A stretch of DNA of 8,374 bases from a virus (lineage: Duplodnaviria > Heunggongvirae > Uroviricota > Caudoviricetes). The translations under genes were made by a program, and so were the position numbers. The notes beneath the pieces were generated by a model, which saw nothing but the letters and a program-made list of their open reading frames with translations, was not told where the DNA came from and did not search any database. The stretch lies in the IMG/VR virus record IMGVR_UViG_2690316286_000006. The stretch is one strand, 5' to 3'. Below are positions 1 to 8,374 of the stretch, one piece after another (positions within the stretch are counted from its first letter, which is position 1; each line of letters starts with the position of its first letter).

Positions 1-30
1 AGCCGCATTCACCGCATCACAAAATTCACT

Positions 31-141
31 TTAAAAAGGGCGGACATCAGCCAGCAATGAAACTGATGCCGCCAAAATCCACTCATAAAGTTCATCATCG
101 GTATAGTCTGGCGCGATGATGACGGGTTCTCGTTTCTGCAT
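31..141 (-). CDS. small hypothetical prophage protein (36 aa, MQKREPVIIAPDYTDDELYEWILAASVSLLADVRPF)
   Basis: ATG at 139-141 (minus) preceded by GAGGAA at about 6 nt; stop TAA at 31-33. It is the C-terminal part of the 90-aa ORF in the track, whose upstream part reads as low-complexity out-of-frame overlap with the neighbouring gene. Below the 60-aa cut-off of the track. Confidence 0.4.
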   Translation of the reverse strand: MQKREPVIIAPDYTDDELYEWILAASVSLLADVRPF

Positions 142-169
142 ACTGATTCCTCGCGTGCTGTTTCGCTTA

Positions 170-298
170 TCAGCCGTTAGATTTTGCCGAACTGGAAAGC
201 GCCTGTTTAAATTCGCTGAAGCTGAGAGCTTCTTCGCCTTCGGCAAGGCCTTCGAAGTATTCTTCGTAAGCCTTTTCCATGATTGTGTCGAAATCCAT
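170..298 (-). CDS. small acidic hypothetical prophage protein (42 aa, MDFDTIMEKAYEEYFEGLAEGEEALSFSEFKQALSSSAKSNG)
   Basis: ATG at 296-298 (minus), 1 nt after the stop of the upstream 51-aa gene (translational coupling); stop TGA at 170-172. Size and position recall the small ydaF/ydaG-type genes flanking the Rac repressor, but I cannot confirm identity from memory. Confidence 0.45.
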   Translation of the reverse strand: MDFDTIMEKAYEEYFEGLAEGEEALSFSEFKQALSSSAKSNG

Positions 299-299
299 A

Positions 300-455
300 T
301 CACTCACCTGAGTTTCTTTCCAGCCAGCGACGCGCGCCAGCTTCGGTTTTAAACGTTTTGCTTTTGGTATAAGTCATGGCGGTGAACGTTCCATCCTGGT
401 TGGGGAACACGCCACATACCAGAGATTCGTTGTTGCCAAGATCGATAGTATTCAT
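300..455 (-). CDS. small hypothetical prophage protein (51 aa, MNTIDLGNNESLVCGVFPNQDGTFTAMTYTKSKTFKTEAGARRWLERNSGE)
   Basis: ATG at 453-455 (minus) with GAGG 6 nt upstream; stop TGA at 300-302. Not in the ORF track because it is under 60 aa. Confidence 0.5.
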   Translation of the reverse strand: MNTIDLGNNESLVCGVFPNQDGTFTAMTYTKSKTFKTEAGARRWLERNSGE

Positions 456-599
456 GTTGACCTCATTTCCCCTTAACGCCGGGTGGCGGAACTAAAACCT
501 GCTGCACTGCAAAATTTGAACCCTGCCGTCATGTTCTTACGCCTCGGGCTGGCTACTTAACCCCTGACCACTGCCTGGTAACTCGAAGTATTGCCCTGC

Positions 600-727
600 G
601 TTCTGTGGGGCGGGGTGGGTTGATGGATACAATCTACAAATTAAAATTTAATTGGTCAATATATTTATTATTAAATTTGTAATTGCGAACGATTGCATTA
701 GTCCCAAAATGGGACTATCATGCAGTT
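600..727. promoter_or_regulatory. AT-rich promoter/operator region upstream of higB
   Basis: AT-rich tract 630-690 between divergently oriented genes. Inverted half-sites TACAAAT (635-641) and ATTTGTA (675-681). 14-mer TTAAATTTGTAATT (671-684) identical to 1913-1926. Perfect inverted repeat GTCCCA-AAA-TGGGAC at 701-715, 13 nt before the higB ATG. No convincing -35/-10 pair could be pinned down by eye. Confidence 0.45.
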
Positions 728-1030
728 ATGAAGATCATCTCAGTTAAAACACTCAGGGATTTTTGGGCGGAGAATCCCGATGCAGAACAACCGCTAAGGG
801 CATGGGTGGATGAGGCAGCAAAAGCTGACTGGAAAAGCCCGGCAGACATTAAGGCACAATACCGAACGGCTAGTATATTGAAAAGCCGGCGTGTGGTATT
901 CAACATAAAAGGTAATCATTACCGTTTAATTGTTGCAATTGCGTATCAGCGAGGATGGGTATTTGTTAAATTCATCGGAAGCCACAAGGAATACGATGCC
1001 ATTGATGCTGATACCATCGAACTGGAGTAA
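728..1030 (+). CDS. higB: type II toxin HigB (RelE/ParE-fold mRNA interferase, YgjN-type), 100 aa
   Basis: Translation MKIISVKTLRDFWAENPD...VVFNIKGNHYRLIVAIAYQRGWVFVKFIGSHKEYD aligns from recall with E. coli HigB (VFN...HKEYD C-terminal motif, N-terminal MxxIxxKxLxD). Toxin-first order with antitoxin 2 nt downstream. The track ORF starts at TTG 683; the ATG at 728 matches the homologue N-terminus. Confidence 0.85.
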   Translation: MKIISVKTLRDFWAENPDAEQPLRAWVDEAAKADWKSPADIKAQYRTASILKSRRVVFNIKGNHYRLIVAIAYQRGWVFVKFIGSHKEYDAIDADTIELE

Positions 1031-1032
1031 GC

Positions 1033-1392
1033 ATGAACATCAAACCTATTCGTACAGAGCAAGATTATGAAGCCGCGTTGCGTGCTGTTGAGCCTATGTT
1101 CGACAATGAACCGGAAATTAACACGCCTGAGGGGGATTTCTTTGAGGTGATGTGTTTGCTAATAGAGGAATATGAAAAAAAACATTATCCCATTGAGCCA
1201 CCATCCCCAATTGAAGCTATAAGATTTCGCATGGAACAGCAGGGGCTGACCGTGAAAGATTTGGAACCCGCAATTGGGAAAAAAAATCGGGTTTACGAGG
1301 TGTTGAATGGCACCAGAAGCCTTACGTTACCAATGATTCGCCGTCTTCATAATCAATTTGGTATCCCCTTGGAAAGCTTGGTGGGATTATAA
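1033..1392 (+). CDS. higA: HigA antitoxin, HTH (XRE-type) DNA-binding protein, 119 aa
   Basis: ATG 2 nt after the higB stop; GGAG inside the higB 3' end acts as SD. C-terminal ...RSLTLPMIRRLHNQFGIPLESL matches the HigA HTH region (compare E. coli HigA ...LTLEHAKKLATRFGISPALF, recalled). Confidence 0.85.
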   Translation: MNIKPIRTEQDYEAALRAVEPMFDNEPEINTPEGDFFEVMCLLIEEYEKKHYPIEPPSPIEAIRFRMEQQGLTVKDLEPAIGKKNRVYEVLNGTRSLTLPMIRRLHNQFGIPLESLVGL

Positions 1393-1418
1393 AATCTGCT
1401 AGTCATTTGCCTGATACT

Positions 1419-1436
1419 CGTTCCAGAAAAGGAACG
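1419..1436. terminator. hairpin between convergent higA and repressor genes (candidate bidirectional terminator)
   Basis: Perfect 6-bp stem CGTTCC/GGAACG with 6-nt loop AGAAAA, 26 nt after the higA stop and abutting the repressor stop (1439-1441). A T-run (1446-1457) exists but is 10 nt away and inside the repressor gene, so the intrinsic-terminator call is weak. Confidence 0.3.
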
Positions 1437-1438
1437 CA

Positions 1439-1831
1439 TCAGGCAGTTTTGTTTTTCTGCCGCAGTAACTCTTCAAGTTTTCGTTTATAGAAATCGCGTT
1501 TTTGCTCCATATCTCGAATGATCTGCTCTGCGTCGCTTTGAGGTAACTCATCTAAAAGCGATATGATTTTTCGTTGCTGTTCTGTAAGTTGCGGTTGGTT
1601 GTCATTAGTGGATACAGCCATCTTATCGCCGAGAGCTTCTTCTTCCATAAAGAACCAATGGACGGGATGTTGTGAGAGCTCTGCTAATTTTTCCAGTTTA
1701 TCCATTCTTGGCATCACGCCTTTCAACCAACCTTGCACGGATTGGGGTTTTACACCAAGACGTCTTCCCAGCTCTGACTGGTTTATATTCAATTCCTGCA
1801 ACACCTGCTGAAGGCGTTTTACAAAGATCAT
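1439..1831 (-). CDS. prophage repressor, XRE/Cro-CI family HTH protein (RacR/CI-like), about 130 aa
   Basis: HTH signature NINQSELGRRLGVKPQSVQGWLKG near the N-terminus; charged helical C-terminal part; no S24 peptidase-like motif evident. Divergent from a Cro-like gene across a 126-bp AT-rich spacer. Start taken as ATG 1829-1831 (minus); the GTG at 1835-1837 is an alternative. Confidence 0.8.
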   Translation of the reverse strand: MIFVKRLQQVLQELNINQSELGRRLGVKPQSVQGWLKGVMPRMDKLEKLAELSQHPVHWFFMEEEALGDKMAVSTNDNQPQLTEQQRKIISLLDELPQSDAEQIIRDMEQKRDFYKRKLEELLRQKNKTA

Positions 1832-1837
1832 CACCAC

Positions 1838-1957
1838 CCCTCGAAAACTAATCTCGCAATTCTACAGAAAAAATTGATAAGTGGCATTACAAATAGAAGT
1901 TGAAATTTAAAATTAAATTTGTAATTATCGATGCCATCGTAAAGTTTGGAGGGAAAC
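1838..1957. promoter_or_regulatory. divergent promoter/operator region between repressor and ydaS (PRM/PR analogue)
   Basis: AT-rich spacer between divergent HTH genes. Inverted half-sites TACAAAT (1888-1894) and ATTTGTA (1917-1923). Rightward candidate -35 TTGAAA (1900-1905) with -10 near 1922-1928; leftward -10-like TAGAAT on the minus strand (plus 1859-1864). SD GGAGGG at 1948-1953 before the ydaS ATG. Promoter hexamers are by-eye guesses. Confidence 0.5.
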
Positions 1958-2230
1958 ATGCAAAAAAGTACTCAAATAAAAATCCTGTCGATAATGAGCC
2001 AATCAGAATTAGGGCGTCGTCTTGGTAAAACTCCACAAACCATAAGTGGGTGGTTTAAAAAACGAGTTCCTGCGGAGGAGGTTATTCCTGCATGTGAGGC
2101 GCTTGACTGGGGAGTGACTCCGCATGAATTGCGCCCTGATAAATACCCTAACCCGACCGACGGTTTACCTGTTGGATGTAAGGTTAACAGATCAAATGAA
2201 CCGGAGTTGATTCATGAAAATCAGGCATGA
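1958..2230 (+). CDS. ydaS: Cro-like HTH regulator, YdaS family, 90 aa
   Basis: ATG 1958 with GGAGGG SD 5 nt upstream (track ORF starts at TTG 1946). HTH SQSELGRRLGKTPQTISGWFKK and the conserved ...ELRPD... motif recalled from E. coli YdaS. First gene of the rightward operon. Confidence 0.8.
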   Translation: MQKSTQIKILSIMSQSELGRRLGKTPQTISGWFKKRVPAEEVIPACEALDWGVTPHELRPDKYPNPTDGLPVGCKVNRSNEPELIHENQA

Positions 2231-2639
2231 ACACATCCGCATGGCGATGAATACCTGGGCGCATCCGGACGGTGAGAAAGTACCGGCTGCAGAGATTACC
2301 AAAGCGTATTTTGAACTGGGAATGACGTTTCCGGAGCTGTACGACGATTCACATCCGGAAGCCCTGGCTCGCAATACTCAGAAAATTTTCCGCTGGGTGG
2401 AGAAAGACACCCCTGATGCAGTTGAAAAAATTCAGGCGTTGTTACCAGCGATCGAAAAGGCAATGCCACCTTTGCTGGTGGCCAGAATGCGCAGCCACAG
2501 TTCAGCTTATTTTCGGGAGCTGGTGGAGACGCGGGAACGACTGGTGAGAGATGCTGATGATTTTGTCGCAGTGGCGATCGCCGGTTTCAACCAGATGAAT
2601 CGTGGTGGCCCGGCGGGAAATGCCGTGGCTGTACATTGA
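2214..2639 (+). CDS. ydaT: YdaT-family protein (toxic early protein of Rac-like prophages), 141 aa
   Basis: Begins MKIRHEHIRMAMN..., matching the N-terminus of E. coli YdaT as I recall it. GGAG SD at 2203-2206; overlaps the ydaS 3' end by 17 nt. The reading frame is confirmed in-window: against the divergent copy at 3540-3857 most differences are synonymous third-position changes. Confidence 0.85.
   Translation: MKIRHEHIRMAMNTWAHPDGEKVPAAEITKAYFELGMTFPELYDDSHPEALARNTQKIFRWVEKDTPDAVEKIQALLPAIEKAMPPLLVARMRSHSSAYFRELVETRERLVRDADDFVAVAIAGFNQMNRGGPAGNAVAVH
2474..2526 (+). other. two Chi octamers (5'-GCTGGTGG-3') 45 bp apart within ydaT
   Basis: Exact GCTGGTGG at 2474-2481 and 2519-2526, same orientation. 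The duplicate block has the second octamer at 4392-4399; the divergent allele keeps only one (CCGCTGGTGGCT, around 3697-3704). Confidence 0.6.
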
Positions 2640-2649
2640 GGAAGCATTA

Positions 2650-3381
2650 ATGAAATCATCGACGCTTGAGAAAAACCAGAAGGTTTTCAGCCCCTTTAAT
2701 AAAAATCTCGGGGGAGTGAAATTCGTAAAGACCATCAACAGAATAACTACCGCAATTTTCGCATGCCTTCTCATATGCCATGAAGGCATGGCTGAGTCTT
2801 CGCGCTTTCCTGGCGCTAAGCATTCTTTCGAGTTCAGCGATATCACGCGGGCTAATTTGCACTATGTTGAGAAGCCCTTTTCTGGCAAGGTTAATTTTTT
2901 GCATCAATTCGGCCGCGATAGGATCTGCGATTGCGTTGAATTCCTTGCGTCTGTCCCTGTTTACTGCCAGCCAATGACCGAAACAGATACCCAACCCAAA
3001 GGTAATCACGGTCCATATGAACGAAATGAGAGCTGGATTCGTATTGAACAAGGTAACAAATTCACTCCAGATAGTATCCATGGTTCTCGCCGATTACTCC
3101 TGGTTCTGCTGGCTGGCGCTGTGATTGTATTTCCGTCAGGGGTTTACTTTGGTCTAAAGGCAGTATGCAGACGTGATTATGCCCGAAGACGTTATACAGG
3201 GAAAGCACCGGTTCTTGGTGTTCTTTCAGTCCTGGTAATCCCGAAGAAAGTGAAATGTCGCAGATGGCAGATCTGGGAGCAGCGTCAATGGTTCCGTGAT
3301 ATGAACCTTAGTCACGGTATTGATATTGCGTACCAGGATACCCGGAACTGGAAAAAACTGGTAGCGGAGCGCTGGTATTAA
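2650..3381 (+). CDS. hypothetical protein, 243 aa (ORF X), in accessory cassette between ydaT and the initiator; coding status uncertain
   Basis: ATG 2650 with GAGGAAG SD 5 nt upstream, 10 nt after the ydaT stop; stop TAA 3379-3381 lies 2 nt before the initiator ATG (operon-like packing). The last 100 codons (3082-3381) lie outside the minus-strand ORF and use CTG-rich Leu codons. Against: W, C and R content is unusually high, and the ORF is in exact antisense register with the 141-aa minus ORF. The track ORF starts at GTG 2602 inside ydaT. Confidence 0.4.
   Translation: MKSSTLEKNQKVFSPFNKNLGGVKFVKTINRITTAIFACLLICHEGMAESSRFPGAKHSFEFSDITRANLHYVEKPFSGKVNFLHQFGRDRICDCVEFLASVPVYCQPMTETDTQPKGNHGPYERNESWIRIEQGNKFTPDSIHGSRRLLLVLLAGAVIVFPSGVYFGLKAVCRRDYARRRYTGKAPVLGVLSVLVIPKKVKCRRWQIWEQRQWFRDMNLSHGIDIAYQDTRNWKKLVAERWY
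2656..3081 (-). CDS. hypothetical membrane-anchored protein, 141 aa (N-terminal TM helix ALISFIWTVITFGLGICFGHWLAV, charged helical C-terminal domain); coding status uncertain
   Basis: ATG at 3079-3081 (minus); stop TGA at 2656-2658, 16 nt from the ydaT stop (convergent). Protein-like layout with one hydrophobic helix followed by amphipathic charged segments. Candidate -10 TACAAT on the minus strand (plus 3124-3129). The SD is weak or distant (AGGAG 15 nt upstream). Frequent AGA/AGG Arg and CTT/CTC Leu codons. Exact antisense register with ORF X. Confidence 0.4.
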   Translation of the reverse strand: MDTIWSEFVTLFNTNPALISFIWTVITFGLGICFGHWLAVNRDRRKEFNAIADPIAAELMQKINLARKGLLNIVQISPRDIAELERMLSARKARRLSHAFMAYEKACENCGSYSVDGLYEFHSPEIFIKGAENLLVFLKRR

Positions 3382-3383
3382 TT

Positions 3384-3529
3384 ATGGCTACTTCATGGCT
3401 CAGATTATGGCATGACATGCCAAATGATCCCAAGTGGCGAACAATTTCCAGGGTGTCAGGGCAGCCAATCGCAACGGTGATGGCGGTTTATGTTCACCTT
3501 CTGGTGAGTGCGTCACGAAATGTCACGAC
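3384..3529 (+). CDS. O-like replication initiator, N-terminal fragment cut by N-gap (MATSWLRLWHDMPNDPKWRTISRVSGQPIATVMAVYVHLLVSASRNVT...)
   Basis: ATG 3384 two nt after the ORF X stop. Identical to 5257-5402. Ends in the first two GTCACG iteron copies (3512-3527) before the gap. Confidence 0.6.
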
Positions 3530-3539
3530 NNNNNNNNNN
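3530..3539. other. assembly gap (10 N)
   Basis: Run of n. Sequence on either side belongs to different genes (initiator 5' part, then ydaT 3' part), so it is a scaffold join, not a small sequencing hole. Confidence 0.95.
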
Positions 3540-3857
3540 ATGACGTTTCCGGTTCTGCATAACGACAGCAAGCACAACACGCTTTATCTCAACACCCAAA
3601 AGATTTTCCGTTGGCTGGATAAAGACACCCCTGACGCTGTTGAAAAAATTCAGGCGTTGTTACCTGCGATCGAAAGGGCAATGCCACCTCCGCTGGTGGC
3701 TCGAATGCGCAGCCACAGTTCAGCTTATTTTCGGGAACTGGTGGAGACGCATGAACGACTGGTGAGAGACGCTGATGATTTTGTCGCAGTGGCAATCGCC
3801 GGTTTCAATCAGATGAACCGTGGTGGCCCGGCAGGAAATGCTGTGGCAGTACATTGA
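3540..3857 (+). CDS. ydaT: ydaT-like gene, 3' fragment (C-terminal 105 aa) of a divergent allele/paralogue; 5' end lost in gap
   Basis: MTFPVLHNDSKHNTLYLNTQKIFRWLDKDTPDAVEKIQALLPAIERAMPPPLVARMRSHSSAYFRELVETHERLVRDADDFVAVAIAGFNQMNRGGPAGNAVAVH parallels ydaT residues 37-141 with mainly synonymous DNA changes in the conserved part; stop TGA 3855-3857. Confidence 0.65.
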   Translation: MTFPVLHNDSKHNTLYLNTQKIFRWLDKDTPDAVEKIQALLPAIERAMPPPLVARMRSHSSAYFRELVETHERLVRDADDFVAVAIAGFNQMNRGGPAGNAVAVH

Positions 3858-3928
3858 CTGACAATAGCCATATCGAATCGCTCCCGGCAACTCGTGAGTA
3901 AAAAGATTCGGTATCAGAAGAGGTGAGT

Positions 3929-4370
3929 ATGGCTAACGCCTGGCTCAGATTATGGCATGACATGCCAAATGACCCTAAGTGGCGAACAATTGCCAGGGTG
4001 TCAGGGCAGCCAATTGCAACAGTGATGGCAGTGTATATCCACCTCCTGGTGAGCGCGTCACGAAATGTCACGCGAGGTCACATTGATGTCACGACAGAAG
4101 ATTTGGCAAGTGCGCTCGACGTGACAGAAGAGGTAATTGATTCAATTTTGCAGACGATGCAGGGGCGGGTACTTGATGGTGATTTAATCACTGGATGGGA
4201 AAAACGCCAGGTGCTTAAAGAGGACAACGGCAATATTTCGCAAACCGCAAAATCTCCTGCAGAGCGCAAGAGGGCGCAGCGAGAGAGGGAAAGAAAGCGG
4301 GAACAAAATGGCGATTGTCACGGCGCGTCACGAAATGTCACGCACATGTCACGACGAGTCACGACAGATA
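3929..4370 (+). CDS. O-like replication initiator, divergent allele, 5' part (MANAWLRLWHDMPNDPKWRTIARVSGQPIATVMAVYIHLL...); 3' end lost in gap
   Basis: ATG 3929 with GAGGTG upstream, 71 bp after the ydaT-like stop and with no cassette in between. Homologous to 5257 onwards with mostly third-position differences. Contains iteron clusters at 4057-4093 (4 copies) and 4317-4363 (5 copies). Confidence 0.65.
4057..4093 (+). repeat. iteron cluster 1 of the divergent allele: 4 direct GTCAC(G/A) copies at 10-11 bp spacing
   Basis: GTCACG at 4057, 4067 and 4088, GTCACA at 4077. The corresponding cluster in the other allele (5385-5442) has 6 copies. Confidence 0.7.
4317..4363 (+). repeat. iteron cluster 2 of the divergent allele: 5 direct GTCACG copies at 10-11 bp spacing
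   Basis: GTCACG at 4317, 4327, 4337, 4348 and 4358; near-identical to 5819-5865. Confidence 0.7.
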
Positions 4371-4381
4371 NNNNNNNNNNN
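4371..4381. other. assembly gap (11 N)
   Basis: Run of n. Joins the initiator mid-gene to the ydaT 3' end, so it is a scaffold join. Confidence 0.95.
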
Positions 4382-4512
4382 ATTTTCGGGAGCTGGTGGA
4401 GACGCGGGAACGACTGGTGAGAGATGCTGATGATTTTGTCGCAGTGGCGATCGCCGGTTTCAACCAGATGAATCGTGGTGGCCCGGCGGGAAATGCCGTG
4501 GCTGTACATTGA
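4382..4512 (+). CDS. ydaT: ydaT 3' fragment, exact duplicate of 2509-2639
   Basis: Identical by eye to the end of the full ydaT gene; start of the redundant block 4382-5402. Confidence 0.6.
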
Positions 4513-4522
4513 GGAAGCATTA

Positions 4523-5254
4523 ATGAAATCATCGACGCTTGAGAAAAACCAGAAGGTTTTCAGCCCCTTTAATAAAAATCTCGGGGGAGTGAAATTCGTA
4601 AAGACCATCAACAGAATAACTACCGCAATTTTCGCATGCCTTCTCATATGCCATGAAGGCATGGCTGAGTCTTCGCGCTTTCCTGGCGCTAAGCATTCTT
4701 TCGAGTTCAGCGATATCACGCGGGCTAATTTGCACTATGTTGAGAAGCCCTTTTCTGGCAAGGTTAATTTTTTGCATCAATTCGGCCGCGATAGGATCTG
4801 CGATTGCGTTGAATTCCTTGCGTCTGTCCCTGTTTACTGCCAGCCAATGACCGAAACAGATACCCAACCCAAAGGTAATCACGGTCCATATGAACGAAAT
4901 GAGAGCTGGATTCGTATTGAACAAGGTAACAAATTCACTCCAGATAGTATCCATGGTTCTCGCCGATTACTCCTGGTTCTGCTGGCTGGCGCTGTGATTG
5001 TATTTCCGTCAGGGGTTTACTTTGGTCTAAAGGCAGTATGCAGACGTGATTATGCCCGAAGACGTTATACAGGGAAAGCACCGGTTCTTGGTGTTCTTTC
5101 AGTCCTGGTAATCCCGAAGAAAGTGAAATGTCGCAGATGGCAGATCTGGGAGCAGCGTCAATGGTTCCGTGATATGAACCTTAGTCACGGTATTGATATT
5201 GCGTACCAGGATACCCGGAACTGGAAAAAACTGGTAGCGGAGCGCTGGTATTAA
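4523..5254 (+). CDS. ORF X, exact duplicate of 2650-3381
   Basis: Offset of +1873 relative to the first copy; the track shows identical translations. Confidence 0.4.
   Translation: MKSSTLEKNQKVFSPFNKNLGGVKFVKTINRITTAIFACLLICHEGMAESSRFPGAKHSFEFSDITRANLHYVEKPFSGKVNFLHQFGRDRICDCVEFLASVPVYCQPMTETDTQPKGNHGPYERNESWIRIEQGNKFTPDSIHGSRRLLLVLLAGAVIVFPSGVYFGLKAVCRRDYARRRYTGKAPVLGVLSVLVIPKKVKCRRWQIWEQRQWFRDMNLSHGIDIAYQDTRNWKKLVAERWY
4529..4954 (-). CDS. 141-aa membrane-anchored hypothetical protein, exact duplicate of 2656-3081
   Basis: Offset of +1873; identical translation in the track. Confidence 0.4.
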   Translation of the reverse strand: MDTIWSEFVTLFNTNPALISFIWTVITFGLGICFGHWLAVNRDRRKEFNAIADPIAAELMQKINLARKGLLNIVQISPRDIAELERMLSARKARRLSHAFMAYEKACENCGSYSVDGLYEFHSPEIFIKGAENLLVFLKRR

Positions 5255-5256
5255 TT

Positions 5257-5524
5257 ATGGCTACTTCATGGCTCAGATTATGGCATGACATGCCAAATGA
5301 TCCCAAGTGGCGAACAATTTCCAGGGTGTCAGGGCAGCCAATCGCAACGGTGATGGCGGTTTATGTTCACCTTCTGGTGAGTGCGTCACGAAATGTCACG
5401 ACATGTCACGACGTGTCACGACGTGGTCACATTGATGTCACGACAGAAGATTTGGCAAGTGCGCTCGACGTGACAGAAGAGTCAATTGATTCAATTTTGC
5501 GGGCAATGCAGGGGCGGGTACTTG
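5257..5524 (+). CDS. O-like replication initiator, 5' part (N-terminal domain plus iteron-encoding linker); interrupted by N-gap
   Basis: ATG 5257 two nt after the ORF X stop. N-terminus MATSWLRLWHDMPNDPKWRTI... conserved against the 3929 allele with synonymous differences. Contains iteron cluster 5385-5442. Initiator assignment rests on position upstream of the P-like gene and on the internal iterons, not on recognised homology to lambda O. Confidence 0.65.
5385..5442 (+). repeat. iteron cluster 1: 6 direct GTCAC(G/A) copies at 10-11 bp spacing (candidate ori element inside the initiator gene)
   Basis: GTCACG at 5385, 5395, 5405, 5415 and 5437, GTCACA at 5426. Helical-turn phasing. Encodes ...SRNVTTCHDVSRRGHIDVTT... 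in the initiator frame. Confidence 0.7.
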
Positions 5525-5597
5525 NNNNNNNNNNNNNNNNNNNNNNNNNNNNNNNNNNNNNNNNNNNNNNNNNNNNNNNNNNNNNNNNNNNNNNNNN
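5525..5597. other. assembly gap (73 N)
   Basis: Run of n. The last about 78 bp before the gap and the first about 80 bp after it are two variants of the same segment (EDLASALDVTEESIDSILRAMQGRVL versus EDLASALDVTEEVIDSILQTMQGRVL), so the join duplicates sequence. Confidence 0.95.
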
Positions 5598-6243
5598 AGA
5601 AGATTTGGCAAGTGCGCTCGACGTGACAGAAGAGGTAATTGATTCAATTTTGCAGACGATGCAGGGGCGGGTACTTGATGGAGATTTAATCACCGGATGG
5701 GAAAAACGCCAGGTGCTTAAAGAGGACAACGGCAATATTTCGCAAACCGCAAAATCTCCTGCAGAGCGCAAGAGGGCGCAGCGAGAGAGGGAAAGAAAGC
5801 GGGAACAAAATGGCGATTGTCACGGCGCGTCACGAAATGTCACGCACATGTCACGACGAGTCACGACAGATACAGATAAAGATACAGATAAAGAAGATCA
5901 AAACACTATGGTCCATGGCGTAAAAAACGCCACGAACCAGGCAGGGGATGTTCAGACCGTCAATCCTGGTCAGCCAGCAGGCTCGACACCGGAAGCCGAT
6001 TCAGCGTATGCGCTGAAAGCCGATTCGGGCGCTGTGCAGCAGGTGATGACCGCAAGGCCGGAGCAATCACTCCAACTGCAGCAGCCTGAAGCCGATTCCG
6101 CCATTCAGCGGGAAGCCGATCGGGTAGCCCCGGAAAACACCGGGCAGCCTGTGGGACGAGTGGATTATCCGGATGTGTTCGAACAGGTCTGGCGGGAATA
6201 CCCGTTGCGTGCCGGGGCAAACCCGAAGAAATCCGCATTCAGT
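5598..6243 (+). CDS. O-like replication initiator, middle part (linker with iteron cluster 2, low-complexity PEADSA repeats, start of a C-terminal domain ...DYPDVFEQVWREYPLRAGANPKKSAF); bounded by gaps
   Basis: Continuous open frame; 5' part nearly identical to 4096-4370 of the divergent allele. Motif W-x-x-YP-x-R-x-G is reminiscent of C-terminal domains of phage replication initiators (recollection, not checked). Confidence 0.55.
5819..5892 (+). repeat. iteron cluster 2 (5 GTCACG copies at 10-11 bp spacing) followed by a tandem 12-mer GATACAGATAAA x2
   Basis: GTCACG at 5819, 5829, 5839, 5850 and 5860; 12-mer at 5869-5880 and 5881-5892 (encodes DTDKDTDK). The same 12-mer-derived sequence restarts the scaffold after the big gap (6557-6577). 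Confidence 0.7.
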
Positions 6244-6556
6244 NNNNNNNNNNNNNNNNNNNNNNNNNNNNNNNNNNNNNNNNNNNNNNNNNNNNNNNNN
6301 NNNNNNNNNNNNNNNNNNNNNNNNNNNNNNNNNNNNNNNNNNNNNNNNNNNNNNNNNNNNNNNNNNNNNNNNNNNNNNNNNNNNNNNNNNNNNNNNNNNN
6401 NNNNNNNNNNNNNNNNNNNNNNNNNNNNNNNNNNNNNNNNNNNNNNNNNNNNNNNNNNNNNNNNNNNNNNNNNNNNNNNNNNNNNNNNNNNNNNNNNNNN
6501 NNNNNNNNNNNNNNNNNNNNNNNNNNNNNNNNNNNNNNNNNNNNNNNNNNNNNNNN
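6244..6556. other. assembly gap (313 N)
   Basis: Run of n. The flanks are in different reading frames and the right flank restarts at the GATAAAGATACAGATAAAGAA repeat already seen at 5872-5892, so continuity across the gap is unknown. Confidence 0.95.
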
Positions 6557-7138
6557 GATAAAGATACAGATAAAGAATTAAACCCCACACATAACGCGCG
6601 CGTGCGCGAGAGTGCTCCGACCAGCGAGTCGAACGGTACGCCGTTGCAGGTGGCGGAACCTGAATTTCCGGACGGCCTGAGTGAACCCATCGGGAAATTT
6701 CCGATGACCGATGGCTGGCATCCGTCGCCGGATTTTCGACGGCGGGCTGCATTGTGGGGAGTGGCTCTGCCGGAGCCGGAATTTACACCTGCTGAACTTG
6801 CCGCATTCCGGGATTACTGGATGGCGGAGGGCAAAGTGTTCACGCAGGTTCAGTGGGAGCAGAAATTCGCCCGTCACGTAAATCACGTCAGGGCACAGGT
6901 CAAACCAGTCAGCAAGGGGGGCAGCCATGCAGCAGCACCAGGTGGCACCGCATCACGGGCAGTTCAGGAAATTCGGGCAGCACGTGAGCAGTGGGAACGT
7001 GAAAACGGATTTATCAGCGACGGAAACGGCCTGGAAGCTGTGGGAACTCATGGGGGAGGTTTATTCGAACCGCTGGACCCGGAAGAACGGAGCCGCACCT
7101 TCGAAGCTCTGGATTGCACAGATTGGCGCGATGACTGA
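6557..7138 (+). CDS. O-like replication initiator, C-terminal part (or an alternative version of it); contains ...[36 protein letters not shown]... motif
   Basis: Open frame from the gap edge to TGA 7136-7138. Overlaps the P-like gene by 212 nt, so the last about 70 codons may be overlap rather than conserved initiator sequence. Confidence 0.5.
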
Positions 7139-7592
7139 GCAGCAAATCCGGCAGGTCTGCCGCCAGTGCATGGAGCGTTGTCGGGCGGGTGAAACATGGC
7201 CTCCGGACCTGGCTGAGTTTGTGGCGCTGATTTCGGAAAGCGGAGCCAATCCATTCGGTCTGACGGTGGATGCCGTGATGGAAGAGTACCGTCGCTGGCG
7301 CAATGAGTCCTGGCGATACGACGGGAGCGATAAATACCCGTGGCCCCAGCCCGTGCTGTATCACATCTGCCTCGAGATGCGTTCAAAAGGGATTGAGCGG
7401 CAGATGACCGAAGGGGAGTTAAAACGACTTGCAGAACGGCAACTGACGAAATGGGCAAAGCATGTTGGTAATGGCTTCAGTGTTCCGCCCATCCGGCGAC
7501 AACTGGCAGGACCAAAACGTCCTGCGGGACCAACGCCAATTGAGTTGCTGAAACAGGAGTATGAACGCCGGAAAGCGGCTGGTTTTGTTTGA
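6927..7592 (+). CDS. lambda P-like replication protein (DnaB helicase loader family), 221 aa
   Basis: ATG 6927 with AAGGGGGG SD 5 nt upstream. Residues about 36-200 parallel lambda P as I recall it ([11 protein letters not shown] versus PSPGQFVAWC; [21 protein letters not shown]...[17 protein letters not shown] versus YPDAESYPWKSNAHYWLVTNLY...ELRRKAADELVHMTARI). Alternative start ATG 7050. Confidence 0.75.
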
Positions 7593-7626
7593 GTTGAGAA
7601 GTGATTTTTACCGGGAGAAAAATTTT

Positions 7627-7839
7627 ATGGAGACCGTTTTTGACGCACTGAAAGCAATGGGAAAAGCCTCTTCACAGGAAGTTGCAGCACGCCTGGGCAT
7701 GACCCGGGATGAAGCAATCAACGAGCTGTGGAAACTGAAGCGTCGGGGTGAGGCAGACAACAAAGGCCCGATGTGGTGGCTGACATCCGGCGATGAGGAA
7801 AAACAGGCCGGGTATCGTGAAACCCCGTTGTGGATTTAA
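7627..7839 (+). CDS. small hypothetical phage protein, 70 aa (METVFDALKAMGKASSQEVAARLGMTRDEAINELWKLKRRGEADNKGPMWWLTSGDEEKQAGYRETPLWI)
   Basis: ATG 7627 with GGGAG 9 nt upstream, 35 nt after the P-like stop. The track ORF from 7561 overlaps the P-like 3' end and its first 22 residues look like read-through. Possible small winged-helix-like protein (guess). Confidence 0.55.
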   Translation: METVFDALKAMGKASSQEVAARLGMTRDEAINELWKLKRRGEADNKGPMWWLTSGDEEKQAGYRETPLWI

Positions 7840-8138
7840 TCCCACAGAGAGGGACTGAGAGTGAAAAAACAGCCAGACAGGAAGCGTCCGGAACAGAAAA
7901 CACGGGTCAGCATGCAGATGTGACAGAAGTTGTTCAGCCAATCCCTGCGTTTACTGAAAAACAGCAGGATTATGTGATTCTGCCATCACTGCATGCGGCA
8001 AACCGTGAGCTGCGCCGGGCAAAAGGTCAGGTCCAGAAGTGGGAGCGTATCTGCGCCGCGCTACGGGAGCTGAATAAACACCGGGACGTTGTCCGGCAGA
8101 TTGTCGACTCTTCCCGCCGTGTTGCATCGGAAAAGTGA
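7830..8138 (+). CDS. hypothetical phage protein, up to 102 aa; start uncertain (GTG 7830 or GTG 7920)
   Basis: Only long ORF in this interval; no in-frame ATG. N-terminal 30 residues are low-complexity. The C-terminal part ...LRRAKGQVQKWERICAALRELNKHRDVVRQIVDSSRR looks helical and protein-like. Overlaps the previous gene by 10 nt if the GTG at 7830 is used. Confidence 0.4.
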   Translation: MDLIPQRGTESEKTARQEASGTENTGQHADVTEVVQPIPAFTEKQQDYVILPSLHAANRELRRAKGQVQKWERICAALRELNKHRDVVRQIVDSSRRVASEK

Positions 8139-8153
8139 TTGCCGGAGGCGCTT

Positions 8154-8374
8154 ATGGCAAAAGTATTTACACAGGAAGAGCGGGAAAAATTAAAGGGGCG
8201 GGTTGTTGAACTTGTACGTCTTAGCGGTCGCGAGACGTTACGGCAACTGGAAGCGAAAACAGGTGCGACAAGATATCTGTTGAGCGTTCTCGCCAGAGAG
8301 CTGGTTGCCAGTGGTGATGTATACAACTCTGACTACGGGTTATTTCCCTCTGAACAGGCTCGTAAGGACTGGCA
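8154..8374 (+). CDS. hypothetical phage protein, 5' part (MAKVFTQEEREKLKGRVVELVRLSGRETLRQLEAKTGATRYLLSVLARELVASGDVYNSDYGLFPSEQARKDW...), runs off the window
   Basis: ATG 8154 with GGAGG SD 5 nt upstream, 15 nt after the previous stop; open to the end of the window. Not in the ORF track because no stop is reached. Confidence 0.5.
   Translation, partial: MAKVFTQEEREKLKGRVVELVRLSGRETLRQLEAKTGATRYLLSVLARELVASGDVYNSDYGLFPSEQARKDW

Follow-up and report, generated by a model that had tools for sequence, protein, structure and literature searches.

The window analyzed here, a stretch of 8,374 nt, has the layout of a Qin/Rac-type lambdoid prophage from E. coli, and strain VL40 of this species matches its positions 1-2640 at 100% except for an IS4 in cro. 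Two of its promoter regions, one upstream of the toxin gene higB and the other in the gap between the prophage repressor gene and a cro-like gene, have several short words in common. Which promoter do these words serve on the higB side, and do they connect the higBA toxin-antitoxin pair to the lysis-lysogeny switch? As argued below, positions 631-684 very probably correspond to OL/PL and positions 1886-1925 to OR of this prophage, and the toxin-antitoxin pair would then lie next to the switch as a separate unit.

The inverted half-site pair TACAAAT/ATTTGTA and the 14-mer TTAAATTTGTAATT are found exactly where the first-pass annotation had placed them. The 14-mer occurs only at 671-684 and 1913-1926, even if two mismatches are allowed, and none of 200 shuffles contained two matches. 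ATTTGTA and its complement occur four times in the 8374 nt (635-641, 675-681, 1888-1894, and 1917-1923) against 1.04 expected by chance, a number reached by 2 of 200 shuffles; all four copies fall in the two regions. The longest exact word common to both regions measures 15 nt (ATTAAATTTGTAATT, 670-684 = 1912-1926) and is not itself palindromic. It lies within a direct repeat in which 663-684 and 1905-1926 agree at 20/22 positions. The stretch 635-651 shows 88% complementarity to 1907-1923. All but one of the four half-sites can be lengthened to 9 nt, reading ATTACAAAT at 1886-1894 and ATTTGTAAT at 675-683 and 1917-1925. Sharing of 15 nt was reached by none of 1000 dinucleotide-preserving shuffles of both regions (shuffle maximum 13), nor by any of 1000 shuffles of the AT-rich cores alone (maximum 14). 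The sharing between the two regions is real and non-random.

On the left side, the words fall into the following arrangement:

Left of ydfB, minus strand: ydfC remnant, truncated.
307..170, minus strand: ydfB, after ydfA.
300..455, minus strand: ydfA-like gene (DUF1391), first of the leftward operon (Pfam 1.6e-29; RefSeq annotation of the identical VL40 locus).
456..624, minus strand: early-left operon leader (ydfA/dicB-type), common to thousands of heteroimmune E. coli prophages.
631..659, minus strand: PL, predicted leftward early promoter (promoter scan; -35 TTGACC at 659..654, 17-nt spacer, -10 TAGATT at 636..631).
635..651: OL-a, candidate promoter-proximal operator TACAAATTAAAATTTAA, filling the PL spacer and overlapping the -10.
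663..684: OL-b, candidate distal operator with the core TTAAATTTGTAAT, just upstream of the PL -35 (half-site ATTTGTA at 675-681).

The gap between ydfA and higB is 272 nt long. Within it, PL reads ATTACAAATTTAATAATAAATATA-TTGACC-AATTAAATTTTAATTTG-TAGATT, then GTATCCATCAACCCACC, with a predicted start at ~624; no significant structure emerged when the initial 70 nt of its leader were folded (z = -0.16). The motifs thus overlap a predicted leftward promoter of ydfA-ydfB-ydfC, the positional homologue of dicBp, and not the higB promoter. Past the 3' end of the repressor gene there would therefore be a second operator set, placed over a promoter directed outward into the early-left genes. Further left, a DicF sRNA match (38-87, minus strand) adjoins the truncated ydfC; it scores 43.3 bits over the full model (E = 1.7e-7), below the Rfam gathering score of 48, and an Rfam scan of 1-2700 returned nothing beyond this sub-threshold match. 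The first 43-76 nt of the window match unrelated phages at 87-100% (Actinobacillus 100%, Aeromonas 87%).

The K-12 prophage Qin offers the closest view of how such a promoter is controlled. Upstream of ydfA, Qin carries TTGACC-GATATGTTAGTCATGGC-TAATCT-TGTTTGCATCAACACACC; this promoter, dicBp, and the window PL agree in the TTGACC -35 and in spacer length (17 nt), and their transcripts would begin with homologous sequence (CATCAAC.CACC). As the PL analogue of Qin, dicBp is repressed 22-fold by DicA, and its operators have been described as like those of the dicA-dicC gap (PMC10448788); the repression by DicA is experimental (PMC10448788, PMC3441716). The word TGTTAGTCAT is present both in the dicBp spacer and in the DicA operator Oc, which reads TTGTTAGTCATAACTAACAA (Oc from PMC3441716). 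Qin and the window also agree in the order cro-like gene, OR, short non-cleavable HTH repressor, and PL into ydfA-ydfB-ydfC. On the other hand, the operator is TTGTTAGTCATAACTAACAA in Qin but of the ATTACAAAT type here, the two repressors are only 22% identical and belong to different immunity types, and no toxin-antitoxin cassette separates dicA from dicBp in Qin.

The right region is organized as follows:

1439..1831, minus strand: prophage repressor, 130 aa (Pfam: only HTH_3/HTH_26, residues 6-51).
1859..1887, minus strand: candidate PRM (promoter scan; -35 ATGCCA at 1887..1882, 17-nt spacer, -10 TAGAAT at 1864..1859).
1886..1904: OR-a, candidate operator ATTACAAATAGAAGTTGAA, abutting the PRM -35 and overlapping the PR -35.
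1900..1928, plus strand: PR (promoter scan; TTGAAA at 1900-1905, 17-nt spacer, AATTAT after TG).
1907..1925: OR-b, candidate operator TTAAAATTAAATTTGTAAT, filling the PR spacer and overlapping the -10, and so mirroring OL-a at PL.
1958-2230, plus strand: cro-like gene, YdaS family (Pfam).
2214-2639, plus strand: CII-like gene, YdaT family (Pfam).

The repressor and cro-like genes are divergent and separated by 126 nt; in this gap PR, which reads TTGAAA-TTTAAAATTAAATTTGT-AATTAT, and the candidate PRM are overlapped or abutted by inverted ATTACAAAT/ATTTGTAAT. YdaS and YdaT correspond to Cro and CII by functional analogy (PMC8630535). The right part of the window (2509-6556) holds four N runs (3530-3539, 4371-4381, 5525-5597, and 6244-6556) and repeated blocks (2509-3529 = 4382-5402 at 100%; 4096-4370 vs 5598-5872 at 99%), which produce duplicate or chimeric ORFs of the YdaT 3' end and of the replication gene. 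These runs and repeats look like a scaffolding or assembly artefact, or masked sequence, and not like biology.

Pfam finds no S24 peptidase domain in the repressor. The protein aligns over its full length with DicA (22% identity over 125 aa, E 2e-7) and is related to an O157 prophage repressor (32%, E 5e-22) and, by tblastn, to the repressors of Gifsy-1/2 (32%) and SPN3UB (40% identity); a Sodalis homologue, 71% identical, is annotated as DicA. By its size, its domain content, and its full-length homology, the predicted protein is a repressor of the DicA/PaaR2/Gifsy type. Given that a peptidase domain is lacking, induction would need an antirepressor rather than RecA cleavage, as is known for DicA/Rem and the Gifsy phages (PMC10448788). 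Rha/Ash-family genes, which may hint at an antirepressor, lie in the left arm of the VL40 prophage (L001) and of two other loci (L113, L114).

Each region would hold two sites facing inward. Their outer half-sites span 47 bp on the left and 36 bp on the right, a difference of 11 bp or about one helical turn, and the centres of the two sites are 30 bp apart in OL and 19 bp apart in OR. When a single dyad-symmetric operator unit was sought, the 17-mers turned out to combine a strong outer half with a weak inner half. With at most one mismatch, the 11-mer TTAAATTTGTA is found only in OL-a, OL-b, and OR-b (1913-1923) in 16 kb of the identical VL40 prophage.

The conservation of these elements was followed in ten OL and ten OR sequence variants. 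OL-a is invariant in 10/10 OL variants and OL-b nearly so, its ATTTGTA half-site being altered in one variant (L013); in OR, OR-a is unchanged and the ATTTGTA half-site is altered in one variant (L025). The PL -35 is TTGACC in all variants but one (TTGACT in L027), the PL -10 is TAGATT or TAAATT, and the PR -35 is constant. The bases between the sites vary, and so do the 11 nt that separate the end of the OL-b half-site from the higB -35.

More diverged relatives were examined as well, with repressors 88% (E. coli), 74% (Salmonella), and 71% (Salmonella, Sodalis) identical to that of the window. Their ORs are colinear with the window OR, the OR-a half-site covaries, and the half-sites are variants of one word on one side (ATTACAAAT, ACTGCAATT, ATTACAATT, ATTGCAATT) and of its counterpart on the other (ATTTGTAAT, ATTTGCAAT, ATCTGTAAT). 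The two-site layout around the PL -35 is kept in the 88%, 74%, and 71% relatives, with PL hexamers in matching position in L112, L114, and the Sodalis prophage L120. For instance, the left regions of L114 (Salmonella; CTACAATTTTTATGATAAAAAGTGA-TTGACT-AGTTAAATTTTAATTTG-TAGATT) and of L120 (CTGCAATTTTAAATTTAAATAATC-TTGACT-GCTTATGTTTTTATTTG-TAGAGT) both align site for site with the window. The Sodalis prophage has no higBA, and its OL follows the repressor gene after ~200 nt; the two-site OL would thus be ancestral to this repressor family and independent of the cassette. In L114, with the 74% repressor, the OL half-sites are of the TACAA type and the OR half-sites of the TGCAA type, so that covariation of OL and OR is loose; either the repressor accepts both A and G at this position, or the left and right ends of the module differ in history. 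PL and OL of the Salmonella relatives L116-L119, in which PLD-like or PaaA2 genes follow the repressor gene, were not located in the 3 kb fetched.

Sibling prophages of other immunity types were compared at the same positions. An O157 prophage (L110) carries TTGACA-17-TAGATT before the same leader, and a 17-mer is common to this PL slot and its own OR (0/1000 shuffles); in phage Tritos, a 13-mer plays the same part (1/1000 shuffles), while the 10-mer shared by PL and OR in Rac-SA53 is not significant (80/1000 shuffles). The words in the PL slot differ among K-12 Qin, L110, and Tritos, each immunity type having its own. These comparisons bear on the possibility of a chance likeness between AT-rich promoters, or of a generic H-NS, IHF, or UP-element tract. 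Both cores are indeed ~80% AT, and AT-rich promoters look alike, but this explanation is left with a negligible probability by the shuffles of the cores described above, by half-sites that stay near-constant amid variable spacers, and by words that change with the immunity type at the same positions.

The higBA genes occupy the interval between the repressor gene and the left region:

688..1393, plus strand: higBA cassette; DNA homology to enterobacterial cassettes of 14 other genera is confined to this interval.
693-721, plus strand: predicted higB promoter (-35 TTGCAT at 693-698; -10 TATCAT at 716-721).
700-716: palindrome AGTCCCA-AAA-TGGGACT, the candidate operator of HigA, which other genera also conserve ahead of higB.
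728-1030, plus strand: higB, HigB_toxin (PF09907) 5e-33.
1033-1392, plus strand: higA, HTH_3 4e-6, matching the E. coli K-12 HigA structures 5ifg/5ycl.
1407..1458, plus strand: hairpin (1407-1446) followed by a T-run (fold -21.5 kcal/mol, z = -3.56, 0/200 shuffles as stable).

We collected 80 higBA loci from other genera, of which 69 could be evaluated for upstream half-sites. TACAAAT/ATTTGTA was found within 150 nt upstream of higB in 0/69 of these foreign loci, and no repressor, cro, or ydfA lies near higBA in any of the 80. What these cassettes have instead is AGTCCCA-N3-TGGGACT, and in 19 of the 21 gamma-/betaproteobacterial loci listed a TAnnAT -10 follows it immediately. In 10 of 12 two-copy loci, two such palindromes are 29-30 bp apart, with the -35 between them and TAnnAT at the 3' end of the proximal copy. 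The window cassette has kept the proximal palindrome (700-716), which is probably the HigA operator, and has lost the distal one. The candidate phage operator motif TACAAAT/ATTTGTA is therefore not part of the higBA cassette. The K-12 HigBA pair (YgjN/YgjM) is a distant relative (E ~2e-9) that likewise has a HigB_toxin (PF09907) toxin and, after it, an antitoxin whose HTH is C-terminal; the window cassette differs in the loss of the distal palindrome and in being embedded in a prophage immunity region.

HigA itself, rather than the phage repressor, might bind the shared motif and cross-regulate the immunity switch, as its HTH domain and the position of its gene between the two regions could suggest. 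To this reading we give hardly any credence, because HigA relatives (79-90%) in other genera have AGTCCCA-N3-TGGGACT upstream and lack the motif, and because this palindrome is absent from the repressor/cro gap, its sole other loose match in the window being at 8031.

A further scenario is that higBA arrived by recombination within the operator region and carried a copy of it along, as already put forward in the first-pass annotation, or created a duplicate of OR. It finds a point of support in the 20/22 repeat, which ends 4 nt before position 688, the start of the cassette. However, the left edge of higBA DNA homology is at 688-702, to the right of the motif; none of the 69 foreign cassettes has the motif; and a two-site OL is present in the higBA-less Sodalis prophage, with analogous two-site OLs in K-12 Qin and in O157 prophages. 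High identity between OL and OR is moreover normal in lambdoid phages, as in lambda OL1/OR1. A cassette-borne duplication is thus very improbable. Overall, chance, HigA binding, and cassette-borne duplication were rejected on the basis of the shuffles, the foreign cassettes, and the higBA-less Sodalis OL.

The higB ATG lies 6 nt past the conserved TAnnAT -10 (716-730 in the window; L028-L048), in 13 loci from several genera the start codon comes 12 nt after the palindrome core, and there is no good Shine-Dalgarno sequence at normal spacing before higB; these observations suggest that the higB mRNA is leaderless in this HigBA family. Downstream of higA, a simple terminator scan of 400-2300 gave no match, and the hairpin was found by folding. 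Positions 1407-1458 are the probable higBA terminator, overlapping the last codons of the convergent repressor gene, and such a terminator would keep higBA transcripts from going antisense into the repressor gene. In this reading, higBA forms an independent cassette, placed between repressor gene and putative OL and equipped with its own predicted promoter and palindrome.

Could the phage operators nevertheless act on higB? The proposal had been that higBA is read from a promoter under repressor or Cro control, and in that form it does not stand: the motifs overlap the predicted PL, and higB appears to have its own promoter and operator (693-721). A milder version is that repressor or Cro controls the higB promoter through 663-684 in addition to PL, coupling the toxin-antitoxin pair to the lysis-lysogeny decision. 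The OL-b half-site ends 11 nt upstream of the higB -35 (693-698), and the 14-mer 671-684 occupies the slot of the distal HigA palindrome present in other cassettes, 29-30 bp from the proximal one; being one turn from the higB -35, it could modulate higB. At lambda PRM, a repressor site abutting the -35 activates. DicA at Oc likewise activates dicA (PMC3441716). Against such control, OL-b does not overlap the higB core promoter, the 11 nt between them vary freely, and the higB promoter and operator are complete, autonomous, and conserved across genera. The same site is found equally far from PL in a prophage that lacks higBA; nothing therefore requires an effect of repressor or Cro on higB, and control of PL suffices to account for the site. 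We therefore regard direct control of higB as unlikely. The same low likelihood applies to a co-option of OL-b in which bound repressor or Cro, or an OL-OR loop around the 1.25-kb higBA-repressor segment, modulates higB transcription; if this were true, toxin-antitoxin stoichiometry would be linked to the lysogenic state.

With repressor and OR as query, megablast and blastn retrieved 148 of 5426 E. coli genomes at identities of 95% or more; higBA as query also gave 148 E. coli records, at a coverage of at least 80%. No prophage of exactly this immunity type without higBA was found among the 148 E. coli genomes and 23 IMG/VR loci; given that all of them carry the cassette, the independence of the operators from higBA rests on the more distant relatives. 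In the phage collection, the flanking arms alone match and no record has the whole module. Homology to more than 3000 heteroimmune E. coli genomes stops at ~617-646, at the predicted PL start, which is where the boundary of an immunity module would be expected. In L002-L004 the same module is flanked by different left and right arms, the pattern of a mosaic exchange. In the VL40 prophage (L001 8091-9437), IS4 splits cro, and IS600 and IS1 copies lie in both arms; with IS4 in cro, this prophage copy would be defective and is probably locked in the repressed state.

From these data, the following scheme can be proposed. The 130-aa repressor would recognize half-sites of the ATTACAAAT type, and the YdaS-type Cro probably does so too. 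In the lysogen, the repressor would sit on both regions, blocking PL (ydfA operon) and PR (cro, ydaT, replication). With OL-a in the PL spacer and -10 and OL-b upstream of the -35, occupancy would shut off ydfA-ydfB-ydfC; in sibling prophages, this operon continues to dicF, dicB/kil, and recombination genes. By binding next to the PRM -35, the repressor probably activates its own transcription, much as DicA acts from Oc (PMC3441716). Competition by Cro for these sites is also probable, YdaS having this role in CP-933P (PMC8630535). The spans of 47 and 36 bp, one turn apart, would fit an oligomer contacting two sites on one helix face; PaaR2, for comparison, is an octamer (PMC8630535). The 20/22 identity may then reflect selection for one protein binding both ends of the immunity region, in the manner of lambda OL1/OR1. 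As for higBA, it would be transcribed toward the repressor gene, starting at its own promoter and stopping at the hairpin and T-run. The operator-like nature of the sites in the two promoter regions, and their probable reading by repressor or Cro, is the part of the original idea that the comparisons uphold; its two specific scenarios for higBA are not.

Two further systems can be set beside this scheme. In CP-933P/Sp12 of O157:H7 (paaR2-paaA2-parE2), the interval from repressor gene to PL likewise contains a toxin-antitoxin pair, the OL operators (PL933P, OL1-3) resemble those of OR, the repressor has no peptidase domain, and YdaS and YdaT are the Cro and CII analogues (PMC8630535); its PL is repressed by both PaaR2 and YdaS (PMC8630535). 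Binding of the repressor (and Cro) to both operator sets, with repression of PL and PR, has been shown for Qin and CP-933P (PMC10448788, PMC8630535). In CP-933P, however, the toxin-antitoxin genes are co-transcribed with the repressor gene and the antitoxin has no DNA-binding domain, and hence depends on the repressor, whereas higBA in the window is convergent to the repressor gene and has its own predicted promoter, an HTH-containing HigA, a palindrome, and a putative terminator. The comparison with lambda is similar in its outline. Near-identical operator sets flank the repressor gene in both, each overlapping an outward early promoter, and lambda too has a slot for accessory (moron) genes between cI and OL (rexAB). 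Lambda differs in having three 17-bp operators per side, a RecA-cleavable repressor, and the N/nut system, whereas the window apparently has two sites per side, with spacings of 30 and 19 bp, and a repressor without a cleavage domain.

The slot between repressor gene and PL is a recurrent site for accessory genes in this prophage group: it contains RelB/RelE-ParE in O157 (L110 2764-3242), higBA in the window (688-1393), PaaA2 and a TM2 protein in Salmonella Javiana (L118 3454-3645), and a 424-aa PLD-like protein in S. diarizonae (L116 3506-4780).

The architecture described here follows the usual lambdoid OL/OR plan, for which Qin and CP-933P are precedents; as for the operator sequence, it appears to be undescribed. 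Our analysis predicts, from sequence, which operators and promoters an uncharacterized immunity type uses. Of 5426 complete E. coli genomes, 148 carry this type, among them O103:H2 strain 12009 and O45:H2 strain FWSEC0003. The toxin-antitoxin pair would be a self-contained passenger here and not part of the switch. It would represent one more toxin-antitoxin cassette in the repressor-PL slot, and the general view of lambdoid immunity regions would remain unchanged.

What the first reader, a model, noticed from the sequence alone, without database searches (positions are those of the whole stretch)
2509..6556. Scaffold is partly redundant and chimeric: an exact 1021-bp duplicate and a divergent allele are joined by N-runs
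Block 2509-3529 is repeated exactly at 4382-5402. Between them, 3540-4370 is a divergent copy of the same ydaT-initiator junction without the cassette. The 73-N join duplicates about 80 bp in variant form on both sides. The 313-N join restarts at the 12-mer repeat and changes reading frame. This is what an assembler produces when two related prophages, or a strain mixture, collapse into one graph bubble. Gene copy number, the length of the initiator and the apparent tandem arrangement here should therefore not be taken as biological.
Basis: seen in the sequence. Interest (0 to 1): 0.5.

Follow-up and report, generated by a model that had tools for sequence, protein, structure and literature searches.

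The report
Mis-scaffolded prophage region, false duplication
The apparent tandem repeat is an assembly artefact: pieces of two related prophage replication regions of a Shigella sonnei draft genome were interleaved into one scaffold, so the extra gene copies are not biological.

Summary
The window is the whole public record CXCS01000171.1 (8374 bp, assembly GCA_001260675.1, proteins labelled Shigella sonnei). Four N-runs split it into five blocks: A 1-3529, B 3540-4370, C 4382-5524, D 5598-6243 and E 6557-8374.

A, C and E match one locus ("allele 1") at 99.9-100%. That locus is single-copy and 5661 bp long in complete genomes: ydaT, a 744-bp cassette, a 346-aa initiator, then P. A and C are overlapping contigs that were never merged. 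The 1021-bp exact repeat ends at one gap edge and restarts at another.

B and D belong to a different locus ("allele 2"), a Qin-like prophage remnant found across S. sonnei assemblies. It has no cassette, and B and D overlap there by 275 bp.

The scaffold therefore alternates 1-2-1-2-1, and every novel junction is hidden in Ns. D is also a base-level mosaic seen in no other record. Seven of eight internal block ends lie at short exact stretches shared by the two alleles.

I cannot tell whether the two alleles are two prophages in one isolate or a mixed sample. Interest is low. The cassette's real gene, an unnamed 141-aa minus-strand family, is a separate lead.

The parts
1..3529 (.). Block A, an allele-1 contig. 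Genes: ydfB/DUF1391 (minus), HigB 728-1030, HTH antitoxin 1033-1392, repressor 1439-1831 (minus), YdaS/Cro-like 1958-2230, YdaT 2214-2639, cassette 2640-3383, initiator 5' end 3384-3529.
   Evidence: 99.97% over 3529 bp to L001 6001-9529. Pfam hits; annotation.
2509..3529 (.). First copy of the exact 1021-bp repeat. It is the 3' end of contig A and ends flush against the 10-N run.
3530..3539 (.). 10-N scaffold gap joining allele 1 (initiator iterons) to allele 2 (middle of ydaT'). This is a false join.
   Evidence: The Ns are present in the public record. The flanks map to different loci.
3540..4370 (+). Block B, an allele-2 contig: ydaT' 3' part 3540-3857, 71-bp spacer, initiator' 5' part 3929-4370. 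There is no cassette.
   Evidence: 100% over 831 bp to L003-L008, L011 and L013-L015. Only 85-90% to allele 1.
4371..4381 (.). 11-N scaffold gap joining allele 2 (end of the second iteron cluster) back to allele 1 (ydaT 3' end). This is a false join.
4382..5524 (.). Block C, an allele-1 contig that overlaps A. 4382-5402 repeats 2509-3529; only 5403-5524 (122 bp of initiator) is new sequence.
   Evidence: 100% over 1143 bp to L001 8509-9651, which is a single place in that locus.
5525..5597 (.). 73-N scaffold gap joining allele 1 to an allele-2-type block. The same 80 bp lie on both sides in variant form.
5598..6243 (+). Block D, the allele-2 initiator' middle. It overlaps B by 275 bp. It is a mosaic: sites 5682 (A) and 5694 (C) carry the allele-1 state in an allele-2 background.
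   Evidence: 99.7% to allele-2 loci. Alignment A1. Its 55-mer is found only in this record, while 16 allele-2 loci carry the B state and 13 allele-1 loci carry the 24-nt core. The 46-mer is absent from genome contigs and viral contigs.
6244..6556 (.). 313-N scaffold gap joining allele 2 to allele 1. The true distance from the end of C to the start of E in allele 1 is 191 bp.
6557..8374 (+). Block E, an allele-1 contig: initiator 3' part 6557-7138 (DnaT domain), P-like 7131-7592, split DUF1627 7627-8138, DUF977 5' end 8154-8374.
   Evidence: 99.95% to L001 9843-11661. Pfam hits.
5383..5443 (+). Iteron-like cluster RTGTCACGA inside the initiator gene (allele 1, five units). Partial or variant copies lie at 3510-3528, 4055-4094, 4325-4364 and 5827-5866. 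Contigs A and B end in these clusters.
   Evidence: 19 matches against 3.0 expected, and 0 of 200 shuffles reach 19. Contig-end analysis.
2656..3081 (-). The cassette's real gene: 141 aa with an N-terminal transmembrane helix, antisense to the early-right operon. It is duplicated artefactually at 4529-4954.
   Evidence: Substitutions peak at the third position of the minus frame. Homologues; same position in Klebsiella and Enterobacter prophages.

Best explanation
The interval is a scaffolding artefact in a short-read draft assembly labelled Shigella sonnei. The sample held two paralogous lambdoid replication modules.

The two loci:
- Allele 1 is a Rac-like prophage: ydaT, a 744-bp cassette, a 346-aa DnaT-domain initiator with internal iterons, then P.
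- Allele 2 is a Qin-like remnant found across S. sonnei assemblies: ydaT', a 354-aa initiator', then a DnaC-like loader. It has no cassette.

How the artefact arose (inferred): the alleles share many exact stretches of 17-57 nt, and contigs broke at these stretches and at the iteron and 12-mer repeats. A read-pair scaffolder then threaded the fragments of both loci into one linear order, A(1)-B(2)-C(1)-D(2)-E(1), and filled the impossible joins with Ns.

Consequences (shown): A and C are overlapping contigs of one locus that were never merged, which gives the exact 1021-bp repeat. B and D are overlapping contigs of the other locus. D also picked up two allele-1 bases.

The true structures are:
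- A + 5403-5524 + 191 missing bp + E, which is 5660-5661 bp with one cassette and one intact initiator.
- Elsewhere, a locus containing B merged with D.

Shown: the mapping of the blocks, the single-copy state elsewhere, and the mosaic in D. Inferred: the assembler's behaviour, and whether the two alleles sit in one chromosome or in two mixed strains.
For: 1. The window is identical to record CXCS01000171.1, Ns included. Its proteins are labelled Shigella sonnei.
2. A, C and E map collinearly, with A and C overlapping, onto one 5661-bp locus at 99.9-100% in complete genomes. The reconstruction differs from that reference by 1 SNP and 1 homopolymer base and restores the 346-aa initiator.
3. A cassette 60-mer occurs twice only in this record and once in each of 14 other loci. 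All 10 long-contig contexts are single-copy.
4. B is 100% identical to allele-2 loci, where B and D form one contiguous sequence next to different neighbours (DnaC-like, not P).
5. The 1021-bp repeat begins and ends exactly at N-run edges, and no sequenced base supports any novel junction.
6. Seven of eight internal block ends lie in, or within 2 nt of, an exact stretch of at least 18 nt shared by both alleles. B's left end coincides, within 1 nt, with the ends of two independent Logan contigs.
7. D carries allele-1 bases at 5682 and 5694 in an allele-2 background. Its 55-mer occurs in no other locus, and C stops 4 nt before that patch.
8. Related modules occur at a median of 2 and up to 9 places per E. 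coli genome, so paralogous copies in one genome are normal.
9. This class of error is documented: duplicate contigs placed at adjacent positions by mate links (PMC2864568), and greedy SSPACE/GapFiller steps that can make false joins (PMC5320598).
Against: - No reads were available, so coverage and mate-pair consistency were not examined.
- The comparison genomes are other strains, not this isolate.
- D's right end (6243) is not at a stretch shared by the two alleles, so some other cause broke that contig.
- The shared stretches flanking D's mosaic patch are only 20-23 nt. That is short for a de Bruijn path switch at usual k values, so the exact mechanism of the mosaic is unclear.
- The assembly pipeline could not be identified.
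Confidence: 0.93

Rival explanations
1. A genuine tandem or nested duplication in this isolate. The replication module was duplicated and recombined with a second allele, and the N-runs are only short unsequenced stretches.
For: The two shortest gaps are only 10 and 11 N, and the blocks share one orientation and gene order. Recombination between lambdoid prophages is common (established knowledge).
Against: - The repeat boundaries coincide to the base with gap edges.
- The gaps would have to join the initiator iterons to mid-ydaT', and the initiator' to mid-ydaT, yet none of these junctions is sequenced.
- B and D, which are one sequence elsewhere, sit 1.2 kb apart and overlap by 275 bp with 2 mismatches.
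- The reading frames disagree across the gaps.
- Fourteen other allele-1 loci and 16 other allele-2 loci are single and contiguous.
Confidence: 0.02
2. The same artefact, but caused by a mixed sample. S. sonnei carrying allele 2 was contaminated with an EIEC or other E. coli strain carrying allele 1, rather than two prophages sitting in one chromosome.
For: - The allele-2 YdaT' is listed in 6106 blocks, including 100 with contigs over 1 Mb, and is named Shigella.
- The exact allele-1 proteins are seen on only about 450-470 contigs, and the names sampled are E. coli O28ac or 'MULTISPECIES Enterobacteriaceae'.
- The best allele-1 matches among complete genomes are E. coli strains.
- No record appeared in both top lists.
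Against: - The record is an isolate assembly.
- Allele-1 loci in long contigs are riddled with IS600, IS4 and IS1, as in Shigella or EIEC, so a Shigella host is plausible.
- Only the 24 blocks with the longest contigs were read in each look-up, so co-residence was not really tested.
- Several related modules per genome is the norm.
Confidence: 0.3
3. The Ns are masking added by the data provider over real sequence, and the redundancy is real sequence context.
For: One tool description says that some stretches of one collection are masked as N.
Against: The locus fetched from the NCBI record is identical to the window, with the same N-runs. The N-runs sit exactly at allele switches.
Confidence: 0.01

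Closest known systems
False segmental duplications from divergent copies assembled separately and both placed in a scaffold (Kelley & Salzberg 2010, PMC2864568; Ko et al. 2022, PMC9516828)
   Same: Two versions of one region become separate contigs. Mate links place them at adjacent positions, which gives the illusion of a duplication next to gaps. False extra gene copies follow.
   Different: Here the two versions are paralogous prophage modules, or two strains, in a haploid bacterium at 85-90% identity, not the haplotypes of a diploid. The exact 1021-bp repeat is an unmerged contig overlap rather than an allelic copy.
Greedy scaffolding and gap filling of bacterial short-read assemblies (Velvet + SSPACE + GapFiller; Page et al. 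2016, PMC5320598)
   Same: N-runs of estimated length between contigs joined by read pairs. The authors state that these greedy steps can make false joins. Extension of contig ends into a wrongly placed gap would recreate sequence already present.
   Different: I could not show that this assembly came from that pipeline. The accession was not found in the paper's held supplements.
Lambda-type replication module (O-like initiator with the origin iterons inside its own gene, followed by P) in Rac/Qin-like prophages
   Same: The initiator has a DnaT-like domain and matches PHROG replication-initiation families. Iteron-like RTGTCACGA repeats about 10 bp apart lie inside the gene. A lambda-P-family gene lies downstream. 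ydaS and ydaT lie upstream.
   Different: Allele 1 carries a 744-bp antisense cassette between ydaT and the initiator. No match among the 50,697 phage records covers that cassette. Origin function was not tested.

Membership tests
False duplication by mis-scaffolded or unmerged contigs | Duplicate copies abut assembly gaps, and their ends coincide with contig ends | tested here: met
   Copy 1 ends at 3529 next to the 10-N run. Copy 2 starts at 4382 next to the 11-N run. The repeat cannot be extended.
False duplication by mis-scaffolded or unmerged contigs | The region is single-copy and contiguous in independent, better assemblies | tested here: met
   Single copy in L001, L002, L009, L010 and L016-L025. 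Allele 2 is contiguous in 16 loci.
False duplication by mis-scaffolded or unmerged contigs | Interleaved blocks derive from different source loci or alleles | tested here: met
   A, C and E are 99.9-100% to allele 1. B is 100% and D 99.7% to allele 2, and both are only 85-90% to allele 1.
False duplication by mis-scaffolded or unmerged contigs | Read depth and mate pairs fit one copy, and no reads cross the novel junctions | not testable with these tools
   No read data were accessible.
Genuine tandem duplication | A sequenced novel head-to-tail junction | tested here: not met
   All four candidate junctions are N-runs.
Genuine tandem duplication | Repeated units that are collinear copies of one another, with consistent reading frames | tested here: not met
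   The units differ: one has the cassette and one lacks it, and they are different alleles. B and D overlap out of order. The frame shifts across the 313-N run.
Lambda-type O/P replication module | Initiator protein family, iterons within the gene, and a P-family partner downstream | tested here: met
   PF17948 DnaT domain (3.2e-18), phrog_1408 replication initiation (2.7e-112) and PF06992 Phage_lambda_P (1.7e-15). Iterons: 19 found against 3.0 expected. Function was not tested.

The most novel reading that the evidence does not exclude
The scaffolder's links reflect real proximity. In this S. sonnei isolate an incoming allele-1 phage would have recombined into, or next to, the resident allele-2 remnant. 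The result would be a genuine composite locus with two replication modules, two cassette copies and a patch of gene conversion (the allele-1 bases in D).
Probability: 0.02. Interest if true: 0.3.

Novelty: not a real feature. Interest (0 to 1): 0.07.

Why it matters
The value is mainly cautionary. The artefact has already produced database entries that look like genes:
- a second 243-aa 'hypothetical protein';
- a 42-aa YdaT stub;
- a 163-aa gene call that runs across an N-run;
- a 193-aa 'partial' initiator, WP_252861209.1, seen on this one contig only.

Any analysis of copy number, initiator length, iteron number or cassette duplication from this record would be wrong. The corrected reading is one ydaT-cassette-initiator-P locus plus one separate cassette-less locus. 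That is the structure to use for any other finding in this window.

Tried and rejected
- I scanned genome contigs and viral contigs for D's 46-mer to find a natural source of that variant. Neither gave a match.
- I searched papers for the assembly and WGS accessions, with no result. The supplements of Page et al. 2016 did not list them either, so the assembler remains unknown.
- I tried to show that both alleles sit in one chromosome by comparing the record lists of the allele-1 and allele-2 look-ups. The lists do not overlap, but each look-up read only the 24 blocks with the longest contigs, so this is uninformative.
- A look-up of the 70-aa DUF1627 fragment, meant to find sister genomes, returned only this record.
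- For the cassette, Pfam, PHROGs, PADLOC, NCBIfam and PDB sequence and fold searches gave no annotation.
- I considered that the N-runs were provider masking. I rejected this because the NCBI record carries the same Ns.
Full report
**Observation.** The window has four N-runs: 3530-3539, 4371-4381, 5525-5597 and 6244-6556. They cut it into five blocks:
- A, 1-3529
- B, 3540-4370
- C, 4382-5524
- D, 5598-6243
- E, 6557-8374

Block 2509-3529 equals 4382-5402 with 0 mismatches in 1021 bases. The repeat cannot be extended, because copy 1 ends at an N-run and copy 2 starts at one. The repeat finder also shows three further points:
- B is a 90% copy of the ydaT 3' end and an 84-88% copy of the initiator 5' end.
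- 4096-4370 (B) recurs at 5598-5872 (D) with 2 mismatches.
- The same 80 bp lie on both sides of the 73-N run, with 5 differences.

E starts with a 21-mer identical to 5875-5895, and the initiator frame differs on the two sides of the 313-N run.

**Source.** An exact-protein look-up of the truncated YdaT' encoded at 3540-3857 returned NCBI record CXCS01000171.1 of assembly GCA_001260675.1. The record is 8374 bp long and identical to the window, Ns included. The window is therefore a whole public scaffold, and the Ns are not provider masking. Proteins from this scaffold are labelled Shigella sonnei.

**What the blocks are.**
- *Allele 1.* In complete E. coli genomes the best matches span only 5661 bp. 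In strain RMDEC364 (locus L001), A maps to 6001-9529 at 99.97%, C to 8509-9651 at 100% and E to 9843-11661 at 99.95%. A and C therefore overlap in a single place, and 191 bp between C and E are missing from the window.
- *Gene order there.* HigB, HTH antitoxin, repressor, YdaS-like, YdaT, one 'hypothetical protein' (the cassette), a 346-aa DnaT-domain initiator, then replication protein P.
- *Reconstruction.* Joining A + 5403-5524 + the borrowed 191 bp + E gives 5660 bp. It differs from the reference by one SNP and one homopolymer base, and it restores the intact 346-aa initiator.
- *Copy number.* A cassette 60-mer occurs once in each of 14 other loci and twice only in this record. Ten long-contig contexts of the cassette protein all show a single copy.
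- *Allele 2.* B and D are only 85-90% identical to allele 1. B is 100% identical, and D 99.5-99.7%, to six IMG/VR contigs, a 4.8-Mb S. sonnei contig, two Logan contigs and a sister assembly. One further IMG/VR contig (L007) matches D at only 96%. In these loci B and D are one contiguous sequence without the cassette, followed by a DnaC-like loader rather than P.
- *Where allele 2 lives.* It sits in a Qin-like remnant between ynfF and ydfI, flanked by IS1. Its YdaT' is listed in 6106 blocks of the collection, including 100 with contigs over 1 Mb.
- *Result.* The scaffold alternates allele 1-2-1-2-1, and each of the four N-runs joins different loci.

**Signs of an assembly tangle.**
- Seven of the eight internal block ends fall inside, or within 2 nt of, an exact stretch of at least 18 nt shared by the two alleles. 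These include the iteron 18-mer GCGTCACGAAATGTCACG, the 27-mer that ends exactly at B's last base, and the 24-mer over the GATAAAGATACA repeat where E begins.
- B's left end coincides, within 1 nt, with the ends of two independent Logan contigs.
- D is a base-level mosaic. At 5682 and 5694 it has the allele-1 bases within allele-2 flanks.
- D's 55-mer is found in no other locus. Sixteen allele-2 loci have the B state, and 13 allele-1 loci have the 24-nt core present in D.
- D's 46-mer is absent from the genome and viral collections.
- C stops 4 nt before that mosaic patch.
- The scaffold geometry fits neither locus. The distance from C's end to E's start is 191 bp in reality but 1032 bp here. 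B and D overlap by 275 bp in reality but lie 1227 bp apart here.

**Explanation.** The interval is a mis-scaffold. Overlapping contigs of two paralogous replication modules were threaded into one linear order, and no sequenced base supports any novel junction.

This matches the documented class of false duplications, in which divergent copies are assembled separately and placed at adjacent positions by mate links (PMC2864568). It also fits the acknowledged greediness of SSPACE and GapFiller in high-throughput bacterial pipelines (PMC5320598). I could not establish which pipeline made this record.

I put a genuine tandem duplication at about 2%.

**Open point.** I could not decide whether the two alleles are co-resident prophages or a mixed sample.
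- For co-residence: several related modules per genome is normal, with a median of 2 and up to 9 places.
- For a mixture: allele 1 is much rarer than allele 2, and the names sampled for its exact proteins are E. coli O28ac or 'MULTISPECIES Enterobacteriaceae'.

Either way the layout is artefactual.

**Side results.**
- *The cassette's real gene.* It is the minus-strand 141-aa ORF at 2656-3081. Substitutions against Enterobacter, Klebsiella and a distant E. coli relative peak at its third codon position: 75 of 138, 51 of 83 and 30 of 48. The ydaT control peaks at its own third position.
- *The public annotation.* The 243-aa plus-strand protein is largely a shadow ORF in the codon-aligned antisense frame. 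It is fused to a truly conserved plus-strand piece at 3082-3381.
- *The family.* It has 177 representative clusters and no Pfam, NCBIfam, PHROG, PADLOC or PDB match. The AlphaFold model is confident (pLDDT 95) and mostly helical, with no PDB fold relative. In all five prophage contexts examined the gene is transcribed against the neighbouring genes on one or both sides. Its function is unknown.
- *Iterons.* The initiator gene carries iteron-like RTGTCACGA repeats, 19 against 3.0 expected.

**Verdict.** The tandem arrangement is not a real feature. Interest is low, apart from the warning that the artefact's products are now in protein databases.

Noticed in passing
window 2656-3081 (minus strand); artefactual duplicate at 4529-4954: The cassette's real gene is a 141-aa minus-strand ORF with an N-terminal transmembrane helix, not the annotated 243-aa plus-strand protein (WP_001300539.1). 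Substitutions against three relatives peak at the minus-frame third position. The family has 177 representative clusters but no Pfam, NCBIfam, PHROG, PADLOC or PDB match. The AlphaFold model has pLDDT 95 and no PDB fold match. The only viral structure hit is Q8W646, at 42% identity. In the five prophage contexts examined, relatives are transcribed against the neighbouring genes on one or both sides, a moron-like layout.
   Followed up: yes
window 3082-3381 (plus strand): The 3' third of the annotated 243-aa ORF appears to be truly coding on the plus strand. It is about 65% identical to the Enterobacter copy by eye, shares the motif RRWQIWEQRQWFRDM and has a predicted transmembrane helix; 44 of 93 substitutions fall at its third position. 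Its start is unclear: ATG at 2976 here against a Val codon in Enterobacter at the same place would overlap the minus gene. The Klebsiella aerogenes loci lack this part.
   Followed up: partly
window 3510-3528, 4055-4094, 4325-4364, 5383-5443, 5827-5866: Iteron-like repeats RTGTCACGA about 10 bp apart, all on the plus strand inside the initiator gene copies. There are 19 matches against 3.0 expected. Allele 1 has 21 bp (two units) more than allele 2 in the first cluster. This is probably the phage origin, as in lambda O.
   Followed up: partly
window 663-684 and 1905-1926: A 22-nt direct repeat ATTTAWWATTAAATTTGTAATT (91% identical) lies on either side of the HigB/antitoxin + repressor block: one copy upstream of higB, the other between the repressor and the cro-like gene (family D9). 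These may be OL/OR-type operator regions.
   Followed up: no
window about 7816-7825 (homopolymer CCCC): This record has C4 where the reference locus has C5. This splits the DUF1627 ORF into 70-aa and 102-aa pieces. The 70-aa product is found in no other contig of the collection. It is probably a sequencing or assembly error.
   Followed up: partly
window 3929-4420, 4382-4512, 4523-5254, 6557-7138: Gene calls created by the artefact are in public collections: a 163-aa ORF running across the 11-N gap, a 42-aa YdaT stub, a second 243-aa cassette protein, and a 193-aa 'partial' initiator (WP_252861209.1) seen on this contig only.
   Followed up: yes
L015 (CWUY01000450.1, sister assembly GCA_001260435.1) 924-1126: A sister assembly carries allele 2 alone on its own 1574-bp scaffold. 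It has a 203-N gap starting just after the 12-mer repeat, where the true distance is about 256 bp. The same repeat breaks contigs there, and the gap sizes are only rough estimates.
   Followed up: partly
window 2640-3383 compared with the phage collection: Among 50,697 phage records the matches cover ydaT and the initiator start but skip the cassette: 652 bp in the record against 1325 bp of query. The cassette-less junction is therefore the common state, and the cassette is an insertion confined to a few prophages.
   Followed up: partly

Follow-up and report, generated by a model that had tools for sequence, protein, structure and literature searches.

A probable antisense gene pair in exact codon register in the early-right operon of a lambdoid prophage

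Organization of the locus

The window analyzed here belongs to an E. coli prophage and is an 8,374-nucleotide stretch of the Caudoviricetes record IMGVR_UViG_2690316286_000006, a scaffold with runs of N at 3530-3539, 4371-4381, 5525-5597 and 6244-6556. A plus-strand reading frame, ORF X, is situated in the early-right operon between a YdaT/CII-like gene and an O-like replication gene, and encloses a gene on the minus strand. The features are listed below.

2638-2652, plus strand: Shine-Dalgarno (SD) sequence and ATG of ORF X; GAGGAA overlaps the ydaT stop and is followed by the ATG
2650-3381, plus strand: ORF X, from ATG (2650-2652) to TAA (3379-3381), 243 codons and the stop
2656-3081, minus strand: minus gene, ATG complementary to 3079-3081 and TGA complementary to 2656-2658, 141 codons and the stop
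2659-3081, plus strand: plus codons 4-144 of ORF X, where it overlaps the minus gene; stop-free, with amino acids set by the minus gene
3082-3378, plus strand: C-terminal module of ORF X (codons 145-243), outside the overlap
about 3094-3156, plus strand: transmembrane (TM) helix of the module; after it come a basic loop, a short run of hydrophobic residues and a Trp/Arg-rich tail
about 3259-3378, plus strand: the Trp/Arg-rich tail, RRWQIWEQRQWFRDM...HGI..AY.D..WKKLV
3097-3101, minus strand: SD of the minus gene (AGGAG), 15 nt upstream of its ATG and inside the plus codons with which the TM helix begins
3379-3386, plus strand: TAA of ORF X, 2 nt, and the ATG (3384) of the O-like (DnaT-like) gene, a tight operon spacing
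4523-5254, plus strand, and 4529-4954, minus strand: second exact copy of the pair, a duplication in the scaffold and not biology

The complete genome NZ_CP011416 (L001) carries one copy of the pair, in contrast to the two exact copies in the window. The flanking families occur in canonical order, namely PF15943 (2.1e-8), PF06254 (7.4e-10), the CII-like phrog_163 (6.9e-45) and the replication initiation family phrog_3729 (1.8e-100). The flanking genes (YdaS, YdaT/CII-like and replication) are those of a lambdoid early-right operon, and their order in RefSeq agrees. The 2-nt spacing between the stop of X and the ATG of the O-like gene is also found in lineages L006, L008, L012 and L015, and an ATGA overlap is present in L014.

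An initial annotation, made from the letters of the window, had placed the two ORFs in an identical codon register. The coordinates agree: 2650 equals 3 x 883 + 1 and 2656 equals 3 x 885 + 1, so that the boundaries of ORF X and the minus ORF coincide. With triplet boundaries shared, every codon of the minus ORF reads as the exact reverse complement of a single plus codon. The same annotation correctly described an SD and ATG behind ydaT, whose stop (2637-2639) lies 10 nt before the ATG, and a stop of X 2 nt before the next ATG; of the 100 stop-free plus codons that it reported beyond the minus ATG, 99 are counted here. It had also weighed the hydrophobic and charged features of either product as evidence. 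These are not independent, because antisense complementarity makes them mirror images of each other.

RefSeq annotates ORF X as the hypothetical protein WP_001300539.1, and in both E. coli lineages the plus ORF is the only one that RefSeq/PGAP calls. The GenBank/RefSeq entries of phiP27 and several TPA annotations carry the minus-strand ORF only; the phiP27 L13 call, of 223 aa, simply stretches the minus frame upstream past its conserved ATG and SD. Pipelines appear to choose either strand at random, and because they pick one or the other, one real gene would be absent from every record. We also note that the ORF list places the start of ORF X at an in-frame GTG at 2602, upstream of the ATG at 2650.

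The minus gene product and its family

The minus product belongs to a family with an RD[RK]RKEFN motif. Its AlphaFold2 (AF2) model has a pLDDT of 91.8 and a pTM of 0.69, and the fold is confidently predicted to consist of an N-terminal TM helix and a four-helix bundle, with the invariant RD[RK]RKEFN motif predicted at the cytoplasmic face. The family comprises at least 476 clusters of 120-145 aa, mostly without any plus ORF, which range over Proteobacteria, Bacteroidota-like Balneola, Desulfobacterota and Virgibacillus. Each of the 476 relatives carries the name "hypothetical", and none has a Pfam domain. In Pfam, NCBIfam, PHROGs and PADLOC, the minus product matched only phrog_13469 (unknown function), in a match that falls short of the family threshold (E = 0.016), and the PADLOC defence models matched neither the plus nor the minus product. 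The minus gene appears to be the older, ancestral member of the pair, from a family that is wide and uncharacterised. As a guess, its product might be a prophage accessory or exclusion-type membrane protein.

Selected reading frame in the overlap and beyond

Searches at the DNA level retrieved only 7 identical E. coli copies and zero phage records. They offered no diversity, so protein-guided retrieval of homologues was needed. The resulting comparison set comprises about 12 divergent prophage lineages, which are related to one another. The initial annotation had proposed asking in which frame the substitutions of homologues are synonymous, and across these lineages the answer is the minus frame in the overlap and the plus frame beyond it. 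Stops or frameshifts in one of the two frames, which it had named as an outcome that would leave a single gene, were looked for among the homologues, and the locus was not reduced in this way.

Differences between the window and L006 over 2659-3081 number 34, 31 and 78 at the three minus codon positions; 48 codon changes are silent in the minus frame alone and 5 in the plus frame alone. The excess of substitutions at minus third positions is observed in 28 of 28 lineage pairs. Over the overlap the window and L006, an Enterobacter homologue, have an amino-acid identity of 66% in the minus frame versus 35% in the plus frame, and generally the plus-frame identity in the overlap is about half of the minus-frame identity. 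For the minus gene the dN/dS-like ratio dNN/dSN ranges over 0.07-0.35 and its confidence intervals lie below 1, which points to strong purifying selection on the minus product. As an internal control, 7 of 8 lineages have stops that close the minus frame on the upstream side of its ATG.

The plus frame in the overlap gives dNN/dNS values of 0.30-1.13, which are indistinguishable from the 0.46-1.02 of a non-coding control frame. Values below 1 were rejected as evidence for the plus frame because the non-coding control gives an equal range, and by this ratio the overlap shows no plus-frame constraint on amino acids above the control baseline. In consequence, plus translation of the overlap is deduced solely from stop avoidance and start signals. 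The initial annotation had not foreseen that the two frames hold unequal status in the overlap, where the minus frame seems to dictate the residues and the plus frame shows only stop avoidance.

Beyond the minus ATG the pattern is that of the plus frame. Over 3082-3378, the window and L014 differ at 33, 32 and 64 sites at the three plus codon positions, and 28 changes are synonymous only in the plus frame versus 5 only in the minus frame. The corresponding numbers are 19-28 versus 1-9 in diverged pairs that share this C-terminal variant (type 1), 10 versus 1 in the close pair of the window and L008, and 15-23 versus 0-4 in a second C-terminal variant (type 2) found in Klebsiella, Morganella and Xenorhabdus. 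With a dNN/dSN of 0.17-0.29, the C-terminal 99 codons of X encode a conserved membrane module under plus-frame purifying selection.

This module also appears to be young and rare. Only 12 matches were found among 1.84 billion representatives, 8 of them being proteins of 242-289 aa that carry the module at their C terminus; a metagenome scan for the module gave no match, and no curated family in Pfam, NCBIfam, PHROGs or PADLOC matched the plus product above its family threshold. The AF2 model of ORF X (pLDDT 37.6, from an alignment of only 5 sequences) was set aside as uninformative. Lineage L108 provides a view of the module by itself. A standalone plus gene of 112 aa, with the start GGAGGGG-GTG, is located there between a YdaS-like gene and a replication gene, and on the opposite strand the minus gene is reduced to its SD, ATG and 11 codons. 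L108 is a natural deletion derivative that retains only the plus module, which shows that the module can stand alone.

Stop avoidance in the overlap

TTA, CTA and TCA are the complements of the plus-frame stops. Their use in the minus gene was followed in a clade of 20 distinct sequences (11 clusters at 70% identity) from Escherichia, Klebsiella, Enterobacter, Yersinia, Pectobacterium, Morganella and Xenorhabdus. Among the 480 Leu/Ser codons of the minus gene in this clade, one is of these three kinds (0 TTA, 1 CTA, 0 TCA), in contrast to the neighbouring genes, where TTA and CTA make up 23.6% of Leu codons and TCA 25.6% of Ser codons. All three are absent from 19 of the 20 sequences, whose antisense open stretch reaches 215-275 codons. 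The plus frame is open in these 19 of 20 sequences, or 10 of 11 clusters, versus 0 of 46 distant relatives (Fisher p = 1.2e-15, which has no correction for phylogeny and overstates independence as the lineages are related). The 46 relatives, which have no ORF X, carry 1-15 such codons each, with a mean of 5.1. At conserved Leu columns the clade uses three to four different Leu codons, never TTA or CTA, whereas the same columns in relatives without ORF X do contain them.

The probability of an open plus frame was calculated for the given minus protein from Leu/Ser codon usage. It is 3e-4 to 5e-3 per sequence with the usage of neighbouring phage genes and 0.6-3% with that of E. coli K-12. Both frames are open in L003, L006, L007, L008, L011, L012, L014, L015, L016, L018, L019, L064, L065 and L098. 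The single exception is L053, in which one CTA closes the upstream plus part and the plus ORF begins at an internal ATG downstream. The depletion of stops in the plus frame thus exceeds the expectation from synonymous usage and is specific to the clade.

Start signals, promoters and terminators

In the paired lineages examined, a GAGG or GGGAG motif lies 6-9 nt before the ATG or GTG of X and closely follows the stop of the upstream gene, and these signals are found in three contexts: behind ydaT, behind cro and behind an intergenic spacer. No conserved plus start codon or SD is present near the module (after 3082) in the paired lineages, which leaves the SD and ATG at 2650 as the sole conserved plus start. 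The Met/Val found at plus codon 109 has no SD and is a forced consequence of His36, an invariant residue of the minus protein.

The minus ATG is preceded by AAAAGGA(G) at 9-15 nt in most paired lineages examined, Klebsiella having only a weaker AGGA, and the spacing from SD to ATG is long, at 12-15 nt in most lineages. This SD is kept as DNA although the plus amino acids encoded there vary (L/V/F, L, L/F/W). Scans of 15 lineages for a sigma-70 promoter or a terminator of the minus gene gave none at a consistent position, and the counts equalled those of shuffled sequence. The TACAAT hexamer of the initial annotation is present 42-47 nt upstream of the minus ATG, but it is not conserved in homologues and does not stand as a signal. 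The sequence TTGGGA-18-CATAAT at 3433-3404 is no more than a lead for a minus promoter. Control of the minus gene by YdaT was rejected, as the YdaT operator motif does not occur near it; one good operator match is located at 2207-2224, at the ydaS/ydaT junction. No Rfam family matched the locus, the one chance-level match (E = 1) lying in ydaT.

Interpretation of the locus

The initial annotation had left three options open, namely a plus gene, a minus gene or both. The evidence selects the last, and both single-gene readings are rejected. The two ORFs are probably a genuine pair of antisense genes that share an exact codon register, with X translated across the older gene. Neither ORF behaves as a shadow, to judge from the integrity of both among diverged homologues and from their own translation signals.

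The minus gene would be an ancestral accessory phage gene for a small inner-membrane protein. ORF X would take its place in an early-right operon of the order cro/YdaS, YdaT/CII-like, X, O-like and P-like, and its functional part would be the C-terminal ~100 residues with the TM helix and the Trp/Arg-rich tail. Ribosomes would begin at the SD and ATG at 2650, cross 143 codons of minus-gene complement and then reach the module. Because they must read across to the module, selection would have purged TTA, CTA and TCA from the minus gene without hindering the optimisation of its protein. Over its N-terminal 60%, the X product may then be passenger sequence, as this part is dictated by the other strand. 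We infer the biochemical roles of both products, as well as purpose and timing: read-through would bring ribosomes to the module and sustain translation of the operon as far as the O gene, and the minus gene would be expressed in the lysogen with pR repressed, the plus gene after induction. The anti-polarity part of this rationale would be weak if the phage has N-type antitermination.

It is conceivable, as a tentative reading, that the 143 overlapped codons are translated only as a "ribosome bridge", with selection acting on translation and not on the peptide. Were this so, ribosomes would be carried across a backwards accessory gene in the operon, and coupling and protection of the early transcript would extend as far as the X module and the replication genes. 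Loss of the embedded gene would then require a rare in-frame deletion of the kind found in L108, and the locus would yield the minus product in the lysogen and the plus product after induction.

A functional N-terminus is an equally tentative possibility. The N-terminal 143 residues of X would then supply a basic N-terminus, a signal-anchor and a periplasmic spacer, and the frame would be kept open for its product. A basic stretch, a hydrophobic segment of 12-15 residues and a small-x-small motif (GMA, VRA, VNA or similar) are indeed present in every lineage, and the plus ORF of L053 starts exactly there with the signal-peptide-like MKNIKPVIASAAAILLSTIIVLPCSAQ. An equal hydropathy is nevertheless obtained in the antisense translation of the 46 relatives without ORF X, which makes it a by-product of the minus sequence; the signal-peptide-like segment was accordingly rejected as independent evidence. 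Some plus-frame dNN/dNS confidence intervals exclude 1, but the non-coding control frame is equally low. L108 has lost the region wholly while keeping the module, and the AF2 confidence is below 50 over residues 1-201.

Two barely overlapping genes, with a short plus gene starting from an internal codon at about 3050-3090 and an untranslated shadow upstream of it, are unlikely. In favour of this reading, the 112-aa form is viable in L108, the overlap displays no plus-frame amino-acid constraint, and an ATG or GTG is always present at plus codon 109. That codon is, however, the one forced by minus His36, and no start or SD is conserved near the module, while the far-upstream SD and ATG are conserved in three genomic contexts. 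Chance openness of 3e-4 to 3e-2 per lineage is also hard to reconcile with 10 of 11 open clusters versus 0 of 46 relatives.

It is highly improbable that only the minus gene codes and that the entire plus ORF is its shadow, as the minus-only calls of phiP27 and the TPA records would have it. Against it stand the purifying selection on the plus frame, seen over 3082-3378 and again in the second C-terminal variant, the standalone plus gene of L108 and the clade-specific stop avoidance, and the L13 call of phiP27 is an upstream prolongation of the minus frame. Least credible of all is that only the plus ORF codes, as called by PGAP, and that the minus ORF is a shadow of its codon usage: the same-register antisense frame is known for long shadow ORFs, but each of the 28 pairs has the minus-frame substitution pattern in the overlap, the minus family is large and mostly without a plus ORF, its AF2 model is confident, and its motifs, start and SD are conserved.

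Comparison with known overlapping genes

The existence of long antisense overlapping genes in bacteria and phages is still a matter of dispute, and most candidates come from expression data in one strain. The present locus would be a clean comparative case, in which the selected frame flips at one codon and the older gene is almost wholly purged of three codons (1 of 480) only in the clade with the partner ORF. Natural controls are at hand in the 46 relatives without the partner, one deletion derivative (L108) and one internal-start lineage (L053). Unlike in the usual picture, the old conserved gene is embedded and the young ORF seems to have grown around it. The locus makes it testable whether a frame is maintained for translation rather than for its product.

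Like an ordinary shadow ORF, the plus frame has residues that drift in the overlap and a hydropathy that mirrors the minus protein. Nothing, however, keeps a shadow ORF open through the turnover of synonymous sites, whereas here 10 of 11 clusters are open after such turnover, the SD and ATG are conserved, and the frame leads into a conserved module. In phage lambda, the 77-nt oop RNA from pO is a leftward, antisense and non-coding transcript that lies between cII and O and has a terminator of its own. The minus gene is similarly a leftward unit between CII-type and O-type genes, and its transcript would enter the 3' end of the CII-type gene. It differs from oop in being a conserved protein gene of 141 codons, for which no Rfam match and no conserved promoter or terminator were found.

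The closest parallels are olg1/tle3 and olg2/PA1383 of Pseudomonas aeruginosa, embedded overlaps of 957 and 1536 nt in frame -1, for which expression of olg1 and olg2 was demonstrated by Ribo-seq and mass spectrometry (PMC8850804). Those pairs and the present one are directly antisense in register with a long overlap (426 nt here), and the evidence is alike in stop depletion against synonymous resampling and in an ORF that is intact only in a restricted clade (PMC8850804). Both would be cases of overprinting, with an older gene and a taxonomically restricted younger one (PMC8850804). The young olg gene is shorter and lies inside a long old "mother" gene (PMC8850804), whereas here the old gene is short and embedded, and the young ORF encloses it and extends 100 codons further. 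The young ORF of the present pair occurs across several Enterobacterales genera, not in one species, and its frame is constrained in amino acids outside the overlap and not detectably inside. The evidence for the present pair comes from sequence comparison, whereas that for olg1 and olg2 also includes expression (PMC8850804).

Antisense overlapping genes have been described in E. coli O157:H7 as well, including ano/ECs2385 in frame -3 (PMC5960689) and three more (PMC9927249). They likewise are reported to be coding ORFs of E. coli antisense to annotated genes and are ignored or inconsistently treated by pipelines (PMC5960689, PMC9927249). The O157:H7 genes are reported to be mostly short, located in chromosomal genes, partly in other frames and mainly supported by expression (PMC5960689, PMC9927249). 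Compared with the O157:H7 genes, the present pair is prophage-borne and has comparative support from about 12 divergent lineages, and which of its members is annotated varies between pipelines.

Locus organization and codon register

The window comes from a lambdoid E. coli prophage, of which it covers the early-right region; its features are as follows.

Features of the window
683-1030, HigB-like toxin gene (type II HigB-family TA pair per RefSeq)
1033-1392, HTH antitoxin (HigA) gene of the same pair
1439-1837, minus strand, cI-like repressor gene
1946-2230, YdaS/Cro-like gene
2214-2639, YdaT/CII-like gene
2650-3381, plus strand, ORF X (ATG at 2650, TAA 3379-3381)
2656-3081, minus strand, minus ORF (ATG complement of 3079-3081, TGA complement of 2656-2658)
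3384 onward, O-like/DnaT-like replication gene

The HigB/HigA pair (683-1392) adjoins the outer side of the cI-like repressor gene. At 2207-2224, where the ydaS-like gene ends and ydaT begins, lies TTGATTCATGAAAATCAG, which has one mismatch to the published YdaT operator TTGATTN6AATCAA; operator OM of CP-933P is located at the ydaS/ydaT junction as well (PMC9986795). The number of matches to this motif in the window is not above chance, and it is the position of the match, rather than the count, that is suggestive.

The initial annotation described the spacing around ORF X correctly, as judged from the window sequence, and the coordinates of the two ORFs bear out its observation of a shared codon register. 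Since the triplet boundaries coincide, each minus codon pairs with a single plus codon, of which it is the reverse complement.

The window sequence is a scaffold interrupted by four N runs (3530-3539, 4371-4381, 5525-5597 and 6244-6556); parts of the O-like gene occur in it as chimeric pieces, and it matches IMG/VR contigs UViG_2713897140_000004 and UViG_2778261154_000010. A second exact copy of the ORF pair (plus 4523-5254, minus 4529-4954) is part of an exact repeat of the ydaT end and ORF X at 4475-5254. The finished genome NZ_CP011416 has one copy of the pair; the duplication is thus an assembly artefact.

Selection in the two frames

Codon alignments of eight lineages (28 pairs) answer the question, posed initially, of which frame carries the silent changes: the minus frame within the overlap (2659-3081) and the plus frame within 3082-3378. 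In the overlap, differences concentrate at the minus third codon position in 28/28 pairs. Between the window and the Enterobacter locus L006, they are distributed 34/31/78 over the minus codon positions; the minus translations are 66% identical and the plus translations 35%, and of the codon changes silent in a single frame, 48 are so in minus and 5 in plus. The pattern reverses in 3082-3378, where comparison with the Pectobacterium locus L014 gives 33/32/64 over the plus positions and 28 changes silent only in plus vs 5 only in minus. X has a second C-terminal variant, present in Klebsiella, Morganella, Xenorhabdus and locus L053, and this follows the plus-frame pattern too. Every codon here is complete in itself in both frames, which makes an OLGenie-style count exact.

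OLGenie-style ratios
Minus gene, overlap: dNN/dSN 0.07-0.35
Plus C-terminus, outside overlap: dNN/dSN 0.17-0.29
Plus frame, inside overlap: dNN/dNS 0.30-1.13
Control, non-coding minus frame of the C-terminal region: dNN/dNS 0.46-1.02

Inside the overlap, dNN/dNS of the plus frame reveals no amino-acid constraint on X beyond the non-coding control frame, and none is claimed.

Maintenance of the open plus frame

Retrieved minus-family genes were divided by HMM score into an enterobacterial prophage clade, whose 20 distinct sequences form 11 clusters at 70% identity, and distant relatives. The codons TTA, CTA and TCA, complements of plus-frame stops, occur 0, 1 and 0 times among the 306 Leu and 174 Ser codons of the clade, and the antisense open stretch is 207-275 codons, whereas the 46 distant relatives have 1-15 such codons each (mean 5.1) and a closed antisense frame. 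In neighbouring phage genes these codons account for ~24% of Leu and ~26% of Ser, from which the probability of an open plus frame is 3e-4 to 5e-3 per gene; with K-12 usage it is 0.6-3%. At conserved Leu columns the clade employs three or four Leu codons, never TTA/CTA, while distant relatives do use them there; synonymous turnover in the clade has occurred. As a control, the minus frame 5' of its own ATG is closed in 7/8 lineages. The sole clade exception is L053, with a single CTA, where the plus ORF begins at an internal ATG right after it.

Start signals

ORF X starts with ATG/GTG preceded by GAGG/GGGAG, right behind the stop of the upstream gene, either ydaT or cro depending on the lineage; in phages of the phiP27 type a cro-like gene and a short spacer precede X. 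Its end lies 2 nt ahead of the ATG of the next gene or overlaps it. After 3082 the plus frame has no conserved start codon, and plus codon 109, an M/V column, is the complement of invariant minus His36. The minus ATG is preceded at 9-15 nt by AAAAGGA(G) in most paired lineages (only a weaker AGGA in Klebsiella), which is conserved as DNA although the plus amino acids encoded by those codons vary.

A candidate leftward promoter (TTGGGA-18 nt-CATAAT with extended TG) is seen on the minus strand at 3404-3433, in the first codons of the O-like gene. This site is not above shuffled expectation, and its position is not conserved in other lineages. Its location corresponds roughly to that of pO, for oop, in lambda. 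The position of the minus gene is similar to that of oop, and no RNA family, oop-type included, matches the locus.

Proposed origin of the pair

The suggestion that both ORFs could be real is supported by frame selection, stop avoidance and start signals, and we consider both to be probable genes. A minus gene alone is rejected by the plus-frame pattern in 3082-3378 and the open plus frame; a plus gene alone is rejected by overlap substitutions that follow the minus frame and by the wide minus family. The minus gene would be ancestral and fully constrained as a protein, and X a younger operon gene. The functional C-terminal module of X would be reached by translation across the minus-gene complement, which would have compelled the minus gene to do without three codons. 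The need to read the plus frame, like the timing of expression of each strand, is something we infer; possible reasons are that no internal start is available, that translation is coupled to the O gene, or that it gives protection from polarity.

In contig L108 (region 1100-1200), a 112-aa gene starting with GGAGGGG-N6-GTG consists of the plus module alone; the module is therefore autonomous as a gene, and X can dispense with its N-terminal stretch of 140 residues. It is placed directly behind the YdaS-like gene and before the replication gene, and the contig has no ydaT. On the opposite strand, only AAAAGGAG-N12-ATG and 11 further codons, MHILWCQFITHG*, are left, a remnant of the minus gene. 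L108 is probably, as the simplest origin, an in-frame deletion derivative.

For X, the AF2 model (pLDDT 37.6, from five sequences) is uninformative. A hydrophobic signal-peptide-like segment at the N-terminus of X also appears when relatives lacking X are translated antisense; it is a by-product of the minus sequence and was rejected as independent evidence.

Distribution of the two families

At the DNA level the segment is present in only 7 copies, all identical, among 5,426 E. coli genomes, and is absent from deposited phages. Protein searches identified homologues of the minus product (80, 66 and 42% identity) and of the plus product (86, 46, 38 and 40%), whose contigs all represent one kind of locus; a scan with the minus alignment across collections of genomes and viruses added 73 loci. 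By profile search the minus family comprises proteins of 120-145 aa in at least 476 clusters, from many phyla, every one named 'hypothetical' and without a Pfam domain. Its genes often occupy prophage accessory positions, e.g. next to Arc/Mnt/Ant in a P22-like prophage. The plus C-terminal module is rare, with 12 matches in 1.84 billion representatives, 8 of them 242-289 aa long with the module at the end. A metagenome scan gave no match, and a viral scan only already-known contigs and L098, which is open in both frames.

The bundle domain of the minus protein has at least three divergent allelic types in the clade. Two Morganella-type viral contigs, L018 and L065, differ at 2/70 codons of the plus C-terminal region and are strongly diverged in the overlapped part, with different alleles of the bundle domain. 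This would imply that recombination swaps the cytoplasmic domain of the embedded gene as a cassette, with the antisense frame staying open.

Relation to known overlapping genes and annotation

The closest known cases are olg1 and olg2 of P. aeruginosa, frame -1 embedded genes (PMC8850804) that resemble the present pair in frame relation, stop depletion and restricted clade, together with antisense genes of EHEC (PMC5960689, PMC9927249). Here, in contrast, the old gene is embedded and the young ORF encloses it, X spans several genera, and its constraint in the overlap is limited to staying open.

RefSeq annotates the plus ORF only, and other records only a minus gene of 140-141 aa; some gene callers give both. 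Records of phiP27 annotate only an over-extended 223-aa minus ORF, L13, because the minus frame is open upstream of the SD/ATG there. In this type (L007, L054-L061 and L088) it runs open far beyond the conserved SD/ATG on the upstream side, with 279-319 codons between stops, through the entire plus C-terminal module, reflecting either chance or a longer isoform.

In viral contig L068, a more distant relative, the antisense of the family gene has three stops and a 154-codon ORF. This ORF lies inside an open stretch of 165 codons, begins like a signal peptide and carries a hydrophobic helix at its C-terminus; it might represent an independent or earlier stage of overprinting.

What the first reader, a model, noticed from the sequence alone, without database searches (positions are those of the whole stretch)
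5385..5892. Two arrays of helically phased GTCACG iterons inside the initiator gene: candidate replication origin, with copy-number difference between alleles
Cluster 1 (5385-5442, 6 copies) and cluster 2 (5819-5865, 5 copies) are direct repeats of GTCACG spaced 10-11 bp apart, lying inside the coding sequence of the initiator linker. Cluster 2 is followed by a tandem 12-mer and an A-rich stretch. This parallels lambda, where ori iterons lie within gene O, but the unit here is a short 10-bp-phased repeat rather than 19-bp iterons. The divergent allele has only 4 copies in cluster 1 (4057-4093), hinting at iteron gain or loss.
Basis: partly seen in the sequence, partly recalled or inferred. Interest (0 to 1): 0.55.

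Follow-up and report, generated by a model that had tools for sequence, protein, structure and literature searches.

The report
Phage replication origin inside initiator gene
The short GTCACG repeats are real and are conserved as DNA rather than as protein, so they are most likely the binding sites that mark a prophage's replication origin inside its own initiator gene. This layout is well known, but this widespread family seems never to have been described, and the window itself is a mis-joined scaffold of two prophages.

Summary
GTCACG occurs 26 times in the window against 3.2 expected, in arrays spaced 10-11 bp apart, followed by an A-rich 12-mer repeat.

The window is a scaffold of five contigs from two prophages. 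Cluster 1 (5385-5442) and cluster 2 (5819-5865) belong to different initiator genes, so the "alleles" are paralogous prophage copies.

Comparative evidence supports an origin made of iterons:
- The hexamer is read in all three frames.
- In 24 diverged homologues, synonymous codons are frozen inside the hexamers (0.98 against 0.53 outside).
- About 60 homologous genes from Proteobacteria and Acidobacteria carry two arrays at the same gene offsets. The unit differs by clade (GTCACG, GTAACG, CGAACG, GCAACG, GTGACG) but is the same in both arrays in 55 of 58 loci.
- The stretch after array 2 is the least stable 40-mer of the gene.
- In three complete phage genomes, the arrays occur nowhere else.

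The N-domain models as a winged helix closest to DnaD-NTD. The C-terminus is DnaT-like, and the next gene is lambda-P-like.

This is the same design as lambda ori/O, SPP1 oriL/gp38 and pSK41 Rep. No experiment exists, and I found no published description. I rate it a new member of a known kind.

The parts
5385..5442 (+). Iteron array 1 of prophage-1 initiator gene: 6 units (5 GTCACG + 1 GTCACA), spacing 10,10,10,11,11. A truncated duplicate lies at contig end 3512-3529.
   Evidence: identical in closed genome L001 6129-6186
5469..5474 (-). Single inverted unit (CGTGAC on the + strand) about 30 bp 3' of array 1. Equivalents lie at 4120-4125 and 5622-5627.
   Evidence: A reverse-complement unit lies within 84 nt 3' of array 1 in 17 of 28 GTCACG-type loci. 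The V64 codon is GTG in 21 of 21.
4057..4093 (+). Iteron array 1 of prophage-2 (Tritos-like) initiator gene: 4 units, 21 bp shorter than the 6-unit version.
4317..4363 (+). Iteron array 2 of prophage-2 gene (5 units), first copy, at the end of contig B.
5819..5865 (+). Iteron array 2 of prophage-2 gene (5 units), second copy on contig D. This is the cluster 2 of the finding.
5866..5905 (+). A/purine-rich AGATA(A/C) repeat directly 3' of array 2 (prophage 2): candidate DNA unwinding element.
   Evidence: In Tritos the least stable 40-mer of the gene starts here.
6557..6590 (+). The same A-rich element of the prophage-1 gene (GATAAAGATACAGATAAAGAATTAAA). Its array 2 lies in the preceding N gap.
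   Evidence: It is the least stable 40-mer of the L001 gene: -45.1 against a gene mean of -57.7 kcal/mol.
5257..5524 (+). 5' part of the prophage-1 initiator gene (N-terminal winged-helix domain), cut by an N run.
   Evidence: 100% identical to L001 6001-6268; PHROG replication initiation protein
3929..4369 (+). 5' 441 nt of the prophage-2 initiator gene (N-domain, basic linker and array 2).
6557..7138 (+). 3' part of the prophage-1 initiator gene, encoding the DnaT-like DNA-binding domain.
   Evidence: Pfam PF17948, 65.6 bits against cut-off 25; 100% identical to L001
7131..7592 (+). Lambda-P-like helicase loader gene, overlapping the initiator stop.
   Evidence: Pfam PF06992, 57.6 bits against cut-off 26; PHROG 109 P-like helicase loader

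Best explanation
The hexamer arrays are iterons, that is, binding sites for the initiator encoded by the same gene. Together with the adjacent A-rich segment they form the prophage's replication origin.

Proposed mechanism:
1. The N-terminal winged-helix domain binds one 6-bp core per helical turn, head to tail on one face of the DNA, at two arrays about 190-250 bp apart.
2. The resulting nucleoprotein complex destabilises the low-stability AGATAA-type stretch immediately 3' of array 2.
3. The variable C-terminal domain (DnaT-like in the E. coli gene) recruits the helicase loader encoded downstream (lambda-P-like here; DnaC-like or DnaB-like genes in relatives). That loader brings DnaB to the opened DNA.

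What is shown here: the arrays exist, they are under DNA-level selection, their unit type changes together in both arrays, they sit next to the least stable DNA of the gene, the domain folds are as stated, and the gene neighbours are as stated.

What is inferred: that the N-domain is the binder, that unwinding occurs in the A-rich stretch, and that replication starts here.
For: - Enrichment and phasing: 26 copies against 3.2 expected. Across relatives the spacings are 10 bp (192 times) and 11 bp (49 times).
- Not a peptide repeat: units fall in codon phases 0, 1 and 2 and are read as V-T, x-H-x or S-R.
- Synonymous-site constraint in 24 genes with median 69% nucleotide identity: major-codon frequency is 0.98 inside hexamers against 0.53 at 35 equally conserved residues outside (Mann-Whitney p = 7e-6). 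The spacer codon R48 uses four codons.
- Position: two arrays lie at the same gene offsets in phages of E. coli, Aeromonas, Pseudomonas and Ralstonia, and in most of the usable genome loci among the 70 returned by the genome scan.
- Five unit classes exist, and the same unit is found in both arrays in 55 of 58 loci. Classes follow the N-domain tree.
- A-rich stretch: the 40 nt after array 2 average 64% AT and 73% purine, against 45% AT for the gene. It is the least stable 40-mer of the gene in four of four cases. Genome-wide it ranks in the top 0.1% in Firinga and top 0.05% in pAEv1818.
- In three complete phage genomes, the only places with at least 3 units in 60 bp are these two arrays.
- Precedents for origins inside the initiator gene: SPP1 oriL in gene 38 (PMC6316719), pSK41 Rep boxes inside rep (PMC5703833), and ori-lambda in O (PMC5509034).
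Against: - There is no experimental evidence of binding or origin activity for any member, and I found no published description.
- Because the sites lie inside the gene, iteron class and protein clade are inherited together. Covariation therefore cannot by itself identify the N-domain as the binder.
- Between the GTCACG and CGAACG classes, I found no class-specific N-domain residues outside the loop that the iterons themselves encode, apart from residue 101.
- Some lineages with a clearly homologous N-domain have no arrays (L036, L038, L046, L055, L057). The domain can therefore exist without them, or their origin lies elsewhere.
Confidence: 0.78

Rival explanations
1. The arrays are binding sites for a protein (the initiator itself or another phage or host factor) with a role other than origin function. 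Examples are autoregulation, roadblocking of transcription through the early operon, or replication control by handcuffing, with the true unwinding site elsewhere.
For: The DNA-level constraint and concerted unit switching show only that a sequence-specific factor reads the sites, not what follows. Array 1 has no adjacent A-rich stretch. Array-free homologues exist.
Against: Array 2 is invariably joined to the least stable DNA of the gene. The arrays sit in the gene of a replication initiator next to a helicase loader, which is the arrangement proven for lambda, SPP1 and pSK41. No other clusters exist in three complete genomes that could serve as the real origin.
Confidence: 0.12
2. The repeats are selectively neutral products of replication slippage and gene conversion, or they are conserved microhomologies that promote module exchange between the N- and C-terminal halves of mosaic phage genes.
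For: Copy number varies: 4-6 in array 1 and 3-9 in array 2. Array 2 with the AGATAA stretch coincides with the breakpoint where N- and C-terminal modules are reshuffled: homology to Rac-SA53 starts at aa 145, and homology to Evi and Tritos ends at aa 151. Assemblies break here.
Against: Neutral slippage does not explain perfect retention of the same hexamer and the same gene offsets over a median 69% nucleotide identity, with frozen synonymous sites beside freely varying spacers. It also does not explain identical units in two arrays 190-250 bp apart. A recombination role would be a by-product of conservation, not its cause.
Confidence: 0.06
3. The repeats reflect a repetitive peptide under protein-level selection, or an RNA or ssDNA structure.
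For: The encoded loop (SRNVTRGH..VT) is conserved as protein within the GTCACG class.
Against: A 10/11-bp period puts successive units in different frames, so there is no peptide repeat. Codon choice is fixed beyond what the amino acids require. Homologues without arrays have an unrelated loop of similar length. There are no Rfam hits, and folding is no better than shuffles (z = +0.87).
Confidence: 0.02

Closest known systems
Bacteriophage lambda ori within gene O (O initiator plus P helicase loader)
   Same: The origin is embedded in the initiator's own coding sequence. Direct repeats are followed by an A/T-rich stretch in the region between the DNA-binding N-terminal part and the loader-binding C-terminal part. 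The next gene is a P-family helicase loader (PF06992 met). The locus sits in the same place in a cI-cro-cII-type early operon. The statement that ori-lambda lies in O is from PMC5509034.
   Different: The initiator gives no match to any lambda O family. From my own knowledge, lambda has four roughly 19-bp iterons. Here the units are 6-bp cores once per helical turn, all in one orientation, in two arrays, one of which lies inside the DNA-binding domain's coding region. The C-terminal domain is DnaT-like.
Bacillus phage SPP1 oriL within gene 38 (replisome organiser G38P/gp38)
   Same: The origin-binding 'replisome organiser' binds direct repeats located inside its own gene, next to an AT-rich DNA unwinding element. 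It then recruits a loader and a DnaB-type helicase (PMC6316719). NCBI names the E. coli proteins 'phage replisome organizer'.
   Different: Sequence relationship to Pfam Phage_rep_org_N is below threshold (E = 0.11; 12.9 bits against 23.3). The hosts are Gram-negative. No second distant origin copy like oriR was found. The repeat unit and spacing are different.
RepA_N plasmid initiators (pSK41 Rep) with Rep boxes inside rep
   Different: There is no detectable sequence homology. This is a phage, not a plasmid. There are two arrays rather than one central set of four boxes. The downstream partner is a helicase loader, whereas pSK41 Rep recruits primase.
DopC/DopE (domesticated O-like plus P-like pair in Cellvibrionales and Oceanospirillales)
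   Same: The two-gene architecture is the same: an initiator-like protein with a DnaT C-terminal motif, followed by a lambda-P-like protein (PMC5509034).
   Different: DopC has an HTH_36 N-terminus, and its authors found no iteron-like repeats. Here the N-domain is different and the iterons are prominent.

Membership tests
Iteron-type phage origin embedded in the initiator gene (lambda / SPP1 / pSK41 design) | Multiple direct repeats of one short sequence, clustered and non-random | tested here: met
   26 against 3.2 expected; TRF arrays; the only clusters in three complete phage genomes
Iteron-type phage origin embedded in the initiator gene (lambda / SPP1 / pSK41 design) | Repeats lie inside the coding sequence of a replication initiator | tested here: met
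   Gene L001 6001-7041 matches PHROG 'replication initiation protein' families (best labelled match phrog_1408, E 2.7e-112) and has a DnaT domain. The arrays lie at gene positions about 128-186 and 409-456.
Iteron-type phage origin embedded in the initiator gene (lambda / SPP1 / pSK41 design) | Adjacent A/T-rich, easily melted segment (DNA unwinding element) | tested here: met
   64% AT against 45% for the gene; the least stable 40-mer of the gene in 4 of 4 cases. Actual unwinding was not tested.
Iteron-type phage origin embedded in the initiator gene (lambda / SPP1 / pSK41 design) | Repeats conserved as DNA, independently of the encoded protein | tested here: met
   Three reading frames; frozen synonymous codons, 0.98 against 0.53, p = 7e-6; concerted unit classes in 55 of 58 loci
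Iteron-type phage origin embedded in the initiator gene (lambda / SPP1 / pSK41 design) | The initiator binds the repeats specifically | not testable with these tools
   Only the winged-helix fold and covariation with clade are available. EMSA or footprinting is needed.
Iteron-type phage origin embedded in the initiator gene (lambda / SPP1 / pSK41 design) | The fragment supports initiator-dependent replication | not testable with these tools
   Needs cloning into an ori-less vector or marker-frequency analysis.
Lambda O protein family | Sequence match to a lambda O replication-protein model | tested here: not met
   Pfam returns only PF17948 (DnaT) for the full protein at E <= 0.01. The N-domain alone gives no O-family hit even at E <= 10.
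Phage replisome organiser N-terminal domain (Pfam PF09681) / DnaD-like winged helix | Match to PF09681 above the gathering score | tested here: not met
   12.9 bits against cut-off 23.3, E = 0.11, although residues 5-78 align to profile positions 1-78
Phage replisome organiser N-terminal domain (Pfam PF09681) / DnaD-like winged helix | DnaD-NTD-type winged-helix fold | tested here: inconclusive
DnaT DNA-binding domain (PF17948) | Match above the gathering score in the C-terminal half | tested here: met
   65.6 bits against 25, residues 201-267 of the prophage-1 protein. Not present in the Tritos-like prophage-2 protein.
Lambda P helicase loader (PF06992) | Match above the gathering score in the downstream gene | tested here: met
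   57.6 bits against 26; PHROG 109, E 3e-54

The most novel reading that the evidence does not exclude
Array 1 may do two jobs at once. The same nucleotides would be the initiator's binding sites and would also encode the loop (residues about 43-55, just before the winged helix-turn-helix) that sets which hexamer the protein recognises. A change of iteron sequence would then rewrite the recognition loop in the same step, giving a self-referential site-reader pair that could generate new origin specificities (incompatibility groups) abruptly.

The evidence does not exclude this. Between the GTCACG and CGAACG classes, the only N-domain positions that are class-specific at 80% or more are those encoded by the iterons themselves, plus residue 101.
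Probability: 0.07. Interest if true: 0.85.

Novelty: new member of a known kind. Interest (0 to 1): 0.45.

Why it matters
The gene family is present in 2183 of 5426 complete E. coli genomes, in Stx-associated prophages, and in prophages across Proteobacteria. Even so, I found no description of its origin.

The work gives a defined cis element and a clear test: a fragment of about 400 bp plus two proteins.

Knowing the origin and its five or more unit classes would help in several ways:
- predicting replication compatibility between co-resident prophages;
- building replicons for non-model Proteobacteria;
- explaining why short-read assemblies break in this gene.

It is also a clean example of a DNA signal overprinted on a coding sequence, with copy-number changes restricted to 21 bp (two helical turns, seven codons).

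Tried and rejected
- Literature: nine full-text searches (GTCACG or TGTCACG with iteron, origin or phage; replisome organizer with iterons; DnaT with phage iterons; Stx-phage replication-region papers; oriJ of Rac). None describes these repeats. The phage D3 genome paper could not be read under the PMC id I recalled, which I could not verify.
- The Pf-5 'iterons' paper concerns an unrelated plasmid-like oriV.
- Sequence search of the N-domain profile against PDB gave no hits at E <= 1. Foldseek against PDB gave nothing at E <= 0.001.
- RNA or ssDNA structure: no Rfam hit, and folding is no better than shuffles.
- Specificity-determining residues: I looked for N-domain residues that track iteron class and found none outside the iteron-encoded loop, apart from residue 101.
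- Inverted unit 3' of array 1: tested for covariation with class. It is clear only in the GTCACG class (17 of 28) and is not general.
- I considered and rejected a pac or terminase site (wrong gene context) and a peptide repeat (frames).
- Gilvimarinus locus L017: I checked whether it is the domesticated DopC. It is not; it has a different C-terminus in a prophage-like context.

Full report
**What is in the window**

The 8374-base window is not a contiguous genome segment. It is five contigs joined by N runs at 3530-3539, 4370-4380, 5525-5597 and 6244-6556.
- Contig C (4381-5524) repeats the end of contig A exactly (2509-3529).
- A/C and E (6557-8374) are 100% identical to one prophage of the closed genome E. 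coli CFSAN029787 (locus L001). There the initiator is a single 346-aa gene (L001 6001-7041).
- B (3540-4369) and D (5598-6243) are 100% and 98.6% identical to the replication gene of Escherichia phage Tritos. They therefore come from a second, related prophage.
- ORF 5257-6561 is thus a scaffold chimera.
- Contigs A and B end inside the repeats discussed here, and contig E begins inside them. Many database proteins of this family are 'partial'. Both observations fit assemblies collapsing at sequence shared between co-resident prophages.

**Check of the observation**

- GTCACG occurs 26 times against 3.2 +/- 1.95 expected, with none of 200 shuffles reaching 26.
- Cluster 1 (5385-5442) has five exact units plus GTCACA at 5426, spaced 10,10,10,11,11.
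- Cluster 2 (5819-5865) has five exact units spaced 10,10,11,10.
- TRF finds both arrays and a perfect 12-mer, AGATACAGATAA x 2.2, at 5868-5894.
- The four-unit version is at 4057-4093.
- All of this also holds in closed genomes and phage records, so it is not an assembly artefact.
- The two clusters cited belong to different genes, but each gene has both arrays. The prophage-1 gene has its own five-unit array 2 at L001 6409-6458, which falls in a gap of the window.

**The repeats are a DNA signal, not a protein signal**

- Because the period is 10-11 bp, successive units fall in different codon phases. They are translated as V-T, x-H-x or S-R, so there is no peptide repeat.
- I compared 24 GTCACG-type genes from Enterobacteria, Aeromonas, Pseudomonas, Bordetella, Chromobacterium, Gilvimarinus and others (nucleotide identity 62-100%, median 69%). 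Invariant residues outside the repeats use synonymous codons freely. For example, R6 uses six codons, and P12 and V31 use four each.
- Codons overlapping hexamers are fixed: A42 GCG 22/24, S43 TCA 23/24, V46 GTC 24/24, T47 ACG 24/24, G49 GGT 24/24, H50 CAC 23/23, V53 GTC 24/24, T54 ACG 23/24. The spacer codon R48 uses four codons.
- Major-codon frequency is 0.98 inside hexamers against 0.53 outside (n = 8 and 35; Mann-Whitney p = 7e-6).

**Conservation and covariation across relatives**

- An alignment-guided scan returned 70 genome loci (Gamma-, Beta- and Alphaproteobacteria, and Acidobacteria MAGs) and 80 viral contigs.
- Most loci carry two arrays at the same offsets, about +128 to +190 and about +350 to +460 of the gene. 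Spacings are 10 bp (192 cases), 11 bp (49) or 20-21 bp (19).
- The unit differs by clade. All units share the core NNNACG.

| Unit | Where found |
|---|---|
| GTCACG | 29 loci |
| CGAACG | 17 loci |
| GTAACG | 6 loci |
| GCAACG | 4 loci, including Ralstonia phage Firinga, Cupriavidus and Burkholderia |
| GTGACG | 4-5 loci, depending on the criterion |

- In 55 of the 58 loci with at least two copies in each zone, both arrays use the same unit.
- Classes follow the N-domain tree built without the iteron-encoded residues: mean p-distance is 0.33 within a class and 0.50 between classes.
- A concerted change of 6-12 dispersed copies, read in different frames in two places, is what selection by one sequence-specific reader predicts.

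**The adjacent element**

- Whatever the unit class, array 2 runs straight into an A- and purine-rich stretch of the (C)AGATAAAGATAAAGA or AGAAGAGAAGA type. Its first 40 nt average 64% AT and 73% purine, against 45% AT for the gene.
- By nearest-neighbour energies this is the least stable 40-mer of the initiator gene in all four loci tested: the CFSAN029787 prophage, Tritos, Firinga and pAEv1818. It is about 3.5 SD below the gene mean.
- It ranks 41st of 39,705 windows in the whole Firinga genome and 22nd of 40,769 in pAEv1818.
- In the three complete phage genomes, the only places with at least three units within 60 bp are the two arrays.

**The protein and its neighbours**

- The prophage-1 protein has a DnaT DNA-binding domain at residues 201-267 (PF17948, 65.6 bits). 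The overlapping downstream gene is lambda-P-like (PF06992, 57.6 bits). PHROGs call them a replication initiation protein and a P-like helicase loader.
- The N-domain has no Pfam family. Phage_rep_org_N scores only E = 0.11.
- An AlphaFold2 model (mean pLDDT 75; about 90 or higher over most of the domain core, residues 11-40 and 51-90) gives three helices, a loop at residues 46-55, then a helix-turn-helix with a beta hairpin. The basic region that encodes array 2 is disordered.
- Array 1 therefore encodes the end of helix 3 and a loop. Array 2 encodes the linker.
- The N-domain with its arrays is combined with different C-termini and different downstream partners: P-like in E. coli, DnaC-like in Aeromonas, and a DnaB-like helicase in Ralstonia. 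This is the modular logic of a replisome organiser.

**Most likely mechanism**

1. The initiator's winged-helix domain binds one hexamer per helical turn, head to tail on one face of the DNA, at both arrays.
2. The complex melts the adjacent low-stability stretch.
3. The C-terminal domain brings in the loader-helicase complex.

Only the anatomy, the selection signatures and the domain assignments are shown here. Binding, unwinding and initiation are inferred by analogy with three systems:
- SPP1, where gp38 binds direct repeats of oriL inside gene 38 next to an AT-rich unwinding element (PMC6316719);
- pSK41, where a DnaD-like N-terminal domain binds Rep boxes inside rep and the origin-encoded peptide is a dispensable linker (PMC5703833);
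- lambda, where ori lies in O and P lies downstream (PMC5509034).

My confidence that these are origin iterons is about 0.78.

**Copy number**

- The 6-unit and 4-unit versions of array 1 differ by 21 bp, which is two units or seven codons (TCHDVSR-type insert).
- Among 80 close relatives, array 1 has 4-6 units and array 2 has 3-9. The clear within-array differences (array 1 with 4 versus 6 units; array 2 with 3, 5 and 9 units) are multiples of two units.
- My reading is that 21 bp is the smallest step compatible with both the reading frame and two turns of the helix.

**Caveats and unexplained points**

- Because the sites lie inside the gene, site class and protein clade are necessarily co-inherited.
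- Between the GTCACG and CGAACG classes, the N-domain consensus is nearly the same apart from the loop encoded by array 1 itself and residue 101. Where the specificity resides is unexplained. The loop may be the specificity determinant, which is the speculative 'novel case'.
- Some lineages (L036, L038, L046, L055, L057) keep the N-domain and the DK-repeat stretch but have no arrays.
- The inverted unit 3' of array 1 is common only in the GTCACG class.

**Novelty**

An origin inside the initiator gene, with iterons and an AT-rich element, is textbook. NCBI and PHROGs already label the protein a replisome organiser or initiator. Within the searchable literature I found no description of these arrays, their classes or the origin of this family. 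I rate it a new member of a known kind, of moderate interest: it is common in E. coli (2183 of 5426 complete genomes) and directly testable.

Noticed in passing
window 3530-3539, 4370-4380, 5525-5597, 6244-6556; duplicate 2509-3529 = 4382-5402: The window is a linearised scaffold of five contigs from two related prophages. One segment is present twice, and ORF 5257-6561 is chimeric. Contigs A and B end inside the iteron / A-rich repeats, and contig E begins inside them.
   Followed up: yes
window 728-1030 and 1033-1392 (+): A HigB-family toxin and HTH antitoxin pair sits immediately upstream of the repressor gene of the prophage. It is annotated as such in the identical closed-genome locus.
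   Followed up: no
window 2650-3381 (+) versus 2656-3081 (-); duplicated at 4523-5254 / 4529-4954: Two long ORFs overlap on opposite strands between the YdaT-like gene and the initiator. RefSeq annotates the + strand one as a hypothetical protein (243 aa), which has no Pfam match.
   Followed up: partly
L036, L038, L046 (Entomomonas / Ventosimonas MAGs), L055, L057: Clear homologues of the N-domain have no hexamer arrays at all. L036, L038 and L046 still carry the GATAAA/DK repeat stretch. Their loop reads 'SEERG..' instead of the iteron-encoded peptide.
   Followed up: partly
L056 (Serratia MAG) and L062 (Pantoea) about +325 to +370 of the gene: The same N-domain is fused to a different C-terminal part (YYVY..GIS.NPWAR motif). 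It has short CTACG/CGTAG repeats at 10-11 bp in place of array 2.
   Followed up: no
L027 (Erwinia phyllosphaerae) gene +158 to +179 and +410 to +449: GTCACG units overlap at 5-bp spacing (CGTCACGTCACGTCAC), twice the usual density.
   Followed up: no
all loci, 0-40 nt after array 2; window 5866-5905 and 6557-6590: The motif (C)AGATAAAGATAAAGA, of period 6 and encoding D-K / D-T repeats, is shared across different iteron classes. This suggests a common element read by something other than the class-specific binder, or simply an unwinding element.
   Followed up: partly
N-domain residues 1-110 across classes (alignment): GTCACG, GTAACG, CGAACG and array-free groups have almost the same N-domain consensus outside the iteron-encoded loop. 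The determinant of hexamer specificity is not evident.
   Followed up: partly
protein hits P0001-P0120: A large share of E. coli database entries for this protein are 'partial', often on contigs of 300-4000 bp. This gene therefore seems to be a frequent assembly breakpoint.
   Followed up: no
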